From: Podarcis liolepis
Lineage: Eukaryota
DNA: 64,000 bases
Assembly: GCA_965112155.1 (NCBI GenBank)
Contig: OZ218103.1
Strand: one strand, 5' to 3'
Shown: in pieces, positions 1 to 64,000 of the stretch
Position numbering within the stretch: the stretch's first letter is position 1
Layout: each line of letters begins with the position of its first letter
Program-made: the position numbers and the translations under genes
The notes under the pieces: generated by a model
Databases searched by the model: none
What the model was told of the DNA's origin: nothing
What the model saw: only the letters and a program-made list of their open reading frames with translations

Positions 1-305
1 AGCTACTTCCCAAGCTGAACACCAGAGTCTGGCGGTGAGTAATATTCTGCTACACAAAGTGTTTGCATGTGAAGCTATAAAATTAACTAGTTCTCCTATC
101 GGGTGACTAGAAGCCTAAGGCTTCTAGTCTTCTTAAGGGTGAGAAAGAGGGCTTGGGGCCACAGATATAGGGGTGTTAGTAAAGTAATTGTAATGATTTT
201 ATATCACTACAGATAGGAACTTTCAATTTGCCTTCCCATGTACTTTTCCTATCCAGGAGACCTTTTAAAGAAACATTATCAAGAGATGTTAACATATAAG
301 AATTA

Positions 306-491
<186 letters not shown>

Positions 492-1105
492 TCAGACAAT
501 AGGAAAGTGACCATAGTCTACCCTCTTGGAGCCAGCCAGCAGCATTGTATCTGTCTCCTTTGCGTACACTCCTTGGGTCACAACACTAATTGCACTTATT
601 TGGAAACATCCGAAACTTCCAACGCAGAGTGACTGCAATGCCAAAATTGGCTTTCACACAATAAACATCTGTCTTTCTGTTCCTTGGAGTAGATGTCTCC
701 AAGTCATCCTAGAAATCTGATTTCTCTAAAACTGTCTAACAGTATTTAAAAAGAAATGAAGCTACTGCTTCTATACCAAAGCAGCTGGCTATACATGGTT
801 CTCCAACATGTATATAAATGGTAAATACAAAGCACTGTCAGGTTTTCTGTGTTTCCTTGTTTAACAGCAGGAAAGTGCTCACCGTACATGTCCAGAATGC
901 CCCTTGCTTAGAAAAGAAAAAAGGGGACTGCTCCTGAAAGTGCGTCAGCATTCATGGATCAAGGCCAAGACGTGCTGGAAGAACATCAGTGCCACCTAAT
1001 AATGCCAAATCTGTTGTACGCCTTAGTTGTGCTTTTTTGAGGAATGTAGGATAAAGTTTCAAGGAATTTTCTAAATTATGCAGAAATGAATTAAGAAGCA
1101 ATATA

Positions 1106-1331
1106 CAGTATCTCAGAAGTCAGACACCTTGCAACTCGAACGTTTTGGCTCCTGAACGCCGCAAACCCGGAAGTGAGCGTTCTGGTTTGCGAACAATCTT
1201 TTGGAACTTGAATGTCCGACACAGCTTCCGATTGGCTACAGGAGATTCCTGCAGCCAATTGAAAGCCATGCCTTGGTTTCCGAATGTTTTGGAAGTCGAA
1301 CGGATTCTGTTCGACTTCCGATGTACGACTG
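1106..1331. mobile_element. Tc1/mariner(pogo)-type MITE
   Basis: Flanked by TA on both sides; degenerate TIR (CAGTATCTCAGAAGTC vs CAGTCGTACATCGGAAGTC); internal motifs shared with 7770-8007. Confidence 0.75.
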
Positions 1332-1432
1332 TACATCGGGGCTGCATGGTGAGAAGGGACTAAAGTAAGTAATCAGACCTGCCACAAGACAATTGATCAA
1401 CATATCTATCATGATCTTTTTTAGGACAATTA

Positions 1433-1633
<201 letters not shown>

Positions 1634-2453
1634 TCACATACATGGAAGACTCCATAGAATTTCTTTAGGCTGTCTCCCCACTAGGACCACACTCCACAAC
1701 CTCCCTTCTCTTCCTCTCTACGTGGACATTTATGCAACTGTCAAGGAGAAGGCAGAGCTGCACAAGGATTGCTTTCAAATGTTGCCTATAGCAGCTCTAA
1801 GGATGCATACAAACAGATCTCAAATTAGGACCCACCACACTCTCATTAAATATGTGTGGCTCCCTCCACACAATGCAGTTGACAGTACTTAGCAAAGATT
1901 CAAATACTGATTCGGTCTGACGCCTACCCCTACTTGTTGGTGGGCACTGACCTCTAGTTTTTAGGTATCACATAGACATGTTTACCTAGGAATAAGTCCC
2001 ATTGAACTCAACAGGGCTTTCTTCGGAGCAAACATGTATTATGTACTGCTATTCAGTGAAATGTCTGCCTTTAAAAAAAAAGTGAATCTTTTTTTAGAGA
2101 TGTTCTGTCCTGGGAAGGGGAGATTACTACATCACATGTTCCATTCAATCAAAAGTGTGCACCTCTTGCTTCTGCTGTTAACTCACAGAACCACTTTGCT
2201 TCAGAGAGTAAAACTTGGCGAATGTGCTTCTACACACTCAAATTACTTGCATTTGTACACACTCTGTTAGCCACTACTTCAATAATACTGTCCTCTTAGT
2301 TCTTCAATACAAAACAAGTTATTTATATACACTATTATTACTGTTTATATGCAATATATGTTCAGAACCCATTTTTGACAATGTTTTTTAAAATAAGCAA
2401 GTCTTAATGGTTGTACTCATGGACCTTTGCGATCAAGACACTGACAGGACCTA

Positions 2454-2615
<162 letters not shown>

Positions 2616-2713
2616 CTAAGGAAACGAACACAGGAAAATTTAAGAAGAGCATCAGGGATTTCCCTTTTCATTGTGATTACGAGAAAATTTAATTTAGACT
2701 CCTAAATAAAGGG

Positions 2714-2772
2714 AGAATCAGAATTGTAGAGTTGGAAGGGACCCATCTAGTCCAACCCCCTGCAGTGCAGGG
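2714..2772 (-). mobile_element. CR1 LINE 3'-end fragment
   Basis: Reverse complement of the CR1-like 3' end at 35985-36070 (tgcaggg..ttggactagatg..cccttccaa.tctacaattct). Confidence 0.6.
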
Positions 2773-3118
2773 ATATGCAACTGTCCCATATCATGCAGGG
2801 AATCAAACCTGCAACCTTGGTGTAACCAACTGAGCTATACAGGTGTGTTGATTTTTCTTTTTCCCAGTTGCTAGATGCAAAGTACTACCGAAAAAATTAG
2901 AGCAGTTTCCCAGCAATAGTAATCATCAGTATCAAAACCTTACACCTGAAATAAAAGCTCCTCCTCTCAGGCTTTTGCAGTAAAAGCAGCTTTGTAAATG
3001 CATCTAAAACATATGCCAATCAATAATCAGCAAGCTGAAACTTTACTGAGCGCATTATTTTTTATGTTAATCATTCCCCCTCTATTTCTGGCATTTCTGC
3101 CTCTTAAATTTACAGTTA

Positions 3119-3394
<276 letters not shown>

Positions 3395-3891
3395 CTAGTA
3401 GGAATACACTGCAGAATAGTCACCAGCCAACTAGCAACCGCGCATGGCCCTCATTCACTCGTGACGCTGCTCCTGCTGCAGAATTTTTATGTTTGTGAGC
3501 GAGCAGCAAGGGGCATCAACCAAGAGACAGAACAAGGCCTACACCAGTGGAAAGCACAAGCTTGCTGCCATTTTGTCCTCCGCACTCTGAACTTAAATCT
3601 GAGAGCCAGTTGCAAAGATACAAAAGTCGGTGAAAGCAGACAACTCTTGCCTCAGTCTCCCTGGTGAAAATTGTCTAAAAACTGATACCTGATACCTGTA
3701 TCTAGACTGAGAGAGGCGTGTGGATAAGGTCAGGGAGATCCTGAGATAAATGGCCCTAGTGCAGCATCATCTTAGCCACTCAATTTATTTTCTGGAACCA
3801 TAGTGTGTAGCTATGCACAAGCCAGGAACAGGGGCACTTCTCACACTAGATACAGGAATGTCCAACTTGATACTTATTTTTAGCTTCTTAC

Positions 3892-3981
3892 CTTGTTGGC
3901 ATCTAATTTACATTTGTCGACAGGGTTAGAGTCCTTAATCACTTCGACAACATCTTCACCAAACCTTTCTCCATAAAAACC
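3892..3981 (-). CDS. DOCK7: DOCK7 exon (90 nt), DHR-2
   Basis: tttcag|GGT...AAG|gtaaga; [30 protein letters not shown]. Confidence 0.96.
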
Positions 3982-4329
3982 CTGAAAATGATCAACAAGA
4001 TATTGTAAAGTGCAATCTGGAGCAAAGTTTTAAAGGAAGGGTTGGCACATAATGTTAGCAGAATCACATGAAAAACAGGACTATGGCTGTGGTGTGGGCT
4101 ATGCCTGCATAACTTTGGGGAACAATTTTTTGGGGGGGCAGGAAAAATAATAACGTGGGGGGGGGAGTCTGCCTCTAAGTATTTTGTCAATGTGGACAAA
4201 TCCCATCATTTTATCATACACTGGACAGTGTGTGCAGCAAAACAAGTTTAAAAGACCACACATTACACACTAACACACACACTAAGCCAAGATATGAGTG
4301 AGCTTTGTTCCCAGAGTGCAACTGTTTTG

Positions 4330-4654
4330 TTCTTTCATTCATGAGTGTAACGATTTAGTCTTAATTAACAGTAGTTAATAAACTATATATGTAACTCTCT
4401 TCAAGCTGAGAAACTATAGTTAATGATTCCTAAACATGCCAGGGTCCTAAGCCAATGTTAAACCAAGGCTTTGTATTCTGGCTTGTTTGGAAGCTCGAAA
4501 CCATCAGTTCCCAGTTGGAATGTAAGGGGAAACTATAGCTAACTGAAACTTCCTGACTTGCACGAAGCAAAAGGTGAAGCCGCCGTCTGTGGGTGCATGA
4601 GGCTCATTCACATCTCAGCTTATTAAGCCAAGGTATGGTTGTCTGAATGCAACC
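4330..4654. mobile_element. Degenerate palindrome-rich non-autonomous DNA element (possibly Harbinger-like); relatives near 12280-12470, 35030-35300, 37160-37380
   Basis: Recurring AAACTATAGTT / AACCATGGTT / TAAGCCA motifs; end GTCTGAATGCAACCC; boundaries approximate. Confidence 0.45.
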
Positions 4655-4971
4655 CCATGGCTGAGAACTGGGCTAATCTTGGTACAAGATAAACCTGAGC
4701 CTACATTTACCTTGTGGAGGTTTAAAAAGTAAAGTAAACAGGGCTCCTATCTTTGATTGCTCTTTGTGAATGATTGGAAATTACTTGGCCTGAAGGGTCC
4801 CTTTCACCCATGTACTGAGCCACAATCCTATTCATGGCTGTCTTGCATATGTGAATGCTACAGCTTATGTGGACAGGACCAAAGGTCAGGTGAACACAGG
4901 TTTTTGTTTGTTTGTTTGTTTTGTTTTTTTGCAGGGGGGGGAAATAAAGTAATCCCTGAACTTGACTCTTT

Positions 4972-5366
4972 TTATAATTACAATTACAATTATTTATTAC
5001 TTATACCCCACCCATCCAACTGGGTTGCCCCAGCCACTTTGGCCAGCCCTCCAACACATTAAGACATCAAACATAAAAAGCTTCCTGATAAAGGGCTGCC
5101 TTCATAAAGTTGTGTAATTATTTACTTATTTGACATCTGACGGGAAGGCATTCCACAGGGAAAGGGCCACTACCAAGAAGGCTCTCTGCATGGTTCCCTG
5201 TAACCTCAATTCTCATGATGAGGGAACCACCAGAAGGCCCTCGGAACTGCACTTCAGGGCCTGGGCTGAACGATGGGGGTGGAGATGCTCCTTCAGGTAT
5301 ACAGGGCCGAGGGCTTTAAAGGTCAGCACCAACACTTTGAATTGCATTTGGAAACATACTGGGAGC
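4972..5366 (-). mobile_element. L2-clade LINE 3' fragment
   Basis: Minus-strand ORF remnant [28 protein letters not shown]...LLVVP plus an AT-rich tail; homologous to 24145-24396 and 32510-32815. Confidence 0.8.
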
Positions 5367-5403
5367 TCCCTGAAAGCCCATGTAACTACAGGATTGTATT
5401 TTA

Positions 5404-5559
<156 letters not shown>

Positions 5560-7769
5560 CTAGGTGCAGAAAAACGAATAGCATTTCAATACAAAAGCCC
5601 CGTCACATCTTTTCATTGCTTTTAACACTCCCTTTGAACACAATGCCATGCAGGAACAAACAAACCAACAAGTCGGACTAAAGAGAATTGTAAACCAGTT
5701 ACAGCAAAAAAAGGGGGGGCACACTAAAATTTAAACCACACACTTACGAGATTTATGGGAAAGCTAGCCTCAATCATGCAATGGGATAAAAATCAGTAGC
5801 TCGGCATAAGAACGGGACCACTTTAGCTAGCCTAATAGGTTTAGAAAGCAATGCTGGCAATAGTCAAGAAAGCAACCTTACAGAAAGGAACACTGTCGTG
5901 GCTATTTGCTTTCTTGACACTGGTGGAGCAGCACAGATTTACCACTGGTTAGGTTGGTGTCACTCTGAGTTTGGACCAAGCCAAATTTCCAACACCTAGC
6001 GGGTTCGGATCACTCAAGAATCATTAGGGATTCTTGCTGGACTTCACAGTTTACTTGCATGCTTCCGTTCTCTGGGACTGTGGCCTAAAATATGGCATGG
6101 ACTATGTCATCACCAGAGCAGAATGCTGAAATAATAAATGTGGGGAATAATTGGTGTTATCTAATTTGCTCTTTGCAGCTCATCATTTAAGAAAATGGGA
6201 ATAAAATGGGTTTAAGGGGTGGAGACGGTGCCTTGGATAGAATAACTTTCCCCCGCATTTGGTGTGTGGACTGTGAGAGACTGCACAGTGGTATAGCATT
6301 ATATTGTCACCACATCATGCCCTCTCGTGGTTTCTTCTATATGTGATGGCATCAGTGTGATTAGTGCTATGGAAACTAGACTACCGTATGTTTCATTCTG
6401 TTCTCTAATAGAGATGAAAGCAGGATCAGGTGGCAACCACTAAACTTTCCTGTAGCCACAGTCCATGAGAACATATTTCGCATGCTGCTGTAAAATGTTA
6501 GTGCCACTGGGATCTCTTGTTTTTCCAATGGTACAATTTGCAGAACAAACACTGTAAAGGAGACCTGGTATCGCATCTCCATGCAACTGTATGGATCACT
6601 CTGACAATTCACAAATTTTCGAATGCCAATCCATCCTTTCTGCTAGGAAAGCCTCCCAGCTTCCTCTCCCACTTTTCTTTTGGGAGTCTTTGAGATGCAG
6701 AGTCGTGTCTCAACTCTCAACCTATTCACACCCCCTCTATAGTAGGGGAAGTGACTTCCCAGCGATTCAAAACAGACAAGTTGTTTTGAGCACATAATTT
6801 CTGGGGTGAACCATAGTGCTAAACTGCATTCTTCTGGCATATACAGATGCTCCTGTATTAAGATTCCAAGCAGCTGCTTCCATTTGGCTCAGTGGTAAAC
6901 TGAGCCGTCTGAACACACCCAACACTTGTGGCAATAAAACTGGGAGGTGGTGCACACTTATGTGGAAGGCAAAAATGTAAACTGAAAGATAAGAGAGCAG
7001 CAAATTGTTTGAAATGGAAGCCACCAAATCTGCAGTTTCTTTCCACCAAGTCACAACTGAAAGAATTCACACTGCATGCACATAGTCACAAATATAAGCT
7101 GAGAAAAGTACTCCAAATGTTCACCTTTACTCTCATGGCACAGTTATGCTGCAGCACTCAGAATTATATATAAAAAAGGAGCAATGTGATGCACTAGCTG
7201 TTGAACTTTGCATCCCACCCTATCCTTGGTGTCTCTGGGCCAGTAACACGTTTCAAAAGATGCTTAACAGGAAAAAAGAAGAGGATTAAAATAGATAAAC
7301 AAAGCCTTCCTCACTAGCTTCCAATTCTAGCTTGAACAGAAAGGATGGACAGCGATTTGGGATAATGCTCTGGGGCCTGGGCCCGGGGGAAACATCATCC
7401 AGGGAGACCGTGCAAGAAGAAATTGTCCACCTATGTTAACGGTCAGGATGGGCACACAAAAGAGAAACAAAAGCTCTAAGAACATACAAGGATAAAACTC
7501 TTTAGGGCCTCGTAAGTCATAATCTGCGTCTCTAATTGTTACTGAAATATCAAAATGTTGGTGTAGGTCTGGGAGCAACAGTAACCCATTCCTATCAAGT
7601 GGTAGTAATCCTCATCTTCATCATTCCCAGGTGACGATGAATCCCCAGGTCTCAGGTAGCGTGCATTATTACTACAGTCAAACTTGGAGAGCACAAAGAC
7701 ATTTCTTGTGGTTGTTATTTTGTAACCTGAGAAAAAAAGTGCACATTCTCTAAATGGAGTTATCAAGTA

Positions 7770-8007
7770 CAGTGGAAGCTTGGTTCCCGAACGGTTTAGT
7801 TGCCGAACAAATTGCCCTCCAAACGCTGCAAACCCAGAAGTGTTCCGGTTTGCAAATGTTTTTCGGAAGTCGAACATCCGACGCGGCTTCTGCTTGAGTG
7901 CAGGAAGCTCCTGCAGCCAACTGGAACCTGCACCTTGGTTTTCGAATGGTTTCAGGAGTCAAACAGGCTCCCGGAACAGATTAAGTTCAAGAACCAAGGT
8001 ACCACCG
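7770..8007. mobile_element. Tc1/mariner(pogo)-type MITE
   Basis: TA|CAGTGGAAGCTTGGTTC ... GAACCAAGGTACCACCG|TA; same family as 1106-1331. Confidence 0.8.
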
Positions 8008-8879
8008 TACTCTTTGGGTCCACCAGTCCAGCAAAAGTCTGCAGACTTTATGTATTGCATTTATATGCCACTTTTCCCTCCAAGGAGCTCCAGGCTAAAA
8101 GGCAGAGAATGGCCCAGAGTCACCCAGTGAGCTTCATGGCCAAATGGGGATTTAAACCTGATCTTCCAGGTCTGATATTTCTGACCCTCCCAGATCATAG
8201 AGCCTACCAATCAACTCAGTCTTTTCTGGATTCAGCTTCAAACACCTTCTCCACATCCCTCCCTATATCCTGGACAGACACTGCCAAACCAGAATTTTAG
8301 CACCCAGGTTGATTAGAGAAATAAATAATGCCATCAGGACACTCCATTTTCATGATGTTGCCCCATACATCCAGCAGAATAGGATGACAGAGTAAAATGC
8401 TACTGGACCTTATAGAAAAGGTCCTGAGAAGATGAGGAGTCACCACCCCTTACCATTCTCTGACTGCCTAGCCTGGACTACTGAAGAGCAGTCCTGCGAA
8501 CACCTGCCTATGCTTGCAATAACGCCAACCTCTCATGTGACATTGCTCTTCAATGACAGGTAATCTGCTGTGGCCATAAACAAAGATTCTGATAGTTAAC
8601 TAGATTGGTCAATACCCAGGACAGAAACTGGAACAGGCCCATGAACTGCCCAAGGGAGGTGGAAACAGCTAACGGACTACTTACACGACCCTAAGGAAAA
8701 AGTAGAAGTTGCAGAATGGGCAGGAAGTCAGTGTTGGGAAGACTACAGATTAATTTCCCCAGTCTTGGAATAGTAGCACAGACAACTTCAGTCTGTGTTA
8801 ATCCCAACTGGCCTATATAAAAACAAGGTTGACTCAAGTAAGCTACCAGAGTTGACGTCCCTCAGCATATCCTCTATAC

Positions 8880-9211
8880 CAGGGGTCTGCAACCCGCGGC
8901 TCCGGAGCCGCATGTGGCTCTTTTACACCTTTGCCGCGGCTCCGGGGCGGATACTAGCGAGGGGAGGAGGCGCATTGTGCGCCCCGAGACTCCCCACTGT
9001 GGCGGGCGCTGTACTGGCTGTGACGTCGCATGGGGGCGGTGCGTGCGTTAGTCACGCACCGTCCCGACGTCACCTTCCCGCCCGCTGTCAGATCGTGGCT
9101 CCGGAGATATATTTGTTTTAAATGTCGCAATGGTTTTGCGGCTCCCAGTTTTTTTCCCCTTCGGAAACGGGTCCAAGTGGCTCTTTTTGTCTTAAAGGTT
9201 GCAGACCCCTG
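8880..9211. mobile_element. Young non-autonomous hAT element
   Basis: Perfect 15-bp TIR CAGGGGTCTGCAACC; perfect 8-bp TSD CTCTATAC (8872-8879 and 9212-9219); very CpG-rich. Confidence 0.93.
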
Positions 9212-12200
9212 CTCTATACCAGTGGATGGTATCAAGTTTTCCATGAAAATTGAGAAAGACCCTCAAACACATTTCAGCCACTCTGATGTCCTCTCTAAGT
9301 TAAGTGCCTGGGTTGCATTTAAGCTTATATTCATAATTATATGTGTATCCTACAACTGTGGAACATTCTTCTCTCTCTCTCTGAACACTGGTACCTTAAG
9401 TCTTTCATCCACATAAATGCACTTACTGTTATTCTCAATGACAATCCAAAGCATTAGAAGTCACTCAGGGCCACTGTGTACATGATGTTTCTTGGACAGT
9501 GATATTGCTTCCATTTGCAGGGGAAAGGCATGTACACTGACCGCCATTGGCAGAAAACACACATACTTAGCTTGGCACATGCAGTGGGAATCACAGCTGC
9601 TTCTGAACACACACAACATGTGGCAAAATAGACAACACGTGCATAATTCACTTATGAATTATGTGCATCATAAGAACCTTGTAGGAAAGTGTAAAGTATG
9701 CAATGTTCCGTAAAAGCGACAATGAACTTGATAAAAAAGACTGAAGGACAACAGGTAATTTTATGGCTGACAGTGCTTGTCCACACATGAGCAGGCACCT
9801 TCTAAATCTCTGCAACTCTCTCTAGGCTTTTAGAGAACCCAACTTGCTCTCCTGGAGACTCCCCCTCCACATATGCCACAAACTTTAGGGTTCTCCTTGA
9901 TTTTTGTAATAGGAAAAGTAAGCTGTTTGGCTTAGGCAGCATTGTCTGCTAATTGCGCTAACTTCCATTAATAATCTTGGCAACATCATGAGACACTTAA
10001 GGAAACTTATGTAATGAATCAAAAGTACTATTACGACAGGAGTTTCAAATAAATAAGCATCATTCTAAGCTTTAACAATGGTCACCTAAGACAAATTAGG
10101 AGGTGGTGTTTATAACGAAGGTTCTTTCCATTTAGCTTCCATTAATTTGTGGGGAGGGGAATGGGGGGGTGTTGATGGATCAATGCCTAGGAAGATTTTG
10201 GGGAAATGTCAACCCAGAGCATGCTGGAATGTGTGCAACACAAGAACCAAAGCACGAAGTTCCATTAACAACAGGCAAAAGATGGGGACATCAATAACAT
10301 CATATGTCATCATGTTATTGTTCCAAGTGTGTTCTGAATACATGAAGGCTCTATAATTTTGCCCAAAGGTTTTCGCAGAAATCAAAACCCTTGCTTTCAA
10401 GCAAACAAAACAAATTAAAACTCCATGGTCTTTGTTTCTGAGAGGTGCTAAAATGCAGTTATGAGAAAGGAAGTTATTATAAAGCATTTAAATCTATTAT
10501 TTTGAGAAAAATAATAGCTCCTTGGTAGGCAAAGAGAATGAAGGTGAACACTGTAGAGTCATTACAGAACTGGCAGAGCAGGTATAACAGCCGTCATGAC
10601 TTATGAAGGGTTCATAATATGTTGTTATGCATGGTAAATATCTGTTGGGTACAAAGTTTTAAGAGGCTCCTTCTGCACATGAACCAAAACCTTTGCCAAC
10701 TGGATTTACTTAGCCAAAACCAACAAAAATTGTCGCCGAATTTGGCCCTGCTGTTATCCACAGGGAAGTGCAAATAGGCCCAAGGCCGTCTGATCAGAGT
10801 CAATAATGCCACATTTTTCATTGCAGTGAAATGGCTAACCCAGCATTTGAATTCGTAACATCAGAGTTGAAGAAGCCAAAAGGCCTACTTAAGTTCAACC
10901 CCCTTTCCATGAGGAAAAACCACTCCTCCACGAACATTTAACTTTAGGAGTTAGCTGGGAAGTTTTTTCCATACAAACCTAATTGGGATTGATTTGTGTG
11001 GCGTTTCATAAACCCCTGAGCTGGCACAAGTCATTGGTAAAATGAAATTATTGGGGGATGCCATGGGAGTTTTAAAAAAAAAATCACCAACAACTTAGTA
11101 GGAACTTACCACAACAGACAATAGTAAAAGTGGGGAGTAGGATCAGCAACCAGGGCAATAGAGGAGAAAACAGAAAGTATTTTGATTAGGGAAAATCCAA
11201 AACAAATAAGCAGCATTTGGCAGCAAATAAACAAAACAAAAAAAGTATTTTAAAAACTGGAACTGGGTAAATAACATGCAATGGGTATTAAAAGGCCACA
11301 CAGAAGGAAAATGTCCAGCAAGAGGAAAGTTCAAGTGCAAAGCAGTGGACAAGAACATAAACCATGGGTGTGTTTTACCATGCAATAGAACATTACTGAA
11401 TAATGTTAAAATTGTAACTGATGACAGGATATACTTCAGGGGTCGATTTAGCATCACACACATTGATCAGAAAAGATGCTCGCAGGCTGTCGTCCCATTA
11501 ATGGAACAGCCACAAACTGCCTTTTGCCATGGTTTTGTGCCAATTTTAACACCGCCAGGGAAACCCTTCGGGGGAGGTGAATCATGGTGCAGTTGACAGA
11601 AGCAACCAAACTGTATGGGTGCCACTTCAAGCAAGCGCTTGAGCTAAATGGAGAGTCTGTGTGACATGAACTTTGCCTTTCGGTTAAAGTGGGCATTGTA
11701 AAAGGCTGCACATGCTTGGGCCAGCTCCCAGGTGGTACAAAAATGCACACCGGCTCCAAAACTGATTTTGGGTCCCCAAGCCTCTCGTTGCAGATGGCGG
11801 GTCATGGAATTAGCACTCTTGATATGACATGCCTTGATGACGTTTTGACTTGTCTGTAATTGCTCTTCTGAACCAAAGCTCTAAACAAGAGAGCCGGACT
11901 CTTATCTGATAGAGCAACATAATCAGAGAAAATCAGAAGCAAAAATCAGCACTTGTACAGCTTTTGGGGAGGTGGAATCCAAAAACTATTCACATATTTA
12001 CTAACAACAACAAGAGAATGCAAAACACACATATTTCAGCTACGTACCAAATTCTTAAAATTCCTTACAAAATTGGTCTGCGTTGGTGTATATAAAGTAT
12101 ATGTATTTGGAAACATTTCTATTGTTTTTAAATGAGGATGGAGGTTTGATTGGGACATATTAGACACAACTGTAAGGAAATTAGAAGGAAATTAGAGGTA

Positions 12201-13707
12201 CTCCCACTGAAATCAGAAGGGCTTACCTACTTAAGTGCCCTGTATCACCAATTATTTCAACGGGAATCTGATTTTGGATGAGTTCACACAGAGCTTTATG
12301 CCATGGTTAACATAAGCCGGGGTTTCTAAACAAAAAGCACACCATGGCTTATTAGCATAATTTGCTTGTGGTTAATAAACCATGATTAAGCTGCTGGGCG
12401 GGGTTCAGGCGAGAAAATTAAACCATGATTTATTAAACCATGTCTTAGTGTTATGTGCAAACCATGCCACTCTCAAGAATGTGCCTGTCCTGCGACAAAA
12501 AATGAAGGTGTCCGCCTTCAAACTTATCTATTTAGTGTCTTGGATATTTGTTGCAGTATTTTCCATTATAACTATTTCTCAACAGACAGCCATCTTAGGC
12601 CGTTGCAGCAAAAAGAACCAAGAATCTTGAGACGTCTGAAAAATAAATGTGCAAGTCTTTAAGGGGCATGATCATCTAAAAGGCAGTTGGGCTGGAAATT
12701 TGCTCAGTATGATGGGCCATATTAGAACCATATCAGTAACTTCCAAAAAGCTAATCAAATAACACAAAAGGGGTCTTTCTGCTTTTTATCAAAGTCTAAC
12801 CACAAATCTCAAAGGCAGAATTCTAAGGTTTCGGAAGGTAGTGGACTGTCCAGGAAGCAAGGGAACTGTACAACCTCTAAGCTTGCTTCATGAAGCTTAG
12901 GAAATCTTTTCAGCAAAACAAAGGCTGAGGCAGAGTCCCTATTTCATATAATTATCTGAAAACCCTCCCACAATGCCAGATGAAACTGGCATTCTTATAC
13001 AAGCCAGGGCAAGGTTGGTGGATTGTATCTCCCACAAGATCTTCAAGGATTATTTTCATGGTTTGGGTCCAGACATACATCAGAATCAGCTGTATTAGGT
13101 CACTGAACAGCTGCAGAGGAATTTGAATTTTGTACATCTCAGAATCAAAACAAAGGACTCTATCTTGGCACCCAGTTGAAGACCATTGACCTAATTCTTA
13201 AGAGATTTGAGAGCTGGGACTAAACTCAAGTTCATTTCACTCTTGCTCAGAGCTTAATGTAGCAAAAGACTATTAATACTACAGTTATACGTTAGGATAC
13301 GAGTGAACGTCTTTCTAACGGGAAACAGTTTTTTGCATTCAAGGTCTTTGAGCATTAGAACTTAAATCGACCCCTGTGTTGGGGGGTGAAAATATGGTAG
13401 GAAGAAATGGTATTCTGTGTCAATATTGATGAGAAATGGAATACAAAAATAACAAACTAGTGATGGTAAAAAGTGGCTCATTCACCAAAGAACCTCATTA
13501 GTGTCATAATACAAATGCATTCATGCACTACCTAAATTGTCTAAAATGACCACAACAGTTTGACTGGTATTTCTTTGGTTAATTAATTCAGGTCAATAGC
13601 AGACAGCAACAGAAATACCCACAGCTAGCACATGTGGGCAAAGCATTGGCAAGAGTCATCATCAGACCAATCTATTAGTGTTCTTTACTAACTAAAACAT
13701 TACCTAC

Positions 13708-13722
13708 CTCCCAGCCAGTACT
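13708..13722 (-). CDS. DOCK7: DOCK7 15-nt microexon (STGWE)
   Basis: Long U-rich tract, then tacacag|AGTACTGGCTGGGAG|gtaggt; phase 0/0; gives KIVHQ-STGWE-RMFGTYF as recalled for vertebrate DOCK7. Invisible to the ORF track. Confidence 0.92.
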
Positions 13723-15333
13723 CTGTGTAATAAAAAGTAAAACAAAAAAACAAAAAACAAAAAGGTATGTCACAGGAACAAGACCAGCTCCTTTTCAAAG
13801 GCCAAAACACAACCATCAACAATAAGGTGCTATCCACTTGAAATGGCTTAGCTGCCACACATTTAAGTTAGCCTTTCGTTTCATAGCCCAGAATCAATAT
13901 TAAGTATGAAGAAGCTCCATTATTGGGCTCTGGAAATCGAACGTAAATGCAAATCCTCTGGCAATCGGAAATTATTACATTGTATTCACCATTTCAGCCT
14001 GAAGTTCAGCCACTGAAACCCAGGTTAGTCCTGCTGGAGGAATTTAGTTTTTGAGCTGAACGGCATGCTGTGGAACACAATTGCAGTTCCCAAGTAATGA
14101 ATGGCAATTCTCATTTTGTGTCATTGTTGTTTATATCCATAAAGCAAAATGCAAACCATTCTTCATTTGTGCTTGAGTTCCAGTTAAAAATAATCATATA
14201 GCATAACCAGTTGTCCAAACAGTATCTCCCTGCTAAATTCAGGAAGTAAAAATGTAACCAAAATGGAAAATAATAGCCTCAATCTAGCAGAACCTCTGGA
14301 GGCCCTGCGCAGATGCAAATGCCCTCATTTATCAGTATATGGCCAACAGCTGGCTGCAATTTTGTGCCCAGGCACCCACTGTTCAGCTTCAAATCCTGGT
14401 TTCAAATGATTAAGGGGGCATGCTTAACATTAGCTTTCATGTTAATTAACCATGGTTAAATTCAGCTGGCGTTAGCCTGAACTGTCTGGGAATGTGCCTT
14501 AAGTTTTGCTTAGAGTCTAATCTGATCCCAGCTGCTGTGGTGCCAACTTGCCCTTGATTTGGCCCCCACATACCATAGAAAATTTAGCTGTTGCATTCAT
14601 CAACATGGAAGAAGCAGGACCGCATTGAGTCACATGCTCTTCTCTCGGTATCCACGTGTGCTGCATGAATGTCTGCAGAGAGGGGTCCTTTGTCTCTATA
14701 ACTATACATGCGAAAACCCCGTCCCACCCCAACATTCGTGCTGTAGATGCAGACAACATGGCAGGGCACAGACTGGACTGTGTGAGATGGGAGAGGGCTG
14801 CTTGCAGCAGCCTCACTTCTTCTTCCCTTGCTGATGAACATGGGAGCTTTAATGCCCCCACTGGGCTCTTCTCTTGGCCCATGGAGCCATCTTTCAGTGA
14901 CACTTCCAGCCCACTTCTCCACACCCAAAAGTAGGGTCATTCATCACTACGCAGCCTCTACAATGCAGGTCATGGTTTGCACAAGCAGAGAGATGTTGCA
15001 GCACCAAAAAAGAGATACCTGCCAAATAGGTAGCTCAAAATGCAAAAGAGTAAAATTAAATCCCCAGGCTGTCCATCTATGTATAGCTTTGGGCTGCAAT
15101 ATTATACCTGCTTACTTACAGCTAAGTAACTCAATGGGAGTAAACAGGATTGCAGTATGAAAACACCTTAACTACAGTTTCACATGTTGTGAAGTCAGTC
15201 TCTAGCCTGGAAAACACAAGTAGAGAATGAATTTGTAGCACACTACATGATAGTGACCTGACTTAGGTGAAAGGCTCTGGAAAAATTAGGACTGATCTGA
15301 TCGCTCTCTTTGCCTAGTTTTGCTGATTTTTTA

Positions 15334-15618
<285 letters not shown>

Positions 15619-16354
15619 CTACAAAACAGTGTCAATGTCAGGCGGGTCTATCGATCCATCAAAAAAACAGACATGCAGCAGCCTGAGTACAACATGTTAT
15701 TAAAATGCTTATATTACAATAATGAAATTAAAACACTTGCTTGGGATTATTTGGTTACTGAGATGGAACAAGTAATGCATGATATAAGTATCAGTCGTGT
15801 GTTAGACCTGTGCAAATGTACATTTTGCCAAAAGTTTGCAAGACTCCATGCATCAAAGGCCAATTTAAACTAGATGAATACTGATTTAAGACTCCCAGCT
15901 CATGTGCTGGTCCATGTGTGAAGGAAGCAGCTAACAGCCTATGTAGCAGCTGTGCTGGGATGCCAGCATGTTTGCTTCAGTCCATGGAATGAGAGCCTTT
16001 TTAAAGATTATATAAAACTGTGTTCCAATCCACAGACAGAAGTTTCCTAACACTACAGTCAAGGCCAACCTTGATGACACAGAAATTTGAGGAACTGTAG
16101 TGCTGAACAAGGTTTCATAGCAACTTCTGAATGCACATTCCAGTTGGATCCTGATTTAGCACAGCATGTTGGAGAACCAGCTTAGCCATGATCCCAATGG
16201 CACAAAATATGTGGGCTGGTTTGCAAGCAACTTGAGTCAATGCTGCTGCCACTTAAACGACTGAATTCAGTGCAGCTGAGCAGCTGAAATGCAAATACTG
16301 AAGTTTCTATACTTTTCATTGTGCATTTGAGTTGCACCCAGTGTTTACTGACAT

Positions 16355-16706
16355 GCAGAACGGGTGGAAAACTATTTTCCGGCCTGCATTCCCACCTGGA
16401 AATTCCCTATTCCAGCTGTGAGTGTGGCCAGAGACAAAAGTGGGCGAAACAACTGATGTGATTCTCACCTGTGTATGCTAGGCTGTATTCAAGCCAGAGG
16501 TTTCTATGTCCACATCCCTCCCTCTCTCTCCATTCAAACAAACAAGAGGATTTATCGCAGCTCAAGAACACTTGAGAAGAATGCCGAGCAGAGCAGGTGA
16601 GAGGTGGGGTCCAGGGGGAGGGGCCATGTTATGAGAAGGGGCGTGGCCTGGGGATAATCCAGAGGTCTGCATTTGGCCCTCAGGCCTGTGGTTCCCCACC
16701 CCAATG
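16355..16706. mobile_element. Degenerate hAT-type element
   Basis: End motif ATTTGGCCCTCAGGCCTGTGGTTCCCCACC shared with 24746-25343; boundaries approximate. Confidence 0.55.
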
Positions 16707-16755
16707 CAGGACACTGATCGTATATACTATGCAACCATAAGGGAGTACTGTACTA

Positions 16756-16995
<240 letters not shown>

Positions 16996-17436
16996 TCATT
17001 CATCACCAGGTTCAGGCAATGCTTTGCTGCAAAGTCTGAAACCAAAGTAGCTTCCATTCTGCCAAAGTCCTACTCTAATGGAACATAGTAACATGTAATT
17101 AAACTTTGGTTTTTTGTTTTTGCTCTGCAGAATGTTAATTTGAAATATAGGTTTACCCACAAGGTGTTCTTTTTCGGGGGGAAAGCCACTGTACCAAAGA
17201 CCTATCCTCTTTGAGAAGAAACATGAAACCAAACTACTTTAGGAATTATTGGGCAAGTAAATAAGTATGGCAAATTCCTTTGTACATGGCCGAAATTAAT
17301 AACAGAAAGAGCTTTTAGCTAATGTGCCTCCAATGTATTGTACCAGCAGCCAAAGTGGAGAAATGCAATTCTATCACATGAATTTTTGGGAAATGTTCTT
17401 TTAATATAAACAACGCTATGTTTTCTGGGGGGCTTA

Positions 17437-17721
<285 letters not shown>

Positions 17722-17782
17722 TCAGTGTACGTTTACTTACTCACATTTTCTTAAGACGGCAGAATATCCAGTGAAACTGTAC

Positions 17783-17883
17783 CTGTACATCAAGTCCACC
17801 AGCATCTCTGGGTCTTCTTGGTGCTCCTTCATCTTAACTGTATCAGACAGGATCATATGGAGGTTGAACACAAGATCTTGGAC
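17783..17883 (-). CDS. DOCK7: DOCK7 exon (101 nt)
   Basis: tttcag|GTC...AG|gtacag; [33 protein letters not shown](R); followed by a 90-nt intron. Confidence 0.96.
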
Positions 17884-18610
17884 CTGAAATGGGAGGGAAT
17901 GAAACAAATATTCTGCGCAAAACAAGTATTTGTTGGTTACTTCGAATCTGTGTGGCAGGAATTCAAATGCGAAAATCGCTTGCCATTGTTCATTTTTTAA
18001 AAAATGAATCCTGCCAGGGAGACATCATGTTCCCCTCCATCATTTCTAATTTTGCATTTGTCACCAGTCAATATTTGTTAATTCTGTGTTCATTCATTCA
18101 TCCAGCAAAGTTGGACTGAATTATTTGAGTGGATGAGCAGTTTCTTAGAAATGTCGAGTCAGACTTCATTTTTTGTTGTTGTTCATTTCACCATTTAATC
18201 TGTCTGATTTAGAACTTTAACACAATTATCTATTGTTATTTTATGTGAGGCATTTTTAGACCAACTTTCATCAGATTGGATTTCAGAGTGATGCAGAGCA
18301 ACACAAATACAAAAGAAACCCTCACCACAAAAAACAAAAACAAACTAGGGCTATCCAATCTGATGCCCCACAGATGTTGCTGGACTTCAACTCCCATCAG
18401 CCCCAGTCAGCACATCCATTGGTCAAGGATTATGGGACCTGAAGCCCCCCCCCCATCTGATTACATTTTCATGTATCACTCCATGTTCACATTCAGGTTT
18501 TGCATCATCAGGAATTCCAATATGGGTCAACATCCTACTGAGTCTAAAAGCAAGTAAGCTGAAAATTGTGGGTCTTAAGGAAATAAAATAACCCATACTT
18601 ATCTATGTCA

Positions 18611-18811
<201 letters not shown>

Positions 18812-19127
18812 TTACTGTGCCAATAACGTCAGGTGACAACACCAGCTTAATAGGCATCGCAGTCCCAAACCAAAAAGTACAGCAAACATTTGATTTTCCT
18901 GAAGGGGTCTGGCCAGAACTCCATCCATCAAAATGATTAATTTATAGCTGAGTTGTTTAACTCCAGATTAAAGTGTTCTCCTTTAAAGACGACACAAGCC
19001 TTTTGGTCCATGTGTGACTATTCAGATTTAAAATATATGACCCTCAAAAAAATCAGTGCTCCTCACTTGTCTTCTCTTGCACCAGTTTGGATTGGCATTG
19101 CACCCCATGCTTGCAGAAACACTATAC

Positions 19128-19625
<498 letters not shown>

Positions 19626-19714
19626 CTAGAAGGACAGCGTGAGAGACAAGCATTCAGCAGTCGTGGCTGCACCCCAAACGCCAACACAATGTTGAATTAA
19701 TTGCACCACAATCA

Positions 19715-20128
<414 letters not shown>

Positions 20129-20173
20129 TCAGAATACACTTTCTACAGGGGGCATTGCTAGTCTTGCTCACTA

Positions 20174-20341
<168 letters not shown>

Positions 20342-20785
20342 TTAAAAATAAAATTTCTTTGGAGAAGCGAGGAAAAGAAACTTTTTGTTGCAGCTGGAAA
20401 AATAAGATTGCTTATCAGATAATCACCATGCTCTAACAGAACACTTTAGCAGCAGGAACCACCAAAAACAGGCTCAATACAAAAGCAGGGATGGGGAATC
20501 TCTGGCCCTCCAGATGTTATCAGACTCCAGCGCCTATCAGAGCCCAGGCAACATGGCCAATGGTCAAGGGCCTCTGCCTGTGATCCCAGAGATCCACCGC
20601 CAATCAAAGCAGATATTACTGGGCTGGATGGACCAATGGCTTACATGATATAAGAACTTTAAGATGAAATAAAGCTAATAATGCTTGCAACAAAATGAGG
20701 AGCAGAGTAATAAAAGATAAAGAGAAAAAGGAAACCACATTAGCATGTTCGTGATAAGCTTGGGAGTACAGTGAGAGAAAAATAG

Positions 20786-20920
20786 CAGTGGGGGACCCAT
20801 GGCACTCCCAGTGTTGTTGGACTACAACTCCCATCATTCCTAACTGTTGGCCACAGTGGCTGGATCCTATGGGAGTTGGGATCCACTGACATACAAAGGA
20901 CCACAGGTTCCCCATCACTT
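20786..20920. mobile_element. Degenerate palindromic hAT MITE (family of 47911-48046)
   Basis: GGACTACAACTCCCATCA...TGGGAGTTG core; other decayed copies near 18346-18440, 20486-20570, 50640-50748, 52693-52885, 57490-57572, 63470-63708. Confidence 0.7.
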
Positions 20921-22002
20921 GCTTAAGGAGATGTTACGTTAACAGCTGAGATAGTGTGTGTGTGTGTGTTTGTATTTTATAAGAATCTGATGAGACGCTT
21001 GAAGATAAACTGAAACCACTGCACTATTAAAAAATTTCAGTGGGATTGTTGCACTTGCTAAGTTTGTAGGAAATTATAGTCTCCCAAATCTTATCAAACC
21101 ACTTCTATTCAGAAGGTTGCTTGGGTCCCTACTGTGCTACCAGGCAAAAGCCTACTAAAACAGAAGAGACTTTCAACAACATTTTGTGATGTGGAATGGG
21201 GCAGCTCTTCAAAGAAAAATAGCCCACTGGATGGGCAAACAGAGACAAGGTCTCAGGAAGCCCTCTTCTCTCGAGAAACCAAGAGATTTTTCTTCCATGA
21301 AAAATATATGATCTATGGCTCCTCCTGGACATGTCTGAGTTGGCACAACTGAAGTAGTTCTTTGAATCCTAACTAACACGATTTGTATATATCCTCCCTT
21401 TCATAAAGGGTCTTTCCCTGCTAATGGTGCCCACTGTTTCTTCATGAAAGCCAAAGGATTAAAATTACAAAGTGTGCTGCAGAAACACAGTTTGCTAAGG
21501 GAAACTAGGGCTACACTGAAGAAAATGAGTATCTTTTTATTCATCTTTACATAAGTGAAGACAGCATGGCACTTTATGATGTGAACACATGGTGGCGCTA
21601 AGAGAATAAATTTCTGGAGAACATTACTAGGTAGTAGGTACCAGTGGAAATGTCTATGTGATGTATGAAACGTCCTGCTGATGTCCTGCTGTGCTATAAT
21701 GCACCATACATGCTTCCCAAAAGCCGGCAATGATCTGTCATAAATGGTAGCAGTACATGCTACTGTATGCACCAATCTGGAGCAGGCAATATGCACTGCT
21801 AGCAACAGACCAACCAACATCATTTTTACTGGTGCGGTGGGCGGGGGCACATTGTTGGAAAAGTGGAATTTAGTCCTAATTATTCCACTTGACTTCCACT
21901 GTAGTATGTGTTGGAAGCTGGCCAGAGTGGCTGGGGCAACCCAGCCAAATGGGCAGGGAATGATAATAAACTAATAATAGTAATAATTCAATTGGTCAAT
22001 AC

Positions 22003-22612
22003 CATAGCTGTCAAGTGTCCCTTATTTGAAGGGACAGTCCCTTATTCCAGCGCTATGTCCCGCTGCTGTCCCTTATTGATGGATGTCCCTTAAATGTCCC
22101 TTAAATGATGTCCCTTAAATTTCAAAGGAAGCAGCTCCTCTCCCTCCCTCCCTCCCTGCTGGCCAGGGAGGAGGGAGGCTCCAACTGTGTTGCTTGGCTG
22201 TGTTGCTCACCCAATAAGAAGTCTAAGAACGACTGGGGGGTGGAGCTTGCATGCCTTGTGCGTGGCTAGTTAATGCAAGCTGAGAGGGTTTTTGAATGCT
22301 GGACGCCATTTTGTTGCATGTGCTGCTGCAAACATTGCAGTGCAAAGCCAGGCCAGGGAGCCATCTTAAGTTGAGGCTGCATAGGCCTTGTGGTGCATGT
22401 GATTCAGATTCTATTCAGTTGAACCTCTGGTTACAAAGTTGGTTGGACAGTGTTCTCGAAGCTACCAGCATGAGTTTGACCAGACTGCAGGAGGACAAGA
22501 AGACTGGAGTGCCTGGAACAGGTGAGGCTGCTGGTCCCTTATTTTGGCTGCTGGTCCCTTATTTTCAAGGCTGCTGGTCCCTTATTTTCAAATCTGTAAG
22601 TTGACAGCTATG
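22003..22612. mobile_element. Non-autonomous hAT element (610 bp) with subterminal repeats
   Basis: Perfect 12-bp TIR CATAGCTGTCAA; perfect 8-bp TSD GTCAATAC (21995-22002 and 22613-22620); GTCCCTTA repeated at both ends. Confidence 0.92.
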
Positions 22613-24144
22613 GTCAATACTAGCTGCCTGCTAAAAATCCTACTAGGAGCACCAAGCTCCTCCTTCCCTCTAGGGGGGTGTGTGTGTGTGTGTGCGTGCG
22701 TGCAAGGGCAACTTCTATTGCAGTCCTTACATGAAGAGAAATCTTCTGTAGAGCCTGGAGATGGCAGGGCTTGTACCTGGGACCTTACTACATGCAAAGC
22801 ATATGCACTACCACGGAGTCACACCTTTCCCACATTTTACCACATTTATTTCTGAGCCGGACAGAGCCTTTGGCAGAAAAGGAGAAAGCTGTCCAGGAGC
22901 CCAAAACACGGTGATGCATCAGCAGGCTGGACTGAGATCTTGCACAAGAATGAACATCTCCTGGGCTAAATCTGTTTTAAGGGCACTGTCCATACACTCA
23001 CACTGTGCTAGGCAAAACTGAATTGTACAGAAGGCAGTGAATGTCCTGGTCTTGCAGGTGCTGCAAAGGCTTTGAAAAGGAGAGTGCTCTAGAATTCTTA
23101 AAAGGAGATCTACAGATCTCTATTCCTGCCTACAGTTTATACGCCATGTGACCTTCTTGCATTTCGGCTGGTGGACCCTTTAACCAAACACCTCCAGAAT
23201 TTTTACCGGGATCAAATTAAGACTACATCAAAAAGATGTAATGTTAATTGGACTGTCAGGGAACTGCAATTTTCACACCAAAATTCAGATGTGCCCAGCA
23301 CTATGGGGGGAAAAGGGACACCCTGTAGCAGCATATACACACACACCCTCACACTTCACAGCCACGTCATGTTGCAAAAAACAAACAAACCCACAGACCT
23401 TCTGCAAAGCACCTCAGTCAAACAAAACCTGCACTCAGAGCCTTATTAGAAGACAAAAAGCATGCCAAGCAAAGCTGCAACCGTAAGTCCTACACCTAAC
23501 CAACACCCCACCCCAACCATTTCAAACCCCAGCAGGCACTCGTACAACAAAAGGAACCACTGAAGTCACAGGCAGGCATACAAAGCTGCTGCCAAGCGCC
23601 AAAAGCCAGAATTGCAATAGCAAAAGTACAAACGCACAACAGGGGGGGAAATTAAATACAGCAGTACACCAGTGCTACAGTACCTGGCTGGTTTGTGGCT
23701 TCTAAAAACACAGCACATGTGGGGAAAATAATCAAAGTGATTGATTAGGGCAGGAGAGGAGTCAGCTTGGAGAACTCCAGAATGCTCTAATGGAGTAAGT
23801 GACCGATGGCACACATGCAATTACACCTAGTTACTCTTGGCTGCAACTTAAAGCACCCTATAGCCGTCTTATCAGTGCATTGGTCATCTTCCCTTACAGC
23901 ACAATCCTATACAAGTCTAGTCAGGAGCAAGTCCCATTGAGTTTAATGACACTTACTACCAGGGAAATGGGTGTAGGATTGCAACCTCTTTTTCTTTTAA
24001 ATAAACAACACATGTGTGTGACAGCAGTGTTCTTATGAGGTTAGTCCTATCTCAGTTCAGGTCCAGACCTGCTCATACTGTGAGGAGCAAGGAGCAAGGC
24101 AGTCCCTATCTTGGCCAACTGGCCATTTCAACATTAAAATGTTT

Positions 24145-24396
24145 GGGTACCAGGCAGAGGGCCTTCTCGGTAGTGGCACCAGCCCTGTAGAACGCCCTCC
24201 CACCAGATGTCAAAGAGAAAAATAACTACCAAACTTTTAGAAGACATCTGAAGGCAGCCCTGTTTAGGGAAGCTTTTAATGTTTAATAGGTTATTGTATT
24301 TTAGTGTTCTGTTGGAAGCCGCCCAGAGTGGCTGGGGAAACCCAGCCTGATGGGCGGGGTATGAATAATAAATTATTATTATTATATTATTATTAT
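24145..24396 (+). mobile_element. L2-clade LINE 3' end with (ATT)n tail
   Basis: AGGGCCTTCTCGGTAGTGGCACC...GCCGCCCAGAGTGGCTGGGGAAACCCAGCC.GATGGGCGGGGTAT followed by ATT repeats; shorter copies at 21905-21985 and 50755-50803. Confidence 0.8.
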
Positions 24397-24412
24397 GGGT
24401 AAGGTAGCATTA

Positions 24413-24526
<114 letters not shown>

Positions 24527-24745
24527 TTAAAAAATTGCTTTTAACTTTTTTATCTTTGACTGCTGCGTTTGATGAATTAAATGAGGTATCATGACTACAT
24601 CCTTCACACACAATGAATGGTTAACCTCACATTAAATGATTATTGCACTTCAAAATTAATTATCATCAGTGTTGACTAATCCTTTCAATACGAAAAGGAA
24701 CCAGCTTCCAAGCAAACATGTGAGTAAATCAACACTATCTACCAA

Positions 24746-25343
24746 AAGAGGAGAAGGAAACCTTTTTCAACTGGAGGGCTACATTCCTTCTTAAACACCC
24801 TTCCAGGGGCCACACACCAGGGGTGGACCAGGGGCCTGAGAAAAAAAGGGAGCCGGACAACAGATGTAACATTTCCCTTTGTACATTAGGCTACATTTCA
24901 GTCACACGCACACAAAATGTGGAGGAGAGACACTGGTTTTACACATACACACCCCCATCCAAATACAGTGATACCTCAGGTTACATACGCTTCAGGTTAC
25001 ATACGCTTCAGGTTACAGACTCCGCTAACCCAGAAATATTACCTCAGGTTAAGAACTTTGCTTTAGGATGAGAACAGAAATCATGCTCCGGCAGCGCAGC
25101 GGCAGCAGGAGGCCCCATTAGCTAAAGTGGTGCTTCAGGTTTCGGGTTAAGAACGGACCTCTGGAATGAATTAAGTACTTAACCCGAGGTACCACTGTAG
25201 TAAGAGGAACCATCAAAATGCAAGGACACTCAAAGAAGTGCGGAGTACGGTCAGTGAGAGCCAGGGTCCTGAACGGGGCATCACCTGGAGGGAGCCTTGA
25301 GGGCCAAATATACAGGTTTGAAGAGCTATATTTGGCCCTCGAG
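24746..25343. mobile_element. Older hAT-type element interrupted by a mariner MITE
   Basis: Shares terminal and internal motifs with 16355-16706; boundaries approximate. Confidence 0.55.
24966..25197. mobile_element. Tc1/mariner(pogo)-type MITE
   Basis: TA|CAGTGATACCTCAGGTTA ... TAACCCGAGGTACCACTG|TA (16/18 TIR match); internal TTCAGGTTACATACGC tandem repeat. Confidence 0.88.
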
Positions 25344-25783
25344 TCTGAGGTTCCCCACCTTTGTTCTGTAATATCTCATTAACACTATCAGGATAGTTTA
25401 CTATTCATAAATTCAAGACTAGCTCAGTATTAAGGAATGTTGCATCACTGACTCCAGAGGGCTCCACTGCAGAGGGCTCAGTACAACCAATGTTTCCCCT
25501 GCTCTGTCAGAGTAAAGGACTGCTGGCATGGGGCAGCTTTCATGAAAAGCAGACAGAATCACTGCTCCTATACAGGACTCAGTTGGAGGCCGACTGCTGC
25601 TGAAGCAACATCCAAGCTCTGCCTCTTTCTGGCATTCAGCCTGAGCCTGAACAAGGCAGATTTGCTTTGCTTGGCCTGGCTTGTCACTGCAGAGGTCAAT
25701 GCTTGCCGGAGGACTGCGGCCCCTCTCCCTGTCATTCACACAAAGCTGCCTTAGCACAGTGCATGAAGGGGCCTCCCATTTCA

Positions 25784-25960
<177 letters not shown>

Positions 25961-26177
25961 TCACAAGAAAGAGGACAGAACATGAAACAAGAGTCAGTCC
26001 TTTTTAAAAACAAAGAAAGTCCATTATAATTTAATACACAAATAAAGCAAATTATTTAGGCAGCTTCCTATATCTAACACAGAATTTGCAGTATCCACAA
26101 ATTCTACTTCTAATCTTTCTTTTGGGAGAAGCTAAGACAGTTAAACTTGCTACAAAGTGGTATATATTTCTAGCGTT

Positions 26178-26316
26178 CAGGGCTTCTTTTTCAGTCGGAA
26201 CTTGCCGGAACTCAGTTCTGGCACTTCTCAGGTGGGACGCCACTGTCATTCTAAAAGAATGAGGGAAGCATTCATGGTAAGTTCTGGCACCTCGTTTTCC
26301 AAGAAAAATAGCACTG
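26178..26316. mobile_element. Short hAT-type MITE
   Basis: TIR CAGGGCTTCTTTTT / AAAAATAGCACTG; 8-bp TSD CTAGCGTT / GTAGTGTT (6/8); internal AGTTCTGGCAC repeats. Confidence 0.7.
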
Positions 26317-26907
26317 GTAGTGTTGAATCATCCTATGTTTGCTTTCTTGCCTATCCTTGGCTAACTAGAGAACTGTGAATCATGGAGAAATTTGAATCAA
26401 TCAGTTGTTCCTTCAGCAAAGCAGAGAAAGACCCTTCCGAGCAAACAGGGAGGAGATGGTACTAACTCATTGGCTCTCAAGAATGTTCAGTGGGTACAAT
26501 CCCAAGCAAGGATTGTATGCTGAGCAAAGCAGGGCAAAGACTCCAGAAGCTCAAAAACAGGAATTTAGTTTCCCTTTCTGATGGGAATTTGGTTTGGTGG
26601 AGACTTAAAGGGTGAGAAACACGAAGGAAACATTGTTAGAAGATCTACTTTTAACTGAGTACTGGTTGTGTGGTTCTGAATTCAGCGGCAACCATTTTGT
26701 GTGAGGGTGCTGTTCCTGACCCTTGCACATGTTGGCGGAGCATGAATAAGCCTACCTCGCCCTGCCCCATTTTCCGGCCACTTCTAGGCTAGCAGTGACG
26801 AGCATGTGCATGATCGCACATCAATCGGACACATGTACACTGCTTTCTGCCTGTACCGCTTCACTTCTCTGAAAAACATGAGCGTAATTGTCTTGCTGCT
26901 ACTATAC

Positions 26908-27090
26908 CTTGTATTCGAAGCAAGAAACACAGAGGTAGAGCAAATCCAGTAAACGATTAAGCTGCAGCACAGAAAGGTCCGTGAACCATTTTTGTAGGAC
27001 ACTTTCATCAGCGTTCTTCAGGACCCACAAGAGGCAGATCAGAAGGTTCCGACTTGACTCGGCTGAAAATGTTGAATGCTGCCTATTTGT
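26908..27090 (-). CDS. DOCK7: DOCK7 exon (183 nt)
   Basis: cttcag|ACA...AAG|gtatag; [61 protein letters not shown]. Confidence 0.96.
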
Positions 27091-27359
27091 CTGAAGGCAC
27101 AGGAAGAACTAGTTAGAATCAGGACCACTTCTTCTGCTTGGAATATTACTCAACCAGCTACTCTTCTGTTCTTCTGGAAGGAGTCTGGTTGAATTTATTT
27201 TAACTATTAATTATTATTATTTGTATGTTTTATTGTGCTTTAAATATTCTATGGGGAAGCCAAATTATATAAATATTAACATTATTGTAATTATTACACT
27301 GTTTTTAAGTACTGGCATAGCCATGAAGTGGATCACTGTGAACTATATATCACTTCAAT

Positions 27360-27360
<1 letters not shown>

Positions 27361-27396
<36 letters not shown>
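27361..27396. repeat. (CTAT)n / (GATA)n microsatellite
   Basis: About 9 perfect CTAT units. Confidence 0.95.
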
Positions 27397-27397
<1 letters not shown>

Positions 27398-27979
27398 ATC
27401 TGCTTTCTTAAGAAATATATTTAAAAATGGAATAGAAATACATTTAAAATTAATTAATTAAATAGTTTAGTTAGTTTGCTACATTTAAACCATTGCTTCA
27501 CACTGCTATCCTGAAGTGATTTGCAATAATGAAGTATAAAACACAAGATTTTTTTTTTTTTTTAAAAATATAAAATGCTAAGCCATCTAAAGGAGCACAC
27601 AATATCCACACAGGATAGACATCAGTAGGCACCAAAATACTCAAACTGATTGAACAGGCCTAATGCAAGTCCTCTGAATTTTAACTAAAAATACATTCCC
27701 CCCCCCATGTGTTTCACAATGGAGAAGCGAGGTTTTAAATCTTGATGTGCAGCCAAAGAGTTTATTATTACACCACTATCTCCCAGGAACAGAGATAATT
27801 TTGCTGCAGCGCAATCTATCCGTCACCTCCTCCCACCCACCCTCTATGTTCCAAGAGAGAGTAGTGCTGCCATCTGTTCTGTGATCAGGACTGCCACCCA
27901 CTCTTGCTGCCTTGCAAACACGGGACATGCACATTTGTCTGTTCACGGGCGTTCTAGAGGAAAAAACACTTCTCTGTAC

Positions 27980-28134
27980 CGATGATGTTAGGAGAAAACT
28001 GCTGGGACGGGTGAGTTGCGGGACGGAGGTTCCTGCAATAGCCATGGCAACCGTCTGGCTTATCATGCTTCCACCCTCGCTCTCATAGTCCTCCATTGCT
28101 GTGCAGCTTGGCCGTCCGCGCTGGTTGTGGTTTT
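27980..28134 (-). CDS. DOCK7: DOCK7 exon (155 nt)
   Basis: ctacag|AA...TCG|gtacag; (E)[51 protein letters not shown]. Confidence 0.95.
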
Positions 28135-29300
28135 CTGTAGAGAAACAAGCCAGTCCCAATGAAGCACCACAGCAACAAGGCTATCCCACTCCGCTACCAC
28201 CCTCCCAAATTTGTCCCCTAAGTATTGTTTAACTTGGAGGCTAAGCAGTAATAACGCCTTTCACACTGGACTGCAAGCAAGCAAGTAAAGCTATGTTCAA
28301 GGTACACTCATAAATTATCTGGATGTAAGTGTAGCATTGCCTCTTTCCCCAGGTTCAGGATATCAACCATGAAAACAGTTTGCTAGGGGAAACATATGAA
28401 CCTGCCTCCTTCTACAGTCCAGCACTGTAGGTTTGTTGTCAGGAGTTGGTATTGTCAGGCAGCTGCCAAGGCTCACATTCTAGCTGGTGTCCCACTGTGA
28501 CCCCTAGAGATCCCTAGTTCCCCTCCTCTTCCTTGTTGCTGTTGCCTGTTCCCCTGGCCTCCTCAGAGCAAGGAGAAGGAAAAGTATACTCCTGGGCTAT
28601 GATACAAACTGGGCCCAGAGATCTAAGGGAATGGACACAGTGGCAGGAAAGTGGACTTCTTGCTCAAGGGCCTTTCAAAATCTGGGACCAACACCGATTC
28701 CATACAGAAAATTTATAAGGTTAGGTGTGCTTAGCTTAAACAGCAGAACTGTATCTTGTACTCTCAGACTGTTAAAATACTGGCGTACAGACAAACCCAA
28801 CATTTCAGTCAGTGAGCCCAATCAATTATCATCTTGTATGAGGCCCACTATCCACTAAATATCTTTTTCAGCAAGGCTTTGAGAGGATCTGATTAATTGG
28901 CCCAGATCTGACTGCATCTGCCATTACAGCTCAATTGCTGTGGGTTTTATTTTTGTTGTGCTTTATTACTGATGTGACTGTATTCCAACTTGACATTACA
29001 TTTTGATGAAAAGGGGGGGGGGTGTTAGAAACCTTTTAAATAAAATAAGTAAGAACTCAACATGAGATAGCAACAGGTCAGTGGAGAAGACATTGGCACA
29101 CATCCTGTTCTGTGTAGCTTTGGGACTACGTGCAAAATTTGATTGCTGATGCAAACTCCTGAAGATTTAAGGACTCATTTCCTGGATGTCACTTAGGAAT
29201 CCCTTGATTTGTTTGTTTGTTTTAAGTTACTTGTTCAAGTGAAAGACAGCACTCAGGCAGCAGCACAACATGTCTGGCAGTTAATCTGCCATTTTTCTTA

Positions 29301-29531
<231 letters not shown>

Positions 29532-30961
29532 TTAGTTAATAGTTTTAGAGCAGATAAGACTTGGTAAACACACACCTACACCAACACGCTTACTGATACC
29601 GCATTTGTCTGTGTGTGCAGTGTGTCTTACAGTTGCACACCTGTATTAAAAGATGCCAGCGTTTTGTCACCTGCAGTAAAGTGGTAAATGAATCACGGTC
29701 ATGGAGATGGCAATTTCACGGCCCCTGGTTTAACCACTGAAACAGGATTTGTTCATATGCAAACCCTTTAACATTAGCCAAGTGGCCCTCAAATGTGTAT
29801 TTAGCTCCTACCACCTTTGCAGCAGCTGAAGGTGTGAACCAGTTTTACAGAGGCTTCTCTCCTGTCTCCACACAGATCAATGGAGCAAATGCTTTTCAGT
29901 CAACTGGCATAGTGAAAGTAATGGGTCAATAAGCAGAAGGACGACCAATGGTAGTTCCCCCAAAGCCCAGTCAATGGGAGCAGGGGCTGCTTATAGATGC
30001 CCCTACTGTTCCTTTTTCTCCTGCCAGCTATACATGGTTGCTATGGCTCCCTTAACACTTCCTGCCTCTTTGCTCCATTTTGTAAATTTCTTATCAGACT
30101 TCTGCATCTTTGCCTTAGTTGCTGCATCCAGAGTCCCTGGTGGCCACAACAACTTGAGATGATCCGGAGGTGCGGCTTGCAACCTAAATATCCACGTGCT
30201 GGAGACTACACACATGCAAAGAGGTGCTTTTATTTACAAGGCACTACAACAGGCTGCCTGGAAAATCGGAAACCATGTTAAAAACACAGACCACCTATTT
30301 GCCAGATGGGGTTATCTATAACATAAATGTAAGCCAATTACAGAGTTGCAAATCTGCCTGCAGATTTGAGGGCAGGGACCACACACCCCTGTGTAGATGG
30401 GGTTAACGGAAACGGTTGGATTTTTAATAACCTGCATGAACACAATTAGTTTCAAAGCAGAAATTAGTGTCCAGGTCTTTGGCAATTAAATATTAGTACT
30501 ACCATGCTTTGGCTGTGATCCAGAGCTCCATGCATCAATAGGGTTCTCATTGACTCTATGGGTTGTAACCTGCTGAAATCAATAAACCTAAATTAGCCAT
30601 GTCCATCAGCTTCAGTGGGTCTATGCTCAGTAGAACTAGAACTGAATTCAATCTTGTGGTAGATGGAACACCATGAAAGTGACTATGCTTATGGAGAAGC
30701 CCACGCTCTCACTCTGTATACACATGGTTGCCTCATAATACTGATATAAAAAGGCTGCTCTGGTAGGAAAGATCTTTGGATAGCAATCAAAGCAGAGGTG
30801 CTGATCTGGAGAGCAGCTGGGACTTGCGGAAGAACCTGTTTCCTTCCTTTTCCCTCTAATATAACATTTGAACGCAGCCCTGCCTAAGGCAGAATTCTGT
30901 TTGTGAAACATTAGATCTCCTTTGAATTATTCCATCCCGCCCAAAAGAATTGTAAAACTCA

Positions 30962-31105
<144 letters not shown>

Positions 31106-32194
31106 TTATGGAAACATTTGTTAAGTTTTACTGTATGTATTTCAGACTGCAACGTGTCGACTGCATTGTCCTCCGGACAGGTTACATTTTATGAACAAAC
31201 CATTTGGTAATCCTATAAATGTGGCTGGAGCAACCGTAAACAAGAGTCTTGTATAACATACTTAAGACTTTTATTTACAGAACTCCGAAAGACTCCACAT
31301 GCACTTTGCTAAGCTCTCACAAACACTGCTCTCTATTTTTCTGTATTTCCAGTAAGTGAAGCCAGAATTTTCCCAATTCATGAGCTACACCTCTGAATAT
31401 AGAATCACAACCCTATGATAAAGTTTTTTCCATCCTCCTCCTCCTGCTCCTCCTAACAACTTAAATACAAAGTCAAGGAGCATGAAATATACAAGCTGTA
31501 TACAGTTACACACAGCTTAAATTATCTTCAGTACATATAGTATACCTGCTGTGAGTTACGTTTTACTGTTCCAATAATGTGCGGTATTAAAATGTGCAAT
31601 ATAGATTTGCTTTCCGTTCACCTTATTTAATTTGTATGTAACAGGTAAGCTTGGTCATGAATTGCACGCGGTTCACAGTCTTTCAAAAATTGGAATTATC
31701 TAAGCTCTACAGCATTTTGCATAGAGCATGTATGTTGCAACAACCACAGGAGACAAATTCCCTCTATTTTCTGGGGAAAAAAATAATTATTGTTTTTAAG
31801 TGCAAGGCTTATAATAAGAGTAAATCTGTCTTCTTCTTCTTCTTACCCAATAGTTGATCACAACGGGACACGACAACCACAAGTGGCAAAAGGTGACTGG
31901 CTCTTAATTATCATGGTGGACACTGACCTTAGGATGCTTGGTGAGTGCTGTACCATCTAGTCCTCTGCCAGTCAACCTGGCTGGCTTTATCCAGTAAAGA
32001 TAGAGGTGCTATGTGCAAAAATGGTGCTTGCCTTTCCCTAGGAGACTCTCTATTCTCCTGGTTGTCCAGCACCCATATAATTTAAAGCACTTTCCTCAGT
32101 CAGTCTGGATGCTGATTACACAAATGAGCACCAAAGGATAACCTACATTCAAAGCAGAAAAGGTACCCCATTCTACAAGTGCTGCCACCACTCA

Positions 32195-32443
<249 letters not shown>

Positions 32444-32509
32444 TTAAAGAGTTACAGGCCACAAGAAGCCACTGCCACACAGAAATTACAGCTACAATTA
32501 ATCCTGCTA

Positions 32510-32815
32510 GACTGATGACTGGCAGCAGCCACAAGGACCACATAACACGCCCTAAAAGACCTACATTGGCTCCCAGTACATTTCTGAGCACAATTCAAAG
32601 TGCTGATGCTGACCTTTAAAGCCCCACACAGTTTCAGCCCTGTATACCTGAAGGAGCATCTCCACCCCCATTGTTCAGCCCGGACACTGAGGTCCAGCTC
32701 CAAGGGCCTTTTGGTGGTTCCTTCACTAAGAGAAGTGAAGCTACAGAAAACCAGATAGAAGATATTTTGGTAGTCGCACCACCCATTCTGTAGAATGCCC
32801 TCCCATCAGATGTCA
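32510..32815 (+). mobile_element. L2-clade LINE 3' fragment
   Basis: TTCAAAGTGCTGATGCTGACCTTTAAAGCCC...TATACCTGAAGGAGCATCTCCACCCCCA; inverted homologue of 4972-5366. Confidence 0.8.
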
Positions 32816-33053
32816 AACTGGCCCAGTGCCCTGGCCTCCCCTGAAAATGCCATTGAACCAGCCTCAAATTGACAACTGAAAGTGAAGCTCCTGTCACTCC
32901 ACCAGTCATGCTCTTACGAATTCTGCTCCAGAGATGAACTTTCCTTCTGCTCCTACCCTCCTTCTTTCCCCTTCCCTGCTGCAGTCTCCAAAGATTCTCT
33001 GCTTTCACCTCATGCCAACCCATCCCCACCTCTTTTTTATCCGGAGACTTTAC

Positions 33054-33167
33054 CTGTTTGTAGTACACCTTAGTAAGGCTGAAGACAAATCCTCTGTCCA
33101 TAACAGTGAGTAGATCGTTTAGGAAGAAGGCTAAGCTAGTGTTGAGCCTTTCAATCATTTCAGCATC
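33054..33167 (-). CDS. DOCK7: DOCK7 exon (114 nt)
   Basis: atgtag|GAT...CAG|gtaaag; [38 protein letters not shown]. Confidence 0.96.
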
Positions 33168-33335
33168 CTACATTGGGGTGGGGCAGAAGGGAATGAAAGG
33201 AAAGGAACAGAGATAAACACTGAGGCTTCATGCTAAGGCCCTCATCCAAGAATCTGTCTTGCATCATCTGGAAGTTATCGTTCAGAATCAGCGGTTAAAA
33301 TTTTGACAAGAGCACGGCTGAACTTCTTCCATTAC

Positions 33336-33476
33336 CTTCTGAAACCGGGAGACTATATCACTGGCAATTGTGCTGACCAGAGCAGCTATGTCATCCATGA
33401 AGCGCTCCGGAAAACGATTCTTCCTTGGAGCATCGAGTTTGTCAGCAAAATACAAATGATGCACCATACTTTTTAC
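33336..33476 (-). CDS. DOCK7: DOCK7 exon (141 nt)
   Basis: ctccag|GTA...AAG|gtaatg; [47 protein letters not shown]. Confidence 0.96.
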
Positions 33477-33809
33477 CTGGAGGGAACATATATTATAAGT
33501 TGCAGTCAGTTGCAAGGGGAGAGGGTGGGGAGGAAAAAAAAATCAGCCATGGATAGATAGCACTGTGATTTGATGCCTTTCTTTAACACAAACCAGTCAC
33601 AGCAATAGCTACAGATCCATCCTGTTTGGTGAGGGGCAGAATTTTCACCTCTAAACATTTCCTGGTGTTTCAAGTGGGGCAAAATACATCCTGTCCTCTC
33701 CTTTCAAATTTCCTTTTTGTGCGTGTGCCTGCTCCCAGCCCAAGCTGCTGCTGCGTCTTCTGAGCTATGCTTTCCCTTTTTATTTCTTCTTAAAATTACA
33801 CAGTAAGTA

Positions 33810-33997
33810 GGGCCATAGCTCAAGGGTACAGCATCCCATTTGCATGCAGAAGGTCCCAGGTTTAATCCCCAGTATCCCCAGCTAGGGCTTGGTATGTACC
33901 CAGTCTGGAATCCTGGAGAACTGCTGCCAGTCAGTGTATGCAATACTGAGCTAGATAGACCAAAGGTCTGACTCAGTATAAGGCAAACTTCCTACAT
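33810..33997 (+). mobile_element. tRNA-derived squamate SINE (Squam2/3-like)
   Basis: tRNA-like head GGGCCATAGCTCAAGGGTA..GGTTTAATCCCC (A and B boxes); 3' part CTGACTCAGTATAAGG..CTTCCTA recurs inverted at 54761-54813. Confidence 0.75.
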
Positions 33998-34696
33998 GGT
34001 GAAGTCAAAGCCCCACATGGACAATCAGAAGACCTGTTCCCTGCCTTGCCACAATGAAAGAGTGAGCAATGAAACCGGTGCTGGATCCAAATTTTGCGGG
34101 GCCCTTGAATAAGAGGCTTTCAGTGGTATCTCCTTCCTGAGTGGCCTTTCTTCTCACCACCACCGTCACTGCTCTCCATTCACTCCTCCTCTCACTCTGG
34201 GCCCAATCTGAAGCACTGGCCAGAAGGAAGATGAAGGCTCATGGCACTGCCCACTCGGGGGGAAACAAGTGAACATAAACAGATAGTAGATAACAGGGGC
34301 TGGGCAATAGGCCCTCTCCTGGAATGTAGTTCTTGGTGGCACCTAACCATGCTGACCACCATCACCCACAGCACCCTGAACGAAATGGCTGCAGCACAGA
34401 AGGCCAAGTCATGGAGCATTCTCACAGCTGCCTTCGCAATGGGGATGCCCCCACAAACATTTCTCTACACTCCTCTGAGCCCCTTCTCATCACTGAGGGG
34501 ATTCTGCAAAACTGTTTTTGAGAAGCCGTCTGCCACCCTCCCCTCCAAAGTCCTGTCTCATCTCTAATTCACACTACCTAGCGGAATTATTCAAGGGCAT
34601 TTCAAGCGTTGCACTAGCACAAGCACCTGGGAAATCAGTGGAATTAAGGTGAAGCAGGAGAGAGAGAAAATGAAGCAGATTTCCTTGTTCTCTTAC

Positions 34697-34792
34697 CATA
34701 AGTTCAAAGAAGAACCATGCTTGCTGGAGAGCTGCCTCACGTACACTCCCACTGCAGACAACCCACTGTAAGGCCAGTTCTTCATGAAAAAG
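34697..34792 (-). CDS. DOCK7: DOCK7 exon (96 nt)
   Basis: ggctag|CTT...ATG|gtaaga; [32 protein letters not shown]. Confidence 0.96.
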
Positions 34793-35984
34793 CTAGCCAG
34801 ATTCAAATTCACATTCGGTATCAGTTGCATGACAATTTTCAAACACACAATCCATTAAAAAAAAACCCACAACAGTAACAATGGACACACAGGGTTGGTG
34901 TGGACATAATACTAAAGCATTATTAGACTTAAGAGAACAAGTCTAGCTTCCCTTAGCTAATATGATCCCTCCCCAATGCAGATATATAGAGGAATCTGGA
35001 AGCTTTTGATTCTGTTTTTATTATTATAATTAAGCAAAGCTTGTTGTGTCATTCTAACATGGATGAACTGTGGTTAAGTCTTAACTATGGTTGATAGAAA
35101 CAAATATGAAGTTGGCTTCTTTTCCCTAACCATAGTTAAGATTAACCAGTTTAAGGTTTGAATGATGTATTAAACTGTACTTAATCTAAAAAGTGGAAGC
35201 TTCTAGTCTCCTCTTCACAGGTATAGTGGAGAAGTGGAGAGTCCAGGGGGAGGCCAAGCTCATTCTCATAAAGCTAAATCATGGTTAAGCATTTATGTCT
35301 GAACACAGTCACAGTGAAGGATGAGAGTAAGCAAAACAATGAGTGTGAAGGGAACAGCAATGGTAAATGTGCTTTGATGAAATACTTGGGGAACAACATC
35401 AGACCACAGTGTGTACTGTGTGTGAGAAATATTTCACATCACCTTGGTCCAGAATTTTATTATCAGTGTTGTTGTTTTTTTAAAAAAAAATCACTCTCTT
35501 TCCCTCAAAATGCTTGCTTTAGTTTTAAACATTTTGCCTAGCCTTTTCTTAACAGAATCAAGAAAAGGAGAACCTCGACGGTACACAGGATGATACCTTA
35601 TCAAAGCAAATTTTAATTTGCTCTGTGATTCTGGCAAAGATGATAAACATAAGGCACTGGCTGAATAAATCATCACGAGCTTCTCTCTTCTGGTTCGTGA
35701 ATTGTTGCCTTCCCTCTTGTTTTTCTTCTCTTGGCACCACAAAGGGGCATAAACAGCTAATTATGTAGGGATGTTTTGCTGTTTTGTTGAATCAGGCTTT
35801 CATAAGGAAGTAGTTTATTCCTAAGACTGGGGGAGGTGAGAGGGACACTGCTGGAGTGAACATAATCATGCTATCACAGTTGCTTCTGACAACATGCTCC
35901 TCTCTCTCATTTTGATCTTGCCAGAGGGGCGTAAGACAGAACAGCAGAGGTTGGCTGGCCATTTGACATGTATGATTTAGTTGA

Positions 35985-36070
35985 GATTCCTGCATTGCAG
36001 GGAGTTGGACTAGATGACCCTCAGGGTCCCCTTCCAATTCTACAATTCTGTTATTCTATGAAACCATGAG
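35985..36070 (+). mobile_element. CR1 LINE 3' end
   Basis: GGACTAGATGACCCTCAGGGTCCCCTTCCAA followed by an ATTCTRTG-type tail. Confidence 0.75.
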
Positions 36071-36798
36071 ACCCCTGCAACATTAGAACAAACACTTCCC
36101 TCAGAGGTGTTAAAAATGCAATTTATGCTTTGGCATGTAGGTAGAGTGCTGCTGAAGCTAAATGTAAGATACAGTTCTGAAGCACAAACAGCCTCCCGGA
36201 AGAAGATAGGAGGCAGAGGAGGGAAACAGTTCATCCCTGGAGGGTGCTTGACAGGAAGGAGCTCCTGTTTGTTCCTCCCCTACCTTCCGTTGCGGTAGGT
36301 GGAAAAGACCTGCTTGGGGAGGTTCCTAGCAGGCTAAAAGTTTAGCAGTGCTATTATCTCTTCCCCTCCCTTAGAAGAAGTAAAGAATGAATGGGAAGGA
36401 TGATGGAAAAGATGGCAGGAGTTTTTTCTGGCTCTCTTTATTCGCTCCAAAACTTATGAAAAACCAAGACAGAAAATGGCCAGTGGGAGCCACTGCAGAG
36501 CCCACATTTCTTGCGCATCTGCTTAAATCTTTGTACTATTCTTGAGAGAATTGTTTAAAATTGGAGAGCGGAACTCTTTTGAAACCATAAGTGGATCTTC
36601 TGAAACATTTTATGACAGCCTGAAGCCCTGGCGTTTAAGAAGAACTGAGCAACCTTGGCTCTAAGCTGACTCAGCACTCTCAAAATCAAGACACAAAGGC
36701 AGGGAACCCACTAAAGTGTGATGGCTTTAATGGTTTATAATGACTTAAAACTTCCCTGCCTTCCATACAATGTTTAAATTGTCTTCACTAAAATCTAC

Positions 36799-36888
36799 CT
36801 TTTTAGTTGGCAACCGTCCTGTTAATGTTTGTAAGAAACTTGACGTCTCTGTGTGCGAAGACATACGATTACAACTTCGGTCTGTAGC
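36799..36888 (-). CDS. DOCK7: DOCK7 exon (90 nt, symmetric)
   Basis: ctgtag|GCT...AAG|gtagat; [30 protein letters not shown]. Confidence 0.95.
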
Positions 36889-38037
36889 CTACAGAGTGGG
36901 AAATGAATGAATGATGACAGCACATTAAAGTTGGTTGCGGGTGACATTTGCAGTTTGGGGGCTACGCACATCAACAAAGTAAACAGAAACATCCAGGTAT
37001 CAAATTCTTTTGTGCATCTAGTCAAATAAAGGCCCAGTCCAGACAATCATTTGAGGAATCATAAGTCAAGATTTATGAAGCTGGGAATGAGTGCAGGGGG
37101 CAAGCATCCTTCCCCTCCACCTCCATCCAATTTGGGCATTGAAACCATTGAACGAACATCCACATTGTGGAATTCTGGCTTAATGTTCATTAGCAAATCG
37201 GATCTAAGTCAGGATATGATCTAATTCCGGCTTATTTTCCTTGTTCGTTAACTGACATTAAGTCAGAGTTCCTCGGTTTTGATGCAAAAACCAGGATTTT
37301 TACACCAAAGCTGTCATGCAGCATGAGGAGAAGAGGGGAGAGTAGGGGAGCTTGACCCTGACTTCATAAGCCATGGCTTACAAAGTCTCAAATGCAATAA
37401 TCAAGTGCAAAGTTTTTGCATAAAGGTATGTATTGTTGCAAAGCACGAAACTGGTGTGTAGCAGCATTATAGTCTGTTGACGTGTATATTAAGAAAGCAG
37501 TATACTTTAAGATATCAGCGCCATTCCTTCCAGCTTAAACAAATGTGGGGTTCTTACCTCCAAAGTATAATCCAATACCAATGGTTATTGCACTAAACGT
37601 GACTTTTTTGATTCTTAAATCTGGTTTTAATTTTGACGGCTTTTTGACTAGAATGATGTTCATTTCTATCAGATTTGTTTGGGGTTGAAAAATGTTGTTT
37701 TGCTTTTGTAGATAAAGCTGAGAGGTATGTTCAACTGACTTCAACCCATTCATTTGTTGGTACAAATATCCAATAAATCAATAATCATGCAGTGTTAAGA
37801 AGCAAGCAGCTAAGGTTATAGTGTCAAGACCCTACACATTTCATACTTTGCAACAAAGGTATCTCTTATGACACCCCCCACAGTATCCAAATGTTATTAG
37901 CTGAGATTAAGATCTAACATATACAACAATGCTGTTTTAATTGAAGTCACCAATTCACATGACAAAAGGAGGAGGGGTGGATGAGGAAGAAAAATGCATT
38001 ATGAAAATGGTAAAAAGGAAAAGTGGCATGTTACCAA

Positions 38038-38058
38038 AACAACAACAACAACAACAAC
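38038..38058. repeat. (AAC)n microsatellite
   Basis: About 7 AAC units. Confidence 0.9.
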
Positions 38059-38415
38059 TTATATTTGGGGCAGGGGATTCTTTGTACATGTTTCCATTAG
38101 GAATATGTGTCACCTAACATTCAGAACTTTTGTAGAGGTAGATTATAAAGAAAGGGAGAAAGGAAATTAAATTATATAGCATCATCATTTCACAAACCCA
38201 AAAACAACTGAAATACAAAGCGAGGACAAACAGTGGTGGCAAGTGGGTGGTTTTTCATGCAGTGTGGCGGTGGTGGGGGTGGGGAATGAGGACATGGAAC
38301 TCTTCAAAATAGATAAAGGCAAGTCAAGAAGACCACAGTGTAAACTTGGGGGGATAAGATGTTCTATAAGGTAATATTAGCCAAGGCAAGAAGAAAGCTC
38401 TAATGTAGACACCAC

Positions 38416-38508
38416 CTGTGTAGTCTCTGCACTTGGACTGGGGTTGGATCCCCATGGGGCAGCTTTTGGAGCACCAGTGTTTACCCAGGAATTGGAGCGG
38501 TCTAAGCC
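38416..38508 (-). CDS. DOCK7: DOCK7 cassette exon (93 nt, 31 aa, symmetric)
   Basis: gcccag|GGC...CAG|gtggtg (weak donor); [31 protein letters not shown]. Confidence 0.94.
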
Positions 38509-40550
38509 CTGGGCATATAACAGAAAGCAGCAGGGAAAGGAAAGAAATGTTACATGTTGCATGCCACACAGTACAGGAAAACGCAGAGAAAATCAATTCC
38601 TTCAAAGAAACCCAGAGTGTATTCCATACAATTAGTACTGTTAAAACTAACTACGTTTCAGTCCAACGGGTTATTTCTCTCATTTCCTCATCACACACGC
38701 GCTCACATGCTAAAAATATGGATGTCTTCAATAAAGGGCATCTTATCAAATTTCCCTACTTTTTATTGATTTTTAAATATATATAAGAAAATCACTCTCA
38801 TAAATATGTGTATGATGCTGTAACTATAGGCCCAGATCCAAATAAAGTCAGTCACACTGAAATTAGTGGAACTTATAAATGAGTTGCAGTTAAACTTGTC
38901 TTATAAATTTCAATGAGATTTAAGAGCAGCTAATTTTGCCTGAATTTGGGTCATTGATTACATCTTAAAGAAACCATTTTTGTGGGTTTTTAAACAAATA
39001 CAAGAACCATTAAACATTTATCCAGCAGTACATCTAATGATGTTTGTTGTAGCCATTGACTTTAGACATAAACTTACATATTCAATGTTCAAACGTATTA
39101 CTTAACATAACCTCTCCACTGAGACTATTGAGCGGTTGGTATTTTATCTTATTACTTCAAAGAAAGTAGCCTCATTAGGCCTCTCTTCACCAGCTCAGAG
39201 TAATGAAACCTGTCCACATACATTTCTGGGCACACAAAAATCGGTATCTGCACACAGATGCACCCAAATTACTGTTTCAAAAGTTTCCTAGTCTCCTGCA
39301 AATTGCTACAGCCATCCTGTTGGCATTTTATACTTGGACCAAAGGTCCCTGAACCAAACATTGGCAGATAAATAATGAATAAACAATCCAGGTCTCAGAG
39401 TCAAAATTTATAAACCATGAAGCAATATGAAAGCACTCTTAGGAGTTTAGAAACTTGCAGTAAATAAAGTTCAACAAGCTGGGGCAAGAACAGTCCTGCA
39501 ATCAAAATTTCTGTGAGATGCAGTTTGTGGTTGGTTGGTGTTCCACCTGCCTTTTAAAAATCCATTGGCCAGTCTGAGTGCCAATCATGTCCTTGTATTG
39601 TATTCCTCCTTCCACTCCCCCAGCTCCCACCTCAGACTCCCTCACCCCCTGGGTGCAGGGCAGGAACTGGAATAATCCAATCCATAATTTGGACCCAATC
39701 TATATTTTTTTCTAAAGCAAAACAGGATTTCAGAAGCATAGCAAAAAGCCCCAAATCAGATTTTGGTCGGGAAAGAAATCATGACACTTCCAAAGCAAAA
39801 TTGAGGGTTTCCACTGATTTTGATGTGCCCAGAGTTTTACAATATCTCTGCCAGGCTGTCGCATTACTCCTTCCAGCTTATTAAAAAGCAGAATATGTTT
39901 CTGTAAGAAAGCTTCTATCCATTTTTATTGCCAAATTACTCAAGGCCAGGCAGCTCACATAAAACTTATCATATCCAAGGTAAATTCCATGTGCACATCA
40001 CTCCCTCAGGCATTTCACAAAAAGGTCAAGGTGGTTTAATTAGCAAGACCATCAAATGGATACTTAAATATTCTGAGCTCTCCCAGTCAAAGCCTTTAAT
40101 GTTTAATAAGAACAACACGTGTCGCTTTTTGGGGTGAAATGGTTTTTTTTAAAATCATTCAAAAATTATTAAATTCCTTGGTGCTTCCATTTCCATCTTG
40201 CCCTTTTATACAAACGGGGTGATGACTTAAAAAAATAAAGTGCCTTCGATTGATTTTTCATGTAACTGGGTGTAAAACGCTTTTAAAGTGGCTCATAAAA
40301 TAATTTGGACCGAAAGGAAAAAGTAAAGGTCAGAAATTCACAATGAAAGAGTCTGCTCTTTCGTTGCCTTTGTCCTTGTACAGGTAGAGCACCTTGAAAA
40401 GTAACCTGCTTACGACTGCAAACACCCTTTGAGCGCTGCCTTCCTGAACAAGCAAGGACATCACGGCACATTTTAAAGTACAGGCTGCATCCAATTGAGG
40501 GCAGATAACACTGCCTGGACCTCAGTGGGGTTTGAAAATGTAAGAGATTA

Positions 40551-40811
<261 letters not shown>

Positions 40812-41432
40812 TCAACAAGGCAGCATGAGGCAGAATACCGCATACCAAACCAACACTAGTTCCACTTCAAGTACCAGTCATTTCCACAGCTTCCTCAATG
40901 GCGCTGTTGGCAGATCCCTTGGGTTCAAGTCATCCTTTGTGTTGCCTTCACTTCCCATCGGTCTCTGAAAATGATTGCCTTTGAAGCTTTCAAAGGAGGA
41001 ACTGGAAGCCTCAGCTGGTATGGAATTCATACACTGCCTTCATCAAGATGCCTGCACTTACTCAGTGGTGAGGAAAAGAGCCTGAACAGACGAGCCTTGA
41101 TTCAACAAACAACAATGGAAGGGGGATCTTCCGACACCACCCACTCCAGCTGAAGCTGCTTGTATCCCATAGAAATATGTTCCTTGAGGTTGTGGGACCA
41201 CTCAGCATGGGTGGACAGGAGATGGAGAGCAACTGTGGGGAGGTGGAAACTGGGAAGCATTAGGGACTCTGGTGCATCCAAGCGATGGTTGTGTGCACCG
41301 CCCTTTTTGCCAACTAACTCACATGCTCTCTTGCTAAAACTAGACTCAGCCTCTGACAAACCCCAAGACAACTAACACCTGGAGAAGCATGCCCCGCAGT
41401 TCCAACCTTTACCCCCCAAAAAGAGAACTTAC

Positions 41433-41597
41433 CTGAAGATGGCGAATTGGGAGAGGTGTTTGGCAAGCGAAAAACATAATAAATATATGAGGTGAGGAGG
41501 TTGTTTCTGCCATGCTGGTCTTGGTTTCCTTCAAGGTTTTTGTGGAGTCTGTTTACAATAGAGGCCATGGCTTCAAAAGACGCTTGACCCAGATTTA
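41433..41597 (-). CDS. DOCK7: DOCK7 exon (165 nt)
   Basis: ttttag|TA...G|gtaagt; (V)[54 protein letters not shown](G). Confidence 0.96.
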
Positions 41598-42610
41598 CTA
41601 AAAATAAATAAATCAAGCAGTTCAGCATTTATCAATATAGGTAACCTCACTATCACAACAGCTTTTTTTTTTTAAAGCTAAGACCACATTCATTTCTCAT
41701 GAAAAACCTTTCCAGAGTAGCTTAAGTATTATGAAATTTAACCCTTAGTGGGGAGAGCAAACACTTGATTTATTAAGTCTTTCTAGGATGCTGAATAGTT
41801 TATATAGCATAAATTATAAGTTCCAACAAGGAATTGGGTAAGAAATGGTTCAGGCAACATGCCAACCAGAAAGAGTGGAATCCAAATTGGTGCACTGTGG
41901 CCACAAAAAAGTTTTAGATGCAGCAGAGGTGTTTGCTAACGGAATAGAAAGAGAGATAATTTTTGTCATTTCTTCCTTCCTCTATACTTCCCCCCATTCC
42001 ACCTTCCACCCTGTTTTGGAAGATCTCTCAACTGCCTGAAGCCGATTTTTTTAAGGTGCTAGGAGTGGCAAAAGGAAAGAAATTGCCTCTCCTCCTCGTC
42101 CATTAATGGACACCCCCACTGATCAAAGGACACCAACTAGATATCACTAACTGTTGCAGTCAAAATGTTTAGCTCCCTTCCATTTCAATCCTCTACCACA
42201 GCTAACAAGTATACATAAGGGATACATATGAAAAGGTATTGAGATGGATGGGGAAGTGTAACATGTATCATAACTGGCCAAATATAATACATTGTTGTCC
42301 CTGGGATGACTTCATAGTAATTTCAATTATCTGCACTACAGTACAAAGGAAAAGGCACTGAACGTCAAGCCAGCTCTGGCATACTCTACTGAGAGTAACA
42401 CAGAAACACACACATGGTGAACGCCAAACATCTCCTAATTCCATTCATTGAGACTTCCAATCAATGATGCCCCCCCCCCAAATGTTACAGGTGAACAATG
42501 AAAACATCCTTGAGCATGTCCACGAAGAACAAAACGTCAACATGTGATTATGGCAGTTTAAAGTGTGGATGAATTAATGCAGCAGGGAGGGTTCTCTCCA
42601 AGGTCTATCA

Positions 42611-42904
<294 letters not shown>

Positions 42905-43060
42905 CTAAGCCGCATTACTTCAAAAGCGAGTTATATCTTCTATCTAAACAAAAAATACATTTTTTTTCTGTGAGAGAGAGAGAGATAGGAAAAATTATAT
43001 CCATTCGTATCTAGATTGGACTGAAGCCTTTCTCATGTAGGGACTGCTATGAATACATAC

Positions 43061-43147
43061 CTGTGTATGAATAGATGACACAGCAACTATTTCTACATTA
43101 AAAACTCCCTTATGGTTATCTACCCACTTCATTCCAGGCAGGGGCAC
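43061..43147 (-). CDS. DOCK7: DOCK7 exon (87 nt), end of DHR-1/C2
   Basis: cctcag|GTG...CAG|gtatgt; [29 protein letters not shown]. Confidence 0.96.
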
Positions 43148-43349
43148 CTGAGGGTGGGAGGAAGCAAATAATAAAAGCATTCAGGAGTCTGATTACAATG
43201 ACAAAGCAGAAATAGCAATTACAGATAGGTCTAGCAAAAGCAGGCATTCCATTCAGTATTAGACATGGAAGATATGAACATCTTTTAAAGCTTGCTGTCT
43301 CAGAAAGGGATCAGAGTATTTCAGATGACTACTGCTTAAACTGTCATTA

Positions 43350-43472
<123 letters not shown>

Positions 43473-43662
43473 TTAACGGGGGAAAGAAGGCAAAATATCT
43501 CATTTGTACACAGGGTATGTCCAATTCATCCAATGTAATAATAATAAAACTTATCTGAAGGTACAGGATAAGAACAACACACTATCAGAATCACAAGGAT
43601 TTGGGTTCAAGACTGCATGGACTTTGTGTTGAGTGGTATAGGCTCCAATTGTTACCCTAAAA

Positions 43663-43986
43663 CAGGGTTGCAGGCCACAATCCCAGAGGCCCCCAGGTTC
43701 TCCCTAGGCCATGCCCCCTTTCCCCAGGCAGTGCCCCTCAGTGGCCTTGCCCTGCATCCTTCTTAAATGCCTTTGCCTTGCTCATATTAGTCTCTGAATG
43801 GTGATAATGCCTGTATGGTGCTCTGATTTTTGCTGTGCTGGAATGGAGTCTACTGAACAAAGGCAAGAAACATCTGTTGCTCCAGAAACATTTGGCCCTG
43901 GCCCCACCTGCCCCATGCATGCGCCCCCCAGAAGGCTGTCCATGAGGTAACGTGGCCCTTGGTTTGAAACAGGTTCCCTACCGTTG
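43663..43986. mobile_element. Degenerate hAT-type element
   Basis: 8-bp TSD CCCTAAAA / CTCTAAAA; GTGGCCC motifs; resembles 19128-19460. Confidence 0.6.
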
Positions 43987-44052
43987 CTCTAAAAGGAAGA
44001 GGCGGAGGGAAATATAAGACTAGGAAATGGAAAGCATGAAAGGAACGTTTCA

Positions 44053-44580
<528 letters not shown>

Positions 44581-46371
44581 TCATCTGTAAGTATAAAGCT
44601 CTAGAAGCCTAGAATACAACCATGCTTAACTGCCTGCCGCTCTTCTGCATTTAAATAGAATCTTCTGGTGTGAGAAGCATAAAGAAAAAAAGAAGAATTC
44701 ATAATTCCCACTTAGTTCCTTAATTCAAGAAAACCAAATTCTGGAAGACCTTCAGGTGAATTTAGCATTTCTAAGATAAGAGGCAAATCTTGGTTTAATG
44801 ATACAGGAATGCTATTCTTTAAATATTTAATGGCCTGCTTGTTCTCTCTTAGCAAGTTACAGACAGGGAGGCAAGCTTGAGAAACGGTAAACCACTACAG
44901 TACTTAAAAAAACCAAAAAACACTGCATTACAGTAAGATAAATGTACTCATGACTCAGCAAACATCAGAAGTGCTTTGAGCACCTTCAAAACATATCACA
45001 GCACTCTGGAAAATTCCTTGCCCTGCTCCCCAACAGCATCAGCTACGAGCTCAAGGAAGAGAGCTGGACCTTGTATGTGATGAACACCACTTTGGAGACA
45101 GTGTAAATGTTCAGAAATGCAGTGCAAAATAAATGAACCCAAACTCTTATTGGAGCCGAGCCAGTCTCAGATTGTGCAGATGAGCACCTTTGAAGCCCTC
45201 CCCTGCTCCCAGTGGGGAGGGACAGGGTCCTGGGAGCCTCCAATTTTTGTTGGCTGCTCAGCCCTGGCTACCTAAACCCACCAACATTTACTGACCCTTT
45301 TTTCTAAGTGTTTTGCTAGAAAACTTGGCATGCCACCAGGATCAAGCTGCATTTGATTTAAAAGTCAAAAGAATGACAAATCCCCGAAAAAGCCAAATAA
45401 CATATAAATGAGATTTGGACACTTTAAACCTTAATAGGATTTGGGCACTTTGGCCTCAGTCCTAAACCACTTTTACCCTTCATTGGGCTCCATCCAATAT
45501 ATTCCACTATTAATAGCTTGAAGAGGAAGACAAAAAATCTGGACATAATTACAAGAAAAAAATATTCCTAACAAACTAAATAAACCTTAAACCCAAATAA
45601 ACTGAGCATTGGGTCAAGTTCCATTTATGAATGGAATGTCTACCAATTGCAGGATTTAATTTTTAGATGTACTGAATATCTGATTCAATAAATAAACAAG
45701 CAAGCAAGCTCAGTGCCTTTTGAAAGACAGACCATATTGCAAGGTTATCTGTTGCCAGGACTTTTTGAATTTGGCATTCCAAAGCGTAAATTTCAATGAA
45801 ACAAAAATGTCAGATTCTTCATCCAAAATATATTGTGCATGATAGTACAATACTCATATTTTAAAAGTTTATATATATATACACCATCCTAATGGGTAGC
45901 TTTTCTGTATTTAGTCACAGCTTTTGCTTACAAACAACACAGTGAAAGCATTTGTGCCAAGGTGGTGGTTGGTTTCATGAAACGGAGAGCACCTGAGAAA
46001 AAAATCCTACATAAAGACTGCTGCAGTGTTCATGTATTTGACATGCCATGCTTCCCATAGGATTCTTAAAGAAGTCTAAATGCCATGTTTTGCACCAGCT
46101 GCCAATCAATACACATAGTGATAAAACCATTATCAAAAAATGGCATCTCTATAAGGTACGGGTCGAATATATGTATGTATCCCACATTACATTGTCCATA
46201 GACCAAGAGGACTGCAGAATCATCAAGGCCTTTGTCACTGTTTTGCTTTATACTTATAATCAAAAGCACCATGCACCTAGCTATTGGTACACTATTGTAA
46301 CCACTACTGTCTTGCTTCCAGTTGTAATTGCATTATGCACATAGTGTCACGTGACCTCTTTTACATTTTAC

Positions 46372-46442
46372 CTGTTATGATACACAACAGCTGTATATGC
46401 TTCTTTCGAAAATTCCGCACAGCTGGATTTCCCAAATATTAC
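46372..46442 (-). CDS. DOCK7: DOCK7 exon (71 nt), DHR-1/C2
   Basis: ttgcag|GTA...AG|gtaaaa; [23 protein letters not shown](R). Confidence 0.96.
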
Positions 46443-47305
46443 CTGCAAAAGGAAATAAAACAAGACAATTTAACATTGCTTTTGAGTTCTAGAAGTTAGG
46501 CTAAGAGCCAAGAGCCTTTACCAATATCAGTGAAATGTCGGTCAATTTTGCCAAGGCAAAATGAACACCAGAACCTCTACTGGTAAGACTACATTTTATA
46601 TAATTATGATGCACGTCAGTTTAAACAATGATTACAAATGGAAAACAGGCAGGAGGTGATTTGGCTGGAATGATGGTTGCTACAATTTCATGAGAGAGGC
46701 GATTCCATTTCTCTGCTGCACATTAAGCAATGTTGGTTGTATGAGCATCGTAGAAAAGAAATGGCAATAACTACATAAGCACAAGCCCAAACGCACCATG
46801 AAGTTTGAAAGGTTAGATTAGGCTTGTGTAGGGGCTCATGATTATGGCTATCCAGAAAAGAGTTTTCTCAGCAATGGCCACTCAATTGTGAGACTTTCCA
46901 GTTGAGGGTCCTTTACAATGTATAAAAGACCTTTGAAGACAGCTCTTTCCTCACCAGCTGTTAGCGGGTAACATTATCTTGAGGATTTTGTGCTGTGGGT
47001 CCTTGGATTTTAATGCTGCTTTTCTCATTTGAAATGCATGGAGCATTTTTTTCTCCAATTCTTATCTTTTATTTGTATATTCTAATGTGTGTAAAACAAT
47101 CTTAGATGCTGTGGAAGCCACTTTGTAGCGAAGACTTCTGAAAAAGTGGGGTATAAATTTATTCAATTAGTAAATAAATTGGAGGACACAAGATGTCATA
47201 AAATAACATGTCATGAATATTTAAATTTAATATGAACTGTGCTCTATTCTTGCTGGGCCTGCAGAAAGGGTAGGAAGCAACATTGAGTCCAAAGCAGACT
47301 ACTCA

Positions 47306-47539
<234 letters not shown>

Positions 47540-47910
47540 TTACATAATGAATACTGCATCATACAACAATGAAGATATACCAAAGTGTCTTGGGCATCAG
47601 TTATAAACTTTGGAGCAATGTAGCAGTGTGTTGTGTGAGGCCAACGATGCACATTATTGCATCTTTTCTGCCTGCTTTCTTACACTTCTGAAACATAAAA
47701 AATGCAAAGAGAAATCATGTAAGAGAAGTAGCCTGCAAACAGCAAGGGAAAACGAGAGTCAGAATGCATTATTTCTCAATATATCTTTGCCCATTTTGAC
47801 ATGACGCGTCTAAGTTTTACCATTTGGCTTTTCACAAACTCCCAAACACAAAACATCACTGAGTCACTTGCTACAGATCCTCCACCAATGGTTTGGCATA
47901 TACCATATTC

Positions 47911-48046
47911 CAGGCATAGGCAAACTCAGCCCTCCAGATGTTTTGGGACTACAACTTCCATCATCCCTAGCTAACAGGACCAGTGGTCAGGGATGTTGGA
48001 AGTTGTAGTCCCAAACCATCTGGAGGGCCGAGTTTGCCTACGCCTG
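47911..48046. mobile_element. Palindromic hAT MITE (136 bp)
   Basis: 58-bp inverted arms (47911-47968 and 47989-48046) with 4 mismatches; perfect 8-bp TSD CCATATTC. Confidence 0.93.
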
Positions 48047-49632
48047 CCATATTCCATATTCCACTGAGCCACAACTTCCCTGACTCACCACGACACTTCA
48101 TTCTCAATGGGTTGCTTCCAAAGGCTCATATTCTCCAAATAGACAGAATCTCCCTCTGTCAGAGGAAGGAACCTTCTGTTGTCAGTAGCAGATATACCTT
48201 TGAATCAAACCCAATAGACTTTGCATTGTTCTTGTGCTACACAGAATGGTGGACTATAGAGCCACATTATCTTTCTGCATTCCATACACTGCAGCAAGCT
48301 GAAGTGAGCAGACAGGGCATTCTTTCTGTTTCAAAGGAAGACCTTCATGCTGAATTAAGCGCCGGAATTTCATCCCCATTGGTCATCTGGCTTAATCAAT
48401 GTTCTCTTTATTATTTCTGCAGGCGGCTGCTGAAATACTTCTTTTTCCCCCTTTTTTGTGGCTCTCCTAAATTACCTCATTCTGGCATGAATACATTTGC
48501 TCCTCAACGTGCTTTTTCAAATAAAAATGGATATGAAAATTTACTTTAAAATGTACTTTTCTCATAAAACTTTCATTAAGTGTTATTAGTAGCTTAAGAG
48601 AGGGATTTAAATGTATTTGCAAAGCCAAGCTGTGTGATCCCTATATTAAGAACAGTGTTCTTCTGGGGACTCATATTGGTACTGGCCATTTTTTTAAAAA
48701 GGACTTATGCCCTTTGCACTCTTCTTTGGTGATATTTTCTCTTAAGTACAGGTGAGGAACCTTTCAATCCAAAGTGAAACTGTTTCGGTTAGAAGGTTAA
48801 AAGTTTCCCCTTCTGTTCAACATGCATCTATTTGCTTTAAAAAGCTCAGCAAATAGAATCCTGCCCTGGGGTTAACAGTGTTGCAAGAGGAAAAGAAACG
48901 AAGAGTTAAAACCCCACAACTTGCATCCAATAGGACAAACTTTCTCGTGACGATCCTGGAAGTGATCCTCTTTCTTCCTTGTCTTTGCAATGAATTATCT
49001 CTTTAAAACCCTACACTCCTCATATAGCAGTCTGCCAGTGCATGGTATATTTGGTCATAGGTATGACCTTCTTATAGTGTACTCCTACACATGAACTTTT
49101 CAGAGTCTTATAAATCCCTTACAGCTTTATATCCCCTTTGGGGTTCAATGGTGTCCTATGGAGGGAGGGAGTATGGAGGGAATCACTTCTGCTTGAACAA
49201 CATGGTGGCCCCCTTCCTAATTTGCATATATGCTCCCTTTTCAGCCTTTACTATGATCCACACGGATGCCAACCACCAAGAAGGAATGATGGGTCAAACA
49301 AGGAGAGATCAGTAGTCTCAGGCTCCCCAGGCAGCCAGGGCAAAAGAAGGCTATGCACCGCTGAAGGAGATCAAGGTGGAGGCTCAGTACCATGCTCAGT
49401 ACTCCTGTAGCTGAGGCCAAAACATACAAGTTGTCTCAGCAAGGTCCTTGAGCAACTGGTCAAATTTTATAGAAGGGCTAGGTAGTCACTGATACTGACT
49501 AGAAGCCTCATCACTTAAGCACTGCCTGCAGCTGATCTCTCCTCACAGCTGATCAAAAAAAAGGTCCGTGTCATAAATGGCTAGTCAGGTTGGTCTGTTT
49601 GTTTCGATGTCCAAAAAGCCTAACAAGGACAC

Positions 49633-49706
49633 AGGTTACACTCATTTAAGTTTAATGATCAACTACCTCAACTTGACTTTTCAGGTCTGAGCAGCATATA
49701 TTTATA
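49633..49706 (+). promoter_or_regulatory. ANGPTL3 proximal promoter: HNF1-like site, TATA-like box, nuclear-receptor half-sites
   Basis: TTTAATGATCAAC at 49651-49663 (11/13 to HNF1 consensus GTTAATNATTAAC); TATATTTATA at 49697-49706, about 100 nt before the ATG; AGGTTA at 49633-49638 and TGACTT at 49674-49679. HNF1A and LXR control of mammalian ANGPTL3 is established; function here is inferred. Confidence 0.6.
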
Positions 49707-49799
49707 GGCAAACTAAGTTGCAAGGACTATCACATAGCAAGGCTAACAGCAGCTTGGAAAAGCTTTTCTTTTCCAAAGGCTATCATAAGCAGAAAGAAA

Positions 49800-50288
49800 A
49801 TGAAAATAATACTAGTATTACTCTTTGTAATTTCTCTAGTTGTTGCAACAAGAATAGATGGAGATGAGTTTTCCTTTGTTCCAGAATCTCCTGAGCCAAG
49901 GTTTGCTATGCTACATGATGTGCAATTACTAGCCAACGGGCTGCTCCAGCTTGGGCGTGGCCTTAAAGATTTTGCCATCAAGACCAAAGGCCAAATGGAT
50001 GACATCTTTCAGAAACTTCACCTTTTTGATCAATCTTTTAATGAAATCTCGAAACAAGCCAATGAGATAAAAGAAGACGAGGAACAGCTAAAAAACACTA
50101 CTTCTATGTTGCAAGTCAATAACGAAGAGATAAGGAACATCTCTGTGGAGCTGAATTCCAAGATAGAAATACTTTCACGGGAGAAGATTCAACTTCAGGA
50201 TAAAGTAGGGAAGCTGGAAGAAAAAATAACCAAATTGTTTCAGACCCAGATTGAAAATCAGGAGCCCGAAGAAATTGCAGCCCTTAAA
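49800..50288 (+). CDS. ANGPTL3: ANGPTL3 exon 1 (signal peptide, SE1 LPL-inhibitory motif, coiled coil; 163 aa)
   Basis: ATG at 49800; MKIILVLLFVISLVVA signal peptide; PEPRFAMLHDVQLLANGLLQLGRGLKDF; donor AAA|gtaagt. Confidence 0.97.
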
Positions 50289-52309
50289 GTAAGTAGCAGG
50301 TATGGAATAGATTTAATATTTCCAAAGTTACCTGAAATGGTTTCCAGGCTACTAATGGAATCCAAAGCTCCAAAGTCAATTATGACCTTGTTGCACTAAT
50401 ATCAGTGATGTAAAATATACTTTACCTAGTGGCTGTTTCATACAGTTTTGCTTTGTTTCCAGTGATCAGTAAAATTAAGATGCTAAAATGTTTTTAAAAA
50501 TTAAGATGCTAAATTAGATCACTCTTTGGGGAAGGAATAGCCAAAAATTCCTTTGCAAATCAAGCCAATTTGTGTTCAAGTACAAGTGTATTGGAAAGTA
50601 CAGTACAGTATAGGAAAATGTTCTGATGCCTTAGAGCAGTACTCTCCAGATGTTGCTAGACATCACATTGACTACTGGCTATGCTTGCTGGGGCTGATGG
50701 CAGTTAGGAGACCAACAATATCTGCAGGCACCATGTTGGATACCCCTGCTATGATGATAATAATTTTATTATTTATACCCCGCCCATCTGGCTGGGTTTT
50801 CCAGTGCAAACATTTTCCAGTGCAAACTGCCCTTGTTTATGCACAGGAATGTTTTCCACTTCAAACATTTCCAGGAAAGCCACATCACTGCATTTTGAGG
50901 AATGAAATGAACGTAGCTATCAAGAAAGCAACAACTGGTTCTCTACTGTAAATTTGTTCCTAAATGTTTGTTGTGCATTTATGTAAAATGTATCCTGTGG
51001 TACAAGGATACTTCATGACTTTTTCTTCTTTAATTAGTTTTTTGGAGGAGGATAGTTTTGGATCAACAGCAAACTGCACGGAATATCTAGGGAACTAAAC
51101 AATGGCTCACATATGCTCTGTGCTTTACCAAAAAGCAACCAGAATGAGATGAATTATTTTAACAAAAGCCAGGGATGGTCAGTGTTCTAAACATGTAAGC
51201 CACATGCTTTTGCGCCTAGAATTTTTTTTCTGGAAAGTCCATAAAGGAAGATAATCAGAGTACCCTGGTGGCTGGAACCGCTTCCCTTTCATAACATAAG
51301 ACTATGACATAGGAAAGCCTCATTTATTTTTAAATATTGTACTTTTCACAGCTTGTCCTTACAAAATTTAAAACAGACTGCTGCTTTAAAAATAATAATT
51401 CCACAATCAACACAACGAGTAACTCAGCTGCAACTGATAATGTATCAACCAAGTGCCAAAAGCAACATCAGCAAAGCGGCAAAAGATCACGAAATAATTT
51501 AAGCAAAAAGCCTAGAAAAATGAAATGGTGTTCAGCTGCTGCCCAAACAATAAATGCACAAGCACAAAGCATACATTTTGGGGGCAGGATGTTTCCAAGA
51601 TATGGCAAAACTACTAAGAGCAGTTGGAGCAGGGCCTCTCTGATGACAGTTCACTGAGTAACTTTGTACAAGATGGTCAGGTTTGTATGAGTTGTTGTTG
51701 CTGCTGAAGTAGAAGGAAATGGCTTATGAATTCAGCCAGCCAGCCAGGGGAAAGGAAATAGAAGACAATCGGGACTCAAAGGGTAGGAATGAATTAAGAG
51801 TTTCTCCACGATGGCCAGCAGTGGTGTACACACCAGTACGAGAAGGGTGCATCAGGTGGATTCTCAAAGACTGAATTCCTTAAACTTCCCTTTGGATATC
51901 AAAGGTCCTTTCCAGCAAAATGACTGCTTTTTTAGGGGGTGAGATGGGGTGGGATGCCGAAACAGATAATAAAAGCAAGTCCCTGACAGCAGCTTTGCTT
52001 CAGTTCCAAGAAACCAGCTCTTAATCCATTGCTTTTTTAGGGTAGAGTACAGGATCCATAGATTATGAAGCAAAACAGGATTATTGCATGATTTGACTAT
52101 ACAAAACCATCCCTCCAAATAAGATTGAGGATATACCTTCTACTTCTGTTTAGCATGGTAAGACAACAGCCTTTGGTGAAATTGGCTTGCACTGAGAGGT
52201 GCCCTTCTCCTAGCAGAAAGCCTCCTGCAAGGACCCTAAATCCAAAGAAGCTCTTCTATCAGCAATATTTTACACAAAATCTCTTTTTGTAGCCTACTAG
52301 AGCACATAT

Positions 52310-52666
52310 GGGACGTGGGTGATACTGTGGTCTAAACCACAGAGCCTAGGGCTTGCCGAGCAAAAGGTGGGCGGTTTGAATCCCCGCGACCGGGTGAGCT
52401 CCCATTGCTCGGTCCCAGCTCCTGCCCACCTAGCAGTCCAAAAGCACGTCAAGTGCAAGTAGATAAATAGGTACTGCTCCAGCGGGAAGGTAAACAGCGT
52501 TTCTGTGTGCTGCTCTGGTTCGCCAGAAGCGGCTTAGTCATGCCGGCCACATGACCCAGAAGCTGTCTGTGAACAAATGCCGGCTCCCTCGGCCTACAGA
52601 GCGAGATGAGCGCGCAACCCCAGAGTCATCTGCGATGGGCCTAACGGTCAGGGGTACCTTTACCTT
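52310..52666 (+). mobile_element. Full-length Sauria (Squam1-type) SINE in ANGPTL3 intron 1
   Basis: GGGACGTGGGTG head with tRNA boxes; GTGCAAGTAGATAAATAGG core; (ACCTTT)2 tail; 12-bp TSD TAGAGCACATAT. Confidence 0.92.
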
Positions 52667-53048
52667 TAGAGCACATATACTACAAATCCAAATCAGGGGT
52701 GGAAAACCTGCGACCCTTCAGATGTTGGTGAACTTACTCACCAACCGCTTTGAGGGGTTTTTCTACAATAAAGCAGTATATACATTTTATGAAATAAACT
52801 TCAACATCCCTCAGCCACAGCCAGCATGGCTGATGCAAGTTGTAGTCCACCAAAATCTGGAAGGCCACAAATTTCCTATGCCTGGATCCTCTGTACTCTG
52901 CATATTTCTCATACTGTAAAACACTGACTCCACACTGAAATACATCAGCCAGAGCTTGATCAAGAGTTCATGGACCTGCACTATTAAATTTTCTCCTTCT
53001 GCTTCATGGTCCTTTGAAACCAAGCCACTGTTTATGCTCTCCCTGCAG

Positions 53049-53159
53049 AACTTCGTCGAGCAGCAGGACAACCACCTCAGATCCCTTCTCAAAAGAGTTC
53101 AAGCGCAGCACGTTCAAATTGGCAAACAACAGGAACAAATAGAAGACCTGGAAGAGAAG
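53049..53159 (+). CDS. ANGPTL3: ANGPTL3 exon 2 (111 nt)
   Basis: ctgcag|AAC...AAG|gtaaca; NFVEQQDNHLRSLLKRVQAQHVQIGKQQEQIEDLEEK. Confidence 0.95.
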
Positions 53160-53774
53160 GTAACATTGCTGCTTTACCAATGACCTCCTCCAAATCAGGG
53201 CAGTCTTTTCAGGGATATTAGGTGAGTTTTGAGACAGCTGGGAACTGAGAAAGAGGTAAAGGGTGCAGAAATTGGGAGAAATAAAGAACTGATGGAAAAA
53301 GTACAAACTACTGAATAAATAGCAAAGTGGACAGGGAATAACTCATCTTACACAATGATTTAATAATTTCAATACATTTCCATCATGCTCTAAGATAATT
53401 TGTGGACACTATGTGTCTTTGCTGTGTATTCCCAATGTAGCTCCAGGATTGGAATGGAAAAATAACATTTCCTCGTATTTCAACTTGAAAAATTCCGAAA
53501 ACACTTCCTTCAGCTAACCATCTTTACCACTCTTGTGGTAAAAGAAATTGGGCACGCCCCACACATGACTGTAGAAAGGTATTGGGGAGGGGGAGTGCTT
53601 CATTCTCAGGAATTCTCTTGTAAAGATAAGAGGTCTCTACCATCAGTAAACCACTTCTCTCCATTTTGTTATCTCAATATATCTGAGCTCCAAAATATCA
53701 GTAGATGAATGATGAACTTTACTAACTTTACTAACAAAAAACAGACTAATAATAATAATTCTCTGTCTCCCCAG

Positions 53775-53886
53775 CTAAGCAGCCCTGGTTTTCAAGACAA
53801 CACACAGACTTTATTCCCCTTGAGAGAAGAAAATGAAACAAGGCAAACTAAACTTAATACAACAGCTAAAGTTCAAGATTACAAAG
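53775..53886 (+). CDS. ANGPTL3: ANGPTL3 exon 3 (112 nt, linker)
   Basis: ccccag|CTA...G|gtaact; LSSPGFQDNTQTLFPLREENETRQTKLNTTAKVQDYK(G); phases 0/1 bridge exons 2 and 4. Confidence 0.88.
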
Positions 53887-54546
53887 GTAACTGCCCCTGT
53901 GGAAGAAGAAGGAAACAAGTAATCCTTGTGTACAATGTCATCTGTGAATACTGTTCTAGTATACATTTTTCTATGGGTATACATCTTTGAATGCCACACT
54001 GTTAAATTCTCTTTATTACTGTTGTTGGAAAAACAAGTGTGGCCTTCCACAACATGTTGCAGTGTATCCTCCTTCTGAAAAAGGAAAGCTCCTATTCAGG
54101 CTTCCAGTCATCCATTCCCTACAAGTAGGACATTCTACTCTTTCTCCTCCCCACTCCCTGCTCAATTATTTTTTCAACTGTCGCTGTTCATTCTGTTGTT
54201 AACAAACATGCTCATTTGGATGCTTTGATGGCGTCTGTCCATTTAGGTTTGTTTTATTTTTAAAAGCTTATTTCTGAAAGCCACAAGTTTTCCCCAAGCA
54301 TGCCAATACTTCCTTCTTGTTTCTCAGCAGCCATTTTGGTTGCCATTTTGTCAGCGCTCACCAACTGGATGGGATAATGTGACATATTAAAAATAATAAT
54401 AATAATAATCAAAGGAATGATTCACAGCATTCTTTATCATCCATCATCATCACAGCACAATACTGAGTGCATTTCAGTGTGCCTTAAACTCACCCCGAAC
54501 GACTTTAGTCATGCATTTGTAACTTTTAAAATCTTGTTGTTCTTAG

Positions 54547-54660
54547 GAAATGCTACTGATTGCATGTGGATATACAGCAGAGGTGAAAGATCTAGTGGCA
54601 TTTATTCTATTAAGCCCAGAGGATCTGAGGCTTTTAATGTCTACTGTGAAATCAAAGCAG
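54547..54660 (+). CDS. ANGPTL3: ANGPTL3 exon 4 (114 nt, start of fibrinogen-like domain)
   Basis: tcttag|GA...G|gtaagt; (G)NATDCMWIYSRGERSSGIYSIKPRGSEAFNVYCEIKA(E). Confidence 0.96.
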
Positions 54661-55258
54661 GTAAGTCCAGCTACACCAGGGACCATCTAATTCTCCTGCT
54701 AAAAATCATTATGGACTTCATTTTCTGCCCTGAATGATGTTGAGTGTTCCATTAGTGAAACATAGGAAGTTACCTTATACTGAGTCAGACTATTGGCCCA
54801 TCTAGCTCAGTATCAGTTTAACTACAGTTGGTCAATAGTTAACTACAATTACCAAATAAAAAAATGGTGCCGTCAGTAGGATCAATTACTGTATTTATGT
54901 TCCAACTGGGTCAGGTGAGGAAGCCACGACTGAATAATCATCACAATTAAACCTCTTCCAGCAGTGGACAAGTGGCATGGACAACTTTCACACCCATGCA
55001 TGAAAATTCCCATGGGAGTAAATTCAATGAATACTTTATAAATATTGTGTGTGCGCGCATGTGCACACCTGTTCCCCCCATATTTAACTGCATTAAATTT
55101 TTCTATATTTAACTGCATTAAAAGCATTAATGGGGGGAACAATATGGACTGGGCCTATGTTTGCTGCAGTCCAAAACTAGGGGGGGGGGGCAATAAAGCA
55201 GGTAATATTTATAGTTTATAGTTTATAGATAAGTTTATTTGTCTTTTTTCATACACAG

Positions 55259-55354
55259 AAAGTGCATGGACAGTTATTCAAAACAGATCTGATGGATCAC
55301 TAGATTTCAACCAAACCTGGGAGAACTATATTAATGGATTTGGCAACCTGGATG
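55259..55354 (+). CDS. ANGPTL3: ANGPTL3 exon 5 (96 nt)
   Basis: acacag|AA...G|gtaaat; (E)SAWTVIQNRSDGSLDFNQTWENYINGFGNLD(G). Confidence 0.96.
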
Positions 55355-58300
55355 GTAAATACATTCTCTTACATTTCCCTAAATAATTGAAGTATTTTTA
55401 TGTGCTAAAATAGCAGTTGACTGTGGTTTATGAAAACATCAACACATTAAAGTAAGTGAAAAATACCTTTGGGAGAATAAGGGATGATTCGCTTTTGCTA
55501 TTTTGGGCATGTTTTAAACAGGTTAGCTTTCTTCACCCCCATTGTTTTGGTTTGAATTGGTGCACAGTAAACAGCTTGAGATTCAATCTACCCTTGGACT
55601 AACCCACAGAGCCTCAAAGGCAGGATGTCCCTCTAAAGACCAGTTTGCTAAAAGCACATGCAAGATGGGTTAACAGAAAATAAGTTAATCAGAATGAATA
55701 ACCTGTCAAAACTGGGTTTTATGGATAGATCCTAATATACCTACCATTCAGATGTTTAAAATACATACACAATGTAGATTAAGAAAAATATACCCTGCAC
55801 TTTAGATACATATCCACCTTCATGTTTACATTTACAGAACATTTTTGCTTAGGGCTTAAAACTGTTGACTGAGTCTATCAGGCATTTGACTGATGCAGAT
55901 GACCTGTACAACACCAAATTGAGATGTACAGTTCATGTGGATGAATCCAAGAATTTAGTTGATTTATGGACTGCTTGACAATCCCAGTCACCACCTTCTT
56001 CTATCCTGTCCTCACCCCACTATAACCATGTAATACAAGGAGAGTCTTGCATGGCAACCGCTGCAGTTCCATGCAATGCAATGCAAGATGGGCAAGGCTC
56101 AACCTGCCCATTTCACAGAATCACCCTCTTCAGTTTTCACAATTTACTGCACCCTTTTGCAGGCACAAGACTTCCCTCTGTGTTCTTAGTGTGAAGCTTT
56201 TCCCTGGCACTGGCAAAGCAGCACTGGCAGCTGCTGTGCTATTATCAAGAGGTAGTGCCTGCTTTTGTTACTTCAAAAACTTTCCAAGTTGAGTGAGTGA
56301 GGAAGTATGTAAGGAGGCAGTTTCTAGGTGTCTAAAATACTGTATTAAAGCACTAAAGATCTGTAAACATAGCAACGCAGACAAAAATATATTTCTATAT
56401 CTCAATGTTTTTTGCAGAAAATATTGGACCAAATGAGGCCAGAAAATACTCAAGAACCTTTACAGCATATTAGAATTAAACTTCATAATATACAGTAGAA
56501 AAGCTGCCATGTAGTGACTGATACAACAGGCGGTTTTCATGCATATCACACAATGAATAGCACTGGGTCAACATAAAGCTCAATGGGTTTCCGCTGAAAC
56601 AAAATCCTGGTTTCTAAACTTAACCAGCCAATCATCCCATCAGAGGACCAGGCAGAAAGAAACCACCCTTATTTGCACTGGTTAATCATCCACTTGGGAC
56701 ACCAAGGTGCAGGCTAACAGACATATCATCCAGCACACTTTGCTAAAGGTATGTTCCAAGCTGCTTCTACAGAGGTGCTAAAGGGGTGCAAGAATTGAAG
56801 TGGCAACCCTGTTTGGCCACCAGGACAGGGAGCAACATATATTAGCAATTATCCTGTAATCACTTAGTGAAGTCCTGAAATATTTTGGTCCATAAGTAGT
56901 TTGATTGGCTTCATTATCATTACTCGCAAAACCGTAATTTCAAGACTGCAAAGTCAATTTTATACACCTAGAACTGGACTAAACTAACCTGGTGCACTAG
57001 TGGAAGCCAGTGAAAGAACTCATGGTGCAACGGGCCTCCTCCTCAATCTGCTCTGGGGGGGCGGGGGTCAGGAAAAGTCCCAGAATAGTGTGCAAGCAGA
57101 GGAGAGGGGAGATTCTGCCTGGAATGCAGAAATGTTTGCGCTAACAGAACAGTTGTAATAGCAAGGTCTTCAATTCCACCCCTAGCATCTAGGGATGTCT
57201 CAAAACATCTATTCTTCTATTACTTACATGAAGTTGAATAATACAGTCAAATCACTGGCCCATCCAGCAATGGCTCTCCAAGATCTCAGGCAAAGAGCCA
57301 TTTCCTACTATTGCCATCTGAGATCCTTGTTACTAAAAACTCCTGGGGAGTGAACTCAGGATGTTAGAGATGCTAAGGAAATGCTGTTATCAGTAAATTA
57401 TGGGGTTTTCTATCTGTTATTTGATATGTAAAGCAGACATGTCTAACATCAAAGACTCTCTTCTTAAACCAGACTGTATTGGATTCCGACCAAATGTTAC
57501 TGGATTCCAACTCCCATCAGTCCCAGACATCATCCAGCAACATCTGGCGGGCCAGGGGTTTCCCATCCCTGCCCTAAAATTCATTACATAGAAAATATTT
57601 CCACAAAATGTGGCCCACCATGAGTTTGATGGTTTGCAGTTCACTTGAACTCATGGACAGTTTGTTCCAAAGAGAGGTAGGGGAAATCCAAATAAATTTA
57701 GCATATGCAAAAATGTCTGAACGATCACAAGGTCTTCTTAAGGAAAAACTGCACATGTAGATTAGCTCAAAAAGTCGTTAAGTGCCATCTCCCCATTTCC
57801 TCCCAGCTGGGACCTGTGTTATATAATTTGCATTGAAGACACAAACAAGCTCTGTGCAACTTCATTTCCTCCTAACAGCTACAAATTGTTTTGGCATTCC
57901 CATAGCTTGTTACAGGTATTTTCAGTCCTTCTTATATTAATTGGAAACTATGGTAGCTCCATTTATGACATAAGATTGGATTGTCTATGCTGTATGAAAG
58001 TCCCCGCAACAATATTGTTCTCAATATGATATTTTGCATTTTTTGTTTTTACAATAATGGTCTTCATTAAAAAATACTGCCCCCTAAATAACGCTCAAGC
58101 ACCTGGTTCACATGACACAGGAAGCCAAGCTGTGGTTCAAGAGTGAATCTTCCTTTTTTTAAAAAAAAAGAGTTCATAAGGTGAAGTTTTCAATACTTTT
58201 GAAATTGGAGCTTTAAGAAGTGCTGACTTGGGGAGAAAGTTGATAATTCTTTCCCACAGCAGCAAAATCAAAGTTGAAACTGAGATTTCATCATTACATT

Positions 58301-59023
58301 GTATAAAGTTTGCCTGGTGGTGAAATCTGAAACATAAATGCAAAATTACATGTTTGTTTTAAAAGGGTACGTTTTATCTTTTCCGCTATTTCTTGTTCAA
58401 ATGTCCTCTCATTTACCTTTGCCAACTTGGAATGACTCCATTGGCCCAACTTTAGTGAAAAAATGCCTTAATGTAGTTATTCTGGAAAAAAGGTAGAAGA
58501 AAATACAACTATTTTTTTAAAGTAGAATCCAATGTACACTTACTTCTAAGAAAACATGCTTAGTTTTGCACTCCATGTAATTCACTTAGAATGTTCAATT
58601 TAAATGTGCTGTGGTAAATGACACTACCTAAACGCCTATTAAGAGTGCATTCCTTTCTCATGGCTGACACTCCATTTCCATTGCAATTAAATTTTATATA
58701 TGCCACTCGCTTCACTTATCAGAGAGATTCATTCACACACTTTTGTTAAGTATGCCTTGCATTATCCCTGGCAGACTCTGGCAAGCTGCAAAGTTCCATT
58801 CCGTTCATATTTAGTTTTAGTTTCCTGTTTTAATTGATCATTAGTGCATAATCTAAAAGTTGTAAACAAAAAAGAGATATCTCCAAGAGAGATTATCTGA
58901 AAAGTTCAAGGGTTCCCAAGACTCAGGTTGTCTGCTTAATTAACCGAATTAGTAACTCTAACTTGCTTATGTCTTGCCATCAGCCTACCCTAATAGTTCG
59001 GTCTGTGCAACTTGTATTTTCAG

Positions 59024-59296
59024 GAGAATTTTGGCTGGGCCTACAAAAGATCTATTCCATTGTAAACCAAGGTGACCACATCCTGCGTATTGAGCTGGAA
59101 GACTCAAGAGCTAACCAACGTTATATTGAATACACATTCACCATGGGAGGTTCAGAAACAGACTACACTGCTCTTCTCTCCAGGATTACTGGGAATATCC
59201 CTAATGTTCTGCCTGAACAGAAAGAAGTGAAGTTCTCTACAAAAGATCACAACAGCAACACTGAAAGAAAAGTCAACTGTCCAGAAAACAACTCAG
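59024..59296 (+). CDS. ANGPTL3: ANGPTL3 exon 6 (273 nt)
   Basis: tttcag|GA...G|gtagtc; (G)EFWLGLQKIYSIVNQGDHILRIELED...FSTKDHNSNTERKVNCPENNS(G). Confidence 0.96.
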
Positions 59297-59625
59297 GTAG
59301 TCTTTTTTGTACAAGCTGCTGCTTTAGTTTTTCTCATAAATCGGGGGGGGGGGGGAATACATTGTGGAAGATATAGCTGAAACTTTGTCTACAAAACTTA
59401 TATATTCCCTGTTCTGAAAAATGAAGCATTAGGAACCAGAAGCAAATTCTGAAGAACAACTGGGTATGTTGGGTGAAACACTGCACATCTAAGTGGTCTA
59501 TCATGTTTAGAAACAAACTTATCTGCACTCAGAAAGCTAGCATGTCATAGACACTACCTTTTTTGCCTCAATATGGTATTTTATAAATGTATATTTAATA
59601 TAGAGGAGTATCCAGTTGTGTCAAG

Positions 59626-59982
59626 GGGACGCGGGTGGCGCTGTGGGTAAAACCTCAACGCCTAGGACTTGCCGATCGCATGGTCGGCGTTTCGCATCCC
59701 TGCGGCGGGGTGCGCTCCCGGCGTTCGGTCCCAGCGCCTGCCAACCTAGCAGTTCGAAAGCACCCCCGGGTGCAAGTAGATAAATAGGGACCACTTACCA
59801 GCGGGAAGGTAAACGGCGTTCCGTGTGCTGCGCTGGCTCGCCAGATGCAGCTTGTCACGCTGGCCACGTGACCCAGAAGTGTCTGCGGACAGCGCTGGCT
59901 CCTGGCCTATAGAGTGAGATGAGCGCACAACCCTAGAGTCTGGCAAGACTGGCCCGTACGGGCAGGGGTACCTTTACCTTTT
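59626..59982 (+). mobile_element. Full-length young Sauria (Squam1-type) SINE in ANGPTL3 intron 6
   Basis: GGGACGCGGGTGGCGCTGTGG head; (ACCTTT)n tail; 13-bp TSD TATCCAGTTGTGT (59609-59621 and 59983-59995); CpG-rich. Confidence 0.94.
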
Positions 59983-60073
59983 TATCCAGTTGTGTAATTT
60001 TCCACATGCATTCTGTACTATCTTGGAAGGCTACATCTCATCAATCTCTGAACATGTGAATCACCCTCTAGAG

Positions 60074-60197
60074 CACGGATGGATAAGCCCTCCAGATGTT
60101 GGTGTAACTCCCATCCTCTCTATTGGCCATGCTGGGTGGGGCTGCTGGGTTTTGGAGACCAACAACATCTGCAGTGGCACGGGTTCCCCCATCCTTG
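60074..60197. mobile_element. Decayed palindromic hAT MITE
   Basis: Perfect 8-bp TSD CTCTAGAG; CCAGATGTTG...CAACATCTG arms. Confidence 0.75.
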
Positions 60198-61131
60198 CTC
60201 TAGAGTTTCTCTCCCATATATTTCTAGTCCCCAACTGAACATCAGGCAGAACTTTAGGAAACAGAAATAGAACTAAAAAGTGAAGTGATCTGGCAAAAAT
60301 CTAAAAAGAGAGAGCATAGCACACAGGAATAACAAACTGGTGATATGATTTCCTGTAGAGCACCTCTAAGTAAATCCACAAGAAGTGCTGGTGTTCTATA
60401 CACTTTCTTCTTAAACCAGGCAAAAACGTTATTCTGAAATTCCCTTTTCTGCCCCCTCCAATGTGGAAAATTCAAATTTGCAGCATGAATCAGTAAGTTA
60501 TTTTAATTCATTTGCAGTTCAATCCTATTTATTTTACTTTCTCTAATAAATGTAGATAACTATGAAACCGTATAAAGTTCACTTCTGAGCGTCAGTTTTA
60601 CAGAGAATATAAGTGTTTGAGATAGATAGGAGTGCTGTGGGGGGTTTTAAATCTGACACTGGGTAATTAAGTTAAAACAGAATGAGTTCTTTTTAAAAAA
60701 AGAGAGGTGGCATTTCCAGGTAGAGCTGAGAATATCTTCTACTGAAATGCTGGAGAGGTAATGCCAATGTAGACAACTCAGCATAGGACAGCTTCCTATG
60801 TTCCTAGAGAGAGGGGTGGTGGAAATTGAGGATTTGTGACCCAATCTGGAGGATGTGATGACAAGCTTCATAGATGTACAGTTCTTCCGAGTTCCCTTCC
60901 CCCCGATAAGCAACTCCTCATACCAGGCAGCTACTGTTGATGCTACCAAGGATTTTGAGAAGTGACATCAAACACGGCATGAGAAGAAATGTGAGAAATC
61001 CGCCTCCACACATGGAAGCCACTTCTAGTGCCTAAAAGGGGGGGGGGTCTATGAACCACACCCTTAGTCCTTATGATTGTACTACAGTGTTGTCGCTATC
61101 AATTAAATGGTGCTTATAATTTCATCTTCAG

Positions 61132-61316
61132 GTGGTTGGTGGCATACGGCATGTGAAGAAACAAACTTGAATGGAAAATATATCAAGTCAAGTTCAAGAG
61201 GAAAACTGGAAAGGAAAAAGAGAGTGCTCTATTGGAAGCCTCAGAAAGGAAGGCCCTATTTTATCAAATCAACCAAACTGATGATACATTCTACAGATTT
61301 TGAAAATTTTGACTGA
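61132..61316 (+). CDS. ANGPTL3: ANGPTL3 exon 7 (coding part, ends TGA)
   Basis: cttcag|GT; (G)GWWHTACEETNLNGKY...YWKPQKGRPYFIKSTKLMIHSTDFENFD*; total CDS 1380 nt = 459 aa. Confidence 0.96.
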
Positions 61317-61339
61317 GCATCACCATTTGGAGTCTATCT

Positions 61340-61345
61340 AATAAA
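61340..61345 (+). terminator. Candidate proximal polyadenylation signal of ANGPTL3
   Basis: AATAAA 23 nt after the stop codon; further AATAAA at 62036 and 62780. Confidence 0.5.
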
Positions 61346-64000
61346 GCACATTATACCTTTGTTAGAGCCAAGTGAAGGCACTTTTCAGTACTCGGGCGAA
61401 AGAATTCCATTGTACCTTAATGATATATTTTTTGTTTCTGTGGCCGCCATATACAAAAAAACAGTATGGTCAAACGATGGGCAGAGTAATGGAAATTGAG
61501 AAATGCAGCCAGTTTTTTAGGATTGTTGCTGGCTCTAGAAACCCACTGCTAGCAAGCTTTCCTTAGCTTTCCTAAGGATAGCTATATCTGAAGATGTTTA
61601 CCATACCAGTGGGAAGGAAGAAGGGAAGGGAAAAGCTTGCCCCAGGTAGGGCTTGAGCTTCCCTACCTTCCCTCCTTTCTCTCAACAGCAGAACTTGTAC
61701 TACAGGGGAGTTAGGAGAAGCCAACATTACAGGGAAGAAGCGTGGCAAGGAGAAATCTTAGGGCTGAAAGGAAATATGATGCACAGGACAGCAGCTCACC
61801 AGCTCACCTGATTTTCCTAGCCTGGACCAGCCTGTATCACCATAGAAGAGAATTCAGTCACTTCATTTTGATGGCAGAAAATAAGCTACTGCTTTCAGGA
61901 CACATTTAGGGGGCCATAACCTACTACCGTGGATCTCAATGTCACCATAGGCATGGGGGAAGGCGTTGCCCTTTAGAGGAAAATGTCACTGTTCTCTGTT
62001 CAAATCAACAGCTTTCATGGATCTCTATGGAATGAAATAAACAGGGTGCAATGCAGTTCACAGCTTAGGGGGAGCAAGACCTGTCTCTCTGAATGAAGGC
62101 TGAAGTCGTTTGTATGAAGAAGAACAGACATGCTTTTTACTACACAACACCTGTGACCTACTATAGCTGGTGCACACCTCTACCTATATAAGAGTTTCCA
62201 CTGAACTGGATGGCACAAAATAAATCTGGATTTCATTCAAGTGAAGTGTAAAATTTGATTCTTGCCTAGTAGCTGCCCCCACCCCAGTGACATAGAAAAG
62301 TGCACCCCCTTAACTTCTCCTCTATAGAAGAATGTCTGCCATTCAACCCTCCAGAATTTAGGACATCACTGTGGTGATCGTAGCCTCCCACAATTCCTTG
62401 CACTAGCCTCTGCTGAGAGAAGGGAAAGGAAATGAGCTAAGCCATGTGGACAAGAATCAATGAGCTCGAGCGAAGTATTAGGGTTGTGTTCTCCCCTTTC
62501 CTCCTACCATGTAGTTGGGAGGACTTCTGTCAAGTTTGATTTCTCTTTTACATGTTACACTTAATGCATGGCATGCAGCTGTGTCTGTTTCTTCTTCTGA
62601 AATCTAGTATTTAACCCTTTGAATTTCATTGCTGAAGACACAGTGAAGTATCTCTCCCAGCTGCTGTGGAGTACCTCAAATAAAGTGTCATATTGCAAAT
62701 TTATATTAGATCTGCTGCAGGCCTCAAAGCTTTGAAAATCTTTACGCTGATCCTCTGCTTGGATCAATGACATTTGCTGAATAAACAAATCTGATATCAT
62801 TTACATTAGCAAACTCATGACCCATTTCTAATAATAAGGAATTTTTCGCTTTTTAGTAATGTAAAATAAAGATCCACATCCATCACTTTTAGAAATAGAT
62901 TTCCCTCATCAGTGGCTCACCACCGCTCCAAGAAAAAGCAAAGTATCTTTCATCCCAGTTATACAACAAGGCCCTCTAAAGATTACATGACTGTATTATA
63001 CATATATTATTTGGTAGCACCGTGTCCTTGGGAAGACTTTTACCTGCCTTGATTTATTGCACACTCCCTGATGGTTGGCTGACCACAATTATTATCCCTC
63101 TGCCCTAATCCCTAAAAATATACTTAGTTGAAAAGAGACATGGAATTGCCTTCCAAATTCTCTTCCTGATTTGGCATTGAAGTTAATTAAATTTCTCCTT
63201 GAGAAACAAGAAATTTGGCCTGTTCCCAGAAGAACAGTCAGGTTTTAGAGAAAGCTGTTTCTGCGATAAAAGAATTTTCAGTTATTCATACGTGATGGCT
63301 AAATACAGTTTTCAGAAATATAACTCTTTCCAGCCTTCATCTACTGAATAAAATTAAGCCTCTCAACATAAAACCAAATTTGGGAGAAATCACTTTTCAG
63401 CTCAGTTAAGCTGTTGAGGGTTGTTGCTTGTTTGTTTTTTGGCCTAGAGTTTTGTGCTGCAGTAAATCAGATTTGGAGAACCTCTTCGATTCCAACTTCC
63501 AATATTGTTAGACTCCCAATTTCCATTGGGCTAGTCAGCATGACCAACGGTCAAGAATACTGTTATGTATTTATATTGGTTCTTGTATTGTAAACCACCC
63601 TGTGATCTTAGGATCTGAAGGGTGGTATAGAATTATTTATTTTTATTTTTATTATTAATGGAAGCTGAAATCCAACCACATCTGGAGGGCCATAGCTTCC
63701 CCATCCCTGCTGTAAATTATGCAGCAAAGCTTTTGGAAGCACGTCAGCTCTGGAGTGGCTTAATAACCTTGGTTACAAAAGGATATCATCCCAATGTAAA
63801 GAGACAATTATAGATGGTAACTTCACAGTGCCTAACAAACTGAAGTTCAGTCTTGATTTTTATAGCATCAATAACCAAAACGGATGGTGGCATGCCATGA
63901 AATCGTGTGCTTTACCCTGCTCTTATGATATACCTCCATCCAGGCATTCTTGCAAATGGCATCAAACCAGACCAGACCAGGCCATGGAGACATCTCCTAT

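What the first reader, a model, noticed from the sequence alone, without database searches (positions are those of the whole stretch)
11275..13722. Candidate long-range RNA bridge delivering distal Rbfox sites to the DOCK7 STGWE microexon
Seen: a perfect 14-bp inverted repeat outside any repeat I recognise, CAGGGGTCGATTTA (11437-11450) and TAAATCGACCCCTG (13363-13376), 1.9 kb apart, both keeping a CpG in a CpG-poor intron. In the DOCK7 pre-mRNA the first arm lies about 330 nt downstream of the microexon. The second arm is followed within about 50 and 160 nt by two UGCAUG motifs (plus-strand CATGCA at 11379-11384 and 11275-11280). Established: Rbfox bound downstream activates exons, and base-paired bridges bring distal Rbfox sites close (ENAH, KIF21A). 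Inference: the stem loops out 1.9 kb and places these sites about 400-500 nt from the microexon. Caveat: a 14-mer inverted match somewhere in a 10-kb intron has a rough chance expectation near 0.2, so the case rests on position and conservation.
Basis: partly seen in the sequence, partly recalled or inferred. Interest (0 to 1): 0.85.

Follow-up and report, generated by a model that had tools for sequence, protein, structure and literature searches.

The report
Conserved RNA bridge beside DOCK7 microexon
Two perfectly complementary 14-base stretches in the intron after the 15-base neural microexon of DOCK7, together with the nearby Rbfox-type UGCAUG motifs, are unchanged in a distantly related animal although the 0.8-1.9 kb between them is not conserved. 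This makes a selected long-range RNA stem likely, but its effect on splicing is untested.

Summary
A perfect 14-nt inverted repeat (11437-11450 and 13363-13376) lies in the 8,157-nt DOCK7 intron downstream of the 15-nt STGWE microexon (13708-13722, minus strand). Within this genome alone the repeat is unremarkable: shuffles give 0.24 such pairs per intron.

One distant orthologous DNA copy changed the picture (metagenome contig L001, organism unknown, about 0.71 substitutions per fourfold site).
- Both arms sit in 18-nt runs identical to the window.
- They lie at the inner edges of two alignable blocks of 69% and 76% identity.
- The stretch between the blocks is unalignable and differs in length (757 vs 1,858 nt).
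- All three UGCAUG motifs inside the blocks are conserved, and the arm-to-motif spacing is 52 nt in both.
- About 4e-6 conserved complementary 14-mer pairs are expected by chance.
- In L001 the stem is in the minimum-energy fold (pair probability about 0.9-1.0); in the window it is about 0.11.

A selected long-range duplex acting as a bridge is now the best reading. Still untested: Rbfox binding, any splicing effect and covariation. A conserved proximal UGCAUG at +181 nt weakens the need for delivery.

The parts
13708..13722 (-). 15-nt DOCK7 microexon encoding STGWE
   Evidence: Translation and splice signals read. Identical in L001 at 1578-1592. Known neural, SRRM4-responsive microexon in human (PMC7935315).
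13363..13376 (-). Proximal arm of the stem (RNA 5'-CAGGGGUCGAUUUA-3'), 331 nt downstream of the microexon 5' splice site
   Evidence: Lies in an 18-nt run (13361-13378) identical in L001.
11437..11450 (-). Distal arm of the stem (RNA 5'-UAAAUCGACCCCUG-3')
   Evidence: Lies in an 18-nt run (11434-11451) identical in L001, the second longest identical run in block 1. The translated motif FRGRF is invariant in three further orthologous ORF lineages.
11379..11384 (-). Distal UGCAUG (Rbfox-type motif), 52 nt beyond the distal arm
   Evidence: Conserved in L001 at 341-346 with the same 52-nt spacing.
11275..11280 (-). Second distal UGCAUG, 156 nt beyond the distal arm
   Evidence: Conserved in L001 at 239-244, 154 nt from the arm.
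13522..13527 (-).
   Evidence: Conserved in L001 at 1379-1384.
11160..11487 (-). Conserved distal block (block 1): holds the distal arm and both distal UGCAUG motifs.
   Evidence: blastn against L001 104-445, 71%; 69% in the MAFFT alignment. Single-copy orthologous ORFs P0121, P0122 and P0125.
13346..13849 (-). Conserved proximal block (block 2): microexon, its flanks, the proximal UGCAUG and the proximal arm at its distal edge
   Evidence: blastn against L001 1203-1698, 75%; alignment.
11488..13345 (-). Non-conserved stretch between the two conserved blocks, looped out by the stem (1,858 nt here, 757 nt in L001)
   Evidence: No alignment to L001 446-1202. No Pfam hit in its ORFs, no Rfam family, not repeated within the window.
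11476..11481 (-). Possible second helix, distal side (plus-strand ATGCTC), 25 nt inside the distal arm
   Evidence: Complementary to 13350-13355. Conserved in L001 (7 bp there). Lies at the edge of block 1. RNAalifold on two sequences did not select it.
13350..13355 (-). Possible second helix, proximal side (plus-strand GAGCAT), 7 nt inside the proximal arm

Best explanation
The two arms form a selected long-range RNA helix in the DOCK7 pre-mRNA: 14 Watson-Crick pairs, about -23 kcal/mol. The helix joins a site about 330-345 nt downstream of the STGWE microexon to a site 1.2-2.3 kb downstream. This loops out a freely evolving 0.8-1.9 kb segment and places a conserved distal block of about 330 nt next to the conserved exon-proximal block. 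The distal block carries two UGCAUG motifs, 52 and about 155 nt beyond the distal arm. The most likely consequence is that Rbfox proteins bound at the distal motifs act from an effective distance of about 400-500 nt, adding to a proximal UGCAUG at +181 nt, and promote inclusion of the microexon in Rbfox-expressing cells.

Shown: the sequence, its geometry, its conservation and its thermodynamic feasibility.
Inferred: that the helix forms in vivo, that Rbfox binds the motifs, and that either affects splicing.
For: - The arms, motifs and distances are as described.
- The orthologous locus L001 carries the microexon and three DOCK7 exons. Of 160 compared residues, 156 are identical, and 33 of 72 fourfold sites differ (JC K = 0.71).
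- Both arms are perfectly conserved inside 18-nt identical runs, at the inner edges of two alignable blocks of 69% and 76% identity. The sequence between the blocks is unalignable and 757 vs 1,858 nt long.
- Among perfectly conserved k-mers of the two blocks (k = 8-14) the arms are the only complementary pair. About 4e-6 such 14-mer pairs are expected by chance. For the pre-specified arms, P(both perfectly conserved, given they lie in the blocks) is about 0.007.
- All three UGCAUG motifs in the blocks are conserved (background joint P = 0.024).
- Spacings are kept: arm to motif 52 and 52 nt; 5' splice site to arm 331 and 344 nt.
- In L001 the stem is in the MFE structure with pair probabilities of 0.89-1.0.
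- The duplex energy of -23.1 kcal/mol compares with -19.8 for the core of the validated ENAH bridge.
- The left-arm codons FRGRF are invariant in three more single-copy orthologous ORF lineages.
- UGCAUG is enriched downstream of alternative microexons in mammals (PMC4317164).
Against: - There is no covariation: both arms are invariant, so base pairing is not distinguished from sequence constraint on each arm.
- Only one DNA-level orthologue was available, its organism is unknown, and it is a metagenome contig.
- In the window's own 2.5-kb context the stem is not in the MFE. Its pair probability is about 0.11, and forcing it costs +5.5 kcal/mol.
- At least six other proximal-to-distal duplexes in the intron have equal or better hybridisation energy.
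- A conserved UGCAUG already lies 181 nt from the exon, so delivery of distal sites is not needed for Rbfox responsiveness.
- The exon-side arm is 331 nt from the exon, not within 50 nt as in the catalogue of candidate bridges.
- The human microexon is documented as SRRM4-dependent. I found no paper or catalogue entry linking DOCK7 to Rbfox bridges or long-range structure.
Confidence: 0.45

Rival explanations
1. The conserved helix is real and selected, but its job is not Rbfox delivery. It might compact the intron so that other elements of the distal block reach the microexon. It might influence the choice at the downstream exon. Or it might be a binding platform for a double-stranded-RNA-binding protein or helicase.
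For: - The conservation evidence supports the helix, not the effector.
- The arm is the best conserved element of block 1 apart from one run at its edge, and is better conserved than the UGCAUG motifs.
- A proximal UGCAUG makes the distal ones partly redundant.
- The 18-nt identical runs include unpaired flanking bases, which hints at recognition beyond pairing.
DGK is indeed in frame upstream of that exon.
Against: All three UGCAUG motifs and the exact 52-nt arm-to-motif spacing are conserved. The Rbfox model explains this most simply.
Confidence: 0.2
2. The two arms are two copies of one long DNA motif in opposite orientation, for example sites of a sequence-specific DNA-binding protein in an intronic enhancer or boundary. 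On this reading the constraint acts on DNA, not on RNA pairing.
For: - Both arms are invariant, without the G-U or compensatory changes that an RNA stem would tolerate.
- The arm loosely resembles the CTCF core (from my own recollection of the motif; 9 of 12 positions, with a mismatch at a strongly constrained G). This is a lead, not a test.
- DOCK7 introns surround ANGPTL3 (exon 1 at 49800-50399), so regulatory DNA is plausible here.
Against: - Transcription-factor sites are normally degenerate. Two sites identical at all 14 positions in two lineages separated by K about 0.7 are not expected.
- The arms sit exactly where the alignable blocks end and a variable loop begins, and a further conserved 6-7-bp complementarity lies just inside them. 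That is the anatomy of a stem.
- The spacing to UGCAUG is conserved on the transcribed strand.
Confidence: 0.12
3. The complementarity is a coincidence between two independently conserved intronic elements, and no helix matters.
For: - Within one genome a perfect 14-mer inverted pair is expected 0.24 times per intron of this size.
- Published catalogues of conserved complementary regions have false-discovery rates of 10% to over 50% (PMC8052449).
- The predicted pair probability in the window is only 0.11.
Against: - The expected number of complementary pairs among perfectly conserved 14-mers of the two blocks is about 4e-6.
- No other conserved complementary pair exists even at k = 8.
- The stem dominates the predicted fold of L001.
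Confidence: 0.08
4. The arms are the neutral remains of the terminal inverted repeats of a hAT-type DNA transposon that spans 11437-13376.
For: - The arms begin with CAGGGGTC at their outer ends. This is the same 8-mer and geometry as the inverted repeats of a clean 332-bp hAT-type MITE in the same intron (8880-9211, perfect 8-bp target-site duplication CTCTATAC).
- The interior is not conserved.
- First-reader notes report many hAT MITEs in this genome (unchecked).
Against: - There is no target-site duplication: the flanks are ATATACTT and TGTTGGGG.
- The interior holds no transposase remnant and has no second copy in the window.
- Orthologous ORFs are single-copy.
- Homology with the orthologues runs straight through the arm on both sides.
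- Perfect retention of 28 nt with two CpGs across K about 0.7 is incompatible with neutrality.
- An ancient exapted transposon end remains possible as an origin only.
Confidence: 0.03

Closest known systems
Rbfox 'RNA bridges' of ENAH and KIF21A (Lovci et al. 2013, as summarised in PMC10790352 and PMC8052449)
   Same: - Conserved UGCAUG motifs lie more than 1 kb downstream of an alternative exon.
- A conserved complementary pair links the motif region to the exon-proximal intron.
- The duplex energy is similar: -23.1 kcal/mol here against -19.8 for the ENAH core.
   Different: - The exon is a 15-nt microexon.
- The exon-side arm is 331 nt from the exon rather than adjacent to it.
- A conserved proximal UGCAUG also exists.
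- No CLIP, knock-down or mutagenesis data exist for this locus.
- I could not read the original paper, because PMC3918504 is not held.
[quoted passage not shown] 2021, PMC8052449)
   Same: Defined the same way: complementary segments of 10 nt or more, both inside conserved intronic sequence, with the loop free to vary.
   Different: - DOCK7 does not occur in the paper's text or in its five held supplementary files, including the list of 296 candidate bridges.
- That catalogue is for human. This case was found in a non-mammalian genome and one unknown orthologue.
- The catalogue's bridge rule (exon and protein site each within 50 nt of an arm) is not met on the exon side.
Neural microexon programme driven by SRRM4/SRRM3, with RBFOX and PTBP1 inputs
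   Same: - The same 15-nt DOCK7 microexon is neural and SRRM4-responsive in human (PMC7935315).
- It is conserved in zebrafish (PMC12626424) and chicken (PMC12871342).
- UGCAUG is enriched downstream of alternative microexons (PMC4317164).
   Different: - Those studies concern elements close to the exon. None describes a long-range helix.
- Read directly, there is no UGC within about 75 nt upstream of the 3' splice site here.
hAT-superfamily MITEs and their terminal inverted repeats
   Same: An outward-facing CAGGGGTC terminus identical to that of a hAT-type MITE 2.2 kb away.
   Different: There is no target-site duplication, the locus is single-copy, and it is conserved across K about 0.7. 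It is not a member. At most it is an ancient exapted end.

Membership tests
Rbfox RNA bridge (ENAH/KIF21A type) | Conserved (U)GCAUG motif(s) more than 500 nt from the regulated exon | tested here: met
   UGCAUG at 2,324 and 2,428 nt downstream of the 5' splice site. Both are conserved in L001.
Rbfox RNA bridge (ENAH/KIF21A type) | Conserved complementary segments linking the motif region to the exon-proximal intron | tested here: met
   A 14/14 complementary pair, with both arms identical in L001 at K about 0.71 and a non-conserved loop. Chance expectation is 4e-6. One orthologue only.
Rbfox RNA bridge (ENAH/KIF21A type) | Compensatory (covarying) substitutions that keep the pairing | tested here: inconclusive
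   No substitution occurs in either arm in the two sequences. Protein-level orthologues show only that FRGRF is kept.
Rbfox RNA bridge (ENAH/KIF21A type) | Rbfox occupancy at the distal site (CLIP) | not testable with these tools
Rbfox RNA bridge (ENAH/KIF21A type) | Exon inclusion depends on the stem (single-arm loss, compensatory rescue) | not testable with these tools
   This needs an experiment.
Candidate RNA bridge by the rule of PMC8052449 | Protein site within 50 nt of one arm and exon within 50 nt of the other | tested here: not met
   The motif is 52 nt from the distal arm (borderline). The exon is 331 nt from the proximal arm.
hAT transposon / MITE | 8-bp target-site duplication flanking the terminal inverted repeats | tested here: not met
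   The flanks are ATATACTT and TGTTGGGG. The positive control at 8880-9211 shows a perfect CTCTATAC duplication.
hAT transposon / MITE | Multiple copies in the genome, or transposase remnants | tested here: not met
   No second copy in the window, no Pfam hit, and orthologous ORFs sit on 1-6 contigs each.

The most novel reading that the evidence does not exclude
The arms are the exapted terminal inverted repeats of an ancient hAT-type transposon that landed between the microexon-proximal block and a once-adjacent Rbfox enhancer block. Selection has since kept the two ends complementary, so that the decaying transposon body is looped out of the pre-mRNA and the enhancer stays functionally close. 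This would explain three things: the hAT-like CAGGGGTC termini facing outward, the position of the arms at the borders between conserved and non-conserved sequence, and the free variation of loop length.
Probability: 0.1. Interest if true: 0.8.

Novelty: new member of a known kind. Interest (0 to 1): 0.6.

Why it matters
The DOCK7 STGWE microexon belongs to the conserved neural microexon programme and sits in the DHR-2 exchange-factor domain. How such tiny exons are recognised is an open problem, and known inputs lie close to the exon.

A deeply conserved 14-bp helix that ties a distal, UGCAUG-bearing block to the exon-proximal block would add a long-range structural layer to microexon control. 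It would also give a compact, directly testable case: two 14-nt arms and three motifs.

I found no description of it in the papers searched. The case also shows that a within-genome repeat at chance level can be lifted to significance by a single distant orthologue.

Tried and rejected
- **Read laying.** So I have no read-level data on copy number, variants in the close relatives or microexon usage.
- **The look-up of sequencing runs.** It showed only that seven closely related coded organisms hold the whole 2.8 kb (31-mer share 0.74-1.00). That is too shallow to be informative.
- **Transposon hypothesis.** This was my leading idea up. I pursued it by TSD scan (31), self-BLAST, Pfam and mismatch searches (32). 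I rejected it as a neutral relic after the orthologue comparison.
- **CpG and GC profile.** CpG-free zones flank both arms, but a similar 457-nt gap lies inside the loop, so this is not evidence.
- **Rfam.** Nothing found.
- **The search for homologous proteins.** With the left-arm ORF no candidate shared the required words. With an L001 ORF over the right arm it returned only the same species (P0130).
- **Relaxed tblastn of orthologous ORFs against the loop.** This gave only noise. Apparent matches to the right arm at three inconsistent positions were discarded.
- **Whole-block duplexfold (second part).** Not meaningful, and ignored.
- **PCCR supplements and literature.** No DOCK7 entry.
- **Scans not run.** I did not scan genome contigs or viral contigs for the arm pattern. 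Any vertebrate hit there would most likely be human contamination, which I must not handle.

A local tblastn in the sandbox printed a translated match touching 11130-11155. The findings look-up widened my range on its own to 9775-15222 and so included them; it returned nothing.
- I did not take L001 for human. My grounds: GC 46% and CpG o/e 0.48; compact introns; and an intron read-through of the ORF group that, unlike the high-contig-count exon-only hits, still resembles this window. Its organism is nevertheless unknown.
- I fetched neither P0111 (labelled Homo sapiens) nor the high-count clusters.
Full report
**What is in the window.**
The inverted repeat is real and exact. CAGGGGTCGATTTA lies at 11437-11450 and its reverse complement at 13363-13376. 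Nothing else in the 64 kb matches at up to two mismatches, and the flanks do not extend the pairing.

The host gene is DOCK7 on the minus strand. An upstream exon ends near 15487 (...KIVHQ). The 15-nt microexon encoding STGWE is at 13708-13722, with a long pyrimidine tract, an AG acceptor and a GTAGGT donor. The next exon starts at 5550 ([13 protein letters not shown]...). The downstream intron is therefore 5551-13707, 8,157 nt. ANGPTL3 exon 1 lies on the other strand at 49800-50399, as expected for this locus.

In the RNA, the proximal arm starts 331 nt after the 5' splice site. The distal arm lies 1,912 nt further on, and UGCAUG motifs follow it after 52 and 156 nt. Each arm holds a CpG, in an intron whose CpG observed/expected ratio is 0.25-0.35.

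**How special is it within this genome?**
Not very. Dinucleotide-preserving shuffles of the intron give 0.24 perfect inverted pairs of 14 nt or more, with P(at least one) = 0.21.

The duplex is worth -23.1 kcal/mol. In a 2.5-kb fold of the RNA, however, it is absent from the minimum-energy structure. Its pair probability is about 0.11, and forcing it costs 5.5 kcal/mol. A scan of 40-nt windows found six other duplexes between the first 600 nt of the intron and the rest with equal or better hybridisation energy.

UGCAUG occurs eight times on the sense strand of the intron. The density across the whole window predicts about four.

**A transposon detour.**
The only other inverted pair of 14 nt or more in the intron (8880-8894 with 9197-9211) belongs to a 332-bp element with a perfect 8-bp target-site duplication, which is typical of a hAT-type MITE. 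Its ends start with the same 8-mer, CAGGGGTC, facing outward exactly as in the finding. A second clean element with an 8-bp duplication is at 22003-22612. Earlier first-reader notes mention many hAT MITEs in this genome (unchecked).

For a while I therefore held the arms to be transposon ends. Several results count against that:
- there is no target-site duplication (ATATACTT against TGTTGGGG);
- there is no second copy in the window;
- there is no transposase remnant;
- there is no Rfam family.

**Getting an orthologue.**

I then used spurious ORFs as handles. The ORF at 11276-11593 (+), which spans both distal motifs and the left arm, found three Logan ORF clusters: P0121, P0122 and P0125, at 45-57% identity. 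Each sits on one to six contigs, so they are single-copy. One cluster member sits on a contig of 22,786 nt, the same length as the contig carrying a DOCK7 upstream-exon ORF (P0003). This points to orthology. All of them keep NHGC.LPC (the 11379 motif region) and FRGRF (the arm).

An alignment of these ORFs, used to scan JGI metagenome contigs, returned one locus, L001 (5,504 nt). L001 carries the microexon at 1578-1592 and three DOCK7 exons collinear with the window. Its organism is unknown. I did not take it for human, for the reasons given under Tried and rejected.

**The conservation test.**
Over three exons, 156 of 160 residues are identical, but 33 of 72 fourfold-degenerate sites differ. 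That gives a Jukes-Cantor distance of 0.71, so neutral sequence should no longer align.

Accordingly, only two intronic blocks align:
- window 11160-11487 with L001 104-445 (69-71% identity);
- window 13346-13849 with L001 1203-1698 (75-76% identity).

Between them, 1,858 nt in the window face 757 unalignable nt in L001.

Both arms are intact in L001 (399-412 and 1220-1233). Each sits in an 18-nt run of perfect identity, close to the inner edge of its block.

The blocks contain 15 and 50 perfectly conserved 14-mers. The arms are the only complementary pair among conserved k-mers, even at k = 8, and about 4e-6 such 14-mer pairs are expected by chance.

All three UGCAUG motifs inside the blocks are conserved (background joint probability 0.024). 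The spacings are kept: arm to first motif 52 and 52 nt, arm to second motif 156 and 154 nt, and splice site to proximal arm 331 and 344 nt. The linear distance from exon to distal motifs thus varies twofold (2.3 against 1.2 kb), while the distance through the stem stays near 400 nt.

In L001's 1.38-kb RNA the stem is part of the minimum-energy fold, with pair probabilities of 0.89-1.0.

A further 6-7-bp complementarity lies just inside the arms, at the very ends of the alignable blocks (ATGCTC at 11476-11481 with GAGCAT at 13350-13355). It is also conserved. RNAalifold on two sequences did not select it, so I list it only as a candidate.

**Interpretation.**
Perfect retention of two complementary 14-mers, each with a CpG, across about 0.7 substitutions per neutral site rules out both a chance repeat and a neutral transposon relic. 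This is all the more so because they sit at the borders of a freely evolving loop.

The simplest explanation is a selected long-range RNA helix, the known kind of element called an RNA bridge or pair of conserved complementary regions (PMC10790352; PMC8052449).

That last step is inference. There are no binding data and no functional test. There is no covariation, because the arms are invariant. A conserved UGCAUG 181 nt from the exon means the exon could respond to Rbfox without any bridge. The human orthologous microexon is documented as SRRM4-responsive (PMC7935315).

The bridge may therefore serve another purpose, or the constraint might act on DNA. I rate these rivals at 0.20 and 0.12. 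I rate the Rbfox-bridge reading at 0.45.

The hAT-like terminus remains unexplained. An ancient exapted transposon end is possible but unsupported by a target-site duplication.

**Novelty and limits.**
I found no paper or catalogue entry on a long-range structure in DOCK7, so this would be a new member of a known kind.

The main limits are these:
- one DNA-level orthologue, of unknown species;
- protein-level support only for the left arm in three further lineages;
- no reads;

Two inadvertent contacts with those places are disclosed under Tried and rejected.

Noticed in passing
window 8880-9211: A 332-bp hAT-type MITE with 15-nt terminal inverted repeats (CAGGGGTCTGCAACC) and a perfect 8-bp target-site duplication CTCTATAC (8872-8879 and 9212-9219). 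It is very CpG-rich compared with the intron. Its terminus shares 8 nt with the conserved arms.
   Followed up: partly
window 22003-22612: A second element of 610 bp with perfect 10-nt inverted ends or longer (CATAGCTGTC) and a perfect 8-bp flanking duplication GTCAATAC. Probably another hAT-type MITE.
   Followed up: no
window 13522-13527: A UGCAUG on the RNA strand only 181 nt downstream of the microexon, conserved in L001 within a 13-nt identical run. It is directly preceded in the RNA by UGCAUU-like sequence.
   Followed up: yes
window 11476-11481 and 13350-13355: A 6-bp complementarity (7 bp in L001) just inside the two arms, at the very ends of the alignable blocks. It could extend the stem across an asymmetric internal loop.
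   Followed up: partly
window 13723-13800: The roughly 75 nt upstream of the microexon's 3' splice site are a long U-rich tract with no UGC triplet. That is unusual for microexons described as SRRM4-dependent. The first 18 nt are identical in L001.
   Followed up: no
window 5551-5559: DGK is in frame immediately upstream of the downstream exon (…DGK|RMFGTYF…).
   Followed up: no
window 12285-12470, 14450-14473, 14971-14983: Short repeated AAACCATG-containing motifs occur in the loop. They have partial direct and inverted matches in the upstream intron (families D1, D3, D4 and I8). They may be remains of a short interspersed repeat.
   Followed up: no
window 49800-50399 (+): ANGPTL3 exon 1 (signal peptide and coiled-coil start), nested antisense in a DOCK7 intron. 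This is the conserved vertebrate arrangement.
   Followed up: no
   Followed up: no
window 5551-13707: UGCAUG occurs 8 times on the sense strand of the downstream intron and 3 times on the antisense strand. There is none in the 1.77-kb upstream intron.
   Followed up: partly
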